From Nitrosopumilus sp. (GTDB lineage Archaea > Thermoproteota > Nitrososphaeria > Nitrososphaerales > Nitrosopumilaceae): a DNA stretch of 64,000 nt. The position numbers and the translations under genes were made by a program. The stretch covers positions 1,207,849 to 1,271,848 of the forward strand of contig CBDBLX010000002.1 in assembly GCA_965207445.1 (NCBI GenBank), read 5' to 3'. Under the pieces are notes generated by a model that saw nothing but the letters and a program-made list of their open reading frames with translations, did not search any database and was not told where the DNA came from. Positions 1 through 64,000 of the stretch are shown here, in pieces (position 1 is the first letter of the stretch; the number at the start of each line of letters is the position of its first letter).

Positions 1-247
1 GAAGTCTGTCTTGATAAGTTTAAAATTCAAAACACGAGAACAGTCTGTTTGAGAACGACTCTAGAAAGACTGGAACTCTACCTCTGCTTCTCTGAGACTG
101 TTCTTCCTCCTACAATAATGATTGAATCTTAAAATCATTTCTTCGAAAAGAGATGGTATGATTGTTTGGTATTGCTTATTTTGATTTTTATATATTCTTA
201 TAATGTATTAATTGTGTAAAAGGTCTAATGTTACATGCAGTGACAAT

Positions 248-1504
248 CTAAACACTTGTTATCTTTTCTATTCGTATCTTTTTTGGAATGTTATCTGATA
301 CTTCTTCGACTGTTATCTGTACACAGTCTACCTTTATCTTGTCACCTTTTTTTGGTATATCTTGCAATTGCTCATGAAGTAATCCATTGAGTGATGCATA
401 ATCGTCTCCTTCTGGTATTTCAGAGTGAAATATGCCATTTATTGTGTCGATTTCTATGTCACCATTTGTGATTATTGTATTATCGTCTATTTTATCATAT
501 TCTAAACTACGTGTCTCATCTGATTCGTCTTCTATCTCACCTACAATCTCCTCTAAGAGATCTTCTAGTGTGACTAGTCCTTCAACTCCGCCATACTCAT
601 CTACGACTATGGCAATATGAATCTGTGTACTTTTCATCTTGCGTAAAAGTGAACTAATTGATTTTTCCTGAGATGCAAATATCGGCTTTCTTGCCATGGT
701 ATCTAATCGAACCATTTTGTCGTCTTTTTCCAACTCTTGTAAAACATCGCGTACATGAACAAATCCGACTATCTCATCAAGTGACTCACCATATATTGGA
801 ATGCGTGAGTGCCCACTCTGATTTATCTCTGGAAGCGCTTCAAAAAGCATCATCCTAGATCGTAGTGCAAACATCTTAATTCGTGGCGTCATTACTGTTC
901 TGATTACTTTATCATCAAAATTCAGTGCGCCGTGTAACATCTCACCTTCTTCTTTCTCTAGCGCTTTTTCTTTCATACCTTGCTCGATCACACCTCGAAT
1001 CTCCTCTGCAGTTATTGGAGGTGGTTCGTAGCTACTACCTGTTAATTTGACTACACGTTTTGTTATGGCTTCAAAAAACTTTACTATTGGATACATTGCA
1101 TAACTGAATCCTAACAATACTGGCGCGTACCGAAGTGCAATTTTAAGAGCATTAGCGTTACAGTATGTCTTTGGTGTAATCTCACCAAATATCAGTATAA
1201 GAAATGTCATTATACCTACAGCAATACCCAATCCTTCATCGCCAAATAATCTGAGTGCTACACTTGTTGCAAGCGCCGATGCACCTACATTAACTAGATT
1301 ATTTCCAAGATTGACACTAGACATCATCCATCCTGGATTGGTCTTTAAGCGATAGAGCGCCTTTGAGCCTTTTACTTTATCTTTGAACATCTGCTCTACT
1401 ACTGATATGCGAACTCCCACTAACGCAACCTCTAGTCCACTAAAGAATCCTGATAATCCCAGTAGTGATGCAAGTGCTACGATCTCTACCCAAAGTTCTA
1501 CCAT
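248..1504 (-). CDS. Hemolysin-family/CNNM membrane protein (DUF21 + CBS pair + CorC_HlyC), probable Mg/Co transport
   Basis: 418 aa ORF; N-terminal TM segments with FFSGLEVAL, GNNLVN and FGEITPK; CBS motifs MTPR, HSRIPIY and VVDEYGGVEGLVTLEDLLEEIVGEIEDE. Confidence 0.93.
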   Translation of the reverse strand: MVELWVEIVALASLLGLSGFFSGLEVALVGVRISVVEQMFKDKVKGSKALYRLKTNPGWMMSSVNLGNNLVNVGASALATSVALRLFGDEGLGIAVGIMTFLILIFGEITPKTYCNANALKIALRYAPVLLGFSYAMYPIVKFFEAITKRVVKLTGSSYEPPPITAEEIRGVIEQGMKEKALEKEEGEMLHGALNFDDKVIRTVMTPRIKMFALRSRMMLFEALPEINQSGHSRIPIYGESLDEIVGFVHVRDVLQELEKDDKMVRLDTMARKPIFASQEKSISSLLRKMKSTQIHIAIVVDEYGGVEGLVTLEDLLEEIVGEIEDESDETRSLEYDKIDDNTIITNGDIEIDTINGIFHSEIPEGDDYASLNGLLHEQLQDIPKKGDKIKVDCVQITVEEVSDNIPKKIRIEKITSV

Positions 1505-1746
1505 CTGTGTGTATTACTCCAGTTATTTTGTAATGGCACATCTGTAAATATACTGTTGTGTTGCATATGCTCCATTAAAAACTCCAACTCGTACTGTTGC
1601 AAGTATACTGTTGATAACAAACAATGAGTACAATCGTGTTGCGTTATTTTGGATATGGTGTCATGTTTCATGTTACTCTTTGACAACTATAATTGTATAA
1701 TGTGCCTAGTATATAACTTAAGTACGTGATCGTCGTAATCGTTCAG

Positions 1747-1825
1747 ATAACCGTTCAATTTTTTCCCGAATTTAAGCACAGATTTAGTCTAATGTCTAGC
1801 ACAGGCACAAGGGTTGAATGGTTAC
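1747..1825 (+). mobile_element. MITE-A copy (about 80 bp, degenerate)
   Basis: ataaccgttcaa...gggttgaatggttac; aligns with the 81-bp copy at 40191-40271. Confidence 0.75.
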
Positions 1826-2189
1826 TCTAAACGTTGTGTATGAGCTTATTGATAATTACATATTTAAATGAATTTAAAAGGTTTTAAAAGCACCGGCCGC
1901 CAAAGTATCATGTGCTCATTTCTAAAGATAAATTGCAACACTGCAAATTCAAAAATAGACAAATACAGTGGTAGGCTAAAAGTACCAATCTGTCATCTCT
2001 ATGTTTAATGTCCCGTCACATGTTAGCACACATGTGAATCAGAGCCCCGGCACCACATTTTTTTGACACTTTATCTTTTAAAAAATATGACAAATCTAAA
2101 TTACTGCGCATTTCTATACAAAGATGTCTGTTAAAAATTACCTAGCATAATTTTTTCGTTGTGCTAGAATTTATGAACATTGTTATGGC

Positions 2190-2478
2190 GTTGACCGTCC
2201 CCACACCAAGATTGCAAAGATCTTTGAGCTTGTCTTTTACAATATATGTTCCCGAAAGCAAGCAGAGTAAGATCTTAAAGTCGTATGTAGGTGGAAAATT
2301 AACACCTCCAAAGACAAGAGCATCTTTTATGGCCTTTTCTGCAGACTACTGGCACAGCAAGCAGACAAGTTCAGATGATTCTGGTTTTGTCTCCATGTAT
2401 GAAGCGTTTTTAAGATCTTTATTTGAGAATTGCATCCATCTCAATGCTACTTTTTTACATTATAATTATTTTTTTCAT
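2190..2478 (-). pseudogene. HEPN toxin pseudogene (module 1)
   Basis: ATG at 2478 overlaps the MNT end; translates to RWMQFSNKDL...CQ*SAEKAIKDAL with a frameshift and a stop; homologous to 61018-61452; distal end approximate. Confidence 0.75.
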
Positions 2479-2782
2479 ACACTGTCCGTCCTTCCCGAAG
2501 AGCCGCATAAGTTATGGTTCCCACCACGTCACCCTCACGTTCGATCTCACCTGGGGTGACCACTATAATGTCTATACTGATTGGCATGTCATCTAATGAG
2601 TCGAGAATCTCTATTGTGGTTTGGTACTTGTTTGGAATGTGATTTAACACAACCATTAGATCCGCATCACTAAATTCAGTTGTGTTACCTCGCACCTGAG
2701 AGCCAAAAAGTATGATGCGGGTTGGATGAAACTGTGCAACTATGCGATCAACCACAGATGGTATGAGTTCAGCGGTTGTCAT
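2447..2782 (-). CDS. Minimal nucleotidyltransferase (MNT) antitoxin, module 1
   Basis: 111 aa; IILFGSQVRG...SDADLMVV (GS-x10-DxD); paralog of 60714-61031. Confidence 0.88.
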   Translation of the reverse strand: MTTAELIPSVVDRIVAQFHPTRIILFGSQVRGNTTEFSDADLMVVLNHIPNKYQTTIEILDSLDDMPISIDIIVVTPGEIEREGDVVGTITYAALREGRTVYEKNNYNVKK

Positions 2783-3221
2783 ATTGTTTCATTCCCTCAG
2801 ATGACGGTGTCAATATATTATATCTTGAAAGTTTGGAGATCTCTGGCCTGCTCTGAACCGGCGCGTTGCAATCTTGGGATTCTTGCGCATAACTCTTTTG
2901 CTTGCACATGTAATAGAGTCGATATACCAGTTCTCTGGCACTCGTTGCATCAGAATCAAGTTTGGTCATTAGGTCCGCGGCCATGACTTTGCCCTTTTCA
3001 AGCACACGTGTCATGTGATGTGTAGCCTCCCATATTGTAAATCTCTTGTCCTGTCTGGGATCCCAATCTTTTGGCAGCTCTGCTAATAGACGCGTACCTG
3101 TTTGCCTTGTATTGGGTATCTTGTAGGTAAGATCTATTGTAGTGTTACCAAACCCCTTGATGACTATGACCATTACAGGACCATCTGATGAATATAAAAT
3201 TATATTATTGTTCAGGTACAT
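2769..3221 (-). CDS. Chimeric remnant ORF: helicase N-terminus fused to DUF1156-methylase C-terminus
   Basis: Near-identical to 5506-5976; ELPKDWDPRQDKRFTIWEATHHM...ARELVYRLY resembles the DUF1156 C-terminus; overlaps the MNT start. Confidence 0.55.
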   Translation of the reverse strand: MYLNNNIILYSSDGPVMVIVIKGFGNTTIDLTYKIPNTRQTGTRLLAELPKDWDPRQDKRFTIWEATHHMTRVLEKGKVMAADLMTKLDSDATSARELVYRLYYMCKQKSYAQESQDCNAPVQSRPEISKLSRYNILTPSSEGMKQYDNR

Positions 3222-3449
3222 CTTCTCTCAACATGGTTATCGCTACGCGTGAGCACACATCATAGTCATCCACATTAATCTTGATTTTTATTCCATTCTT
3301 TGATGTATGATCGTGCATATTGCAACATACTGTTATAATTTTGAACATAAAAATAATCATATTGTGATTTCCTGTAACGTTTTCACAATTGGACTTTGCT
3401 ACATGTAATTATTTCAGGCACGAAATCACAGAAATTCACTGTACCGAAA

Positions 3450-3534
3450 CTTATGCCCGTCGCTATAGATCTTGTTTTGAATACTGCAACCATCTCGATG
3501 CAACACATTCTACATTAGAGTTAGTTTTTTTCAT
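3450..3534 (-). pseudogene. Truncated HEPN 5' fragment (module 2)
   Basis: MKKTNSNVECVASRWLQYSKQDL* follows the MNT stop in the same arrangement as the other modules. Confidence 0.6.
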
Positions 3535-3617
3535 ACATAATCTTTCCATCTTGCAGAGCTTCATAAGTTATGGTTCCTATTACATCTCCTTCACGTTCTA
3601 TCTCTTCAGGTGTAACC

Positions 3618-5289
3618 GTGGTTGGTGCGTAATTCATCAAATCGCCACTTGCATCGTACTTGCAAAATCATCTGCAAATATCGCCAGAGTTTTATGTACA
3701 TATATTTAATAAGCTCATATATAAAAGTATATGCGCGCATACCAAAAGTTACTTATAGGGGCATCCCAAATGAATAATTGTAATGTCACCAAAGGGGATG
3801 CTAAACAACGTTGACTAGCCAATGTTATCAACGTATCGTTTGTGAAGTGTGGTGGAACGACGACATATGGTGGGTTGCCACAACATGCTATACTACACAG
3901 AATGTCGCCCATTACAATGCATGGTTTGTGATGAATGTGGCGCCTGCTTGTTGTTTGTGTAAATTTAGTGTGTGGGTTTCAAATAAGAACAAATCAAGGA
4001 GGCAGACCGTACAGTGACAGAGCAACACAAGCGACGCGAAGGTTACTGGCAGTATTACGAACAGGCACGCAAATCTGAGCCGGATTTTATGCGCAAGACC
4101 TTGCTGTCGGCGATACGAAAAAACCCACATCCGTGCAAGGAAAAGAAGACAAATAGAGGATGCAAGCCCGTACACTCGCGTGACAAGATGGATTTTTTGT
4201 GTCTTTTAAAAGTTGCAAAAAATATTCCTTTTCGTGATGTGGTAAATGAGCTTGGACATATGCATGATGAATGGGTTGACGAGACGAAGCCTGATTATAG
4301 TTGGGTAACCAAACATATGCAAACAATTGATCTCGACTGGCTTGATTCTATTTTAGCATATACTGCCAATATGTGTCTAGATGAACTTGAAAAATCTGGG
4401 ACAGATCCGGTACCGATAAAAGGTAAAGAGACCATACTTACGCACGGATCCGAGGATTTTGAGAGCGGTAAACAAGACGTAAAAAAAGGACCTACCGCTC
4501 CGATTGGGATAGACAGTAGTGGGGTAGAGACTGATAGGTACGAAAAACAAGAAAGACCTAATCATGTACTACAAGACTTTGAGCCGACACGCGTCAAGAC
4601 GTACCTAAAATATCACATTACTTCGATAACCGGACACCAGATCATACTTGCATCATACACAACTCCAAGCAATGTGAGTGACACGTCAATGCTTCCATAT
4701 ATGGTCAGCTTTCTCACAAAAAACTATACACGTATTGAAGAACGCTTATTCAACGGAGACAAGGGATACGACTCGGATCAAAACTGCGAGATAATATTCA
4801 ATGCAAACATGAAACCGAACATAAAGCAGCGCAATCATACAGATGGTGCAGGTCATACAAACCGTGGCAAACCAAGCAGAAAAAAGGCAGCGGAGATCTT
4901 TGACCAAGATGCATACAAACAACGCGCACTTATCGAGGCAATATTTGGAGCAGAAGAAACAAAGAATCACAGGCTACACTGTCGTATGCGTCTGGCCGAA
5001 AACAGAAAACGGTTTGGCAAAATACTATCGATTGCATGGAACATCAACGTCCTGAACAGATTTATCTGCGCTCATGAAAAAGGGCAAAAGATTCCATCAT
5101 ACGAATGATAGTGACTGCTATCACACTTGCACGTTTTATGTTCTATAATCTGTCTGCTAAAACACACATGCATATTCAAAAACGAAACGCACTATAGATA
5201 GGTTTCAGTCTTTTGTAGATTGAATGTGCAATAAACCAAGCTCACAGAAGGGTCACAGGCAGGCCTAATGTCAATTACGCACCAACCTC
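3618..5289 (+). mobile_element. IS5-like insertion sequence, complete (1672 bp)
   Basis: TIRs gtggttggtgcgtaatt / aattacgcaccaacctc; 9-bp TSD ggtgtaacc at 3609-3617 and 5290-5298. Confidence 0.9.
4014..5108 (+). CDS. DDE transposase (IS5/IS4 superfamily)
   Basis: 364 aa; IGIDSSG, NGDKGYDS and YKQRALIEAIF motifs. Confidence 0.88.
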   Translation: MTEQHKRREGYWQYYEQARKSEPDFMRKTLLSAIRKNPHPCKEKKTNRGCKPVHSRDKMDFLCLLKVAKNIPFRDVVNELGHMHDEWVDETKPDYSWVTKHMQTIDLDWLDSILAYTANMCLDELEKSGTDPVPIKGKETILTHGSEDFESGKQDVKKGPTAPIGIDSSGVETDRYEKQERPNHVLQDFEPTRVKTYLKYHITSITGHQIILASYTTPSNVSDTSMLPYMVSFLTKNYTRIEERLFNGDKGYDSDQNCEIIFNANMKPNIKQRNHTDGAGHTNRGKPSRKKAAEIFDQDAYKQRALIEAIFGAEETKNHRLHCRMRLAENRKRFGKILSIAWNINVLNRFICAHEKGQKIPSYE

Positions 5290-5505
5290 GGTGTAACCAC
5301 AATGATATCCTTGCCGACGGGTACATCCCTCAATAAATCATGAATCTCTACTGTAGTTTTGTACTTGTTTGAAATGTGGTTTAGGACAACCATTAGGTCT
5401 ACATCACTTGATTCATCTGTGTTTCCTCGTGCTTGGGAACCAAAAAGTATTATTTGACTTGGATGAAATCGCTCCACGATACGATCGACCATGACTGGTA
5501 TAAGT

Positions 5506-5976
5506 TCAGCGGTTGTCATATTGTTTCATTCCCTCAGATGATGGTGTCAATATATTATATCTTGAAAGTTTGGAGATCTCAGGCCTGCTCTGAACCAGCG
5601 CGTTGTAATACTGGGACTCTTGCGCATAATTCTTTTGCTTGCACATGTAATAGAGTCGATATGCCCGTTCTCTGGCACTCGTTGCATCAGAACCAAGTTT
5701 GGTCATTAGGTCTGCGGCCATGACTTTGCCCTTTTCAAGCACACGTGTCATATGGTGTGTAGCCTCCCATATCGTAAATCTCTTGTCCTGTCTGGGATCC
5801 CAATCTTTTGGCAGCTCTGCTAATAGACGTGTACCTTTTTGCCCTGTATCCGGTATCTTGTAGGTAAGATCTATTGTAGTGCTGCCAAACCACTTGACTG
5901 CTATGACTTCTACAGGACCATCTGATGATACCTCATTAACATATACGCCGACAGTCAGTTCTTCTAATCTTACCAT
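5506..5976 (-). CDS. Chimeric remnant ORF: SNF2-type helicase N-terminus fused in frame to DUF1156-methylase C-terminus
   Basis: MVRLEELTVG...VEVIAVKWFGSTTIDLTYK joined to ELPKDWDP...ARERAYRLYYMC...YNALVQS; overlaps the MNT start by 14 nt; family calls recalled from motifs. Confidence 0.6.
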   Translation of the reverse strand: MVRLEELTVGVYVNEVSSDGPVEVIAVKWFGSTTIDLTYKIPDTGQKGTRLLAELPKDWDPRQDKRFTIWEATHHMTRVLEKGKVMAADLMTKLGSDATSARERAYRLYYMCKQKNYAQESQYYNALVQSRPEISKLSRYNILTPSSEGMKQYDNR

Positions 5977-7352
5977 ACATATCATTGTCGGCATTCTACA
6001 TATTATTTCTTTGTCTATACTAATAGGAGGTACAAAGTAATTCATTTGAGTCCATCTAAAATCAAGATCATATATTATGAATATTTTGTAAATTAATTGA
6101 TCAATAAAAAATGAACAGGTATACTATGTGTCCTAGTTTACTTTCTGCCATTACTAATAGAATCTGCAACCACAATGATTTGAGGTCACTTTAGAACCTC
6201 GAATTTTTAATCTGCATGATCGATTGAGTCAAAACTACTGGCATCATATCCGGAGATGGCGGGACTGTTGGCCGAATACAACTGCAGATGGCGGGACTGC
6301 TGCCACGACGACAACAGAACCCAGACAGTAAGCATGTCTTTATCACTTGAATGAAAACAATGAGGAAGAAACCACTCTGGCTGAATTGAGTAGTTGTCAA
6401 CTGAGCCACGAATTGGCAGAGGCGCACGACATACTTGTCGACAGGCACGAATTCAAGTTCCAGTATACGACTCTCTTTGCACTCTCATCTCGTACCATAA
6501 TCTGAGTGGAAATCTTGTGTACATGATCCATACTATTCATTACATATGAACCATGTAAGTCAATAGAGGCCAACATAATCTGGGCGGAAATCTCATGTAC
6601 ACGGTCCATGCTATACCACCACACGGAGAGGGAATAGTTGATCTACTGGCCGGCAACATGGGATACAAGTTTGCAGTGGCCGACAAACCATCGACGGCTA
6701 CGATAGAGACGCTATTACAATTGCCCCCTGTACTGATGATGCTGGCCGTTAGAGGCTATACACAGATCATCTGCTCGACATAGCAGTGTAGACCAAAGCG
6801 TTTGTGGACTTGATGATAAAATCATCCGCGCATAATATCCTCATGTTAAATAATCGAACTATGATAAATTCTGAAGAATATGCTGCGCCTCGGCACGGTG
6901 GACATTGAGGATGTAAGGAGGTATGCAAGAACCGGCAAATGCACAAAGAAACTCGATTTACTTTTTAAAGCAAAGCCCAATCATAATAGCCTTAGCTAAC
7001 ATCTGGTAAATGCACCAAGAATCTCGATTTACTTCTTCAAGAGAGTTCAATGTAGTTGTGATGACAAAACAGCGTCACTTTGCTGACTTTTTTAGAATCT
7101 CAAAAACTCCAAGAGATAAAGGAGGAATATGACTTTGATCCTACTTTCTATATGTAGAGATACTCACAAGTTTTAGCGCAGATTAAAGTCACGAATCAAT
7201 TCTAAATAACTTGTGATCATTTTTAATATCTATTCGGCATGTCCACAAGTGTGGCGCGTAACTTTCCCTCCAAGGAGAAAAGTCAAAAATATGCCCATTT
7301 TTAGTTACATTATATAAAAAATTGAGCTTGTCTTGTTGTTAATTTAAAAGCT

Positions 7353-7580
7353 TTAATCAAATTCTGGAACAAAACTGCCTGCTTGCTCTGAATCGAGGGC
7401 TCCAAATACTATGCCTGACACTACATATATTGCCAATAGTGCTACTCCTAACAAAAGACAGTTTTTGGCCTTTGCAGGATCTTCATGTCGAAGCACAAAA
7501 TATGCGATAACACCGCCTGCAAGATTCAAGAATATCGGTAACAGAAACCACCACCGACTTCGAGTCTTTTCAATCTGCAT
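7353..7580 (-). CDS. Small membrane protein of thaumarchaeal type
   Basis: 75 aa with two hydrophobic helices; RSRWWFLLPIF...GGVIAYFVLRHEDPAKAKNCL. Confidence 0.75.
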   Translation of the reverse strand: MQIEKTRSRWWFLLPIFLNLAGGVIAYFVLRHEDPAKAKNCLLLGVALLAIYVVSGIVFGALDSEQAGSFVPEFD

Positions 7581-7633
7581 GTATATTGTTGGCGTATTTT
7601 GCTTTTAAGACTTGGTATGAATAGATATTTTTG

Positions 7634-8190
7634 GTAACTATTTTGCTTTTTAAAGCGCACACACACAAGGTAAAAAACCATGCGCATTTTTCTGATCATA
7701 ATGATCTCGGCATTATACATTCATATATAAACAAGTGGCAATAATAACGCGCAACTGATTATAATATGCAGATGGGCACAAACGATTCTGTAGTTTTTAG
7801 CCGGGTTTGCATGCCTTGCACAGCATATCCCAAAAGATCTCACCTCTGATCTTACCGGTTGCAAGTAGTGTGAATAATATTGAGTTGGCCTCCATACCAT
7901 GAGACGTTCTGTTTTCACCATCATTACAATCATTTTTTATGGATACAAATACTCGATTAGTTCATTCAACGTCATTGTTGTCTGGCCGCACACCCTTTAT
8001 GTGTAAAAAGGTATTCATGTTGTATCCTTTGCGTCTCCATCTCTCTCTTTTTTGAATCTGTTTATTATGCCTTTTTTGTCACTTGTCCAATCTTTTCCTT
8101 TGTCCAATCTTTATTCATTAATTGGGTAGTTGGCTGTCCAAAGAATATGCGGCCACTTGTCGTGTGTGAGGATCGTCCCGCCCCACACGC
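7634..8190 (-). mobile_element. IS66-family remnant (one terminus plus degraded 3' transposase)
   Basis: Terminus gtaactattttgcttttt; about 140 bp shared with 16690-16830; minus-strand fragments WPHIL, PDNND and ANSILFTLLATGKIRG. Confidence 0.65.
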
Positions 8191-8223
8191 TAATATAAAT
8201 AGCAGCAACGTCCGGTACGCGTC

Positions 8224-9711
8224 ATGACACGGCGCCAACGTATGACAAAGGCATCATCTGATAAAACTGGACAGAAATCCTCGCGTCTGAACATGGTGAT
8301 GGACATACGCGACTTTGGCCCCATAGCAAAAGCGTCAATCTCCCTCAAACCGCTTACCATATTTTGTGGCCCAAACAACTCGGGCAAATCCTATGCTGCG
8401 TTACTCTTACACTCCATCGTGTTGACATGCGCCCGGACTAGAAAGCGCGATCCATCCTTCTTCTCTTATGCGCCCCACCATTACGCGTCATACGACGTAA
8501 AGGGTATGATGGACAAGATGTCCAGATTAATCAATGCCAGAAAAGACGCGCAGATACCGGGAGACATAATCGATGCGATGGTCCGTGAGCATTTGGAGTC
8601 AGACGCCAAAATCATAAACCTCGAAATTGAGCGCAATTTCGGTGATACCCGTGACAAACTGATCCGAACGGGAAAAAGATCGTTTTTCGTGAAGATCGCC
8701 GTCAATGACGGAGTTGAGATTTGCATACACAGCAAGAAGAGTACAACTGTAAATTACCCCAAGATCCAGTTCAAGCGAGGTATAACGTTCAAAGATACAA
8801 GGCGCGGGCAGACTATTTCCATAGACGATAACTCGGATACATCCTCGTTGATTAGAGTTGATACCGCCGAATCCCCGGAGGAACAAGCACTAGACGTGAC
8901 TTATCATCTCAGATTTGCCATATCAAAGTACATGGATTACAAGCTGCCGTCAGCCTCGTTCTATATTCCTGCCGCAAGATCGGGCATTTTGCAAGGACAC
9001 CGGGCAATTACCTCGGGCATCGTCACCAATGCGACGTACGCGGGAGTAAAAGGAATGGAAATTCCCACAATGCCCGGAGCCATATCTGACTTTATATCGT
9101 CAATCATTGAAATGCCACCTTCCACGGGCCCGTTCAGTGACATTGCAAGCAGCCTCGAAGAGACCATACTGGATGGCAGGATCGGCCACACCACCGATGC
9201 CCGAACTCGGTTCCCTACGATTACGTATGATCACAACGACAGCGCGATGTCATTGCACCGGACATCGTCTACGGTGTCCGAGCTTGCAACCTTGGTTCTG
9301 TACCTCAAACACGTGGTCCGCGAGGGTGACCTTGTCATACTCGAGGAACCGGAGGCGCACCTGCATCCAGAGGCGCAGATGGTTCTGGCTCACCACATAG
9401 TAAAGATGATACGGAAGGGACTCAACGTGCTGATTACGACGCACAGTTTTTTCGTACAGAGCATACTGAGCCAATTCTTAATGAGCGGCAAGGACAACGC
9501 GGACACAAGCAAGAAACTCGGTTTTGACAGGGACGACTACCTGCTGGAGAATGAGGTGGCTCCCTATACCTTTGCAGTCTCAGACAAGGGCGGCAGCATC
9601 GCAAAACCCACAAAATTCTCCGCTGACAGCGGAATATCCCTAGATGAGTTCGTAAAAGTGATTGAAAAGATGCACCACAGGCGGATAATCATAGAACAGA
9701 ACGCATCGTAA
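8224..9711 (+). CDS. ABC-type/AAA_15-AAA_21 ATPase (often defence-associated), no partner gene
   Basis: Walker A GPNNSGKS, Walker B/D-loop ILEEPEAHLHPEAQ, H-loop ITTHS; TATA-like tataaat about 25 bp upstream; higher GC than flanks. Confidence 0.88.
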   Translation: MTRRQRMTKASSDKTGQKSSRLNMVMDIRDFGPIAKASISLKPLTIFCGPNNSGKSYAALLLHSIVLTCARTRKRDPSFFSYAPHHYASYDVKGMMDKMSRLINARKDAQIPGDIIDAMVREHLESDAKIINLEIERNFGDTRDKLIRTGKRSFFVKIAVNDGVEICIHSKKSTTVNYPKIQFKRGITFKDTRRGQTISIDDNSDTSSLIRVDTAESPEEQALDVTYHLRFAISKYMDYKLPSASFYIPAARSGILQGHRAITSGIVTNATYAGVKGMEIPTMPGAISDFISSIIEMPPSTGPFSDIASSLEETILDGRIGHTTDARTRFPTITYDHNDSAMSLHRTSSTVSELATLVLYLKHVVREGDLVILEEPEAHLHPEAQMVLAHHIVKMIRKGLNVLITTHSFFVQSILSQFLMSGKDNADTSKKLGFDRDDYLLENEVAPYTFAVSDKGGSIAKPTKFSADSGISLDEFVKVIEKMHHRRIIIEQNAS

Positions 9712-9984
9712 GTTTTCTACTTGTCATTTTCTTTGATCAATGACAAGTAGAAAAATATGCATTTAACATATCACAATAACAAAAGCTGATCACAGGTCAA
9801 TTAGTTGAGTAATTTTCTACCTAGATGCAAAAAATAATCAAACGTGTTTTCAACATTTTGGGCACTTTCTCACATATCGTCGTGTTTATCATTTAGATTT
9901 ACGTAAATTCGATCATAATGATGATCGGTGATCGCTATTGCTGTATCTGTATACATATTTACAAAATAGGGGTTGAATTGTTAC
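9710..9984 (-). mobile_element. Solo left end of the IS66 element at 36835
   Basis: Reverse complement aligns over about 275 bp with 36835-37107, ending ggggttgaattgttac. Confidence 0.85.
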
Positions 9985-10189
9985 TTTGCAAAAGTCATGT
10001 ATTGAAAATACTTGTACTAGAAACAGACCGTTTGAGTGGAATTAAGTATAATTTTAAACTTACATTTTTTTATAAGGTGACTATGAATATATGTTCTATT
10101 TGACTATTGAAAATCCATACCAGAGTACTTGATGCAAAAGTATTTTTATGAGCAGTGACACAAAACGTATTTTTTTGTACCTCTATAAT

Positions 10190-11287
10190 TCATATTGCAA
10201 GTGATATTATCCATACTGTATATACTGTCAACAACACTATACCTGCTACTAGTGGAGGTACTCTTTTATGGTTTTTAGACATCAGAACACATGATATCAC
10301 CCCTCCTGCACAAAAAGCAGACATGATTAGATAATCAAGTAACAGCAACTGTGATACCATAAGAGGTATTACAAGTGAAGCTGCACCCATGACCAAAAAC
10401 ACATTAAAAATAACACTGCCAAAGATACCTGCCACACCTATACCTAGTGCACGTCTGCGCACAGCTGCCAATATGGCTGCAAGTTCTGGTAATGACGTTC
10501 CTATTGCAATTACCGTGGCACCGATCACATATTCGGAGATACCTATACGTTCGGCAACAATTATCGCATTATCTACAGTTAGAATCGATCCAATGTATAG
10601 CATGAGTGCACCTATTACAACAAAAAACAGCACTCGATATGGTGACTGTTGGTATGTCTTTATCTGAGACATTCTTTTTGGTGTAGTTGCAGATGGTGAT
10701 GATGACGGTGATGACAGTGATGATGGTGACGGTGATGATGGTAATGACGTAAGTGTCTCTTCTTTATCATCTTCTTTATTACTACCATTACTATAACCTG
10801 CATTTTTATCAATTACAGTCTCCTGTTTACGACGCCCCTTTATTGTCATCCATAATATGATTAACATCATACACACGATCAACACAACACCATCTACAAA
10901 ACTAACTGCACCATCAATACTAACTGCAAATGTTGCTATACATGCCCCAACTGTACCTACAACCGTAACACGATCTATGTGCAGATCTTCCTTTCTTCTT
11001 ACAACAAACCCGCAACATACAAGCAACGCGCCCAATACAAGTCCAACATTTGCAACATTACTACCTACTACATTTCCTATAACAAGTTCACTTGTCCCAT
11101 ACACTGCTGCTGATATGGCAGCAGCTAACTCTGGCAACGAGGTGCCTGCAGCTATTATTGTAGCACCAATTACAGTTTCTGAGAGCCTCGCTCTTTGGGC
11201 AAGTTTGACTGCCCCTCGTATGAGAAAGTCTGCACCATACACGAGTATCACTATACCTATAGCGGCCATTAACAATTCTAGTAGCAA
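10190..11287 (-). CDS. Calcium/sodium antiporter (CaCA, YrbG-like)
   Basis: Two alpha-repeats GTSLPEL plus GSNVAN and GSVIFN; Ser/Pro-rich central loop. Confidence 0.92.
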   Translation of the reverse strand: MLLELLMAAIGIVILVYGADFLIRGAVKLAQRARLSETVIGATIIAAGTSLPELAAAISAAVYGTSELVIGNVVGSNVANVGLVLGALLVCCGFVVRRKEDLHIDRVTVVGTVGACIATFAVSIDGAVSFVDGVVLIVCMMLIILWMTIKGRRKQETVIDKNAGYSNGSNKEDDKEETLTSLPSSPSPSSLSSPSSSPSATTPKRMSQIKTYQQSPYRVLFFVVIGALMLYIGSILTVDNAIIVAERIGISEYVIGATVIAIGTSLPELAAILAAVRRRALGIGVAGIFGSVIFNVFLVMGAASLVIPLMVSQLLLLDYLIMSAFCAGGVISCVLMSKNHKRVPPLVAGIVLLTVYTVWIISLAI

Positions 11288-11667
11288 TCTAATCTCTCCA
11301 ATGATTATAGGTGCAATCTATTTTCATCTTGTGTTGTATGTGTTTTATATGTGGCGTCTTGTTACAACCCTCACACTCTTCTAACTTTTCTGTTTTGATA
11401 CAATAACTTGGCATGATGTGTGTTCTGAAACATCGCAATGATATAAATTTTGGATTTTAATACTTTGTATTATATGATCACTTTTTGATATTATCCATTA
11501 ACTGGGAAATTTCATTGATTAAAAATCACATACCTTTATTTCAAAATACAAATAAAATATCGTTCTGTGTTAATTTTTACATATATTGTGTTTATACAAC
11601 TAAATGCATGGTATTGTAATGTGATATTATTATACATTATTTCTCTCACATAATCAGACTTTAATTA

Positions 11668-13998
11668 TTACACATCATTGCTCTTTGTTCGTCTTGATTG
11701 TCGCATGGCCGCAATCATGCGTTCTTTTTTAGGTCTGATGATCAGTATGTAAATTGATGCAACCACATATACCGATAACAACACAATCTGTCCAATTACA
11801 GTCTCAAGTGTTGGGTATATTCCAGTCATTGTAGCCATGTTAATATCCAGGCGCGGTATAACTCCAATCATGTTTGTGTATGGTATATAGTCAAGTATCT
11901 GAAGCTCCCGTATAGCATTTCCCAAAAATGCAATAGATAGATACGCCCCGATGCCCATTGTAAGACCAAACAAGACGCGTAGTGGTAGTCGCTTGCCCAT
12001 GAGTCGCATGATATAATATATTGCAAATAATGATCCCAACCCGATTATAAATCCAAGCCCTACATACATCTCCATATATTTAGCAAAACCAAACATTGCC
12101 TGATAAAACAGTACCGTCTCAAAACCTTCTCTATATACGGTAAAAAATGACAACATGACAAATACCATGACACTGCCAGTTGTGGTTGCTTGCCACACCT
12201 TTGCCTTTACAAACTCCATCCATTTTTTGTGCTCTATTTTATTGAGTATCCAAAAACTGACATAAAACAATACAGCAGTAGCTGATAATGCAGCAATTGC
12301 TTCAATAAGTTCGCGACTAGCTCCTGATATCTCTATTATATAAGATGCAACAAACCATGTTACAGCCGTAGCACCAATTGCAGCAATTACACCATAATGA
12401 ACAAAAGGCTTGAATCTATTATTGCGCGAGGCCTCAAGATATGTCATAATAGCTCCGAGTATCAAGACTGCCTCCAAGCCTTCTCGAAATATTATTGCAA
12501 ATGATGCAGTAAATGCAATCATTGGAGCAACTTGCCCTGTCCCAGTTACGAGTCGCTCAGACTCATCAAGATTACGGTCTATTTGTGTAACTAACGAACG
12601 TATTTCTTGTATTGGCGCTTTATGTTTTATCGCATTGCGAAGTTCAGCAAACAGATACTCTACTTCTAATGTGAAATCAGGTGCAATCGATCTCAATGGT
12701 ATCTCAACGTATTCATAACTGTCCAGATATGCTGTACGTGCAGTCGTGTATGCCGAATCATATTCACCTGACTCATAATATAATATGGTCTCTTGTAGAC
12801 TATCTCTGATAAAGTCAATCTCTGAACGAACAGCAGACTGTTCGGACTCTGTGGTGTCACCCATTGCTTTGAGATTATTTTTATCGTTTATGTCCTCTAG
12901 TGCCATATTTGATTGAGATATGGCAGAAGCAGCAGCTTGTGCACTGAGATGTTTTACAACAAGGGATTCACCATAATCTAGTTTTGGTAGTATGGTTTGA
13001 TCAAGAAACTCTATTATCATATCTGAAGATCTTTTCTGTCTTATCATATCTCGTAATTCTTCTCTCATATCTATTTCTAATCCGTACATAAATTCGGCAT
13101 CTATCTCTTCTAGTATCGGCTCTAAATACTCAAAGTTCTCCAAATATGCCTCTATTGCATACTCTTGTGCCGTTTGATAATCGCCATTATTCAATGACAT
13201 GCGCATCTCTTCGTACAGTTTGTCAATATTGTCAAAATATACCATATGATCACGTACAGAAGTTATGTCTAATCCAAGCAAGTCACGTTGTATTGCACTG
13301 ACAAGTGTTCCTACAGTCACAAAATTATCTTTTTCATTTACTGCAATAATCAATTCAGTAAAAAATGACTGTATTTCCAAATCGCGCATCACAGATAAGT
13401 TTGCGTCTTGTGAAAACATGTCTGATGCTTGTATAAACAATATACGTGATATCTCATATCCGGTATGGTTTTCTTGTGCATTGTTGTTGTCTGCATAAAG
13501 GTACTGTTCATCTGCAACGGTGAGAATGTAGACTATTGCTGTGTTTTTGTCTTTTGTAGTCTGTGTTTTATCGAATTGTTGTAGTTTATCTAATACTGTG
13601 GATATGGCATTGCGGCTCTGCTCTACGGAGACATCATGTATTGTAGTTTTGATATCAAATAATTCAAGGTGTATTTCATCTGCTGTACTATGATCTATAT
13701 TGCGAAAGGACTCGAGTCCTAGTATAAATTGCTCTAATGCAAACTCTATGGCATATTCTGCATGATGTAGTGTGTCTTGTGCATCATCAAGTGATGTGTG
13801 TGCTACTTTTAGTCCTGCATGTACGGGGTAAAATGAGATGGGGGTGAAATGATTCTGATTGTTGTTATCATTATCCTTGCCATCTGCTGTGTTCTGTACT
13901 GTATCTGTTTGTGCAAAAACTACTATTGGCAATAAATTATCATCATAAGAAAAACCTGCAACAAGTACAACAAAAGTAAACAATACAAACGTTTTCAT
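11668..13998 (-). CDS. FTR1-family high-affinity iron permease with large extracellular N-terminal domains
   Basis: REGLE and REGFE motifs; multi-TM C-terminus; signal-like MKTFVLFTFVVLVAG (start could extend to 14058). Confidence 0.92.
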   Translation of the reverse strand: MKTFVLFTFVVLVAGFSYDDNLLPIVVFAQTDTVQNTADGKDNDNNNQNHFTPISFYPVHAGLKVAHTSLDDAQDTLHHAEYAIEFALEQFILGLESFRNIDHSTADEIHLELFDIKTTIHDVSVEQSRNAISTVLDKLQQFDKTQTTKDKNTAIVYILTVADEQYLYADNNNAQENHTGYEISRILFIQASDMFSQDANLSVMRDLEIQSFFTELIIAVNEKDNFVTVGTLVSAIQRDLLGLDITSVRDHMVYFDNIDKLYEEMRMSLNNGDYQTAQEYAIEAYLENFEYLEPILEEIDAEFMYGLEIDMREELRDMIRQKRSSDMIIEFLDQTILPKLDYGESLVVKHLSAQAAASAISQSNMALEDINDKNNLKAMGDTTESEQSAVRSEIDFIRDSLQETILYYESGEYDSAYTTARTAYLDSYEYVEIPLRSIAPDFTLEVEYLFAELRNAIKHKAPIQEIRSLVTQIDRNLDESERLVTGTGQVAPMIAFTASFAIIFREGLEAVLILGAIMTYLEASRNNRFKPFVHYGVIAAIGATAVTWFVASYIIEISGASRELIEAIAALSATAVLFYVSFWILNKIEHKKWMEFVKAKVWQATTTGSVMVFVMLSFFTVYREGFETVLFYQAMFGFAKYMEMYVGLGFIIGLGSLFAIYYIMRLMGKRLPLRVLFGLTMGIGAYLSIAFLGNAIRELQILDYIPYTNMIGVIPRLDINMATMTGIYPTLETVIGQIVLLSVYVVASIYILIIRPKKERMIAAMRQSRRTKSNDV

Positions 13999-14263
13999 AA
14001 ATCTCAAAGAACCATACATGCATCTAGACTCGATGATTTTTAAACATCTCAATGCCAATGTGTTTCTATCAGATCCATTTAAACCCGAATATTATTACAA
14101 AGTTTTAGATTTTTAGCATGTACTTGTCTTCTTTTTGATGAGGATGGATTTTAGCCTTTAATTTTGTGACGCTTTTCTCCAAAAATTTTAATTCAATTCT
14201 GTATAATGTCTTGTACTCTTTTGGAGCAAGGTAATTCACTTTGTAGAGCGCATTTCAAAAATC

Positions 14264-14412
14264 GTGTGAACCGAGATCTTTGGACATAATAATGAAACCA
14301 TATACTTGTATTTGGTCACATTCCTGCCTGCATATTGAGTACCGTACATGCGATACATTTGGCTAGAAGTTATTTTTGAATGATCATATAAGTCATGGAG
14401 GTTGGTTCACAC
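14264..14412 (+). mobile_element. MITE-B (149 bp), non-autonomous relative of IS66 56967-58806
   Basis: Ends gtgtgaacc / aggttggttcacac; 8-bp TSD caaaaatc at 14256-14263 and 14413-14420. Confidence 0.88.
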
Positions 14413-14462
14413 CAAAAATCTAATAGCTATGTGTCATTTGAGTTTACAAGAGAACTGGTGAC

Positions 14463-14543
14463 GTAACCGTTCAACCCCCATATCTGCACCAGATATTAGG
14501 CGGCGAATATGTGCCTAAATTTGGGAAGAGGTTGAACGGTTAC
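14463..14543 (-). mobile_element. MITE-A copy (81 bp)
   Basis: Perfect TIR gtaaccgttcaacc / ggttgaacggttac. Confidence 0.88.
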
Positions 14544-14590
14544 GAATAGTACATCTATAGATTTTTATAGTATGTTGGAGTCGCAGTTGT

Positions 14591-16556
14591 ATGAATATTT
14601 CATTAACTAGACATCTACGCGTCAAGCAGATCTCTGATCCCTCTCAATCTCCAATCCCCCCCCCCCCCCCATCATTCTAACGCGCAACACCGCCTTTTTA
14701 CAATAATAACCCCTCTTTTACTTGCCGGAATTATAATCACAATAGTTGCAGCCGTTCCGGCGGCTGACTGGGCCAGCGCCGGCCACGGTTATGCAGTCCC
14801 ACCAATCCCCGACGACCTGAACAGGGCGTCCGTCACGTTCACCTCGCCCTCGGGCGGCGATCCTATCAGGGGGACCATAACACTCGAGCGCAATGCCGCC
14901 AAGCAGATGAAGTTCGCGGCCGAAATACGCGAGTGTATAGTGGACCTGGGCAACGTCGGCAATATCCCTCTCCGGTCGGCTAACATGTGCGGCAACGACG
15001 CGCACGCCAGCCTGGACCCCAACGACGCGGGGCGCGACTTTTCGCGCAACGTAATCTGGACGGACTCCAACAAGAACACCGTAGCATACTACTATATCCC
15101 GACGTACAAGACGATAACCATAGAGAAGGGCGAACAGCAAGCTCACGTCACGTGGCAGACGCACAACGACGGCACGTCGAACGTGCAGTCGTTCACGGTG
15201 GCGGTCACGCCCCTCTACGAGGGCCCCGTGTACGGACACCACTGGGTGGATCCGGACAGGCCGCCGGCCGGGACGTTCATGTCCCAGCACCACTGGAAGG
15301 CGCAGATAAACGCCCAGCCGGAGCTGATAATGGTGGCAGACAGCCCCACCGACGTCACGGAGGGCGGTGAACTGCGCGTAGTGGTGCGCGCCACCCCGAC
15401 GGCGGACCCGGAGATTACGTTCAACTACCGCGTCACCGAACACAACAGCAACATTGTCCACAACAACAATGAGGGCGACAAGAGCGACCAACAAGTCGGC
15501 GGCGAACGAGGCGTACGCATCCTGACCCAAAACGACAACCAGGATGAGATCGACGGCACCGTCACGATAACGCTGCTCCCCGGCACCGGCTACACCGTGG
15601 GCACGCCTAATACAGTCACATTCACGGTGCGGGACAACGACCCAGGCCCATTGGGTAGTGGTGGCAACAGCCCTCCGACCCCGACTACAGTCTCAATTGG
15701 GCTGGCAGGCGGCAGCTCGGAGGGCGACCCCGTCTCATTTAGCATCGGCGCTTCCCCCCCGCCCCTGTTGCCTTTGCCAGTCAACGTCACCCTTTCGGGC
15801 GCCGGGAACGTGCTCAACGCATCTGATGTGGGCTGGCGCATCGTGGAGATCCCGCCGATCGGCTCGTATACATTGGAGGTTCCGACCATAAACGACGGCG
15901 TCATAGACGCCAACAATGTTACGCTCACGATAAACCCAGGCGCCGGCTACACGCTGGGACAATTTGCAAGCTGGACTGTGGACGTCCAGGACGCCGGGAC
16001 GACGTCAAGCCTGATGCAGCCGCCCGTGTACGACAAGCTCACCCAGGCGCAGAATCTGACGACAGTCGCCATAGACCCAGCGCTGGTCGCCAACGTGACC
16101 GCGATGGCGTCCCAGGTGCAGCACGGCGCAGACCATGTGGACAGGTGGAACCGCGTTCTAGCTGCCTTTGGCGAGATTGACCACTCAAACCCGATGACCG
16201 CAGCAGAGGCACAAACCAATGCAGAAAAGTACAGCAGCCCACTATGGCCGCAGATTGTCGACGTGTTGACATTGCTAGAGGCGGCGGCAGTAGTAGAACA
16301 GGACGATCCGCAGACGCCGCCTGACACGCCGCCTGCCATAGACCCTGCTCTGATCAACAGCGTCAGGGAGCTGGCGGCACAGACGCAGCACGGCGACGCG
16401 CACGTGGACAGGTGGAACCGCGTTCTAGCTGCCTTTGGTGAGATTGACCACTCAAACCCGATGACCGCAGCAGAGGCACAAACCAATGCAGAAAAGTACA
16501 GCAGCCCGCTGTGGCCGCAGATTGCAAAAGTACTAACGCAGCTTGAGTCAAGGTAA
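14591..16556 (+). CDS. Secreted Calx-beta/Ig-like protein with tandem C-terminal repeats; start out of frame at the C15 tract (candidate phase-variable)
   Basis: Main ORF 14907-16556 extends upstream without an ATG through the signal peptide RLFTIITPLLLAGIIITIVAAV to the poly-C tract; ATG 14591 is in frame with C14 or C17; GC-rich. Confidence 0.75.
14656..14670 (+). repeat. Poly-C tract (15 C)
   Basis: Read directly from the sequence. Confidence 0.95.
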
Positions 16557-16689
16557 GTATTAACCCCGTGCCTAGATTTTCGCCATTTGTGTGATTTTTT
16601 TTGCCCTATCTAATACAAATACTACAAGTTGGCATATTTGGTATTGAACGAACCGTCAAAATTAGCTAGTGTCATAACTCTGCCTAAAA

Positions 16690-17520
16690 GTAACTATTTT
16701 GCTTTTTAAAGTGCACATATAAGGTAAAAGATCATGCGCATTTTTCTGATATAATGATCTCGGCATTAAATATTCATATATTAACAATTGACAATAATAA
16801 CGCGCAGTTGATTACAATACACAGATGGTCGATGAGAGTGGGTTTTTGCATTGTGGGCACGTAGGGCAATCTACCACACCTCTGTTCTGGCTATGTTTAC
16901 AGGGAGCTCGTTTTGGTAGCTTTTTGCCCCTTTGGCTCCGCCTCTTGGCTTATTTTCTCCTGGCGTTTTGTCAGATTTATCACTAGCAGTGACTGCCTTG
17001 ATGCTATTTTTCTTGGCCCTTGACTCTGTTGATCTTTTGATATTTTTTATTGTCCTTGGTCAATTCTTCATTCTGTGTCTTTAACGTGTTGACATCTTGT
17101 AGCATCTCAGACACGCCATTGGCCGTTATTTTTTTCTTTGAATTCGATGACTCTTGTAATGTCCTATCAATCGATTGTGCAACCACCACTTGCAACACTC
17201 GCAATCAGTTTTGAGACATGGCTTTTTTGCATGTTGTGTGTTTTTGTCACGAGGTTCAGAGCAGCACAACTATACTCCCTCCTGCAAATAATTGACACTT
17301 GCAATCCAGTCACACTGATCACTTAAATCCCGTTTTCTTGATGATCTAATACCGTTCCTGTCTATCATTTTATTCACACTTAATGATAGATGGAAGCGTT
17401 TTGATTTAACACCCCTTACTTTAAATTATTTGAGTGTTTGATCAAATTTTTTAAACCAAAATCATCATAGTATATAATCATAAGAATTTAAGTATACACT
17501 TCAAAAAGCAAAATAGTTAC
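16690..17520 (-). mobile_element. Internally deleted IS66-family element (third lineage)
   Basis: 18-bp perfect TIR gtaactattttgcttttt / aaaaagcaaaatagttac; coiled-coil remnant ORF 17004-17204; no TSD seen. Confidence 0.75.
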
Positions 17521-17675
17521 AAAAAGAATATAATTAAAGCCCTAAATTATGACGTAATTAAAAACAATTCTAAAAAATTAGCCCTATTTTTTTTGAATAT
17601 ATACTTGTAAAATTTTATCATTTTTGATATAAAATTACCATTGCAGAATTTTACAATAATATCGCATCATAAAGA

Positions 17676-18515
17676 TCAAAAGGGACCATTGAACAAACCC
17701 AATCCAACACAGATCATCAATCCACCAAATGTTAACGATAACAAACCAACTGTCCATGCAATTACACTTTGCATTCGTTTCATGTGAGGAATAAAACCAA
17801 ACATGACTGAAAGCGTACCTGTCAGAGCAACCATCCCAACAATAGAACCCATACAGAAAACAGAGACAAAGATCAAAGGTTCATACAAATCACTAATTAA
17901 TAAAGTGCTAAATAATATGGCAAATACCCCGCTTCCCATCATGCCATGTATACTACCTACAAAACTTGCCATTGGTGCACGCCTGTACCATTTTTTACTG
18001 TTGTTTGTGGTGCTGGATGGATCGTGTTTGTGTTGGTGATGGTGATCATGTTGGTGATGGTGATCATGTTTGTTACTATCAGATACGTGTGAGTGTGAAT
18101 ACCATGTTCCATCATCATATGCATGAGAATGTACACGCGATTGTAGATCAAATAACATCAAAAACCTCTTACCACATATTGCAAACATACCTAGCCCAAT
18201 CAACATTACACCGTTGACTACCTCAAATACCCCAAGTAGTTGTGGAGGTATATGCATTGAGAGTACAATAACAAGTCCCAATCCTACAAGTATGGTTGCT
18301 GCATGACCTGCACCCCAAAACAAACCATAACGCAGTCCTGCAAAAAATATATCCTTTCGATTAGCTTTATGCCCTCGACTCTGTGTTTGTGCAAATGTTG
18401 CCATTGCAACTGCATGATCTGGCTCTAGTGCATGTGCAAGGCCAACTATCATTCCTACACCAAGTAACAAGATCGGATTCTCAAACAATACCAATAGTTC
18501 TGAGAGTGGTAACAT
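17676..18515 (-). CDS. Nickel/cobalt transporter (UreH/HupN-like)
   Basis: GLAHALEPDH motif, FWGAGHA, His-rich loop, GSIHGMMGSG; multiple TM helices. Confidence 0.88.
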   Translation of the reverse strand: MLPLSELLVLFENPILLLGVGMIVGLAHALEPDHAVAMATFAQTQSRGHKANRKDIFFAGLRYGLFWGAGHAATILVGLGLVIVLSMHIPPQLLGVFEVVNGVMLIGLGMFAICGKRFLMLFDLQSRVHSHAYDDGTWYSHSHVSDSNKHDHHHQHDHHHQHKHDPSSTTNNSKKWYRRAPMASFVGSIHGMMGSGVFAILFSTLLISDLYEPLIFVSVFCMGSIVGMVALTGTLSVMFGFIPHMKRMQSVIAWTVGLLSLTFGGLMICVGLGLFNGPF

Positions 18516-19284
18516 TTACACTTCAGCCTATCTTGTCGTCACGATTTGATTAACATGTGTATGTAATTTTATTGGATAATGTATCGCTATATCAAAATTA
18601 AATATTTTATAATTCTTGTATGTAATTTGAATTGTCGTACATTGTACATTTTTTGGTATGTGGACTATGAAATTTTGCTTTACTACTATTACCACCACCA
18701 CACCACCACTGACAAATTTTGAGTAATCTTTTGGTGTTTGTACTTGTTTGTAATTGCCATCCTTTGAGTATTGTATATAATATGTACAATTTACCCATTG
18801 CAATCGCACATTATAAATATTTTTGATAATCATACGAATTGTAGTTTTAGTTATTATTCTTACACAACACAAAACAAATCTACTGTTTAACATTGTTTTA
18901 AATATTTGATTTTGGATTAATAAAAATGGATTTATTCTAACAAACGAGTCGACGTCGGCATTGTGATAATAATTATTATAATTTTTTATGTACATTTTAC
19001 TCTATGTTTTTAATGTCATATTTTGTAAATAAACATTTCAAATATATATTTCGATGAATTTGTACATGATTTGATAATTGATGGAATCCTTTACATGTAT
19101 TGACCTCTGAGAAAAATCATGACCATTAAAAATAAGAGTAATTGGCATGATAAATGCATTAATACTTTTATATGATATGTTAATTTTAATGCACATGTAT
19201 GAATGATGATCATAATAATGATCATAACAATAAACATGGCAATAATAATGAATTAGCGCTATATATCACAGATGAAATATGTGC

Positions 19285-20598
19285 TCAACCCAAACGAATG
19301 AACCCTGACTTTAACATATATGATATGGAATTCAATGCTGTCTGCTCATCTATCTGTTCTGTATACCACCATTCAATCAACGTACCGGTCCATTGAGGTA
19401 TGACCGGTTTGCCTGGCATACCGTAGGGTAATTTTGATCGATCTGCAAGCCATTTTATTATCTCAAACATGGATGCATCTGAGGCTTGTCCAGATGCCCA
19501 TAGTAGCATATCTTGCATTATATATTCCGGTATTACAATTGGAAGTATTGGACCGTGTTCAAAACCTTGTATTGTAATTACATCTTGTGAACGTCCACGT
19601 ATCTCAAATGTGACGTGCCATGATCCTGTCTCATCTGTACTCTGTGTGCTGTTTATGATGTTGCCGTTTCGTAACACTGTAAATTTTTCTGTTTGAGTGA
19701 CAGCAGGAATCTCTACACTTGCAAATGTCTCAAACGGATAACTATTAGTCGTCTGTATTGTGACATCTGTACCATTTTCTGTAAATATGGGTCTGTATAA
19801 CCATGCTCCTGATTCATATCTCATTGTATATGTCTGATTACCATCATTTCCTCTTTGTGCAGTTAATGGGTGGACTGATCTATCAGAAGGTGCAAAACAA
19901 CTATAGTATGTGATTATATCTGCTGATATAGAGTCATCGGGATATAACTCAAATGATATCGTCTGTTTTGGTTTGATCTCACCTTGTATTATGGTATATG
20001 CAACATCTACGATATTCCCCTCGTATCCATGTACTATTGCCCAGATTACAGGATTGTATAATGTTGTATTACCTGAATTAATGGCAAATCCTGAGAGGTG
20101 TCCATCATCATGAATTATCAGAGTATCATCATATATGACATCAAGTGTTATATCTTTATACATGATACTTTTTGCCACATGAGCTGCAACTGTCCCTGAT
20201 AGTTCATATCCGACAAGCGTCGCATTTGCAGATGCATCTGGAATCTTGATTAAAAATGGCAGTTCACTGTTTGCAGGTATGACATTGTATGGTACTATAA
20301 TGTTATACTGTGTAGTTGTATCTTGTATGTATAGTTCTAGTGATGGTTTAATTGGAAATGTATGTGTGTTCTTTAAATTACCACCAACAGTATACATTCC
20401 ATTGGCATCTACATATGTGACGATCTCATCTTTGAGCATTTTCAATCCTGAATTATCTGCATAGGATGTGTGCATTCCTATTAAAACAAATGACATGATA
20501 AATGTGGCTAGTAATACGCATAGTGTCCAATTTGTAATGTGTCTCATAAATGATTCAATAGTGTTTTGAGATGCCTTTGGATACATCATACTATACAT
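19285..20598 (-). CDS. Exported thaumarchaeal hypothetical protein
   Basis: 437 aa; signal-like segment, beta-rich body and C-terminal IPxW/WW..IDE helical repeats; start codon uncertain. Confidence 0.75.
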   Translation of the reverse strand: MYSMMYPKASQNTIESFMRHITNWTLCVLLATFIMSFVLIGMHTSYADNSGLKMLKDEIVTYVDANGMYTVGGNLKNTHTFPIKPSLELYIQDTTTQYNIIVPYNVIPANSELPFLIKIPDASANATLVGYELSGTVAAHVAKSIMYKDITLDVIYDDTLIIHDDGHLSGFAINSGNTTLYNPVIWAIVHGYEGNIVDVAYTIIQGEIKPKQTISFELYPDDSISADIITYYSCFAPSDRSVHPLTAQRGNDGNQTYTMRYESGAWLYRPIFTENGTDVTIQTTNSYPFETFASVEIPAVTQTEKFTVLRNGNIINSTQSTDETGSWHVTFEIRGRSQDVITIQGFEHGPILPIVIPEYIMQDMLLWASGQASDASMFEIIKWLADRSKLPYGMPGKPVIPQWTGTLIEWWYTEQIDEQTALNSISYMLKSGFIRLG

Positions 20599-20691
20599 AC
20601 ATCAGAGATCAATTTAGTAGTTGACACTAGTTGTGAATAGATGATGTATATAATAAATATACATATACTTAATGTCTTTTGTGCATGATAT

Positions 20692-20772
20692 GTAACCATT
20701 CAACTCCCATGCCTGCGCCAAACATTAGTCGATGAATCTGTGCCTAAATTTTGGAAAGTGGTAAACGGTTAC
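20692..20772 (-). mobile_element. MITE-A copy (81 bp)
   Basis: gtaaccattcaac...gtaaacggttac with the conserved core gaatctgtgcctaaattt. Confidence 0.82.
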
Positions 20773-20809
20773 CGTTATAATTATCAGATTGTATAAAAAT
20801 AGCAAACGC

Positions 20810-20883
20810 GAAGCCATTCAACCAAAAATCAAGCACAAGTCTCTGCTAATTGTCTGATGCAGACACGAGGGCCAAACAGCTAC
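20810..20883 (+). mobile_element. MITE-A copy, strongly degenerate
   Basis: gaagccattcaacc...gcagacacgagggccaaacagctac aligns loosely with the consensus. Confidence 0.55.
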
Positions 20884-21427
20884 GCATATACCATGTTATA
20901 CTGTAGGTATGGTTATTAATAAATTTTTCTTAATTAATAATAAATCGTAAAATAATACAATTTTTTAATAATAGTCATTTGAGGATATGTGGTGTCAATC
21001 AAATAGTATCAACTCAGGTCAAATCGGCAGTCACAAACGGTACCGGGACCTTACTGTGGGCGGCAAAATGAAAGATATATTAAATTAAGTGTGCGCTTAA
21101 TTTAATCCTAAAACGAAAACGGTCCAAAGTAATCATAAATGGTGTGCGCGCATGACCGTGGCGCAGACTGTCAGGTGTAAAGCCTGCAATGGCACAGGCG
21201 TGGCAATGATGGCAGATGACAAGTACAGAGAGTCGTCCCAGAATGCGCTGCTGCGCAGTGAGGTGGCCTGGGCGTGGGGCGCAGTTGCAGTACATGAGCG
21301 GTTTTTAAAGAGTATCTCTGAGACGTCCCAAGACGTAATAACGGGACTGGTCAAAAAATTGGCCAAAAATGATGACGAGATTGCATAACAGTAGCAGATC
21401 ATTGAGAGAATAGATAGTGAGTTGAGG

Positions 21428-21508
21428 GCAACCGTTCAACCCTCATACCTGCATCAGAAATTAGACGGTGAATCTGTGCCTAAATTTGAGGAGGGGTTGA
21501 ACGGTTAC
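21428..21508 (-). mobile_element. MITE-A copy (81 bp) truncating the protease gene
   Basis: gcaaccgttcaacc...ggttgaacggttac. Confidence 0.88.
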
Positions 21509-22110
21509 CAGAGCAGGGCCGTATTGGCTCAGGATCGGCATCCACGCCTCTAATTTCTTTGGATCTTGGGATTCCCTTTTGGCAAGGTCAAACTGGTCAA
21601 TGATGGACTGCGCGGGAACCATCTGCCTGCCCAGCTGGGTCTGGAGGACAAACTGTGGATCGATCGGCCCTATCGACGAATGCTTCCCCATCACTATCGT
21701 GTTTGCAGAGCATGCGATCATGGTCGCAGCAGACATTGCAGCCTGGGGAATAATTACGCGTATATCGTTGAATTTGGTCCGCATGTATGTAACTAACGCC
21801 TCTGCGGCCTCGATGGAGCCACCACCCCCCCCCCCCCCCCGGACTGTGAAGGATCAGGTCCAGACTCTCGCCTTTTAGCCCGTGAATCACTTCCATCAAC
21901 CCCTGTATGTCCTCGTCTGTTATGGAAAGGACCTCCGGAGTGCCGATCGGTTTCCCAGTCTGGGTCCAAGCTGTGGCGTAAAGAATTGTGTTTCTACTTG
22001 TCAGCGAAAACAGCTGGGCTAGGTATTGTCTTCTGACCTCATCAAATGGAACTGGATTAGCCTTGGACTTTGTCTGCAGTTCGGATAAGATTTTCCCCCC
22101 AAGTCGGCAT
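21509..22110 (-). pseudogene. SDH-family ClpP-fold serine protease, frameshifted and truncated
   Basis: MPTWGE...LDLILHSPGG...EAAEALVTYMRTKF...PQAAMSAATMIACSANTIVMGKHSSIGPIDPQ; frameshifts near codon 6 and at the G16 tract; cut by MITE-A. Confidence 0.88.
21825..21840 (-). repeat. Poly-G tract (16) in the HSPGG motif
   Basis: 16 C on the + strand. Confidence 0.95.
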
Positions 22111-22298
22111 TAAATCCCCTGATCGGTAGAAGTACCTGCTGAACAGTATTCTGACGGTGTCGTGTTTTCAAGATATCGCCGCGATTGCTCAAGAAGCGCG
22201 TCGTATTTCCAGTACACCTTCACCACTTCGACCAATCCAGGTTGCTTTTTGGCTTGTCTTAGCAGCTTGTCGTATTCGGCTACCTTCTTGGACTTCAT
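22110..22298 (-). CDS. Small hypothetical protein coupled to the protease gene
   Basis: 62 aa; TAATG stop/start overlap at 22110. Confidence 0.6.
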   Translation of the reverse strand: MKSKKVAEYDKLLRQAKKQPGLVEVVKVYWKYDALLEQSRRYLENTTPSEYCSAGTSTDQGI

Positions 22299-22346
22299 GT
22301 ATCAATCAATAGCGGATTGTAGCATATAAGTAATTATGCAGAAACC

Positions 22347-22429
22347 GTAACCGTTCAACTCCTTCCAAAATTTAGGCACAAATTCACCGCCTAACGTCTG
22401 GCGCAGGTAACCGGGGGTTGAACGGTTAC
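22347..22429 (+). mobile_element. MITE-A copy (83 bp)
   Basis: gtaaccgttcaac / gttgaacggttac. Confidence 0.88.
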
Positions 22430-22745
22430 CTGAGTTGATACATCAAATACTACAAAAGAGTCTACGGTTCTCTTGCAAACGCGGTTGATCGGTGTTTATA
22501 TGAACTTTTTATTTGAATTTGGTATTTGAGGTTGAAAAAGTGTACGTTTTTAGTACTTTTTTGTATGACTATGATGATAGTTTGGAATAAGGATAGTTAG
22601 AGTCAGTATCAAAAAGACAAACGAGGGTGGTTTATCTTGAAGAAATTAGATTGTACACCAAAAATGATAGTTTGATTTGGCATCAAAACACAAACAGATG
22701 TAGAGTGTTTGTGTATATGATGTGTAATGTACATAGTCTGGCAAT

Positions 22746-24023
22746 TCAGGCAGAGGCACGTATGGATGCGTTTTGAATGAACGTTATCCAAGCATCACAA
22801 CTATCTGCAAGATCAGAGTCTTTTACTGGTATAATGTCAATTCCAATTGCCTTGGCAGGCGTCATGTTGTTTTTGAGGCTTGTGTGTTTTCTAAAAAAGT
22901 TATGATATACTATGATCAGACGTAAGAGTCCGGGGTCCTCTGATTTTAGTCCACATACACACTTGAGTCTATCCTCAAATTCTCCATTGAGTCGTTCGTA
23001 GACGTTATTTTGATTAAAAAGATTCTGTATGTGTATATCACGTATGTGTACAAACATCGATCCAGCCCGTCTAAAGAATACTTTTCTGGCAGGCTTTATG
23101 AACTCCTGCAGTCCATCACTTACAAGTATGCGGGGTAGCCTACGCGTACGGGCAGCAGCCATTTGAAACAGGTTAGTGGGATCAGATCCCTTTTTCTTCT
23201 TGAGGATCTCGTGGGATAAAACAAATCGGCTTGCGCCATCAATCACACCAAACAAATATCTGGTCTGTTTACGTATTTTAAATTCTAGTTCGTCGACATG
23301 CCACTGAAACCATGCATCAAGACACAACAAACTTGAGAACCGTAGCATGATTCGCGAATACTCATCAGTCCACCTATGTATTGTAGATGGGTTTATGATG
23401 ATCTCATCCATTGCAAGCTGCACACATACTTCTTCTGGAGACATTTTAGTTGCCATCATGGACAACGCTTTTGCTATTACGGATGCATCAAAATGCCGCC
23501 CCTTGAACCCTTCCATTCCAGAAAATGTACGTCCACATTTTTTGCACATGTATCGCCTCACAGATCTTTTTCTCTTACACTTGCGCTCTCCCCATCCTAC
23601 CACATCTTTGGATCTGCATTTTGGATACTGACATCTCAATTTTTTGCGCCTAATCTGTATCCTTTTTCTACGCCCACACCACCACTCTTTGTCTAAGAGC
23701 TTGTATACCCCCACCACATGCTTGCATATCTTTTTTCCATTTTGATTGGCCTCACACTGACATCTCATTCCAAGTGAACTAAGAGACACCACATACAATA
23801 GACCTTGCACAGTTTGCGATGCGACTGTCCATTTAATCGAGCTTAGTGTAGTTATGGCACCTGCAATGCATGCAATCTGAATGCCTGCTTTCCTAATTGC
23901 ATCAATCTGAGCCTTGGAGCGCCTCTGCTTGCCAGGCTTTGGGCTGTCATTTTCCAATGTTTTTGATCTTGATTGAGTAGTTTCGTCTACCACCTTTTCT
24001 TCCTGAACTGTTTTTTGTTTCAT
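22746..24023 (-). CDS. IS6-family DDE transposase with SWIM and Zn-ribbon domains
   Basis: CQC...CKH (SWIM), C-x4-C...CKKC ribbon, WHVDE, LVSDG, NNVYERLNG; likely start MKQK at 24023. Confidence 0.88.
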   Translation of the reverse strand: MKQKTVQEEKVVDETTQSRSKTLENDSPKPGKQRRSKAQIDAIRKAGIQIACIAGAITTLSSIKWTVASQTVQGLLYVVSLSSLGMRCQCEANQNGKKICKHVVGVYKLLDKEWWCGRRKRIQIRRKKLRCQYPKCRSKDVVGWGERKCKRKRSVRRYMCKKCGRTFSGMEGFKGRHFDASVIAKALSMMATKMSPEEVCVQLAMDEIIINPSTIHRWTDEYSRIMLRFSSLLCLDAWFQWHVDELEFKIRKQTRYLFGVIDGASRFVLSHEILKKKKGSDPTNLFQMAAARTRRLPRILVSDGLQEFIKPARKVFFRRAGSMFVHIRDIHIQNLFNQNNVYERLNGEFEDRLKCVCGLKSEDPGLLRLIIVYHNFFRKHTSLKNNMTPAKAIGIDIIPVKDSDLADSCDAWITFIQNASIRASA

Positions 24024-24110
24024 TGTACATATATCACCAATTGGATATATAAGCATTCGTGCGTAATCCGATGTCAGAGACGTTATAACGTTGTACTGAG
24101 AACAACAAAC

Positions 24111-24284
24111 ATGACTAAATGGGCTGCCAATGCCACTGAATTCCAAGTATCCATAACCCACAACGTGAAAAGAGGTACCAGTTACTCGTACATTCCAAAG
24201 CCAGTCCTTGCCAAACTTGGTAACCCAGAGGGTTTGAAGTTTATCATACGTGGCGACAAAATACTAGTTACGTGTCCGGATTGA
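24111..24284 (+). CDS. Small AbrB/MazE-like DNA-binding protein within the IS6 element
   Basis: 57 aa; ...SYSYIPKPVLAKLGNPEGLKFII; divergent from the transposase. Confidence 0.7.
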   Translation: MTKWAANATEFQVSITHNVKRGTSYSYIPKPVLAKLGNPEGLKFIIRGDKILVTCPD

Positions 24285-24382
24285 CTACAACGGTTCAAAT
24301 CTGTATTAATTGCCACCAACCGCGTTTGCAGGAGAACCGAGTCTACAAAGCCTTAAATTTTAGACACATGTACAAATCATAA

Positions 24383-25834
24383 TTGAATTTTTCACCAATT
24401 ATTGCATTTACAACAACTGTGCTAATATCTGCTGTAGTTATATCTGCTGCAACCATACATAATACCCCTGCACATGCACTGTCCCCACTTGACATTGATT
24501 CAGATAAACTACTCAGTGTCACGTTCATTGACCTGGGTACAAAGGGTGAATCTACTCTGATCGTTTTGCCAAATGAGTCTGTAATATTGATGGATGGTGG
24601 TATGCCATCAGCATACAACAATATCAAAGATGTATTGAATAGTTTTGGAATCACAACGATACATCTACTTGTCGCCACTCATGCGGACCAGGACCATGTA
24701 GCAGGACTAAACAAGTTACTGGAAAGTTCAGAGTTTAATGTAAATCAGGTAATGATAAGTCCAGTGACAAAGGACACAAAGACATATCAAAGATTCTTAC
24801 AATATACGACAGATAATCGCATAATAGGATATGCTGGTGACAAAATTACACTCGATGAGAATGTCAGCATAAAGATACTCAGTCCTCCATCTGAGTATCG
24901 ACTAGCAAAAGACACAAATGCAGGTTTAGAGAATACAAATTCCATAATTACACTCTTAGAGTATGGCAACGTAGAGTTTCTATTCACTAGTGATGCGACG
25001 TATGTGACAGAGAATTGGCTGATAAACAATGTACCAAAAGATGAACTAGATATAGATATAATGAGTGCACCGCACCACGGATCCAAACACAGCAGCACTG
25101 CGGGATTCATCTCTGCCACATCTCCCGAAATTGTGGTATATTCTGCCAATGTAGGAAATCAATATGGACATCCACATTTAGATGCTACAAATAGATACGA
25201 GTCACGTGGGATACTTGGGCTGCATACTGGTCTGAGAGGTGATGTGTTGATTCAAACAGATGGCATAGGATGTTCTTTGTTGCTTTATGCTGTATCGGAG
25301 ATGCCGTGTTTTGATGGTATAGTTATGGTATCTGAATCTGTTGCATCAACACCAAATGTGATTGCAAACAAACCAATATCAGATACTACTGGTGCAGATG
25401 CCAACATACAAAATGATTATGAAAAGGATGAATTATTGCAGTATGTAAGTAATATACGCTCATTGCTAAATGATGCAAAAATTGCATATGTTGATAACTC
25501 TGATGCAAATGCGGCACTCAGATACGTAAAAATTGCGTACAATGACAACTATAATTTTTTGACCAATCCACTTGCTGATGCTGGTGAGTATAAACTGATG
25601 CAAGAGGTCAAAGTTATGTTAAATACAGAGCTTGTAGAGATGATCACAAGTGGAGCATCAAAACAATCCGTAAGTGATCAAATTGATACAATACTGATAA
25701 AGATGGATGCAGTAGAGGCAGTCGTACCGGAGTTTGGTGCGCTAGTTGTAGTATTTGTATCTGCACTAGTTGTTATTGTGATTGTCATGCGTATATTTTA
25801 CAACTCACACAAAATACCATTATATCAAAAGTGA
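24383..25834 (+). CDS. Surface MBL-fold (ComEC/Rec2-like) hydrolase with PEFG-CTERM
   Basis: Signal peptide; THADQDHVAG, TSDA, APHHGS and YGHPH motifs; VPEFG + TM helix + basic tail. Confidence 0.88.
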   Translation: MNFSPIIAFTTTVLISAVVISAATIHNTPAHALSPLDIDSDKLLSVTFIDLGTKGESTLIVLPNESVILMDGGMPSAYNNIKDVLNSFGITTIHLLVATHADQDHVAGLNKLLESSEFNVNQVMISPVTKDTKTYQRFLQYTTDNRIIGYAGDKITLDENVSIKILSPPSEYRLAKDTNAGLENTNSIITLLEYGNVEFLFTSDATYVTENWLINNVPKDELDIDIMSAPHHGSKHSSTAGFISATSPEIVVYSANVGNQYGHPHLDATNRYESRGILGLHTGLRGDVLIQTDGIGCSLLLYAVSEMPCFDGIVMVSESVASTPNVIANKPISDTTGADANIQNDYEKDELLQYVSNIRSLLNDAKIAYVDNSDANAALRYVKIAYNDNYNFLTNPLADAGEYKLMQEVKVMLNTELVEMITSGASKQSVSDQIDTILIKMDAVEAVVPEFGALVVVFVSALVVIVIVMRIFYNSHKIPLYQK

Positions 25835-25912
25835 GATACCACTCAACTTAATTTCTATCAGACGTTATGTGATAAACTTGTGTCTAAATTTTAAAACGGA
25901 TTGAACAGTTAC
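25835..25912 (-). mobile_element. MITE-A copy, degenerate
   Basis: ...tgtgtctaaatttt...ttgaacagttac. Confidence 0.6.
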
Positions 25913-25958
25913 TACAAGTTTACAAAAAAAAAGTGAGAATAGAGAAAAAGAGGCAAAA

Positions 25959-26104
25959 AATGTAACCAAACTATGACTATATGATTATTTAAAAACAACT
26001 GCTAGCCAAACGCATCGCATATATGATACTTGATATAAAGACAGGAATATAACTAAATACAAGTATATGATTTTATTATTGCACTCAAAGAGCTTGGTTC
26101 ACAC
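25959..26104 (-). mobile_element. MITE-B copy, degenerate
   Basis: Reverse complement aligns along 14264-14412; ends ttggttcacac. Confidence 0.75.
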
Positions 26105-26890
26105 ACACAAAAAAAGGAGAACCATATATGGAATCTACTTGCAGAAAAAACCAAAGTTCAAAAAACACAATGACACATATCCCAAAGAACAAAATATCAA
26201 CAACTAACCTAAACACATACAGTATATACAAAGACTAAGAAATTAATCTAAAACCATGTTTATGGTAATTGAAGATCCATGAGGCTACAGTCGCATATGC
26301 CAACTCTAAACATGACTCCATGTTTGTTGTTGTGCATAGAGTACTCGTACGATAAAAATCTAGATGCTGCGATATTGATACTCAAATAATAATTAATGTA
26401 ATTTCTTAGAGCAAATAAATCTCATCACTAGAATTGTTCATAATGAATGAATTTGTTGGAGATACAGATAAACAACTAGCACAAGTATTGCTACACAGAT
26501 GATAGACACTCTATGATAAATTCGAGGCCACAACACAAAAAAATGATATCATAATATGTAATTTAATAACAAGACAAATATATCAAATAATACATGGAAA
26601 ACTACATCTGATCGGTAGCAAATTTAAAGGCAAAAATATAATGGCAAATATAAAACGTATAGTATTATATGTATTAGTAAATCTATATTAATTTAAATGA
26701 AAATATGAAAATTCTACTAGTCAACACAACTCAAAAATGTACATGACGTAATTTATCCAATTTAGGGTTTTTTATATAATCAATTATATTTTGGCAAAAT
26801 TTGTAGGTTTGAATACTTGATTAACTGAATTACACAACACGTTAATATATTCGATACTTTTAATAATATGTACTTTGTAACTATGTCATA

Positions 26891-29730
26891 ATGATTATTA
26901 CGCGCCACCCACTCAACTGTATACACTCACTCGGGGGGGGGGGGGGGGGGGCAGGCAGGCAGGCAGTAATAGATCACGCACCAAACGTCGCGTTTTATTA
27001 CCTATCATACTAGCCATACTAACAGTAACAGCAATCTCACTTTTACCATCTGATCAGCAAGCCTACGCCCAGACAATAGTTGCAGTGCCTGCTGACTGGG
27101 ATTATACACCCAATGGCCTGGCAGCCGGGGACACGTTCAGACTACTGTTCTCACCATCCGAGGGCCATTCATTTACGGATACAAAGATACAGGACCTGAT
27201 TGAATCATCCAACATCTTTACGTACGGCAAGTCGACGTACTATCGTATAACCGATGATCCTACTGTTGAGTGTTATGGCTATTATGGCCAGATGGTCGGC
27301 TCAGATGTCTATTGGGATATTGTTAAAAGGAACAATAACGGTGAGGGAACTGACATAAATCGAAACGGCGTGGATTATTGTTATCATATGTATAAACGGA
27401 CGGTAAACGTTGCAAACTCAGAGCCCTCTGCGATGCGCGAGTTCTCAGAGTATTTTCGTGTACTGCATTTCGGTCACTCTGATCGCGACAGCGTCAGGAG
27501 TAACACTTACACTCAAGAAGGAGTAGACGTACCGATATACTGGCTTGGTAGCAATAGCAAGATAGCTGACAACTATAATGACTTTTACGCAGGAGACACA
27601 CCTGGCGAGTCAAGTGAAAGCCGCAACGAGCACGGCAAGTATACGCAGGCCGTTAGATACTCTTATGGCATATCTCCAATATTCAGAGTCACCGCGGAGG
27701 ATGTGCCTGCTTATGTCATACCGACTGTTACACTATCTCCATCCCGGGCTCTGGAGCAGATTGAGGGTGGACAGACTAGAACTTACATACATCTATCTAA
27801 TCCCTCACCCGTTGATATAACGGTTAGAGCTTTTGCTGTTGACTCTGGTGACTTTGTAATGTCAGTGTTTAGGCCTCATCTAAGCCCTGCTGTTTTCGAG
27901 AATTCACTTAATGCCGGTGATGTGCGAGGTAATAGAATGCAACTTATCACAGATGATGACAATGTCCATGAACCAGACGGCACTATAACGTACACTCTAC
28001 TTCCCGGGGATGGTTACATCGTAGGTGAGCCGTCGACTGTCACATTTACCATTCGAGACAACGACCCGGACCCCAACCCACCTCCACCTCCACCACCACC
28101 TCCTCCCTGCACCACAGACAAACCATGCGTCACACTGGACACATCTGGCTCTTATTTTGAGGGCCGCAAGGTGTCGATACCCATACACGTGGACCCACCG
28201 CACATCTCAGGTACTGCGCTGCAAGTAATGTTCGAGACTAGAGACAGTGGCCATATACTTGAAGCATCCGACAATACGATGCACATATTCGGTGTGCACG
28301 GCAGAGTCGACTACTTTCAGTCTGAGACGGTAAGGGATTGCAACCCCTCTGGTCAGAATTGGATAGAGTTTAGACTAAAACCCAGTAAAGACTACCAGAT
28401 ACGAGACGGCGATGAAAACTGGCAGAGGATGACACTGATTGAACACAAACCGCACCCTGACGGCCCCGTCTTGTGGCTTGACAAGAGCGTCATTGATAGC
28501 CAACTACCAGTGACAGAGGGCGACACAGTCGACCTTACTGGACTGATCAAATCAGAGTACTTGGCTTGTTCTGACATCCGTCCCGTATTACACCTGTCCG
28601 TCAATGGAGGCGTTTCGACTGATACTTCATTTACTGTTGCCCATAGCAGTGAAGCACTGATTGCACAGGGCAAAAATCAGAATCCCAGCGCCGACATCGT
28701 CACAAAGAGCAACAGCAACGACGACAACCCTGCTGGCTCCATCACAATTACACTGCAATCGGGCACCGGCTACCAGGTCGGCTCTGCAAACACCGTGACG
28801 ATCTCAGTGGCAGACAGCCCCCATGTCAATAACTCCCCGCCACCACCACCCGAGGTATCAATTGGTATATCAGGCGGTGGTTCAGAGGGTGACCACGTCT
28901 CCTTTGGCATCAACGCGTCCCCCGCACCCCAGTCTCCTTTGCCAGTCAACGTCACCCTTTCGGGCGCCGGCGGGATTCTGAACGCCTCTGATGTGGGCTG
29001 GCGCATCGTGGAGATTCCACCGATCGGCTCGTATACGCTGGAGGTCCCGACCATAGATGACGGCGTCAAAGACGTCAACAATGTTACACTCACGATAAAC
29101 CCCGGCGCCGGCTACACGCTGGGACAATTTACAAGCTGGACTGTGGACGTCCAGGACGCCGGGACGACGTCAAGTCTGATGCAGCCGCCGCCCGTGTACA
29201 ACAAACTCACACAGGCGCAGAATCTGACGGTAGTCGCCATAGACCCAGCGCTGGTCGCCAACGTGACTGCGATGGCCAACCAGACGCAGCACGGCGACGC
29301 GCATGTGGAGAGGTGGAACCGTGTACTGGCCGCGTTTGGGTACACCACGCACGACAACCCGACGACTGCAGCAGAGGCCCGCGACAACGCCGAGAAATAC
29401 AGTAGTCCGCTGTGGCCCCTGATTGCCGACGTGCTGACATTACTAGAGGCAGCAGCAGAACAAGACGGGCCGCAGACGCCACCGGACGTACCGACTGAGC
29501 CAGACGTGCCGCCTGCCATAGACCCTGCGCTGATCAACAGCGTCAGGGAGCTGGCGGCCCAGACACAGCACGGCGATGCGCACGTGGACAGATGGAACCG
29601 CGTCCTAGCTGCCTTTGGTGAGATTACCCATGACAACCCGATGACCGCAGCAGAGGCCCGCACCAACGCCGAGAAATACAGTAGCCCACTATGGCCGCAG
29701 ATTGCAGACGCGCTAGCGGCGCGCGAATAG
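26891..29730 (+). CDS. Secreted Calx-beta/Ig-like protein, paralog of 14591-16556; start out of frame at the G19 tract (candidate phase-variable)
   Basis: ORF 27085-29730 extends upstream without an ATG through the signal peptide RTKRRVLLPIILAILTVTAISLLPSDQQAYA to the poly-G tract; ATG 26891 is in frame with G17 or G20. Confidence 0.78.
26933..26951 (+). repeat. Poly-G tract (19 G) followed by (gcag)x4
   Basis: Read directly from the sequence. Confidence 0.95.
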
Positions 29731-29789
29731 CAGCAGTAGCAGCTCGGAGGCGAATTAACTGCCCGCATCGGGTCAAAGTGAACTAGTGT

Positions 29790-30132
29790 GTGTAATTCCC
29801 GACTTGTCGCAAGCGCTGGATAATGGAGACTGGATTAGTGATAGAAAATATGACTCCAAAAACAACTAACAACGCCTTGCAAGTCTGATTACTGTTGATA
29901 TTTTTTTAAAATATTGTTGTATGGCTTGTAAACAATGGCAAGGTACGAAAATTACGACGGACTTGCAGGTGGAAAACTATTCACAATAAATTATTTATGG
30001 ATTCAATTGTCGGATTGATCAGAAGATTGCTTTGATGGGAATTAAAACATAATAGTTACTTGCCATCATAAATGTGTCGCACCGTATAATTAAAAATAAG
30101 ATCATTAAAATTTAGCACATTGCGAACTACTG
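29790..30132 (+). mobile_element. ISH3-like transposase 3' remnant with terminus
   Basis: RKRWIMETG motif; ends gcgaactactg; homologous to 52545-53030 and 59064-59520. Confidence 0.6.
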
Positions 30133-30136
30133 GTTT

Positions 30137-30218
30137 GCATATTGAGTATCATACATGCGATGTATTTGGTTAGGAATTATTTTTGAATGATCATATCAAT
30201 TATAGAGCTTGGTTTACA
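30137..30218 (+). mobile_element. MITE-B partial copy (right half)
   Basis: Aligns with about 14330-14411. Confidence 0.7.
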
Positions 30219-30338
30219 ATTCAAATCATACCTTGCAGATGTCTGGTGTATCTCTCAGTTCGTTTGTTGTTTTATGAGAGTATTGTGTTGACCGAACACA
30301 ATACAATTTTTATACCTCACTAAAACATACTAACGCAG

Positions 30339-32597
30339 TTGTCATCTAAATTCAATACTGAATCTACCTCACTATCAACAGATGCGCAGTCGTTACAAAA
30401 ACAACAGAGTAGGCGTGTTCGTATAGGTATCGATGTAGGCGGCACATTTACAAAAGCAGTTGCAATTGACTCTACAAATGACTCAATAATATCTACTGCA
30501 ACTGTTCCTACAACACATGATACCAAACGTGGGGTATCCGATGGCATACTAGATGCATTCACCAAAGTCACGACTATGCGTGACTCACAGATTGCACTTG
30601 ATGACATTGACTTTGTATCGCATAGTACAACTCAGGCCATAAATGCACTGTTGGAAAGTGATACGTACCCAGTAGGTATTATAGCTATGGGAGTAGGCCC
30701 TACGAAAAAAGATGTCATAAAGAGGACCCGTCTTGATGGTAATAGTATACTGCATAAAGGGCAACATGCAGATGACTTTACAGTTCACAAGGGATTAAAG
30801 TTTACAAATTATGAGTTTTTAGATACATCACATTTAATAACAGAAAAAGAGGTATCTGATGTCATAAATCGTATGCAAAATGCAGGTGTCAAATGTCTAG
30901 TTGCAACTGAGATGTATGGTGTAGATGACCCATCTAATGAAGAGTTTGTTGCAAAACAGTCTGCTGTTGCTGGATTGCCCTGTACATCCTCACACGAAGT
31001 GTCAGGTACATATGGTCTTGAGATAAGAACGCTTACAGCAGCAGTCAATGCAAGTATAATGCCAAAGACGATTCAAGTAGCAAACTTTGTTGAGAGTACA
31101 ATGTCTCAGGCAGGAGTAAAGTCACCTCTTTTGATAATGCGCGGAGATGGTGGTGTTACGAGCATGGATACATTTCGCTCAAAACCCATATTGACTGTTC
31201 TATCAGGGCCTGCTGCTAGTGTTGCAGGTGCACTATTGTACTTGCGTATTACAAATGGAATATTCATAGAAGTTGGAGGTACGTCAACTAACATATGTAT
31301 CATAAAAGATGGCAAGCCGACAATAAGATATGCTACAATTCGTGATCATCCTACATGTATTCGATCTATGGATGTCCGTATAATTGGTGTTGCAGGTGGC
31401 AGTATGGTTGCAATCCACAAAAAAAAGGTACATCGCGTAGGACCCCGGAGCGCACATATTGCAGGATTAACATACTCTTGTTTTGCTGATGCATCAGATA
31501 TAGAGAGCGGCGAGATAGTCTTAATGAGTCCAAAGCAAGGCGATGCGGCAGAGTATGCTGCAATCAAATGCAAAGATGGTAAAATGTATGCGATAACAAA
31601 CACATGCGCTGCAAACGCACTAGATAGAATAGAGAGTGGAGATTACTCTAAATGCCAAGATATTACAGCAGCAAAGACTGCCATGCGCAAACTAGGTGAT
31701 GCGATTGGTGGCGTCTCGTACTCTGAGGTTGCAATGTCTATAATACTGACTTCCATATATGATATCACAAATACAGTAAGTCGCATATTAAAAGAGTACA
31801 AAATGAATGCATCCACAACAAAGATAATTGGTGGCGGTGGGGGTGCATCAGTACTAGTACCTGAAGTTGCAAAACATATGGGCATAGAATACGAACGTGC
31901 ACCTCATGCAGAAGTAATATCTTCAATTGGAGTCGCATCATCCATGCTACAAGATGAGATTGAGGTTGCAATGGTAGACCCAACACCTGAATCAATATCT
32001 GCTGCTCACAAGAATGCTCGTCTGCAACTAGTAGACAAGGGAGCTGTACCTGAGTCAATACGCATCGACAGTTCGTATATGCCTGATAAAGGGTTGCTAC
32101 GCATAACTGCAATTGGAAGCGTTGCAATGGATGCTCATGCGACACAAAATGTCACATATGACAACTCTAATTTACGTGCAACATTTGATCTTGATGAGGC
32201 ATTGAATCGTGCATCTGAGATAACAAATATGGATAAAAATCTAATAAATCTAGAGTTTGAATCAGATCATTACATGATACTAGTAGGGCACAAAACAAAG
32301 AGGCGGCACATGTTTAGCAAAAAGAACAAACATAGAATACTTGTTTTGGATAGATTTGGTCAAGCAAAACTAGATGTTGCAGATGGAATTGTATTTCAAG
32401 GAGGCAGACTGAACATCATCGAAGAATTAGATGCATATTTAGAGTCTAGACATACAGCAGTAGCCCCTCAGGTATATCTGATTGATGATACTCGTATGCT
32501 TGATTTTTCTGGCTTGACATCATCATCGCACATTCTAAATGCAGTACAAGATGAGATGGAGGATAATACAAAGGTAGCAGTTATTGTAGAATTATGA
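30339..32597 (+). CDS. Hydantoinase/oxoprolinase family protein
   Basis: RIGIDVGGTFT, HSTTQAINALLE, SGPAAS and EVGGTSTN motifs. Confidence 0.9.
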   Translation: MSSKFNTESTSLSTDAQSLQKQQSRRVRIGIDVGGTFTKAVAIDSTNDSIISTATVPTTHDTKRGVSDGILDAFTKVTTMRDSQIALDDIDFVSHSTTQAINALLESDTYPVGIIAMGVGPTKKDVIKRTRLDGNSILHKGQHADDFTVHKGLKFTNYEFLDTSHLITEKEVSDVINRMQNAGVKCLVATEMYGVDDPSNEEFVAKQSAVAGLPCTSSHEVSGTYGLEIRTLTAAVNASIMPKTIQVANFVESTMSQAGVKSPLLIMRGDGGVTSMDTFRSKPILTVLSGPAASVAGALLYLRITNGIFIEVGGTSTNICIIKDGKPTIRYATIRDHPTCIRSMDVRIIGVAGGSMVAIHKKKVHRVGPRSAHIAGLTYSCFADASDIESGEIVLMSPKQGDAAEYAAIKCKDGKMYAITNTCAANALDRIESGDYSKCQDITAAKTAMRKLGDAIGGVSYSEVAMSIILTSIYDITNTVSRILKEYKMNASTTKIIGGGGGASVLVPEVAKHMGIEYERAPHAEVISSIGVASSMLQDEIEVAMVDPTPESISAAHKNARLQLVDKGAVPESIRIDSSYMPDKGLLRITAIGSVAMDAHATQNVTYDNSNLRATFDLDEALNRASEITNMDKNLINLEFESDHYMILVGHKTKRRHMFSKKNKHRILVLDRFGQAKLDVADGIVFQGGRLNIIEELDAYLESRHTAVAPQVYLIDDTRMLDFSGLTSSSHILNAVQDEMEDNTKVAVIVEL

Positions 32598-32718
32598 TTA
32601 GATTATACTTTTTTGATTATTTTGCTTTGTTATGATTATTTGGACTAGCTGATTATATTTTGGTAATTTTTTAGCGTAGATGGTTTTTATTAATAATTTT
32701 GCATCCTTTATGAATATA

Positions 32719-32967
32719 TTATGTTTTTTCTTTATTATTTTTTTGTACTTGTGTAATCAATATCTCGACTGTTTCAAGTGGGTCATCTACTTTGTTGCGT
32801 CGAATTGATAACAATGTTGGTTTTTCAAAATCTTCTGTACAATCTGGGCATGCATATACTAGTACACGATGCTCATTTGGCGCCTTTGGATTTGAGAGTC
32901 TAGGATAATACACTAGTCTTGCACCGCAATCAACACAATACCTGTTTGCTCTTCTAGTTCTTGGCAT
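32719..32967 (-). CDS. Small Zn-ribbon hypothetical protein
   Basis: CVDCG...CPDC, 82 aa. Confidence 0.75.
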   Translation of the reverse strand: MPRTRRANRYCVDCGARLVYYPRLSNPKAPNEHRVLVYACPDCTEDFEKPTLLSIRRNKVDDPLETVEILITQVQKNNKEKT

Positions 32968-33091
32968 ATCACTTGTTGTATAATGGTAAAATTAGTATTT
33001 ACCTAAATTGCTTGATATTTGCCAATCTGCATCTGATAAGCATTTAATTCACAAACACCCAATTCACAAATGCACATCTAGCACACAACAT

Positions 33092-33225
33092 CTATAGCAA
33101 TGAGCATAAATCAATGTACGCCAATTTTATACGATTTTATGCCTGAAAAGATATATGTAAAAATATTATATTTTGAAAACGTTACATTGTTTTTAATATG
33201 AATAGAAACGTTTCAAATGTGCATT
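33092..33225 (+). repeat. Left arm of an approximately 135-bp long inverted repeat
   Basis: Reverse complement aligns with 35862-35997. Confidence 0.85.
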
Positions 33226-33379
33226 GTAATAAGCATAGTATGTGTATCATGCCCAAGAAATTAGTAGTTGTTAGTTTGTAATTGACAAATATGCCGCGTT
33301 ACCACAAAAAATTTTGTGGTACTCTTAGACGTGCCTATTTTTAGGAAGGTTTTAAATGATTAAATTATTTACTAGGGTA

Positions 33380-34380
33380 TGGATTTGCTTGGGCAATTGT
33401 TGTACATAATAAGAAAAATTGAAAAAGACAGTCGTATAGTACGCAGATTCTGCATGTTAATTTTATTTTTTAGTTTGGGTACATTTAGTGATACTGAACG
33501 AAAACACAACTGCGATAGAAGAACAGTTGCAATGTGGTAGCACAGATTAAAGGCTGCAAGAAAGACACCAAAAGGTATCTGAGATGTATTAACAGATAGG
33601 CCTAGGTCAGGATGTCTGATAAAAGTTGACAGAGATATACTTGATAAAGTAAGACAATGGTGTGATGGTAAATGTATTGAATCTATTGAAATATCTGATA
33701 AGATATTTGAGTTGTCCGGTACGAGGCCAAGTATAACACAAGTTCAAAGATACGTGAGACAGTGGAGGTGCTCAAAGAAAAAGACAGAATTAATTGAGAA
33801 CAATTGTGCCAAGATGACAACTGTTCGAGTCTAAATATGTAGACTCTTTAAAACGCTAGAAAAGTTTGGCAAAAAGGATATACAATAGTGACAATGGATG
33901 AATCACACATTCGAGATTCTGAGAGGTCACATAAGTTTTGGTCAAAAGTGGGAGTGCACATATACTCGTTTTAGAGTGGGAATTATCATAGATTCTATAT
34001 GATGTGTTCAATAACACCAACTGGAAAATTATTCTATAATTCTTGTAACACTGCAAACACAACCACCCTCATTTTTGGAGCATGTTGATCGTATGTACCA
34101 AAAAATTGGAAATGTGGTGCTTGCTTGACAGAGCATTATATCACACCTCAAAAAAGACAACGAAATATTTCAAAAACCACCCGGACATTATGTTAATGGT
34201 ATATAGTAGAGCATCCATACCTGAATCCTGTTGAGTAACTGTGATGTGGATGTGCTCAAGGCATCAATCAACAACTCAAATATGTGCAATTGTCAATGCA
34301 CACAAAAAAACAGCATTCAAATTTATCAACGAACACATATTTGATTATAATTTTACCAAATTCTGGAAATAAAGACTGCC
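33380..34380 (+). pseudogene. IS630-family transposase, degraded
   Basis: Fragments CDRRTVAMW, DRPRSG, MDESH and PYLNPVE with many stops; limits approximate. Confidence 0.6.
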
Positions 34381-34685
34381 CAAAGGGGTAATGCGTCCAA
34401 TTGTCAGATTGGAAGGTGAACTGAGTTCTAAAGTAAAGGAATGCAACATAACCATCCCGATAGCAACAACAACAACAACAACGAAATATTATTTTAATCA
34501 ATACACCTTTACTAGAAAAGCAGCAGAAATGGTATATGTATGCCATACTCAATCTGTCAGAAACACTGCTCAAATAAAGGCTCTATAAAATAACGTGGAA
34601 ATTTCTGAGACTATGTAAATCTCGTCGTGCAAACTGCGACTCCCTTATTATTTATATTCAATAATATTTATTCAAAAAAAAATAT

Positions 34686-35060
34686 TTAATTTGAATATTT
34701 GTTTGTTTTATTTTGTTTAAAATAATTCGTATTATGGATTGACTTTATACCATTGGGTACAAGTTTTATACTAACTAGAATGCAAAAAGCCATTGAAAGT
34801 AGAGCGGTTGCAAGAGCTATATCTGTTAAAGATTGTATGATTGTATACAAGGGGATGCATATAATAAATAATATAACAAGTATGGGGGCAAATATAGGGT
34901 TAAATTTCAAATCTTTAGTATATCGTGTCATATAGATGTAGAAGGAAATTCCTAAAATAAATGGAAATACATGCATGGTGTCAAAATCCCACGCCAATAC
35001 AACACATACACTTGCTAAACCAAGCAAACCTAGTACAAGAAAATCATAAAAAAGAGTCAT
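34686..35060 (-). CDS. Hypothetical membrane protein
   Basis: 124 aa, about 4 hydrophobic segments; ATGA overlap with the upstream ORF. Confidence 0.55.
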   Translation of the reverse strand: MTLFYDFLVLGLLGLASVCVVLAWDFDTMHVFPFILGISFYIYMTRYTKDLKFNPIFAPILVILFIICIPLYTIIQSLTDIALATALLSMAFCILVSIKLVPNGIKSIHNTNYFKQNKTNKYSN

Positions 35061-35317
35061 GGTAAAAGCGCCTCAATTATATCAAAATTGTCCATAATTA
35101 AGCCAATTAAATAACCACCAAAACCGCCACCAAACATCTGTGCAGCAGCACGTAATGCTTTTGCTAATGCACTGGTATGGGCGCGTTCGGCCAACCTGCC
35201 TAATTCTTCGGCCAACCCCTCTAACTTTCCCTTTTCGTATTCACCTATATTATCCATTTTAGCAATGTTTAACATTGATGTTTTTATGTTATTTATTTCT
35301 GTTGAAATATCAACCAT
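35057..35317 (-). CDS. Small hypothetical protein
   Basis: 86 aa, helical with a Gly-rich hydrophobic C-terminus; TATA-like tttaaa about 25 bp upstream. Confidence 0.6.
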   Translation of the reverse strand: MVDISTEINNIKTSMLNIAKMDNIGEYEKGKLEGLAEELGRLAERAHTSALAKALRAAAQMFGGGFGGYLIGLIMDNFDIIEALLP

Positions 35318-35361
35318 ATATCTAATAAAATCACAATATATTTAAATTTTACAAATCCCGC

Positions 35362-35464
35362 AAGGTTGGAGCGTAATTGACCTTTGGCCTGCCTATGACC
35401 CTTCTGTGAATTTACTCGGTTTATTGCACATTCAATCTACTGAAGACTAAAATCTATCTATAGT
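35362..35464 (-). mobile_element. Solo right end of the IS5-like element
   Basis: Reverse complement aligns with about 5190-5289. Confidence 0.8.
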
Positions 35465-35861
35465 AGTAGTGATTATGCAGAAACCCCTTCAAATTAACTG
35501 TCGACTAGTCGGAATGCTCACAGCAACTCATCTAATAAGTTACATAGGACAATGACATAATATTAACACCAATATCAAAAACTAACTATATACTTGGCAA
35601 ATTCAGAATTTTACAAAAAATATATGCAACTATAAAATACACTAGATGGTATTAACGTACCATAGATAAATCTCTCATCATTTACGTTTCTTGCGATGTT
35701 AAGTGTGTGACCTAAATGTGGATATATATTAAATATTTAGATAAATTTTTATAAATGATTATTAAATAATTTTAAAACTGACTGTTCAAAAATATTTAAT
35801 ATAATCTTTCAAATATAAAAAATAATATGCATTGATAAAATATTGATTATGCATAAGGTCT

Positions 35862-35997
35862 AATGCACATTTGAAACATTTCTATTCATATTAAAAACAG
35901 ATGTAACGTTTTTAAAATACAATATTTTTACATATGATCTTTTCAGGCATAAAATCGTATAAAATTGGTGTACATGGACTTGTGCTCATCGCTATAG
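35862..35997 (-). repeat. Right arm of the long inverted repeat
   Basis: Pairs with 33092-33225. Confidence 0.85.
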
Positions 35998-36834
35998 GTG
36001 ATTGTAAAATCACCAAACTTGGATTTACATCACTTACATTGATATCTAGAACTCGGATGATTTAGTGACCTTTGATTGCATTTTGGACAAACTCGCCTTC
36101 CTGCCCATCTTTTCTTGATAAAAAATACCTTGTTTTTTGTCAAATTATTTGCTAAAATTTTTGGATGATTATTAGACACTATCTAGGTGTGAAATTATTT
36201 ATCAATATGTATTTTTTCAAAGATAAACGTACTGCCTTTTTTATAATGGTGAAACAACTTGCCGCAAATGTCATAAATACGATTAAAATGCATATTGACA
36301 AAACTATGAAATTGCTAGTCCAAACAAGAAAAGCATCAAAACAAAATATCACTACCAATGCAAAAATGCGAACTTGTTTTTCTTAGTTCTGACCACTCTT
36401 CAGATCCATTTTATGTTGTCATATACTCCAATAGATTTGTCGAGATTTACAGCATGTCCTCCAGCGGCATCTAGCTCCTCAGACACCCCCCATAGATTCT
36501 CCAAGTATCTGTATTATTGCCCCTCAATTTCCTTTATCCAACAGTGGTTCTTTTCACATTCACAAATTCCATGCATTTTTGATAAAAACACCACATTGGT
36601 CATATATTTCATCTGCAAACAAAATAAAGTCATTATCGAATGTCAACAATTCAACATTCTGACCTTGGGCCAGCTTTGCGGCAGTAGCTAAAATTTTCAA
36701 GTCGGCGCCGTTTGGAGGTCCATTTTTTACCGTGGTTTTTTTAATTGTCGCCCATCTTTTCTTTTTTTGGTCTTGTGCGGGGTCGCTCCAAATTGTTGCA
36801 TACGTGTTTCTAACTTTCCACAAAAGCGAGGGAT

Positions 36835-38975
36835 GTAACAGTTCAACCCCTATTTTGTAAGTAGGCATACAGATACAGCAATAGCGATCACCGATCATTA
36901 TTGTGATCGAATTTACGTAAATCTAAATGATAAACACGATGATATGTGAGAAAGTGCCCAAAATGTTGAAAACACGTTTGATTATTTTTTGCATCTAGGC
37001 AGGAAATTACTCAGCTAATTGATCTGTGGTCAGCTTTTGACATTGCGGGGTGTTAAATACATAGTTTTTTACTTACCATTGATACCAAAATGGTAAGTAG
37101 AAAACTTAATGATATTGTATTGCAAAAACAGTATTTAGACTATTTTAATCACAATAATGAAAATTTACATAATTGTGTACAGTGTGTGCTCAAACACAGT
37201 TGTGCGGTGAGTAGCAAAATCATCAGAGGTGGTGTGTTGCAATGATCTCAGAGATGACCACACTGCGCAAAGAAATTCATACATTGCACTCACAGTTGGA
37301 TTCTGCAAATGATACGATACGCAACAATTCTGCTGAATTAGAGAAGAGTCATCTAGAGACGGCTACTGCGCGAGCAGAGATTGCGGTATTAGAAGAGAAA
37401 TACTCCAAAATGTCTGCCAAAAACAAGCAGCTTGAGGATACAATAAAGCAACAGCAACAGCAACACAATTGCAGTCAGGAATGCATAGTTTTGAGAGAAG
37501 AGAATGTACAACTAAAACAACAACTCCAACAAAAAACCAGACAACACCACCGTGTTGATAATGCCCACACACCTCCCTCTGCAGGAAGCGACTCACAAAA
37601 TAAACTCAAAAATTACAGACGCGAACATGCAGAACGCTGTTACTTGGAATATGGAATAGTTATGGAAGCCATTACTAATTCTGACAATTATGTACTCGAA
37701 AATGTAATTGCACATGAAACCAACGACAAAGCGGTTAGAAAAGGAGTCAGTCTAATCCTGTATGGGTTAGAAGATAAGACAAAAGGAAAAAAATGGAATG
37801 AAGGTGAGGGAGAGGAGAAAACAACCATATATGATATGGACGTCACAGAGGAAATTGACTATACAGTAGACAAATGCCCCGAATGTGGTGCAGATGTAGA
37901 TGTTAAACACGAATGCAAGATGGTAATAGACACTCCAAAAATAGTCAAAGCCACAAAAAAACGGATTAAATCATCAAAAGGCAAGTGCAAAAACAACCAC
38001 AAAATAAACACCATGCCCAAAGGATATACCAAAGGCTCAATGTTTGGCCCCAATCTCATGACCATGATCGTATTCATGTTCTTTACAACACTCAGTCTAA
38101 ACTCCATATCACACATGCTAACGCTAGTCGGCGTTCCAAAGGTCTCAAAGGTGACCATAATGAACGCTCTTACAGCAGTAGCAAGAGAAAAGTTTGCAGC
38201 AACTGCAAAACAGATCTCAAAAAATCTTGCAAAAACAAGATATTTGATGGGTGATGAAACGCCAGTCAAAATAGGCATAAAACGTGGCTATGCGTGGGTG
38301 TTCATAGGCGAATATGGCATCAGTTTTGTCATTACTCGCTCACGTGGTGCGGCTGTATTAGATATACACTGTCCGTTATTTGACATTCCAATCGTGGTGG
38401 ATGGATACGCCGCATACAACAAATTCAAAACCAAACAGCGCTGCTGGGCGCATGTTTTGCGCGATGCCGAACTGCTGGCAGCCATGCAAGGCGGCAATCT
38501 CGTAGAATTACACCAAAAACTCCAACACATATTTCACGAGGCCAAACAGCTACCCCCAGACACCACAGATCAACAACTGCAAGACAACTGGATAGATCCC
38601 GTCATGGCAATTGCAGGCACATATACAGAACTGGGATACTCGTTTGGTGGTAAACTACTCAATGCGGCGCCAGACCTGTTTACATTTGTCAAATATCCGG
38701 GCATGCCACCTACCAACAACAAATCCGAACGAACACTTCGACGCGTCGTGATTCACAAAAAGATTCGTCAGATGTTTCGCATGGCCTCGTTTCGTACAAC
38801 AGGAATGGAGGTTTATGGTATATTGATGTCATGTATGATGACGTGGTATGATCAGGACAAGGATCTTGTAAAGAACATCTATGACACCATCATGGCAAGC
38901 TAAATCATTCACCAAACTTCATCGCATAGCGGTAGATGTGTGTTGAGGTGTACAGGTAGGGGGTTTAACTGTTAC
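36835..38975 (+). mobile_element. IS66-family element A (2141 bp)
   Basis: TIR gtaacagttcaacccc / ggggtttaactgttac; 9-bp TSD gcgagggat at 36826-36834 and 38976-38984. Confidence 0.93.
37242..38903 (+). CDS. IS66-family transposase (single ORF)
   Basis: Coiled coil, CPECG, GDET, DGYAAY, QRCWAHVLRD and PPTNNKSERTLR. Confidence 0.93.
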   Translation: MISEMTTLRKEIHTLHSQLDSANDTIRNNSAELEKSHLETATARAEIAVLEEKYSKMSAKNKQLEDTIKQQQQQHNCSQECIVLREENVQLKQQLQQKTRQHHRVDNAHTPPSAGSDSQNKLKNYRREHAERCYLEYGIVMEAITNSDNYVLENVIAHETNDKAVRKGVSLILYGLEDKTKGKKWNEGEGEEKTTIYDMDVTEEIDYTVDKCPECGADVDVKHECKMVIDTPKIVKATKKRIKSSKGKCKNNHKINTMPKGYTKGSMFGPNLMTMIVFMFFTTLSLNSISHMLTLVGVPKVSKVTIMNALTAVAREKFAATAKQISKNLAKTRYLMGDETPVKIGIKRGYAWVFIGEYGISFVITRSRGAAVLDIHCPLFDIPIVVDGYAAYNKFKTKQRCWAHVLRDAELLAAMQGGNLVELHQKLQHIFHEAKQLPPDTTDQQLQDNWIDPVMAIAGTYTELGYSFGGKLLNAAPDLFTFVKYPGMPPTNNKSERTLRRVVIHKKIRQMFRMASFRTTGMEVYGILMSCMMTWYDQDKDLVKNIYDTIMAS

Positions 38976-39287
38976 GCGAGGGATCGTCAGGACACATATA
39001 TTTTGGAGCCAGTTCGCCATATTTCACGAATGACATTTGATCCAGTTTGAGCATGACAGAGGCCGGAAATGAGTGTTTTGCGGCTGTATCGGACAACACG
39101 TCCCGCATGTTTCTTACAGTCTCGTGATCCACAGTTTTTGTGACACAAATGGAACCATCTAGAAGTTTCGGGGCGATGTATCGAGTCACGTGGTAAGATT
39201 TTGATAGTTTGATGGGAATTTTACTGCCAGATTTTATGACACTGTGGTTAATAGAGTAACAAAGACAGACGTTCGTGTCCAGCACAG

Positions 39288-40142
39288 TTAAGACGGAATT
39301 TCTATCGCTTCCAGGGCCTTTGACAAGCGTAATGCCTCATCCTCCTCTAATATTTCATCCAGCGATCTTTCCATTGGATCATGTGCAATATTTCTTCTTT
39401 TACAATATTGAACCAAATAGTTGTAAAGATCTTGAATCTCAACAAACCCCGGATGGAGATAGTCCGGATTGTTCGAGGGTAAAACCGCATTCCTTGCAAG
39501 ATCTTTGCATTTCTGTATGATCTCCTTGGACAGGTTAAACACTACCCTATTTTGGACCGCATCCTTTGTCTGCATTTCTGCGAAAATCCTGCTGAGCATT
39601 TCCAAGATTCCCAAGACAAATGTCACTTGACTACCTGCTGTTTTTGCATAACTGTGTTTTATTGGGTGTATGACCCTGGCCAACTCCTCCTTTACCTCTA
39701 ATTTGAGCCTCTGTGAATCATGATGTTGTTTGAGGGCAAATTGCGCATATGCCAAATCAAGTAATTTTTCTGGCGACTGTGAATTGAGATCCTCTGCCTT
39801 GCTGGCTACTGATTCGATCAGATCCGGTTTGATGTTTCGGCTCATCTTTTGCAGTGTATCTTGTCCATTGTCGGTGATATGATATGAATAATAGTGCCTG
39901 TCGGGCAAGTACGCGTTCTGGGAAAGTTTCTGTGTTATTAGCAACGGATAGCATACAGTATCCAAGTCAAGACCGTCAGAGTAGGGACCATAATGATGTT
40001 TTATAAAATCATATTCGTCAAGTTTTAGTTCATGTTGCAGCAGAAACATAATTTTTTGGAATTTAATTTTTGAATGCAATCCCCCTGTCGTCTTTAAGAC
40101 CTGCAAAGGCAGCCATAGCCTACTTGGTGCGTCCTCAAACAT
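39288..40142 (-). CDS. SocA/Panacea (DUF4065)-like antitoxin protein
   Basis: KIKFQKIMFLL...YDFIKHHYGPYSDGL motif; stop 2 bp before the PIN start; likely start MFED at 40142. Confidence 0.7.
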   Translation of the reverse strand: MFEDAPSRLWLPLQVLKTTGGLHSKIKFQKIMFLLQHELKLDEYDFIKHHYGPYSDGLDLDTVCYPLLITQKLSQNAYLPDRHYYSYHITDNGQDTLQKMSRNIKPDLIESVASKAEDLNSQSPEKLLDLAYAQFALKQHHDSQRLKLEVKEELARVIHPIKHSYAKTAGSQVTFVLGILEMLSRIFAEMQTKDAVQNRVVFNLSKEIIQKCKDLARNAVLPSNNPDYLHPGFVEIQDLYNYLVQYCKRRNIAHDPMERSLDEILEEDEALRLSKALEAIEIPS

Positions 40143-40190
40143 GCAGTAACAAAGACGGCGCACTATATAGACATTTTCCACAGTGGGAGG

Positions 40191-40271
40191 GTAACAGTTC
40201 AACCTCTTCCCAAATTTAGGCACAGATTCGCCGCCTAACATCTGTTGCAGGCACGAGGGTTGAACGGTTAC
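40191..40271 (+). mobile_element. MITE-A copy with TSD
   Basis: gtaacagttcaacc / ggttgaacggttac; 9-bp TSD agtgggagg at 40182-40190 and 40272-40280. Confidence 0.92.
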
Positions 40272-40276
40272 AGTGG

Positions 40277-40787
40277 GAGGTTGGTGTGTAATTCATCAAA
40301 TCACCACTTGTATTGTACTTGCATCGTACTTGCAAAGTCATCTGCAAATATCACCAGAGTTTTATATGTATAAATTAAATTATTCAATAAAATCATATAT
40401 AAAAGTATCTGCGCGCTTATCGAGGCAATATTTGGAGCAGAAGAAGAGACAAAGAATCACAGGCTACATTGTCGTATGCGCCTGGGCCAAAAACAGAAAG
40501 CGGTTTGGTAAAATACTATCGATTGCATGGAATATCGACGTTCTAAATAGATTTATCTGCGCTCATGAAAAAGGACAAAAGAATCCATCATACAAATGAC
40601 AACTACTGCTATCACACTTGCACGTTTCATGCTCTATAATCTATGTCTGCCAAAACAACACACATGTATATTCAAAAACAAAACGCACTATAGATAGATT
40701 TCAGTATTCTTCAGATTGAATGTGCAATAAACCAAAAGCTCACAGAAGGGTCACAGGCAGGACTAATGTCAATTACGCACCAACCTC
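40277..40787 (+). mobile_element. Internally deleted derivative of the IS5-like element (511 bp)
   Basis: Both TIRs present; left about 130 bp and right about 380 bp match 3618-5289. Confidence 0.88.
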
Positions 40788-40814
40788 ATACGGACTTTTA
40801 CACAAAAACATTAT

Positions 40815-40891
40815 TGGCGCCGCCCATCAGACTTGAACTGACGACCGTCCGATTAACAGTCGGATGCTCTACCATACTAAGCTAGGGCGGC
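40815..40891 (-). tRNA. tRNA-Asn (GTT), CCA encoded
   Basis: GCCGCCC...GGGCGGC-G-CCA acceptor stem; anticodon arm TCCGA-CTGTTAA-TCGGA; T-loop GTTCAAGT. Confidence 0.97.
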
Positions 40892-41641
40892 CCTTGAATT
40901 ATGTCTTGATGATTATGATTTAATCCTTGCGTCGCCAATATGAAATATTTTTTGAGTGAAAAATTATCTCATATATCTGGTCTTATTTTATTTATTTATT
41001 TATTTGTATATTTGTATATTTGTGCAATCATTTACTCTCTTAAAATAAACACTCATTACAATATGACTTGGTATGATAACAAGACAGCAAATGACATTTA
41101 CAAATCACATATACACAAAGGATGTTCTGATTGGTCTACCATTTGGGCAGTCATAAATAGATGAAATATTGCAGTACTGTTTTTAGGTTTTGTTTTTAAC
41201 ATATCAGTAGTTTAGCACTTTGCCATAACTTTCATACGGTTATACCAATTGCAACAGTTCTGCCTTTTTTGATTATGTTGTGTTTTTTTTGCGTGAACCA
41301 ATCTATGACTGATATAATCATTTAAAAATAACTCTAGTCAAATATATCACATACATGATATTTGATATACTGACAAAAATGTGACCCAATACATGTATCT
41401 AATTTTATTATTGCATCCAAAGATCTTGACTCACACGCCCGAAGCAATAGCCGGCAGTCCAAGATCTTGACAGCTTACACTCCTAGCATAAACTATAAAC
41501 GATTCTGCGTATCAGTAGGCATGAAATGGACGTGCAATGAGAGTTGCCTTATCAACGCCTCCGGGGGATTAACATAGGCAAACGGTTACTTTTGTCCCTT
41601 GTCTTGTCTATCTCAAATATCTAGACGATTATCACATATCA

Positions 41642-41950
41642 TCAATTATATCTCAAAAACGCATCTTTAATTTGCCCTGATTTTTGTTCTACAATCTCAG
41701 TTATTTTTGTGTGTTCTTCTGCCAAAGGCTCACGGCCATATTTACTTTGAAATACAGATATGGCAGTACCGATCATCTGACCTACAAAGAATCCACACAT
41801 AAAATCCCCGACATTTTTGCATCCCCATACATCAGATGTTCTTTGAGCAGGCTTTGCCATTTGACAAATTTGCAACATCTGTTCTATATAATCATAAAGC
41901 CAATCTATAAAATCGGCACCCATAACATTTTTGTCTATGTTGTGTGACAA
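41642..41950 (-). CDS. Hypothetical protein following rpl6
   Basis: 102 aa ORF abutting the rpl6 stop. Confidence 0.7.
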   Translation of the reverse strand: MSHNIDKNVMGADFIDWLYDYIEQMLQICQMAKPAQRTSDVWGCKNVGDFMCGFFVGQMIGTAISVFQSKYGREPLAEEHTKITEIVEQKSGQIKDAFLRYN

Positions 41951-42508
41951 TTACTCTGAAATACCTTTTGATTTTTCATATATGTATATACCATCTAAAA
42001 ATACTCGATGATCTTTTCCCTTTACACGCGTTGCAAGTTCAATGTTTGCTGCTGTCTGTGTGACATCAGTCCACACAGCACCAGTTATTATAACATCGTC
42101 ACCCTTGGGCTCTACTTTTGTTGTGGCGCCTACAATACGCGTGACGCGTGCTGCTCTTTCACCCTGAAAATTTTCAATAAAGATATCAGTGCCCTTTACT
42201 TTAACAGTTACAGGAAAGTGTGCAAATACGATCTTCATCTTTATTGTATATCCCTTTATCAAACCTTCGCAGATATTTCTCAATAGTGAGCGAACAGCAT
42301 GCATTACAGCATAATCTCGTTTGCGCGGTCCTGCTGCCTTTAATAATATCTTACCATCTTCAATATCAATTCCGACTGCTATCTTTCTGAAACTTTTGAA
42401 TGTCTTGCCACGTGGGCCTATAAATCCCACCATGTGCTTTTTCTTGGTTACTGTAACACCATCTGGTATCACTATCACATCTTGCATCTTTTCAGGACTA
42501 GTAAACAT
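41951..42508 (-). CDS. rpl6: 50S ribosomal protein uL6
   Basis: AHFPVTV, ENFQGER, KDHRVFLDGIYIY. Confidence 0.97.
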   Translation of the reverse strand: MFTSPEKMQDVIVIPDGVTVTKKKHMVGFIGPRGKTFKSFRKIAVGIDIEDGKILLKAAGPRKRDYAVMHAVRSLLRNICEGLIKGYTIKMKIVFAHFPVTVKVKGTDIFIENFQGERAARVTRIVGATTKVEPKGDDVIITGAVWTDVTQTAANIELATRVKGKDHRVFLDGIYIYEKSKGISE

Positions 42509-42890
42509 ATCCGATCAAAAATCCTCCTATTCCCTTTTGTAGTGCATCGTGGTGTGACATGACACCTTGATTTGTGGTGACTAGTAACATTCCACGATTA
42601 TATGCTGGCAAATACTGTTGCTCCCACTTGTTAAACTCGTCTTTTCGTACCTTGAATCGTGGTGATATTGCACCGCATTTGTTGATCTTGGCCAACAGTT
42701 TGATCTGAAATTTACCGCCCCGCTTGTCATCAACACGCTCAAAGTCCTCAATATACTCTTCACGCTTTAGAGTCTCTAATACCTCAACTGCCAAATTTGA
42801 TGTAGGTAGTATGACACATTCACGCTTTCGACGGGCCTCATTATTGTACAACGTCACAAAAAGATTTGCAAGTATATTAGTCGCCGGCAT
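42498..42890 (-). CDS. rps8: 30S ribosomal protein uS8
   Basis: INKCGAISPRF, LLVTTNQGVMSH. Confidence 0.97.
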   Translation of the reverse strand: MPATNILANLFVTLYNNEARRKRECVILPTSNLAVEVLETLKREEYIEDFERVDDKRGGKFQIKLLAKINKCGAISPRFKVRKDEFNKWEQQYLPAYNRGMLLVTTNQGVMSHHDALQKGIGGFLIGYVY

Positions 42891-42904
42891 TTTCATATCT
42901 CCAT

Positions 42905-43084
42905 TTACATATTTTTCCTAAATCCTAAAGACGGTGCAACTTCTCTAAAGCATTGTCTGCACAACATCAAGTTGTACTTTTGTATAACACCTGTGTATGC
43001 ACCACATCTTTTGCACCATCTAGAACCGCGCCCAAAGTCGTGCTTTTTTCTCCCTGTAAATTCGTATGATCTATCTTTTGCCAT
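42905..43084 (-). CDS. rps14: 30S ribosomal protein uS14 (59 aa, missing from the ORF track)
   Basis: [12 protein letters not shown]...[12 protein letters not shown]...GFRK. Confidence 0.96.
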
Positions 43085-43977
43085 TATGTTGCTACCTCTA
43101 CTCCAAACTTTGAGACTATGAATCTTTTTGCGTCCTCGCGTGATATGACATGTGTATGTCCTATACTTGCTCTGTGTTTGCTTCGTTTACGTATGCTGTA
43201 TCCGGGCCGTGCAAGTGCAACTGATACTCCTAGGCCAAGTATTCCTATTTGTGGCTCATACTTGACACCTGGTATGTCAATATGCTCTCGTATTCCAAAT
43301 GAATAATTTCCAAAGTTATCAAATGAGCGACCATTCACGATATTTCCCTTTGCTTCTAATAGTCGCTTTAATAGTTCATGGGCTTTATTTCCTCTGACAG
43401 TGACAGAGACTCCTATTGGTTCACCCTTTCGCACACCCCAGTCTCTTTGACTATCTCGTGCATTACGTTGGCTTGGTCTGCTTCCTTGTGTAATCTGTTC
43501 TAGGGCTTTTTTTGCAATGTTTATTGACTCGCCTGATCTACCCATGCCCATATTCAAGACTATTTTTTCAAGGTATATCTTTTTCATTGGATTGTCATTA
43601 TTGTCATCATCTTTTTTGCTTTCTTGTTGTGTGTTTGGTTGTGATGCTGTTTCTACAGATTGGTCTGATTGGGGTGCTGACTCTGATACTTCTGACTCTG
43701 ATACTTCTGACTCTGATACTATCGCCGCATCATCAGATGTATCTTTTTGAGTCGTTGTATCTTTTACCTGTAATTCATCAGAATCATCACTAGCAGATGT
43801 ACTTTGCGTTTGCTTTGTAATGGATGCATTTATTGTTTGTAAATCCACATCGCATACATTTTTGACAGAGTCCTTCATCTGGGCACGTAATTGAGGTGTA
43901 GGACATTTTCCTAATGTAATGAGATCATCTGCACTTTTCAGATCTTGCTGTGCTGGTATATCTTGCTGCGTTGTCAT
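43084..43977 (-). CDS. rpl5: 50S ribosomal protein uL5 with about 128-aa acidic N-terminal extension
   Basis: [40 protein letters not shown] coupling to rps4e. Confidence 0.95.
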
Positions 43978-44698
43978 TATACTCGTACCTCTATTACAGG
44001 TTTGTCCTTGCCTATTGTCATTATTATATCTGCAGGAATCTCTATTGTACGTTCATCTAATTCAAGCAAGACACGCTTTGGCAAATTAAATGTGCCTGGT
44101 GATATTGTTATTATCTTGCCAATACCTCCTGCATTTATTCCACGTGTGACTAGTGCCTGGGAGCCTTCCTCAAACTTTATCACATCAAGTATCTTTTGCT
44201 CTGGTACTTGTAAAAGGCAGGTGTCTCCAATCTTTACTGCAGTGTCAGTTATGATTGATCGTCCATCGTGGAATCCAACTTGCATTTTATTGTGAGATAT
44301 TGTGGTCTTTTTTGTGACTCTGACTAGTTTCTTGTTTCTCTCAGATGCGTCCTTGATCTTTATTGGTGCTAACAATTTACCTTTTATTGGAACTAGTCTA
44401 TATGCATCATCAACACCATCAAGCTCTATTATATCCATCAATCCAATGGCATGGTGCAAAGACTTGCGTACTATGCCATCTACCTTTATCTTTCCTGCAT
44501 ATATGGTCGCCTTTGCTTCACGTAGAGTCGTGACGATCTTTAACGTGTCGCGTAAAAACACCGCAGTTGGGATTGATACGTGTTTTCCGTGAGGACCGGG
44601 TTTTACAGTAACTACAAAGCGTTTGTCTTTGCGTGTAATGCCCCAGAAAAGTGGTGCCATTTGGCGCTTTAGTTTTTTGCTTCCTGATATACTGACCA

Positions 44699-44699
<1 letters not shown>
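43977..44699 (-). CDS. rps4e: 30S ribosomal protein eS4
   Basis: KLKRQMAPLFW, PGPHG, FHDGR. Confidence 0.97.
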
Positions 44700-45547
<848 letters not shown>

Positions 45548-45970
45548 TCATATCACCGTCGATGCCAAATTGGCTACTCTGGGCCACTTTTCAGTAGCCT
45601 CTGCTGCTACAGGTCCTTTGATATCCGTACCCTTTGTCTCACCTTCAGGTGTTATAAGAACTGCTGCATTATCCTCAAAACAGACTCGCACTCCATTTAA
45701 TCTACGTACTGCATACTTTTGTCGTATTATAACTGCCCCATACACTTGCTTTCTGAGCTCAGCCGGTCCCTTTTTCACCACCACATTACAAAAGTCACCT
45801 ACTGCTGCAGCAGGCAATCTAGATGCACGTGTCTTGTGACGTGGGACATTGATCACCTCTAATATCTTTGCTCCAGAGTTATCGGCACATACTATATTAG
45901 CACCAACTGGTATTGACCGCGTCACATATGGTCTGAACTCTTCTACACCCTTGCCAGCCTGTTTTGCCAT
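45548..45970 (-). CDS. rpl14: 50S ribosomal protein uL14
   Basis: CADNSGAK, FEDNAAV, KGPVAAEA. Confidence 0.97.
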   Translation of the reverse strand: MAKQAGKGVEEFRPYVTRSIPVGANIVCADNSGAKILEVINVPRHKTRASRLPAAAVGDFCNVVVKKGPAELRKQVYGAVIIRQKYAVRRLNGVRVCFEDNAAVLITPEGETKGTDIKGPVAAEATEKWPRVANLASTVI

Positions 45971-46323
45971 TATTTGCGTCGAACCTCCACTATAACATAA
46001 GAGACAGTCTTTGATATTGGTCTGCATTCTGCTGCAATAACTCTATCACCATTATTCACCTCGATGCATTCTGGCACGTGAGCATGTATTGTACTCTTAC
46101 CTCTAGCATATCGCTTGAACTTGCCAAAGTATATTGGAACATACTTTTGTAATGTTGCAGTCTGTTTTGCTTTGGAACCTGTCACCGTACCATCAAATAA
46201 CTTGCCACGTACGGGAAGTTTACCGCAGTATGGACAATTCTTATCGGTACATGTTTCTTTTGGAGGAACTAGTACAATACCGATGTTGTCACGACGTTTC
46301 AGTTCTACACTTTTTGCTACCAT
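45970..46323 (-). CDS. rps17: 30S ribosomal protein uS17
   Basis: DKNCPYCG, AECRPISKT. Confidence 0.96.
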   Translation of the reverse strand: MVAKSVELKRRDNIGIVLVPPKETCTDKNCPYCGKLPVRGKLFDGTVTGSKAKQTATLQKYVPIYFGKFKRYARGKSTIHAHVPECIEVNNGDRVIAAECRPISKTVSYVIVEVRRK

Positions 46324-46649
46324 TATATCATCACCCTCTCAAATGGCCTTTGCATTATATCATCACCATATATACTACCAACCTCAACTAGTGTTTTACC
46401 CTCCTCCATGTGTAATACCTGCAATCGTGTTTTATGTTTTGGTATCTGTTTTGTAATACCTTGTTTGGTGACAATTGTAATCATGTGCTTTGACTCGTAT
46501 ATGACCTTGCCACTCTGATTTATCAAACTATGGTTTGATGCATCAAGAACAACTACATGCATGCCGATCAACTCACATACATCTGTACATTTAGTAATAG
46601 ATCTCTCCATACTTTTATCATCATCATCTGTGTTTTGTAGTTGTATCAT
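46323..46649 (-). CDS. rnp1: RNase P protein component 1 (Rpp29)
   Basis: ELIGMHV, GKVIYESK, IPK, RPFER; lies between L29 and S17. Confidence 0.88.
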   Translation of the reverse strand: MIQLQNTDDDDKSMERSITKCTDVCELIGMHVVVLDASNHSLINQSGKVIYESKHMITIVTKQGITKQIPKHKTRLQVLHMEEGKTLVEVGSIYGDDIMQRPFERVMI

Positions 46650-46888
46650 TTCTTACTCCTCTTTTCTTCAATTTGTTTGGCATATGCTTCTAATACAAGC
46701 TCAGAGAGTCTCGTCTCCATGCGTGCAATGTTGCGTCGTATTGGTCTGAGTCTGCCACTCTCTTTTTTGAGTGTGCCCTTTGCACCCACTGCTCTTAATT
46801 TTGCAAGCTCACTGCGCGACTCGCGTATCTTTTTTTGCAAATCGTCTTGTGAATAACTCCTAATCGTATTCATATATTTTTTACTCAT
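46646..46888 (-). CDS. rpl29: 50S ribosomal protein uL29
   Basis: [10 protein letters not shown]; operon position. Confidence 0.93.
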
Positions 46889-47718
46889 TTCAGCGATGCC
46901 TCCTCTTCTTCCATACTGTCTAGTTGCTTTATGTGTTCTTCCTCCATTTTAATGTGCTCTGATTCTGTAGTGACGCCTTTTGTCTCTTTTATAGATTCAT
47001 CATCAATCACAATACCTTGATCTACATCCTCCTGCTCATTTGCATTATGTCCATCCACTTTATCTGATAATTTTTTCTCTTTTCTCTTTTTGTCATCCCT
47101 TGCCTCTTTGTTCTTTTCACGGTCTGTAATTGAGCGCATCTCAAACTCTGGAGGACTTCTATCCTTGTGTGCAATTCTAATACGAATTCCAATAAGTCCC
47201 ATGGGTGTATTGACATGTGCTATATCTTCATCAACTATAATCTCCGCATGGTGCCCTGCACGTGGCAAGACTCCTGCTGTATGCTTTTCAAATGCAGATC
47301 TGTCACCGCGGAGTTTTCCTGATACTGTAATTTGTACACCCATCGCACCATTCTCCATTACTTGATTCAATGTCCACATTGTAGCACGTCGAAATGCTGT
47401 TCCGCGCTCCAAGTGTGCTGCCATTCTATTGCACATCACATTAGGGGATAATTCGGGTGTTGTAATCTCTACTACTGATATCTGTGGGTTTTTTAATCCA
47501 AAGTCTGACTCTAATTTCTCAGTCAACTCACGGATTCCTGTACCTTTTCTGCCAATTACTATACCTGGTCGTGTAACATGCAAACCTATACGAGTACCTG
47601 TAGGTGTCTTTGATATCTCAGCATGTGAAAATCCTGCCTCTTTGATTGACTCTTTAAGATACTCGTGCAAGAGCATCATGTTATAGTTGTCTTTGATTAC
47701 ATTTTTAATTGCTGACAT
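46885..47718 (-). CDS. rps3: 30S ribosomal protein uS3 with charged C-terminal tail
   Basis: [25 protein letters not shown]. Confidence 0.97.
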
Positions 47719-47720
47719 AC

Positions 47721-48188
47721 TTACACCTCTACTGCAACCAATTCCAAGTGAGCCAATGCATTGTTATTTGGTGTAGCAGTTCCTCGTGCTCGCGGTATTA
47801 TTCTCTTAATTATGGTACCTTTATGAACAGTTGCATTAATTATCTTGAGACGATCAACATCAAAGCCTTGATATCCTGCATTTGCCTCTAAATTGTCCAA
47901 TGTTTTGATAAACTCACGTGCAGTCTTTTGCGGATAGCGTCCTGCCATCATACCTGGGTCTGAGCGATGACCTACTTGTCCTTTGTATCTACCAAATGCT
48001 ACTGCACGTTTTTTGTCAACTACTGCCAAAAGATAATCACGAGCTGCCTCTACACGTAACCCTAGTATGGCCTTTGCAACCTCGCGGGCATGTTTGTGTG
48101 ACATGTTGCATTCTCTCAATGATGCACGTACATGCTTTGTACTATCAAATCCTTGAAATGCATATCCATGTCTTGCCATCATCATCAC
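47721..48188 (-). CDS. rpl22: 50S ribosomal protein uL22
   Basis: [19 protein letters not shown]; exact start Met uncertain (MMMM). Confidence 0.96.
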
Positions 48189-48583
48189 TACTTTAATGGC
48201 ACATATAGACTAGACCTCGAAGCACCTACACCTGGTGCTCCATGAGAGACTTTTTTATTGGTAATTACATATTCACCCAAGTAATGCCCGATCATCTCTG
48301 ATCTTATTACAATGGGTACAAATTCTTTGCCAGAAAATACATGAACAGTTGTACCGACCATAGTCGGTAGTATAATTAAATCACGCAGATGTGTCTTTAT
48401 TGGGTTAGTTGTCTTGCCCTCTTTTGCAGATTTGATCTCTGCGATGAGTTTACGTTTTCCATCTGTAATGCCGCGTGTAAGTGAGCGTCTCTGTCTAGAG
48501 TTCAACAACCCAAAGATACGCTCAAGTGATGCAGACTCTAGTTCTGGTTGCGCAATACCTCTATAGTTAAACTCTTTTACCAT
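48188..48583 (-). CDS. rps19: 30S ribosomal protein uS19
   Basis: KEFNYRG, KTHLRD, EMIGHYLGE, HGAPGVGASRSS. Confidence 0.97.
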   Translation of the reverse strand: MVKEFNYRGIAQPELESASLERIFGLLNSRQRRSLTRGITDGKRKLIAEIKSAKEGKTTNPIKTHLRDLIILPTMVGTTVHVFSGKEFVPIVIRSEMIGHYLGEYVITNKKVSHGAPGVGASRSSLYVPLK

Positions 48584-48809
48584 TGCGTGGCACCTCTTTG
48601 AGTATTCGTATATGAAAACATCTGCATCATGCGTGGCGTGCATAATTCGTGGTTATTATATGTGGTGAAATTGTACTTTTGTGCAACGTCTAATATAATA
48701 TGCATATATGGATTTTGATGTAATGTGTGAGATGCGTCTTTTATCTTGTATGTGTGTGCGGGATTGTCACATGTGGCACTCAATTGTATCACACTCAATT
48801 GTATCTCAC

Positions 48810-49121
48810 TCAAATCATACCCACATCCGTTGCAAGGTCCCTTGCATGCTCTGCATTATCAAATTTAACAAATGCCTTTTTGCCATATATTGTTCTAGTT
48901 GTGTTTATACGTATTACGTTTTTACCATATAAGACTTTGATTGCTTTTGCAATGTCACGTTTTGATGCAGTTCTCTCAACAAGAAAACATATGACTGCAT
49001 TAGTTTCGACCATTGAGAATGTGCGTTCTGTCACATATGGTCGAATTACTATTCGAGCAGCTGTATCTGCATCCATATTTGGGGATTTGTCATGTGGTGA
49101 TAATTGTGAGCCGAGTCTCAT
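48810..49121 (-). CDS. rpl23: 50S ribosomal protein uL23
   Basis: RPYVTE, GKKAFVK. Confidence 0.95.
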   Translation of the reverse strand: MRLGSQLSPHDKSPNMDADTAARIVIRPYVTERTFSMVETNAVICFLVERTASKRDIAKAIKVLYGKNVIRINTTRTIYGKKAFVKFDNAEHARDLATDVGMI

Positions 49122-50341
49122 TGTGCGCGCACCTCTGGTGTAATTATGGTTTGCAGATGTGTAGACTTTATTTTGTCTAACTGTGCGATGGCAGATTCAG
49201 TATATATGGTCAATCTTGCAGCAGTGGCACCGGGTGCCAAGTCTAGTACACTTAGTTCTGATACTGCCTTTGCATCAACGCCTGGCAATGAACCTATGGC
49301 ATTTTTTAGATCTGCTGCATGGTCGTGTATGACAAACAGTATGCTCTTTCCGGCCTTTTTTGAGCGTCCACGAAGTGATGGTCTACCTGAGCGTGCCTTG
49401 CGACCATATAGTCGGTTTACATCTTGCATCAAGTTTAGACGCTCTAGTAATAATACTACATTGCGTGTTGTCGTATAATTTGCAATATTATCATTCACAA
49501 CGATTGGAAACTTTTGGCCGTACTGTGCAGTGTATGAGTTGATCTTATGCCCGCGTGAGGAGATCAAATACTCTGATGCAGTAGATGCAACAGCAGAACA
49601 TAGTGCCAATCTCTTTTCCTTTTTGTTTATCTGTTTGTAAATTACCTTTTGTGATGTGGGTGGGTGTGCTTGGCGTCCACCTCTAGTTGATGCGACCTCT
49701 GCACCTTCTCCTCTACGACGTCCACCACCACCTGTAGCACGCGCAACTCTAGATATCCCTCTACCTGTGGGTGGGTCATTGGAGTCTGCAACTACATCCA
49801 TTCCGGCAGTCGGGTGTCTGCCTTGTGGTTGGAACGAGTGTGACTCTAAGTTAACATATACTTTATGAATTAGATCTGGCCTGTATGGAGTGCTAAATAT
49901 GAGTGGAAGATCAACTGATATTACAGCAGAGTTGTCTTGTACAATGGTGTCAGGTGTGTCATCGTCTTTTTTGTTGCTGTACTCTTTATCATCATCATCA
50001 TCATCATCACCGCCATCATCATAATTATCATCATCATCACCGCCATCATTTGTGATATACTCAGGCTTTGTCGTGTTCTCATCTTTGTCGTATACTGTAC
50101 TATGGACAGTATCATCTGATGTATCCTCTAGTATATCTATCTCTGGTCTCTTATCAAGTGACACATCAGCAAGTATATCTACAGAATTAAGATTGTTTTG
50201 CGTATCGCTACTTTGTGTACTATCTGAGCCCTCACTGTGTTGAGTGTTACTATTACCATCATCATCATCATAATTTGTGACATGCTCAGGCTTTGTCGTG
50301 TTCTCATCTTTGTTACTATTATTATCCCCATCATCTGCCAT
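49118..50341 (-). CDS. rpl4: 50S ribosomal protein uL4 with about 140-aa acidic N-terminal region
   Basis: FSTPYRPDLI, TGRGISRVAR, GGRQAHPP, LDLAPG; TAATG coupling to rpl3. Confidence 0.95.
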   Translation of the reverse strand: MADDGDNNSNKDENTTKPEHVTNYDDDDGNSNTQHSEGSDSTQSSDTQNNLNSVDILADVSLDKRPEIDILEDTSDDTVHSTVYDKDENTTKPEYITNDGGDDDDNYDDGGDDDDDDDKEYSNKKDDDTPDTIVQDNSAVISVDLPLIFSTPYRPDLIHKVYVNLESHSFQPQGRHPTAGMDVVADSNDPPTGRGISRVARATGGGGRRRGEGAEVASTRGGRQAHPPTSQKVIYKQINKKEKRLALCSAVASTASEYLISSRGHKINSYTAQYGQKFPIVVNDNIANYTTTRNVVLLLERLNLMQDVNRLYGRKARSGRPSLRGRSKKAGKSILFVIHDHAADLKNAIGSLPGVDAKAVSELSVLDLAPGATAARLTIYTESAIAQLDKIKSTHLQTIITPEVRAQ

Positions 50342-51381
50342 TATACAACAACCTCCAGTATGTTTGGCTTTGAGACCTTTGCAGGTTTGTTTCTAATCTG
50401 ACTTCTCAACTTTACTAGTCTACGATATGTGCCAGGAATAGATCCTTTTAGTATAATATACTCGCCCTTTACTAGTCCAAAGTGCTTGTATCCGCCTGCA
50501 GGATTGATTCCACCTTTGCTATTTTGGTTATCACTATTTTTATGATCATCATTTAAATCATCTGTTGTATTTCCTATGACCATTATCCGTTTGTCATATT
50601 CTATTCTTTGATGAAATCCAAACTGTCCTGCTCTTGGAACAGTATACATGACACTTTGCGGTGATATTGGACCTAGTGAACCGACCTCACGAACAGTCTT
50701 TCTTGACTTGTGTTGTTTCTTTTTGACATTCCATCTCTTTAGAACACCTTGCCATCCCTTGCCCTTTGTGATTGCTGCAACATCAACACTACTACCAGTA
50801 TCAAATGTATCTGATATACTAATCTGTTTGCCAAGGTTACTTTTTAGATACTCAAACTGACTCTTTATGTCTCCTCCACCAACAGCACTCTCAAACACAT
50901 ATGGCTTTTTTTGATCCAGTCCTGCTTGTCTTGGAGATACTGCTAGTATTGCGTATAACTCTACTATCTTATTTAGCGACTTTTCTGCATCATCAATTGC
51001 ACTCTCATCACGGTTTTTGAGTTTGATTACTTTGGACATATTTCGTGGAATGTCATCTGTATAAACATCAAATGCAGCATACCTGCCAATTGAGACATCT
51101 TTTGCATATCCGCGTATACCTAGTACTAGCACTGGTGGTGTTGCAAGTACCGTACCTAGACTTACTAGTTGTTTTCCTGCATTTGGTACCTTTTCTCTAT
51201 CATCAATACTTACAACTTGCACACATCCGGCTTTGAATCCACAATGCGCTAGTATGTGTGGCTCATCGGACTCATCAGTTGTAGGCCATGCCCTAATACG
51301 AGCCTCCATGCTTTTAGCACGTATGCGAGGTGAGTATGCCAAACTTCCTCTACGCGGTGAGTGTCTCTTTCTTGCTCCCAT
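50341..51381 (-). CDS. rpl3: 50S ribosomal protein uL3
   Basis: PRRGSLAYSPR, GFKAG, TKGKGWQG, GFHQR, INPAGGYKHFG. Confidence 0.98.
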   Translation of the reverse strand: MGARKRHSPRRGSLAYSPRIRAKSMEARIRAWPTTDESDEPHILAHCGFKAGCVQVVSIDDREKVPNAGKQLVSLGTVLATPPVLVLGIRGYAKDVSIGRYAAFDVYTDDIPRNMSKVIKLKNRDESAIDDAEKSLNKIVELYAILAVSPRQAGLDQKKPYVFESAVGGGDIKSQFEYLKSNLGKQISISDTFDTGSSVDVAAITKGKGWQGVLKRWNVKKKQHKSRKTVREVGSLGPISPQSVMYTVPRAGQFGFHQRIEYDKRIMVIGNTTDDLNDDHKNSDNQNSKGGINPAGGYKHFGLVKGEYIILKGSIPGTYRRLVKLRSQIRNKPAKVSKPNILEVVV

Positions 51382-51405
51382 GTGCCCTGCGTGGATTCCG
51401 GACCC

Positions 51406-51420
51406 CTTTTAAACCCTTTT
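51406..51420 (-). promoter_or_regulatory. Archaeal BRE/TATA promoter of the ribosomal operon
   Basis: Minus-strand aaaagggTTTAAAAG about 25 bp upstream of the rpl3 ATG. Confidence 0.6.
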
Positions 51421-51530
51421 ACAATGTGGTTAACCATAATATTTTTACTAGTTAACATAAATAATAATACATATTAATATAATTGAATGTATTTTTGACA
51501 TTAACATATATATCACTATTATTATTTCCA

Positions 51531-51600
51531 CAACAACCCATGACACCTCTGCAACAACCCATGACACCTCTGCAACAACCCATGACACCTCTGCAACAAC
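51531..51600. repeat. 21-bp perfect tandem repeat, 3.3 copies
   Basis: caacaacccatgacacctctg at 51531, 51552 and 51573, plus a partial copy. Confidence 0.95.
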
Positions 51601-51630
51601 ACATTGTACATCTACTATCCTATGATTAGA

Positions 51631-52530
51631 ATGACTCAGCAAAACAGATTAAATCATAAAAAGAGAAAAACACTAGGCCAGCACTTTTTGATATCTAGTG
51701 ATGTTGCACGACGTATTGTGTCTGCTGCCAATTTAAAAAATACTGAAACTGTATTTGAGCTTGGAACTGGCTATGGTATACTTACAGCATTACTGCCCCA
51801 AAGAGCAAAGTATGTGATATCAGTCGACATTGATCCTACCCTTGTAAATCATGTAAAAAATATCCTTGTAAAGTTTAAGAATTTACAACTTTTATGTAAT
51901 AATGGATTTGACGCAATACAGACTAATTATTTTGATCATTTAAACCCTGATACAATAAGACCTACTTGCTGTGATGTGTTCGTCTCTAATCTTCCTTACT
52001 CTCGTAGTCGATGTGCAATAGAGCACCTAGCATCTGCTAACTTTGGACGTTGCATAATAATGATTCAAAAAGAGTTTGCATCCAAACTTTTTGCTGACAT
52101 ATCATCTGTTAATCTTAATAGTGTAAATAGACGCGCAATAAGCATAATTGCACAATACTGTTTTGATATGCGTGTTGTTATGAGTGTCTCTGCTAGATGC
52201 TTTAAACCGCCTCCAAAGGTTGATTCTGTAGTTGTAACATTGATAAGAAAAAATAAACTAAGTCGCCATCAAATACAGATGATCAATAAACTGTTCTCTT
52301 ATAGAAGAAAATACATCTCAACTATTTTACGTATTATTCATGATGAGCACATCGACAATTTGAATTATCAAACAAGTGATCAAAAAAAATCTATCTCAAC
52401 TAATGCCGTTTTGAAATCTTTTGTTTCTGACATGCTAGACAAAAATATTGACATGTTAAGACTCGATGATCTTGCATCAGATGATGTGGTTCAACTAGCA
52501 AATGCTTTGTTGTTACATACACATCAATAG
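51631..52530 (+). CDS. ksgA: 16S rRNA dimethyladenosine transferase KsgA/Dim1
   Basis: LGQHFL, ELGTGYG, VSNLPY, QKEFA, FKPPPKVDS; start approximate. Confidence 0.95.
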   Translation: MTQQNRLNHKKRKTLGQHFLISSDVARRIVSAANLKNTETVFELGTGYGILTALLPQRAKYVISVDIDPTLVNHVKNILVKFKNLQLLCNNGFDAIQTNYFDHLNPDTIRPTCCDVFVSNLPYSRSRCAIEHLASANFGRCIIMIQKEFASKLFADISSVNLNSVNRRAISIIAQYCFDMRVVMSVSARCFKPPPKVDSVVVTLIRKNKLSRHQIQMINKLFSYRRKYISTILRIIHDEHIDNLNYQTSDQKKSISTNAVLKSFVSDMLDKNIDMLRLDDLASDDVVQLANALLLHTHQ

Positions 52531-52544
52531 TCTACAACGTGCTT

Positions 52545-53030
52545 AATTTCAATGATCTTGTTTTTAATTATATAGTGTGGCACATTTATCATGGCAAGTA
52601 ACTGCCATGCTCTAATTTCTATAAAGCAGTCTTTTGATCAATCCGGCAATTGAATCCATAAATCATCTGTTGTGAATAATTTTCCACCATAGTCGTCGGA
52701 TGCCGCGGCTTGTTTTATGATCAGGACAAATCTTTCGTGTCGGCCCGTAGAGTTCCTCATTACATACCATGAGACGGCATTCCTCGGCCATAGCGATGCT
52801 CCTCTATGGACTTTTTTTATGTCAATGGTCTTTACTGCCAGTATCAGGTATATGCTCCCCGATGCTGACTGCGCATTGATTATGGTGACAGAAAAACTCG
52901 CGATCAAACAGTACGAGGCGCGCATGTACCTTGTAGTCGCGCAGAATCTGTACAAATTTACACACGAAATCAACGTCAGATGTGTCACGCGTAACTGTGG
53001 CGCAGCCAAGTACTATGTTCACGTTACTTT
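52545..53030 (-). mobile_element. ISH3-like transposase remnant
   Basis: LVLFDREFF motif; 3' part shared with 29790-30132. Confidence 0.6.
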
Positions 53031-53122
53031 GGTCTCTACTGCATCACTCTAATTCTATAGTTTTATAATATAACAATATAATATTCACATTACTTATAAC
53101 CAATTCAACTTGAAAAAACTTA

Positions 53123-54898
53123 ATGATAAAAATCGCAACGATCGTCATATTGATGACTGTTATGTTCGTTGTAACACAACCACTATCTGCACATGGCGCA
53201 TCTTACACATTAACAGAAAAGGTAGAGTTCGGCTCAGCACTAGAAGAGACCTTGGGACATTTCAAGGCACTTGAGGACAATCTTGATGCTGGAGATGGTG
53301 TAAATGCAGCAGTACATGCAACACACCCGATAGCAGAACTCTATGACTTGATGAAACCTGTACTAATGTCAGCCAATACTGGTCTTGATGAGAGATTCAA
53401 CACAATACTAGTCGAGCTCAAAGACAAGGCAAGTACACAGGTGAGTAGAAGCCAAGCGCAAAGTGCAATTGATGATGCAAAGGATATAGTTGAGGAAGCA
53501 CGAATGACCATAATTGGAGCAGACTTGAGTTCTGATCCAATGTTCAAGTTAATGCTGATGCTGACACTTTTAGAAACATCCGCAGCAGAGTATAAAGAAG
53601 CAGTATCAGACGGTACGATAGTAAACATGCCAGAGTTCCAAGATGGCTCTGCGTTTGTATGGCGTGCTGAACAGATACTAGACACAATAGAAGATGATTT
53701 GGATACACGAGACTATATGGAACTCAAAGAAATGTTTGTACAGATAAACACTGCATATGATCAAAGAGTTGATCCATCTGTAGTTGACCAACGTACTGCA
53801 CGTTTGCTTGCATCAGTAGAAGTACATAGTACATCTTACAAATCAGAAAAGGTAGAGTTCGGCTCAGCATTAGAAGAGACCTTGGGACACTTCAAGGCAC
53901 TTGAGGACAATCTTGATGCTGGAGACGGTGTAAATGCAGCAGTACATGCAACACACCCGATAGCAGAACTCTATGACTTGATGAAACCTGTACTAATGTC
54001 AGCCAATACTGGTCTTGATGAGAGATTCAACACAATACTAGTCGAACTCAAAGACAAGGCAAGTACACAGGTGAGTAGAAGCCAAGCGCAAAGTGCAATT
54101 GATGATGCAAAGGATATAGTTGAGGAAGCACGAATGACCATAATTGGAGCAGACTTGAGTTCTGATCCAATGTTCAAGTTAATGCTGATGCTGACACTTT
54201 TAGAAACATCAGCAGCAGAGTATAAAGAAGCAGTATCAGACGGTACGATAGTAAACATGCCAGAGTTCCAAGATGGCTCTGCGTTTGTATGGCGTGCTGA
54301 ACAGATACTAGACACAATAGAAGATGACTTGGATACACGAGACTATATGGAACTCAAAGAAATGTTTGTACAGATAAACACTGCATATGATCAAAGAGTT
54401 GATCCATCTGTAGTTGACCAACGTACTACACACTTGATTATATCAATAGAAACAATTTTGGGAGTTTCTGGTGGTAGTGGTGATGATGATGAAGAAGATG
54501 GTCTACTCCGATACGTAGAGAACATTAACGAACTTTTGGAGAGTGCACGAAACGAATACAATGCTGGCAACAATGATCTTGCACTAAGTCATGTTACAAA
54601 TGCATACTTGAATAACTATGAGTTCTTGGAAGGCCCACTTGTGGATGCAGGTGAGAGAGAACTAATGGAAAAAGTCGAGATAATGATGCGTGAAGATTTA
54701 CGAAACATGATAAAACAAGGTGCACCTGCATCACAAGTCAGTGATCTAATCGATCAAATTTTGATTGAGATGGAGGCTGTAGCTGTTGTGGTGCCTGAAT
54801 TTGGCATCATGGTAATTGTGGTACTTGCAGCGGCAGTAATGATTGTGCTTGTTGCCACACGTAATCGCAACATGTTAAGTTTGAGTTCATATAATTAA
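53123..54898 (+). CDS. PEFG-CTERM surface protein with internal 210-aa tandem duplication (probable metal/iron binding)
   Basis: Signal peptide; two near-identical domains (GHF, HATHP, EFQDG); FTR1-like helical domain; VPEFG + TM helix. Confidence 0.9.
   Translation: MIKIATIVILMTVMFVVTQPLSAHGASYTLTEKVEFGSALEETLGHFKALEDNLDAGDGVNAAVHATHPIAELYDLMKPVLMSANTGLDERFNTILVELKDKASTQVSRSQAQSAIDDAKDIVEEARMTIIGADLSSDPMFKLMLMLTLLETSAAEYKEAVSDGTIVNMPEFQDGSAFVWRAEQILDTIEDDLDTRDYMELKEMFVQINTAYDQRVDPSVVDQRTARLLASVEVHSTSYKSEKVEFGSALEETLGHFKALEDNLDAGDGVNAAVHATHPIAELYDLMKPVLMSANTGLDERFNTILVELKDKASTQVSRSQAQSAIDDAKDIVEEARMTIIGADLSSDPMFKLMLMLTLLETSAAEYKEAVSDGTIVNMPEFQDGSAFVWRAEQILDTIEDDLDTRDYMELKEMFVQINTAYDQRVDPSVVDQRTTHLIISIETILGVSGGSGDDDEEDGLLRYVENINELLESARNEYNAGNNDLALSHVTNAYLNNYEFLEGPLVDAGERELMEKVEIMMREDLRNMIKQGAPASQVSDLIDQILIEMEAVAVVVPEFGIMVIVVLAAAVMIVLVATRNRNMLSLSSYN
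53214..54427 (+). repeat. Near-perfect intragenic direct repeat (584 bp, period 630)
   Basis: 53214-53797 versus 53844-54427. Confidence 0.95.
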
Positions 54899-55571
54899 TG
54901 ACTCTTACACCCAATTTTTATTTAATAATTTTATACTATATAATAAAAATATAACTACATAAATATCTTATAAAATAACATTGAATCTATAATAAATAAT
55001 GATATTTAATTGAGGCTTACAATCTCAATACCAAAAAATGTTTGATAAGCGCCAGAATCATCACTGGTGCAAAGACGGTCTAATATTAAATTCCAGTTGT
55101 CACGTATCTTGATGACTGATTTTCTCAGTTTGTTGTGAACTTTTAAAATGTACTTTTATACGTGCTTATTTTTGATTGCCGGCATTATAAAAGGCAGGCG
55201 CAAAAAGTTCTTCTATACATACAACGTTGTAAAAACCATAATCAAAGATACAAAATTCCTGACGTATACAATCTTAAATTAATTTTTCAATGATTTTACG
55301 CATGACTGTGACCATTTTATCATTACTGGTCACACGATGTGCAAACAATTACCTGTTTGGTTCACCATTTGTGCTGTCATAAGTGAATGAAACATCACGT
55401 ACAATTTTCGGGCTTTGTTTTTACCATCTCTGATTTGAGTGCCTTGTTTTATTAAAAGAACGTGGACAGTTGACAATTTACTTTTGAGCCCCGACTGTCC
55501 TACGCATGTGCCATTCTCGGTTCAAACTATACGGCTTTCTTATATACGAGATGAACCACTATTCTTAGATA

Positions 55572-56200
55572 ATGAAGGGAAGCAACTGGGGCGATTCAAC
55601 ATTCGTATTCACACGCTGTGACAAGGTGCTTGATACCAGTGGTAAAACAGTGTCCGTGCGCGACGCGCTTGCTCTTATCAACCAAACGCTGGATGAGATA
55701 CTGGCAGAGTGGGAGGGTGAGTTTGACTCCGATACACGGGTGGGCGCTAGTGTGGTTTGAGCAGTACTGGTTTGAGAGCGGCGACTTTGGCGTGGTCAAG
55801 ACGCTTTCAAAGGCAAAGAACACCGGTGTGTCTGGCATGGTGAGGGCGGCAATATTGAAGATGGGTGCTGGCAAGATGCGCCTTTTCTCCCCAGACGAGC
55901 TGTCAGAAGATTGGAATCAAAAAAAAAAGAGAAGAGATTTACAGTATGGGGGGCTACACACTACATGATGCACTCGCTTGAAAAAAGTGAATCAGATGCG
56001 GCCGAAATGATGGCAAGGCTTGACTTCGCGACAGAACCTACCAGGGAGATGATCTATTGACTTTATCACATGTGCGAGCAGAAAAAATATGCAAAGTAGG
56101 CTCAGGATTACAATACACTGGTTCAGATCTGTCCCAAGATTTCGAGACTGCCACGAAAAATTTTAACACAGCAAGCGCAACCATCAGAGAGGATAAAGCC
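55572..56200 (+). pseudogene. DUF1156 methylase C-terminal remnant (module 3)
   Basis: VSVRDALALINQTLDEILAE, WALVWFEQY and LSKAKNT fragments with frameshifts; part of a ~1.1 kb segment duplicated at 59555-60713. Confidence 0.7.
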
Positions 56201-56202
56201 GT

Positions 56203-56520
56203 ATGATGACTGCTGACATGCTCCCCATCATAGTGGATCGCATTGTTAAACGATTGGATCCTGCCGGCATCCTGCTCTTTGGCTCTCAAGCGCGAGGGGA
56301 TGCTAGGAGATGGAGTGATGTGGATCTGATGATTATAATGAGCAAGGTCTCAGACAAGCGCAAAACGGCGATCGAGATACAACGATTGCTAAAAGATCTA
56401 TTCATTAGTAAAGATATAGTGATAGTTACCACAGAAGAGATTAATCGCAAACGACACATAGTTGGCACCTTGATCCATGCCGCGCTTCGTGACGGGAGGA
56501 TGTTGTATGAACGATCATGA
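56203..56520 (+). CDS. MNT antitoxin (module 3)
   Basis: LLFGSQARGDARRWSDVDLMII. Confidence 0.9.
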   Translation: MMTADMLPIIVDRIVKRLDPAGILLFGSQARGDARRWSDVDLMIIMSKVSDKRKTAIEIQRLLKDLFISKDIVIVTTEEINRKRHIVGTLIHAALRDGRMLYERS

Positions 56521-56923
56521 TTCGGATATACAAAAGGAGGCACTCAAATGGTTGCAATTCACCAAAGGGGATCTTGATATGGCCACTCGGGCTATGAATA
56601 TGTAGCCAACTTCGCCCCGCCATGCCTGCTTGAACTCTCAACAGTCTGCAGAAAAGGCGATCAAGGCAGCTCTGCTGTTAGAAAAAGTTGATTTTCCACT
56701 CGTACACGATTTGGACATACTAAGAAGCCTACTGCCAAGTGGGTGGGCTGTACGTGACGCGCATGATGATCTGTACGAACTCAGCGGGTGGACAATCGAG
56801 GCAAGATATCCTGGTGACTGGCCCGAGCCCACAACTGCAGACGCGATTGGTGCAGAATCCAAGGCACGCGTGATTTATGAATCCATAGAGGCAGAATTCA
56901 AGCGCCGTGACGTCCTTAATTAA
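56507..56923 (+). pseudogene. HEPN toxin with a single in-frame TAG
   Basis: KWLQFTKGDL...*(56603)...QQSAEKAIKA, HDL, EARYPG. Confidence 0.88.
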
Positions 56924-56966
56924 TCCGCGCATGCGCCTAGACGTATGGTAGCCACTCATCGGGATC

Positions 56967-58806
56967 GTGCGAACCAACCTCCCTGACTGATATATTCATT
57001 TAAAATTTGAATATGAATAAATAAAATAATTTAGATTTTAAGGTTTTACGATAATATTTTTTCTCATATTTAAATTAATCTATCTAAATCAGTGGAAATA
57101 ATAAATACACTTATATGATCAAAGGTTTTTACCAATACTATGAGTCAAAAAAGACCAAACAAAGCAGACGATGCATGTATTCAATTAAAAATAAAATATG
57201 AAAAGAAAATTCAGCAACTTGAACAGAAAAAAGATGAAGCGTTAAAGAAAAAAGATGAAGCGTTAAAGAAAAAAGATGAAGCGTTAAAGAAAAAAGATGA
57301 AGCGTTAAAGAAAAAAGATCATATCATAAATACATTAAAGAGCCGTGTCAATACATTGGAAGAAGATAACTCAAACCTAGAAAAGAATAACACTGCTATA
57401 AAAAAACAAAGTCAGAAAAAAGACACAACCATACAAAATTATGAGACAAAGCTCAACTATTATGAGAATGCCCATATACCATCATCAAAGCAGGGAGCCA
57501 TACATCCAAATAAATCAAAAAACAATAAATCAAAAAATAATAAATCAAAAACATCTGCACAAAACAAAAACAACACAAATGGTGCAAAAACTGACAAGGC
57601 TAAACCCAACAAACGAAGCGGAGTTTTAGGGCATAATGGTGGCACTCATATATTCAAACCAACAGAAAAAAAGAGACATGTTGCTACATGTTGCCCAGAG
57701 TGTGGTAAAAACAACATACAAGACCTCCACAAGGATAAAAAACGGACAATAGTTTCGATACCTGAATTTGTCCCTCACACTGTCACACTACACAAAACTG
57801 CCCAGTACAATTGTCTTGACTGTGGTGCAAAATTTCAAGCTAAAAATAACCTTCCACCAAAAGGTCAGTTCGATTACTCTGTAATTCGCTATGTAACATA
57901 TCAATCCACGCACAGAAAGACCCCTAAAATGGTTTCAGAAGATTTAAAGAATCTGTTCAAACTAGATGTTTCTGATACGACAATTCGTAATATATACGAC
58001 CGTCAAACTGCAATGCTAAAACCCATAAGAGATGGTTTCATGGCAGAATTAGAAAAATCACGATCAGTAATCATGGATGAGACCGAATACAAAGGTGAGC
58101 CCAAAAGATGGATAATGGCAGTTAGAAACGATGACACCGTAGCGTACATGTACGCTCAGAATCGTAGTGCAACAGATCTCATAGCACAGGCCAAAAATTG
58201 TATTGGTGCAATAAGTCGAGATGGATATCGCGGATATGATACTGTATTCCCAAATCACATAAAACAGCGCTGCACACAACACATTGTGCGGGAGAGCAGA
58301 ACTATTTCAAATCGTAGTGAACTTGAATCTGCTACCAATCTGTACAATGAGTTGAACAAAAAATTTATCGCGTTGCGCAAATGGACTCGTGGCGACCGCT
58401 CTTTAAAGAGTAGGCGTTCATATGTTACAAAACTTCAAAAATGGTTGTGTGGTATAATATCTAGATACAAAAAAAGCAGATATGAAATAATGAAAAAGTT
58501 TGGCACCACACTAAAAAACGCAGCGCCCGAACTTTTTACATTTGTTTTGTATCCATTTGTCTACTCTACCACAAATATTGGAGAACAGTCAATGAAACCT
58601 GTAATAGGTCAGAGGAACAGTCATCTGCAGTTGAAGAGTGACAAGGGGGCAGAAAATCTCTGTGTGATGCTCAGTTGTGTTGAGACGTGGAAGCTGCGTG
58701 GACTAAATGTCTGGGAGGAGTTGTGTAAAATCATTGGCCCACCGTCTGATGATACATCTTAAAAATATATGATCATGTTATTATGCCAAAATAGGTTGGT
58801 TCACAC
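56967..58806 (+). mobile_element. IS66-family element B (1840 bp)
   Basis: TIR gtgcgaaccaacct / aggttggttcacac; 8-bp TSD tcgggatc at 56959-56966 and 58807-58814. Confidence 0.93.
57140..58762 (+). CDS. IS66-family transposase
   Basis: Coiled coil, PSSK, CPECG, MDET, DGYRGY, QRCTQHIVRE, TTNIGEQSMK. Confidence 0.9.
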   Translation: MSQKRPNKADDACIQLKIKYEKKIQQLEQKKDEALKKKDEALKKKDEALKKKDEALKKKDHIINTLKSRVNTLEEDNSNLEKNNTAIKKQSQKKDTTIQNYETKLNYYENAHIPSSKQGAIHPNKSKNNKSKNNKSKTSAQNKNNTNGAKTDKAKPNKRSGVLGHNGGTHIFKPTEKKRHVATCCPECGKNNIQDLHKDKKRTIVSIPEFVPHTVTLHKTAQYNCLDCGAKFQAKNNLPPKGQFDYSVIRYVTYQSTHRKTPKMVSEDLKNLFKLDVSDTTIRNIYDRQTAMLKPIRDGFMAELEKSRSVIMDETEYKGEPKRWIMAVRNDDTVAYMYAQNRSATDLIAQAKNCIGAISRDGYRGYDTVFPNHIKQRCTQHIVRESRTISNRSELESATNLYNELNKKFIALRKWTRGDRSLKSRRSYVTKLQKWLCGIISRYKKSRYEIMKKFGTTLKNAAPELFTFVLYPFVYSTTNIGEQSMKPVIGQRNSHLQLKSDKGAENLCVMLSCVETWKLRGLNVWEELCKIIGPPSDDTS

Positions 58807-59063
58807 TCGGGATCTGATCGGCGATGCAACGAAACTAATCCACTCTGTGCTTGTCATTTCTCTCGCGCGAACTCACAAGTCACTACAAGAAGAATCCTCA
58901 ATCCAAACTGCAAGAGATTGGGCAACCTCACCTATACTGCAAATGGATTTCCCCAGATGGACGTTGCTGCGCTCTTGAAGGTAATGGGGGAGTCTTGGAA
59001 TGATGTCTAAAAGAATACCATCGAGTATGTCGAGCAAAGTCTTGTAGGCGATCTGCGGGAAGT

Positions 59064-59520
59064 CAGTAGTTCGTAATGTCCCCAAATTTTAATGATCTTA
59101 TTTTTGATTATACAGTGCAGTAGATTTACTATAACAAGTAACTACCGTGCTCCAATTTCTATAAAGCAGTACTCTGATCAATCTTGTAATTGAATTCATA
59201 AACGCATTCATTGTAAATAATTTTCCACCAAAGTCTGTCGTAGTTTTCGTACCTTGCCATTATTTACAAACAGTATAACAATACTTCAAAAAAAAATCAA
59301 CAATAATTGGGGGACCTGCAAGGCGTTACTAGTTGTTTTTAAAGTCATGTTTTTTATCACTATAATCCTGTCTCTATTATATGGCCTTGTGACAAGTCTC
59401 TTGAATGGTTTTAATGAGTTTGCTTTTGTTAGTAATTTTCATATTTGTGGGAAATGCTACATACTGATCGATTATATCATCAGTTTCTTTGGCATTGTTT
59501 TTTCTTGATGGCAAATAATG
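59064..59520 (-). mobile_element. ISH3-like 3' remnant with terminus cagtagttcg
   Basis: Reverse complement homologous to 29790-30132. Confidence 0.6.
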
Positions 59521-60017
59521 TGAGCTCGACTGTTTTCTTGTTTTTGTCATGCGCCTTGATGACTGATTTTATCAGTTTGTTGTAAACTTTTAAAATGTAC
59601 TTTTATACGTGCTTATTTTTGATTACCGGCATTATAAAAGGCAGGCGCAAAAAGTTCTTCTATACATACAACGTTGTAAAAAACATAATCAAAGATACAA
59701 AGTTCCGGACGTATATTATCTCAAATTAATTTTTAATGATTTTACGCATGACTGTGACCATTTTACCATTACTGGTCACACGATGTGCAAACAATTACCT
59801 GTTTGGTTCACCATTTATGTGTCATAAATGAATAAAACATCACAGTACCATTTTTGGGCTTTGTTTTTATCATCTCTGATTTGAGTGCCTTGTTTTATTA
59901 AAAGAACGTGGACAGTTGACAATTTACTTTTGAGCTCGGACTGTCCTACGTATGTACCATTCTTGGTTCAAACTGTACGGCTTTATTATATACGAGATGC
60001 ACCATTATTCTTAGATA

Positions 60018-60727
60018 ATGAAGGGTGTCAGCTGGGATGATTCAACGTCTGTATTCACACCAATGATGCAATCAGCGTTTGATATGTTTGTGCTGAGCGG
60101 CAACTGGGATGATTCACCGTCTATATTCACACACTGTGACAATGTGCTTGACACCAGTGGTAAAACAGTGTCCGTGCGCGACGCGCTTGCTTTCATCAAC
60201 CAAACGCTGGACGAGATACTGGCAGAGTGGGAGGGTGAGTTTGACTCCGATACACGGGTGGGCGCTAGTGTGGTTTGAGCAGTACTGGTTTGAGAGCGGC
60301 GACTTTGGCGTGGTCAAGACGCTTTCAAAGGCAAAGAACACCGGCGTGTTTGGCATGGTAGGGGCAGGAATATTGAAGATGGGTGCTGGCAAGATGCACC
60401 TTTTCTCCCCAGACGAGCTGCCCGAAGATTGGAATCAAAAAAAAAGACAAGAGATTTACAGTATGGAGGGCTACACACTACATGATGCACTCGCTTGAAA
60501 AAAGTGAATCAATGACAGCAGATCTGATGACCAAACTTGGTTCTGATGCAGTGAATGCCAGGGAGCCTGCATACAGGCTTTGTCACATGTGTGAGCAGAA
60601 AAATTATGCGCAAGAGGCCCATGATTACAATGCACTGGTTCAGAGCTGGACTGAAATTTCCAAACTTTCAAGGGAAAATACACTGACATCGTCGTCGGAG
60701 GGGATGAAACAGTATGACAACCGCTGA
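60018..60727 (+). pseudogene. DUF1156 methylase C-terminal remnant (module 4)
   Basis: Frameshifted; ends YNALVQSWTEISKLS...QYDNR overlapping the MNT start. Confidence 0.72.
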
Positions 60728-61031
60728 ACTCATACCAGTTATGGTTGATCGCATAGCTGAGCAGTTTCACCCAACCCGAATCATACTATTTGGCTCTCAA
60801 GCGCGAGACGACACAACTAAATTCAGTGATGTAGATCTAATGGTTGTATTAAATCATATTTCAAACAAATATCAAACCACAATAGAAATTCTTGATTCGT
60901 TAAAAGATCTTCCCATAAGCAAAGATATCATAGTGGTTACTCCAGGTGAGATCGAACGTGAGGGTGATGTGGTGGGAACCATAACTTATGAGGCTCTTCG
61001 AGGAGGAAAGGTAATGTATGAAAAAAATTAA
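60714..61031 (+). CDS. MNT antitoxin (module 4)
   Basis: IILFGSQARDDTTKFSDVDLMVV. Confidence 0.9.
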   Translation: MTTAELIPVMVDRIAEQFHPTRIILFGSQARDDTTKFSDVDLMVVLNHISNKYQTTIEILDSLKDLPISKDIIVVTPGEIEREGDVVGTITYEALRGGKVMYEKN

Positions 61032-61452
61032 CAAAAATGTAAAAAAAGTAACACTGCGATGGCTGAAGTATTCCAATAATGATTTTACAAATGCATTGCA
61101 CATGATGAAGACAAAACCCGAATCAACTGCACTTGTGTACTGACTGTGTCAGCAGTCTGCAGAAAAGGCCATAAAAGCCGCTCTGGTATTGGAAAATATT
61201 CGTTTTCCATTTATACATGATTTGGAGATCATACTCGGCATGCTTCCTGAATATTGGATTGTGAAAAACAAACACGAGGATCTTGGCAAGCTTGGCGTGT
61301 GGACTGTCAATGCCAGATATCCCGGTGATTGGCCAGAGCCCTCTTACAAGGATGCAGTCATGTCAAAATCCATAGCGAATTCAATTTATGATTCTGTGGT
61401 TGCAGACTTTGAGCGTCACGGCATATATCTAGGAGATACACAAGGTGTATGA
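61018..61452 (+). pseudogene. HEPN toxin with a single in-frame TGA
   Basis: RWLKYSNNDF...*(61141)LCQQSAEKAIKAAL, HDL, ARYPG. Confidence 0.88.
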
Positions 61453-61453
61453 C

Positions 61454-62070
61454 ATGGCTCCAACTAACAAAGATCTTGTGGATAGTCAATGAATGCCCTA
61501 AGGTCTGGACTCGCACCATTTGTGTCACGTGAGTTCAACGGGATATATGAAAAGCAATCGGAACAGAAACTGCAGGAGATACTAGGTAAGTCTGCATGTG
61601 ATTCAAGGAAAATACACGCGATGGATGTGCATGCGTTGTTAAAGGCAATGTGGGGCTCGTGAAACGACATATATTGAGATATTCTGGAATATACAGAACA
61701 CAGTCTTGTAAGTGAATTATTGGTAATATGTGCCAACAGTCAACATAACACCACATTTTCCAGTGATGATGCATATCGAGCACTCGACTCAACGCACCGG
61801 CTCCTTTTGTCAATTTCTACACCTGCCGGCAAAATAGAATCAATGAAGATGGATCTTTTACACAAACGTTATGATGAATATGCCAGAACTCAGAGGCGCA
61901 AGACTGCGGGCACGACAGTTACTGCTCAGGCTACTGGGGGACTTACCCGTGGCGCGAGGTGATAAGTCCTCACTGCGATGTAGCCAATGGTAGATGTCAA
62001 CAAGCAGAATTTGCAGCAGACCTATGGCAGGTTCATCTTGGCGAGGGTTCTTCAGAGTATAACGATCCTC
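61454..62070 (+). pseudogene. DUF499 ATPase (Swt1-HEPN N-terminus) pseudogene, truncated
   Basis: GLAPFVSREF, FSSDDAYRALDS, WREVISPH.DVANG..QQAEFAADLWQV; cut by the IS630 fragment. Confidence 0.78.
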
Positions 62071-62290
62071 AGGTATCTGAAGGCACTGATCAGTCACTTC
62101 GACAAGGTCACACTGATCCTGGACAACGCGCCGTAACACAAGGCCCTGATCGTGCGGGAATATCTGGAGGACAAATTCAACGTGAGGATCATAAGGCTTC
62201 CGAGGGCGACGCCGGAACTCGGCGTGGTCGAGGAATAATGGCACCCGTCAAAGCGGGATCTTCTGGTCAGCAAGTATTATTCCACGGTAG
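62071..62290 (+). mobile_element. IS630-family transposase fragment
   Basis: LILDNAP*HKA...LPRATPEL..VEE*W. Confidence 0.75.
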
Positions 62291-62304
62291 TGCATAATAG
62301 TTTC

Positions 62305-62394
62305 ATTAAAGATCCGATAGTTTTCTAATATTTTGTATTCATAATATGTGTTCAACTTCAAGATAAATATCAATCAAAATATCGGATCTTTAAT
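62305..62394. repeat. 90-bp element bounded by a perfect 15-bp inverted repeat
   Basis: attaaagatccgata / tatcggatctttaat. Confidence 0.7.
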
Positions 62395-62538
62395 CATATC
62401 AGTATGCACATACGCCATGCCCTGTCAGACTATTTTCGAACGGCCCTACCCAAACACGATGCGATGAAATTCATTAACAGAAGATCTCTGCTCTGCAAAA
62501 AACTTTTGATCGCCACTATGGCACGTCAGATCAAAACA

Positions 62539-63000
62539 TTAATCTTGTTTTCTTATTTTTATCACAGGGGTTGTATTGACCGCGTAGTTTGGTTCGCCTT
62601 CTTTGGTATAAGATCGTTTCTTACTGATCTGCCCTGCAACAGTTCTTACGCTTAGTACCCTCCCATTGCTCAGGTCATACACGCTGAAATTTTCGCGCAA
62701 AGGCACTGCCTCCATGTCATCCTCTGTAATTTCATTCGACTGTGTGTCGGAAGCATGTAATTGAAATGATCCGGGTTTGCGTTTTTCCTTTGGAACATAT
62801 ACTGCCACGATGTTTGTAAAATTCACATCAAAATTTTGTGGGGAGGTTGGATCTACCAACACATGGTTTACACGGAACAGTACTTTTATTATGGTACCAT
62901 CCTTTAGCTTGTAATAACTGTATTCTTCTTTTCTGGGAGTAGCCGTAATGTACCCCATATCTCTAATGTTGCCCTCAATCTCTTCAACAGGTACCGTCAA
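62539..63000 (-). CDS. Hypothetical protein with two similar halves, downstream of hicA
   Basis: 153 aa; EEYSYYKLKDGTIIKV resembles ENFSVYDLSNGRVLSV. Confidence 0.7.
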   Translation of the reverse strand: MTVPVEEIEGNIRDMGYITATPRKEEYSYYKLKDGTIIKVLFRVNHVLVDPTSPQNFDVNFTNIVAVYVPKEKRKPGSFQLHASDTQSNEITEDDMEAVPLRENFSVYDLSNGRVLSVRTVAGQISKKRSYTKEGEPNYAVNTTPVIKIRKQD

Positions 63001-63012
63001 TGTCCATTCAAA

Positions 63013-63231
63013 TCAAAACTCGTTTTTAAACTCTTCTACGGATATACCGGCTTGCGCCAAGATCGCCCTTATGAGCCCTTTCCCCAGCTTTGCATTACCG
63101 TGTCGTGGTACTTGTGTGCGCTTGCCTGCTTTGTGTAATACCACATGGCGCCGTCCTTGATACGGGATAAATCCCTTGCGCATTAGGTATTTTATCATAT
63201 CTTGGTTGGATGCGACGGGTAGTTTTGGCAT
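63013..63231 (-). CDS. hicA: HicA-family toxin
   Basis: KLPV...GF...GRRHVVL...VPRH...LGKGLIRAILAQAGIS. Confidence 0.88.
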   Translation of the reverse strand: MPKLPVASNQDMIKYLMRKGFIPYQGRRHVVLHKAGKRTQVPRHGNAKLGKGLIRAILAQAGISVEEFKNEF

Positions 63232-63510
63232 TTAAATCGATATAATCGACAACAAGTTAAATTCCTTACTTGGCCTACCCAACGAATCTAACATATCAGA
63301 AACTGCATACCATGTGTTTTTCATCGCCTCCTGTTCGTTTGCTCCATCCGTAACCACACCGGGAAGATCCGGGCAGGTGGCCACAAAGCGCCCGTCTTCA
63401 TCTTGTTGCAGGACGATTTGATACGAGACTATCTGTGGATCGGTTGTTGGATATTTTGCAGTATATGTGCCCAAGTGGGTGGGGGGCGTAATGGATACTA
63501 CATGTGACAT
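63232..63510 (-). CDS. hicB: HicB-family antitoxin (short)
   Basis: YQIVLQQDEDGRFVATCPDLPGVVTDGANEQEAMKN; likely start MSH at 63510. Confidence 0.88.
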   Translation of the reverse strand: MSHVVSITPPTHLGTYTAKYPTTDPQIVSYQIVLQQDEDGRFVATCPDLPGVVTDGANEQEAMKNTWYAVSDMLDSLGRPSKEFNLLSIISI

Positions 63511-63935
63511 ACCTGTTACTATTAAGAGGGGTAATTTAAGCAAAACTGTCGGAGATCCGTAACTGGTTAAGTTGAGCACAATGTCAAACTGGTCCGGGGC
63601 AATGACGTATGGGTCGAGATAGAGGACATCGGGGCAGACAGTACAGATATACCTGTACTGGATGGCCGCGTCTGATGAGTCCATCTACTACACGATCACC
63701 AAGACGAACAGCAGATACGAAAGTACTGACCTGAGATGGAGGACGGCCGCATGGACTCCAGCACACATGAATAGTGTTGGCGACGGAGATGGTGGCGTCT
63801 TGGCAAGCCCGCCTACAAAACAATCCCACTCGATACTATATGACCGCAGGACTGGCTAGGACGATAGACGACTCAGACAGCCATGCTGGCTGGCAACAAA
63901 CAGCTGGTTCAGCGGCACCGTCAACGACAATTAGG

Positions 63936-64000
63936 GTGTGAACCAAGATCCATGACTAATATAATTATTCAAAAATAGATTCTGGCCAAATGCCGCGCAT
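63936..64000 (-). mobile_element. MITE-B copy, running off the window end
   Basis: gtgtgaaccaa...attcaaaaata...ggccaaatg matches the reverse complement of the right part of 14264-14412. Confidence 0.7.

Follow-up and report, generated by a model that had tools for sequence, protein, structure and literature searches.

A C15 tract ahead of a signal segment as a candidate phase-variable switch in a multi-copy protein family of an ammonia-oxidising archaeon

Introduction

Phase variation is regarded as a means by which bacteria hedge their bets, and the slippage switch is known from host-adapted bacteria and hardly described in archaea. The term has been defined by three criteria, namely a single-locus genetic switch, reversibility and rate, and passages of the 2025 review that sets these out name archaeal distributions as a future expansion (PMC11868660). 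In Neisseria gonorrhoeae, according to passages of PMC13017665, pilC1 and pilC2 carry a poly-G tract in the signal-peptide coding region. On a genome scale, the main phase-variable modules of Neisseria are surface proteins, restriction-modification systems and glycosyltransferases, as described in parts of PMC5953494. From a statistical treatment of short A/T runs, 5' homopolymers have also been proposed as a general prokaryotic switch, archaea included (passages of PMC2831843). A literature search confined to main texts, largely outside the subscription journals, did not turn up any paper describing phase variation by repeats in archaea, and the passages of PMC13076061 contain no archaeal case.

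Here we analyse a C15 tract in a 64,000-nt stretch of DNA from Nitrosopumilus sp. (hereafter the window; assembly GCA_965207445.1, contig CBDBLX010000002.1, 1,207,849 to 1,271,848, forward strand), whose archaeal origin, assumed in the initial annotation of the locus, is borne out by the amoA of an ammonia-oxidising archaeon in the same genome. As far as the pilC passages go, the locus has in common with pilC a long 5' G/C homopolymer in a secreted adhesin-type gene with more than one paralogue, the length of which sets the frame. It differs in being archaeal, in its TATA promoter and in its roughly ten paralogues with C or G runs within different leaders; moreover, switching is proven for pilC, whereas the window locus is known from sequence alone. 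Homology to PilC/PilY1 is indicated neither by a Pfam match nor among the Foldseek matches listed. Compared with the Neisseria phasome as portrayed in parts of PMC5953494, the genome has runs that reach the poly-G/C cut-off (>=9) in the same classes of gene, namely those for multi-copy surface proteins, restriction-modification and glycosyltransferases, and its 39 runs of nine or more stand against averages of 15-19 in Neisseria pathogens and N. lactamica; however, many runs here are intergenic or lie in repeat-element ends, and the comparison concerns a single genome, read in silico. In contrast to the pooled A/T statistic in the passages of PMC2831843, the present case concerns G/C runs of 9-19 in one gene family with ON and OFF alleles.

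Results

The initial annotation had proposed that a C15 tract between the start codon and the signal peptide of a secreted protein is a candidate phase-variable switch. We located the tract at 14656..14670 of the window (plus strand), between start codon and signal segment, and all coordinates of that proposal hold. The gene is preceded by a TATA-like box, TTTTTATA (14562..14569, plus strand), the first T of which lies 29 nt before the ATG at 14591 and which ends 21 nt upstream of it. The frame opened by this ATG encodes MNISLTRHLRVKQISDPSQSPIPPPPPSF through the C run and stops at the TAA 14678-14680, yielding a 29-aa out-of-frame product (14591..14680, plus strand), such that the gene is OFF as assembled. 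The main frame comprises 649 open codons between the TAA at 14604-14606 and the stop whose last base is 16556. The first ATG in this frame, at 14907, lies downstream of the hydrophobic segment, and the frame contains no ATG, GTG or TTG ahead of that segment. One base fewer (C14) would give a protein of 654 aa and two more (C17) one of 655 aa, in agreement with the ON lengths originally put forward. The choice of ATG 14591 as start was also sound: it is the real start codon, since C2:2151424, a paralogue sharing promoter and leader, reads in frame. In addition, its distance from the TATA box falls at the genome-wide peak of TATA-word-to-ATG distances (27-31 nt, centred on 29, for 1081 long ORFs), which fits nearly leaderless transcripts and implies that the transcript of the window gene is probably leaderless or nearly so. 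The C15 run exceeds the cut-off for hypermutable poly-G/C tracts (at least nine, PMC5953494), and the dependence of the frame on its length constitutes, in silico, a single-locus genetic switch as defined in PMC11868660.

The open frame beyond the run encodes a putative exported multidomain protein. A signal-peptide-like hydrophobic segment followed by a small-residue cleavage-like motif (14694..14780, plus strand) is reached only with the leader in frame; its best 19-residue Kyte-Doolittle mean is 2.56, all later windows staying at or below 1.4, and we call it signal-peptide-like on the basis of hydropathy and of a helix modelled in an in-frame paralogue. In the model of an in-frame paralogue (P0002; mean pLDDT 61, pTM 0.29), an N-terminal helix is followed by three beta-rich domains and two helical repeats. 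Mapped onto the window gene (plus strand, limits approximate), these would be an N-terminal all-beta domain predicted with moderate confidence and matching no Pfam family (14781..15318), two Ig-like beta-sandwich domains separated by a Pro/Gly linker, which resemble Calx-beta domains in Foldseek comparisons and the first of which differs among paralogues (15319..15999), and two copies of an unnamed helical repeat of about 75 aa with the stop codon (16068..16556). The top Foldseek matches were the calcium-binding domains of NCX1/CALX and other Ig-like folds, with whole-model TM-scores of at most 0.17. The window protein itself has no Pfam match above cut-off and no PF03160 (Calx-beta) match at E<=0.01 or 0.05; it thus differs from Calx-beta proteins, although its middle domains are predicted to be alike in fold and distant homologues carry the family. 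A search with the helical repeat (16068-16553) recovered 525 protein clusters at a threshold of E<=0.001, and among the 14 such clusters that were scanned eight have Calx-beta (PF03160), two FN3 and Ig-like domains, and four nothing. Many of the repeat-bearing cluster proteins are large, with Calx-beta, FN3, subtilase or RTX domains. The repeat matches no named family, with ESM Atlas scores of 0.81 at most, and is a candidate surface-anchoring or export domain. Taken together, the hydrophobic N-terminal segment and the predicted Ig-like and helical domains are in line with the secreted nature originally assigned to the protein, which is likely an exported adhesin-like or surface-layer accessory protein.

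The C-terminal repeat is common to 12 genes in this genome. In ten of them the coding sequence between ATG and signal peptide includes a G/C run of 9-19 (four C and six G on the coding strand; four in frame, six out). The four C-type paralogues share TATA box (29-30 nt before the ATG in each), ATG, run and signal segment, with runs of C15 (window), C9, C15 and C12 at the same place; their distances from ATG to anchor are 88, 91, 96 and 104 nt (phases 1, 1, 0 and 2), with C2:2151424 in frame and the other three out, in both phases. The six G runs lie within leaders whose first residues are MIITRH/MITTRH (G19 out, G14 in, G11 in), MILSRD (G13 in), MKIITS (G12 out) or MIQGSL (G17 out). A second family member with a different leader lies in the window itself (26891..29730, plus strand) and is out of frame, its G19 run occupying 26933-26951. 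The eleventh gene (L073, G000:C2:863332-874560) carries G12 some 40 nt upstream of its ATG, and the twelfth has no run while its counterpart in genome G412 has one. L073 comprises 3743 codons with beta-propeller, FN3 and Ig-like domains and ends in a whole copy of the family body. Annotation truncates family genes, the OFF copies P0003, P0005, P0007 and P0050 being called without signal peptides.

The initial annotation had also called for a test of whether runs are enriched at the 5' ends of signal-peptide genes, and a run near the 5' end is indeed found in 11/12 family genes versus 5/836 other frames of 300 or more codons; the corresponding Fisher P of 1e-20 overstates the effect, paralogues being kin, and some five distinct coding leaders are the fairer count. 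All six OFF copies retain 627-930 open codons beyond the run. Over well-aligned codons, dN/dS is 0.17-0.38 in 16/16 paralogue pairs, including 0.38 in the single ON-ON pair and 0.26-0.37 in the comparisons of the window gene with the three paralogues nearest to it, values that exchange between copies could blur. Judged by open frames and dN/dS, the downstream gene is thus kept functional in OFF copies.

Similar variation is present in other assemblies, where in-frame proteins vary at the run by whole codons (SPPPP-HPL, SPPPPLTHPL and SPPPPTLTHPL; four or five Gly; APPPL vs APPPPL), forming the length-variant groups P0001, P0002 and P0052; P0046, P0048, P0049 and P0067; P0004 and P0056; and P0021 and P0060. 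A counterpart with the MIQGS leader is among the in-frame proteins, on a 2.3-Mb contig of another assembly. Further proteins from these assemblies are called from internal Mets, like the OFF copies of the window genome, and such calls, made on protein rather than DNA, suggest OFF states there as well. Across the family, the repeat domain occurs in 5 of 400 other genomes, from three genera, and 395 of all 401 are without it; a JGI metagenome scan yielded no relative and 60 drawn relatives no match. In the five other genomes, 16/18 related genes have a 5' G/C run of nine or more and two have none, a count that leaves out two contig-end fragments of G412 (C110, C30). Run counts for G412 as a whole are unreliable, given its very long runs at contig ends. 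Six of these 16 runs are coding: one leaves its gene in frame, four put it out of frame, and one is interrupted by an assembly gap. The other ten precede the start codon. L068 has only 62 open codons after its run, and in L058 a Met after the run could bypass it. At the ten upstream-run loci a TATA-like word, chosen with eye-guided patterns after looking, is separated from the start codon by 27-30 nt at nine loci and by 33 nt at the tenth. This tenth locus is the C13 member of two 4.93-kb duplicates in G143, which have 0 mismatches and differ solely by 4 nt at the run (C13/C9), the C9 twin having a distance of 29 nt.

The strain is contained in four sequencing runs of one sample, represented by contigs, which drop rare variants. 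X2, X3 and X4 each contain one contig that extends across the leader of the C2:2151424 type, the in-frame paralogue; an assignment to the C2:397247 paralogue was ruled out, the differences matching the former. The X2 and X3 contigs are 8 bases longer than the window, as in the assembly, and the X4 contig is 7 longer, a weak hint at a run one base shorter, given that stutter would look identical in these gap counts. A set of four runs labelled sponge metagenome has small shares and gives no evidence of habitat. Overall, run-length variation is seen among paralogues, duplicates and other assemblies, and the tract at 14656-14670, spanned by none of the contigs listed, is known from one assembly.

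The genome (2.61 Mb, 2 contigs, 39.6% G+C, 96.4% complete, 5.5% contamination) belongs to what we infer to be a host-associated organism; the single relative that bears a name is a Thaumarchaeota MAG. The G/C runs of the genome are bimodal in length: six-base runs number 178 and seven-base runs 22, only 3 have exactly eight bases, and 39 have at least nine, 34 of these at least eleven. There are 6 A/T runs of eleven or more in a genome of 60% A+T. Since composition predicts about 0.04 G/C runs of 11+ per base type, the 34 observed are not due to chance. At least one run of this length is present in 122 of 401 family genomes and none in 279, in a tally that includes three unpublished genomes (G263, G137, G285) and in which some runs may have been lost or created by assembly fragmentation. 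MutS, MutL and NucS_N were not found in the ~96%-complete genome, which has a weak NucS_C match below the family cut-off; archaeal PolB and PolD slip on a hairpin template in vitro, according to passages of PMC4134008. Many of the 39 runs of nine or more have no long frame alongside, and 10/39 adjoin sequence words resembling the termini of an 83-bp repeated element; 4/203 such repeat-end words are followed by 14 or more C. Contig C1 (121 kb) matches the first ~120 kb of C2 at 98-100% identity and is probably a second haplotype, and at one repeat-end site C1 has C20 and C2 has C24. Runs therefore lengthen and vary here without any switch, and some of them are neutral: slippage occurs, yet a long run alone proves no function. 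The window contains a copy of the 83-bp element just upstream of the promoter (14462-14544); it has terminal inverted repeats and occurs at 159 loci, 133 of them nearly complete. Direct repeats flank some of the copies, which makes the element MITE-like, and several long C runs have their seed in the C run inside it. A 149-bp element with terminal inverted repeats (14264-14412) occurs at 110 loci (83 near full length) and has flanking direct repeats at several of them, and a DDE transposase (IS240/rve-like) is encoded on the minus strand at 22746-24161.

Runs also occur in other gene classes. A DNA methylase gene (L069, G000:C2:985039) has C12 after eight codons, in frame, and a restriction-helicase-methylase gene (L070, G000:C2:1302281) is split by G15, out of frame; the two may possibly represent phase-variable restriction-modification in an archaeon. 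A family-2 glycosyltransferase gene has G10, in frame, and G16 lies at the 5' end of a second gene of glycosyltransferase-like type. Within the window, G16 on the coding strand (21825-21840) breaks the frame of an SDH-type ClpP-like protease gene (about 21461-21899, minus strand) at its LHSPGG motif, placing it out of frame. In addition, G20 lies ~25 nt upstream of an AAA ATPase open frame (L074, G000:C2:612633; AAA is its sole Pfam match), the product of which resembles a clamp-loader large subunit. The tetranucleotide arrays (TGGC)20, (CAAG)8 and (GAGT)12 at G000:C2:1754544, 1774393 and 2045050 are further candidate switches.

Discussion

Our analysis supports the window locus as a candidate phase-variable switch, and we consider it probable that it undergoes slippage-driven phase variation as part of a multi-locus archaeal system; the switching itself is something we infer. 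The gene would be transcribed from its TATA promoter as a nearly leaderless mRNA, and translation from ATG 14591 would cross the C run ahead of the signal peptide. During replication in living cells, slipped-strand mispairing would presumably gain and lose C's and do so reversibly, such that one length in three fuses the leader to the 649-codon frame and yields a protein of ~654 aa that is exported and probably surface-displayed, while the remaining two lengths, including C15 as assembled, give a short dead peptide and an OFF state. With about ten paralogues of varied N-terminal and middle domains switching independently, a population may come to hold, and perhaps benefit from, mixed sets of surface proteins. 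We favour this reading because of the placement of the run, which is found in 11/12 family genes as against about 2 in 100 seeds, and because of the preserved OFF copies.

It is unlikely, in our view, that the runs merely reflect neutral slippage and one-way loss, that is, growth from any seed under weak mismatch repair, with Pro/Gly-coding leaders as the seeds and the out-of-frame redundant paralogues as young pseudogenes. Such growth is consistent with the presence of long runs at the ends of repeat elements and between genes, with C20 versus C24 at one repeat-end site in the two haplotypes, with the failure to find MutS or MutL and with the runs of 11+ in 122/401 family genomes. However, 4/203 repeat-end words are expanded compared to 11/12 family genes, the runs occupy the same functional place within unrelated leaders, as C or as G, in three genera, and the OFF copies are free of nonsense changes and have the same dN/dS as ON copies. 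That C15 is a homopolymer miscall and the true allele in frame and stable seems improbable, even though C15 is known only from the assembly, a two-contig one probably built from long reads, and assembly homopolymer lengths can be wrong. Frameshift-like signatures elsewhere are rare (2/85 A/T runs of eight, 0/7 A/T runs of nine or more and 6/63 G/C runs of six, at least 3 of these last 6 automated calls being false positives that look intact on the other strand), and the X2 and X3 contigs agree with the assembled length of the in-frame paralogue (+8 relative to the window). Furthermore, an error would alter the state of one copy, leaving the presence of a run in 11/12 genes unexplained.

Recoding, in which transcriptional slippage or ribosomal frameshifting on the run draws some full-length protein out of a fixed out-of-frame allele and so tunes expression level with no heritable switch, would likewise leave intact, conserved downstream frames. 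We regard it as a shade more improbable still: the four C-type copies share no fixed phase (88, 91, 96 and 104 nt), 4/10 copies need no shift, and run length and base vary. Ten related genes in which the run lies upstream of the start codon lend some substance to the idea that translation starts downstream of the run, from a near-cognate codon or from ATG 14907, with the run in an untranslated leader or uORF. For the window gene this is very unlikely, since the stretch from the run to the hydrophobic segment contains no ATG, GTG or TTG, ATG 14591 has the peak TATA distance and opens an in-frame reading both in the paralogue and in other assemblies, and a start at ATG 14907 would skip the signal segment.

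Returning to slippage-driven phase variation, we tentatively suggest, as a possibility that we rate well below our main reading, that two switch designs act on one surface-protein family and form a full phasome in a subset of ammonia-oxidising archaea. One design would consist of frameshift runs between ATG and signal peptide, the other of spacer runs between TATA box and start codon. Because these mRNAs appear to be nearly leaderless (TATA-to-ATG peak of 29 nt), a shorter spacer run would shift the transcription start past the AUG and a longer one would add a leader. If true, the spacer switch would rely on archaeal promoter geometry and have no direct bacterial counterpart. A multi-locus archaeal case involving the gene classes that switch in bacterial pathogens would demonstrate that the strategy has emerged in more than one domain and, if true, would name the surface proteins of these archaea that are under fluctuating selection, by host or virus.

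Follow-up and report, generated by a model that had tools for sequence, protein, structure and literature searches.

The gene described here lies on the forward strand at positions 26891–29730 of the window, the whole 64 000-nucleotide stretch of DNA that was analysed. It begins with an ATG and a 14-codon leader, MIITRHPLNCIHSL (26891–26932), and in-frame relatives start at the same ATG. The leader runs into a tract of 19 guanines (26933–26951), 42 nucleotides from the ATG. As assembled, this tract puts the leader out of frame with the rest of the gene: the ATG frame reads MIITRHPLNCIHSLGGGGGG and 20 further residues before a TAG stop codon (27011–27013, forward strand), giving a peptide of 40 residues in total. 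Simulation of tract lengths from 12 to 24 yields proteins of 944–947 residues at 14, 17, 20 and 23 (946 at 20), the body of the gene being intact, and peptides of 23–41 residues at the other nine lengths. A first-pass annotation of the sequence had recognized the frame-breaking tract and proposed that 17 or 20 guanines would join the leader to a signal peptide and a frame of about 946 residues; the frame arithmetic agrees and adds 14 and 23. The main frame, as was also noted then, offers no ATG between a stop codon at 26878 and position 27085, where its first GTG lies, and the next ATG is at 27292. Both alternative starts are downstream of the hydrophobic segment, so that the full product with its signal peptide is not rescued. 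Four GCAG units, seen earlier after the tract, are present at 26951–26966 (forward strand), the last G of the tract being their first base, and they form a probable second slip site.

A TATA-like box, TTTTAATA (26858–26865, forward strand), starts 33 and ends 25 nucleotides before the ATG, close to the 26 base pairs first given. Across the genome, TATA-like motifs peak 28–31 nucleotides upstream of predicted ATG starts (136 of 1270 genes fall within these four offsets, with a maximum of 57 genes at 29), which is the pattern of leaderless mRNAs. The position of the box suggests that the transcript is of this kind and starts at about ATG 26891. That ATG is very likely the true start, since two paralogs in the same genome with a near-identical promoter and leader are in frame from the equivalent codon, one with 14 guanines (970 residues) and one with 11 (941 residues); the proteins P0069, P0071 and P0072 from other assemblies likewise read in frame from the leader ATG. 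The length of 19 is an assembly consensus, and for a single allele a miscall is unlikely but carries an appreciable chance, higher than for the pattern as a whole.

Behind the tract, a signal-peptide-like segment (26953–27069, forward strand) is recognizable in the sequence: a basic n-region precedes the hydrophobic core VLLPIILAILTVTAISLL, whose mean hydropathy over 12 residues is 3.05, and a cleavage-like AYA follows. The predicted mature protein (all of it on the forward strand) starts with an N-terminal domain of 204 residues (27070–27681) that was modelled with low confidence (pLDDT 26–57) and contains pieces common to bacterial proteins (BLAST matches to P0059, P0065 and P0053). Four all-β domains follow (27721–29157; model segments 218–330, 351–460, 465–582 and 594–696), Ig-like or Calx-beta-like in appearance and separated by polyproline linkers. 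The structure model, built with 17 sequences, has a mean pLDDT of 64.6 and a pTM of 0.28, the all-β domains reaching a pLDDT of about 65–85. A fold search with the whole chain matched β-sandwich arrays, among them the NCX/CALX CBD12 structure, for which E values were about 1e-8 to 1e-9 and TM scores normalized by target a low 0.32–0.35; normalized by query, the search gave TM scores of just 0.08–0.13. A Pfam profile search of the protein returned no family over the cut-off, PF03160 (Calx-beta) included, and homologs of the protein carry PF03160. One internal linker of ten prolines (28078–28107) is encoded by mixed codons with a longest C run of three and serves as an internal control for the tract. 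The protein ends with two copies of a four-helix repeat of about 70 residues (29236–29727; motif HV[DE]RWNRVLAAFG; pLDDT about 80–90) that defines the family. The repeat has 463 relatives after clustering at 50% identity and gave no Pfam family over the cut-off, and a protein atlas held no usable match for either this repeat or the N-terminal domain. Taken from sequence and model, the product is likely to be an exported, adhesin-like protein.

The genome that holds the window (2.6 Mb in two contigs, 96% complete) contains an archaeal amoA gene (PF12942, E = 1e-116), and the homologs found are labelled Thaumarchaeota or Nitrosopumilaceae, which together mark the organism as an ammonia-oxidizing archaeon of the Nitrosopumilaceae. 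A search of this genome with the C-terminal repeat gave 27 matches in 15 frames, comprising 12 full-length genes and three short remnants. The feature that had first been noticed in two genes extends to the family: 11 of the 12 have a 5′ G or C tract of 9–19, which in ten of them (six G, four C) lies between the ATG and the signal peptide and in the eleventh, a member of 3733 residues, lies 37 nucleotides upstream of the ATG. Four of the ten coding tracts are in frame (on) and six out of frame (off), which fits a one-in-three phase (p = 0.74). When the family is collapsed to seven distinct 5′ modules, six have a tract, the paralogs still being non-independent; they also swap domains.

One of these paralogs lies in the window (14591–16556, forward strand), with 15 cytosines (14656–14670) after its ATG at 14591; it is out of frame and would be in frame at 14 or 17. 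It has the C-terminal half in common with the gene at 26891, and its leader and N-terminal domain differ. The first-pass annotation had described a tract ahead of the signal peptide in both genes, C in one and G in the other, and this is confirmed. It had also pointed to a common M..TRH start. TRH does occur in both leaders (MNISLTRH and MIITRH), but it is no shared motif, since M(N/T/V)ISLIRQ stands in its place in the other three of the four C-tract paralogs. Homology between G and C leaders was rejected, the likeness being confined to the TATA region and no alignment extending further. The argument that different bases at one position imply selection on slippage is thus weak, because the leaders are unrelated and M..TRH is not conserved; nor can it alone show selection, because long tracts are also seen between genes, at the ends of transposons and in a pseudogene. 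Its conclusion, a slippage switch in which the homopolymer rather than the peptide is kept, survives the three refuting conditions set for it: most other family members have tracts, length and phase differ among assemblies, and 5′ tracts are rare in other genes.

The 2.6-Mb genome contains 32 G or C runs of at least 12, where base composition predicts 0.015 and the fall-off of shorter runs 0.009. Among 2050 genes predicted with a home-made gene caller and scored for a tract of at least nine in the 5′ zone, such tracts are far from equally common outside the family, occurring in one of 289 other signal-peptide-like genes and in eight of the 1749 remaining genes. The caller itself scored nine of the 12 family genes because it had misplaced two family starts 236–252 nucleotides downstream. 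A fault of this kind could hide cases outside the family, so all 39 tracts were inspected individually; the family count of 11 comes from that inspection. Among glycine or proline runs in other genes, 62 of 64 are encoded with homopolymers of at most six.

Comparison with other assemblies rests on gene-caller predictions, that is, on proteins rather than DNA, and at this level tract length and phase are not invariant. P0072, 99% identical to the window gene across the first 330 residues, is in frame and has the leader sequence LGGGGQAGS in place of LG(n)RQAGS, a difference that fits 12 guanines and one GCAG unit fewer. Both states are therefore present among populations, the window gene being off and P0072 on, as judged from the proteins. 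P0088, 97% identical to the off gene with a C9 tract, is in frame. P0002 (98%) and P0070 (95%), which correspond to two on paralogs, are called from a GTG behind the signal peptide, as is P0073, which is the window gene itself. One glycine separates P0006 and P0069/P0071 from their counterparts, and the nine subfamily proteins with a readable start comprise five called from ATG and four from GTG. Since gene callers remove the signal peptide from off copies, as with P0073, such exported proteins are mis-annotated.

At the DNA level, one contig (C1) represents a second strain in the same assembly. The one long tract that it has in common with another contig (C2) measures 20 cytosines in one and 24 in the other, and all five traceable runs of 6–7 are equal in length, only part of the 12 runs of at least six in C1 being traceable. 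The window stretch is contained in nine listed sequencing runs, three of which are sponge metagenomes; both of the sponge runs examined carry a related gene. Contigs of four of the nine runs examined break at, or begin inside, the G tract among the matches listed. One run (X1) has the window strain exact in single-copy DNA, with contigs that break at the tracts; it may be the source sample and is thus not independent. Its spanning contig among the matches listed has 11 guanines, is in frame and carries P0069-type changes, marking it as from a related organism. A DNA pattern spanning the tract had no matches in metagenome contigs, and a protein scan of such contigs gave one locus, a distant GC-rich gene that is alike over residues 6–332 only.

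The family repeat was found in three of 150 other genomes of the genus and five of 400 of the family. In six other genomes from three genera, a tract of 8–16 accompanies 27 of the 33 family genes whose 5′ end was examined (G135, 10 of 11; G085, two of two; G097, two of three, the third lying in a garbled G/C-rich gap; G167, one of one; G180, seven of ten, with 15 of 54 candidate matches scored; G246, five of six). The 38 tract flanks, with those of the window genome included, fall by short BLAST into up to 18 unrelated clusters, a number that is probably over-split; kin, like paralogs, do not count as independent cases. Nothing corresponding to the DNA around the window tract is present in G085 or G135, and G097 has a single short match to it, in coding sequence. 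Two layouts recur. Tracts that shift a coding frame are found in G085, in an on/off pair in G180 (C11 and C10) and inside the signal peptide of an off gene in G246. In the second layout, seen in many of these genes, the tract occupies the stretch from the TATA box to the start codon, which spans 24–33 nucleotides, counted from the start of the box, in 11 scored cases. Lesions of other kinds disrupt some family genes in the other genomes (L031, L043 and L064).

Beyond the family, coding tracts in the window genome are found in the gene for an N6_N4 DNA methylase (12 cytosines near codon 9, in frame, the phase being kept at 12 and 15 only), in that for a restriction–helicase–methylase enzyme, which is split at 15 guanines, and in two glycosyltransferase genes; a giant FG-GAP gene has a tract as well. 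The targets include surface proteins, surface-modifying enzymes and restriction–modification genes, and about half of the 39 tracts are without such a target. Some of the latter are at the ends of transposons, MITEs and IS elements, where four of 226 such C runs are expanded and none is 7–13 long. A tract of 16 guanines lies in a peptidase-like gene that is already broken by an additional G and truncated; it is absent in a relative about 91% identical. The remaining long tracts without a role are mostly intergenic. With about half of its tracts in such places, this lineage makes long G/C runs unselected, and a tract by itself proves nothing. The placement of the others, in the family, the methylase, the restriction–modification enzyme, the glycosyltransferases and the FG-GAP gene, favours function.

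The tracts might accordingly have grown neutrally, the lineage lengthening any G/C run past about seven, with redundant paralogs tolerating this in dispensable leaders and the off copies being on their way to pseudogenes. The expansions at transposon ends, the many intergenic tracts and the G16 in a broken gene fit such growth, as does the bimodal distribution of run lengths with its gap at 8–11 (only ten runs), and proteins tolerate indels better at their ends (PMC3315296). Off coding tracts should then be purged or decay, yet all six off genes have intact bodies (654–952 residues), and alleles of two of them are in frame in other assemblies. Nor would indiscriminate growth spare the internal proline runs of 4–10 in family genes, all 14 of which use run-breaking codons with homopolymers of at most six, or leave just one of the 289 other signal-peptide-like genes with a 5′ tract, or strike the same position with both bases, in unrelated flanks, in three genera. 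We consider neutral growth improbable as the explanation of the family tracts.

A slighter chance attaches to leaky expression, in which the slipping is done by RNA polymerase or ribosomes as they traverse the G run, so that all cells produce some full-length protein at any DNA length and the tract acts as an attenuator. Transcriptional realignment on homopolymers is established, usually for A/T runs (PMC3711429), the tract is 42 nucleotides from the start, and the tracts that relatives have ahead of the start codon, downstream of the TATA box, may serve for tuning and not for switching. Against this, the DNA length itself differs among assemblies and strains, and in-frame and out-of-frame copies stand at about 1:2 with no preferred offset. 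Very improbable, finally, is an artefact, with miscalled homopolymers behind the off states and a real tract that is in frame: although the two-contig assembly is probably of the long-read type, homopolymers of 12–20 are hard to call, a one-base change restores the frame and the contigs of the examined runs break at the tract, miscalling would account at most for the length of 19 and for neither the tract nor its placement, the off states would need +1 in three genes and −1 (or +2) in three, one of them a C9, X5, X6 and X8, three further runs that come from two studies, also have contigs that begin within the tract with 12–13 guanines, and a 70-contig assembly (G085) holds 53 tracts of ten or more.

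Campylobacter jejuni, which is rich in such tracts, is not known to possess canonical mismatch repair. In the window genome, at 96% completeness, no MutS, MutL or NucS was found over the cut-off; a weak NucS_C match was rejected as a repair gene, being below the cut-off and fused to DUF5655. Loss of mismatch repair was likewise rejected as the cause of the tracts, since tract-poor relatives show the same absence (no NucS or MutS found in G010 and G012, no MutS in G043). The absence would permit slippage and does not explain the tracts.

We consider it probable that replication slippage switches each family gene on and off, the products being a full exported protein and a short peptide, respectively. 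A leaderless mRNA would start at ATG 26891, and slippage would lengthen or shorten the G tract, by a single base or by several; a third of the lengths would join the ATG to the signal peptide and yield an exported β-sandwich protein of about 946 residues, and the remaining lengths would end in a stop after 23–41 residues. Slippage within a population would be reversible and of benefit to the cell. With the window gene as one of about ten paralogs that would switch independently and swap domains, a symbiont population would display a shifting subset of about ten surface proteins. A broader proposal, which we put forward tentatively, is that sponge-dwelling ammonia-oxidizing archaea of at least three genera possess multi-locus phasomes, with mosaic surface proteins that each have their own slip switch. 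These switches may have arisen many times and in two forms, one a frameshift and the other a tract that separates the TATA box from the start codon; the latter would be special to archaeal leaderless genes and would move the transcript start so that it coincides with the ATG, falls beyond it or precedes it.

Promoter-spacer tracts are known from the porA and opc genes of Neisseria. The relatives of the present organism are similar in having a C tract in family-gene promoters, where a change of length would change the spacing; they differ in the placement of the tract, downstream of the TATA box and upstream of the start codon and not between −35 and −10 elements, so that the transcript start would shift relative to a leaderless start codon. 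Closer to the window gene are pilC1 and pilC2 of N. gonorrhoeae, paralogous adhesin genes with poly-G in the signal-peptide region and frameshift phase variation (PMC13017665). Poly-G by the signal peptide, paralogy and a frame set by tract length are common to both systems. The present one, known from sequence alone, differs in belonging to an archaeon, in its ten coding-tract paralogs with either G or C, in its probable leaderless start, in a tract ahead of the hydrophobic core and in an unrelated protein. The poly-G/poly-C phasome of C. jejuni comprises 29 loci of seven or more repeats (PMC4965091). Points of likeness are the low GC content of the genome, with G/C tracts in their dozens, and targets among surface, glycosylation and restriction–modification genes; here, however, the tracts are longer (mostly 12–20), about half of them are not in genes, a single paralog family predominates and the organism is a non-pathogen. 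Phase-variable type III mod genes are known in bacteria (PMC3711429; PMC13076061), and the N6_N4 methylase with its 12 cytosines, at a separate locus, resembles them and may be of type III. The methylase, restriction–modification and glycosyltransferase genes with tracts belong to classes that have been named for the phasomes of bacteria (PMC11868660; PMC3711429).

In the literature searched, mainly open full text, no repeat-slippage phase variation was reported in a cellular archaeon; the supplements of two studies that include archaeal genomes (PMC3315296; PMC3711429) may bear on this. The haloarchaeal virus phiCh1 shows phase variation of adhesion proteins (cited in PMC8371274). The window gene differs from that example in being cellular and in the repeat slippage proposed for it, as against a virus and inversion. 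Phase variation in phiCh1 proceeds by DNA inversion.

If the proposed switching is real, bet-hedging with surface proteins would be a trait of host association and not of pathogenicity or of bacteria. The switches would mark proteins under fluctuating pressure from hosts or viruses and, together with those in methylase, restriction and glycosyltransferase genes, would amount to combinatorial surface variation in a mutualistic archaeon.

Within the genus, a G12 match is present in 41 of 151 genomes, with mostly zero matches in the small genomes and dozens in several genomes of 2.0–2.6 Mb. Outside the host genome (G000), the 70-residue helical repeat encoded at window positions 29236–29727 occurs in three genomes of the genus, all three of which are tract-rich. 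Contig C1 of the host assembly is largely a second-strain copy of C2:1–120 kb (about 98–99% identity, 82 kb aligned), and the single long tract common to the two contigs differs in length (C20 versus C24). Contig C2 also carries other non-triplet repeats, namely (TGGC)20 at 1754544, (CAAG)8 at 1774393, (GAGT)12 at 2045050 and (TTTTG)9 at 175912.

Tracts in the host genome also fall in or upstream of genes of other kinds. A DNA methylase gene (L052; C2:985039) has an in-frame C12 near codon 9, and a G15 splits a restriction–helicase–methylase gene (L049; C2:1302281) into frames of 247 and 1249 residues; both are candidate phase-variable restriction–modification genes. Four further loci with G tracts (L050, L051, L053 and L054) comprise glycosyltransferase genes, carrying a 5′ G16 and an internal G10, and genes for giant FG-GAP proteins, preceded by G13–G15 at a distance of 130 to about 570 nt.

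In the family genes of relatives, the C tract is frequently found not in the coding region but ahead of it, in the spacer from a TATA-like box to the start codon (L031 and L033–L041 in G135; L030; L044 and L045 in G097; L068, L070 and L071 in G180; L073 and L074 in G246). In G135 this kind accounts for nine of the 21 tracts of at least 10 nt. The sole tract-less family member of the host genome has a non-repetitive spacer equal in length to the C10-bearing spacer of its G097 counterpart.

Within the window, a broken minus-strand gene (about 21461–22110), which we take from its LHSPGG motif to be of a peptidase-like family and for which a Pfam search gave no match, contains G16 at 21825–21840. 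A relative, represented in three sequencing runs, lacks 16 nt at the G16 site and 1 nt at 22091; this G16 is a long tract grown from at most three G's. An 83 bp MITE-like element with inverted ends of 15–16 nt is found at 14462–14544 and 22347–22429, and among the 226 genome-wide occurrences of its end motifs a C run of 14–24 is present in four and one of 7–13 in none.

Comparison of window 27070–29727 with five predicted homologs (P0072, P0070, P0002, P0074 and P0069) revealed that P0072 is 99–100% identical to the window protein over residues 1–400 but only 75% at 500–600, where it matches sister genes at 96–97%. This patchwork indicates that the paralogs are mosaics, with domains swapped between copies. 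The N-terminal domain of the window protein is also found in a GC-rich, probably bacterial gene (L061), which begins at one end of its contig, within a C14 run (L061:1–14) about 30 codons ahead of its signal-like segment. The helical repeat, which matched no Pfam family, is an uncatalogued domain with 463 relatives among 50%-identity representatives; the proteins bearing it reach 5108 residues among the best 150 of these, and one homolog is labelled Acidimicrobiaceae. The repeat is perhaps a surface anchor passed among sponge microbes.
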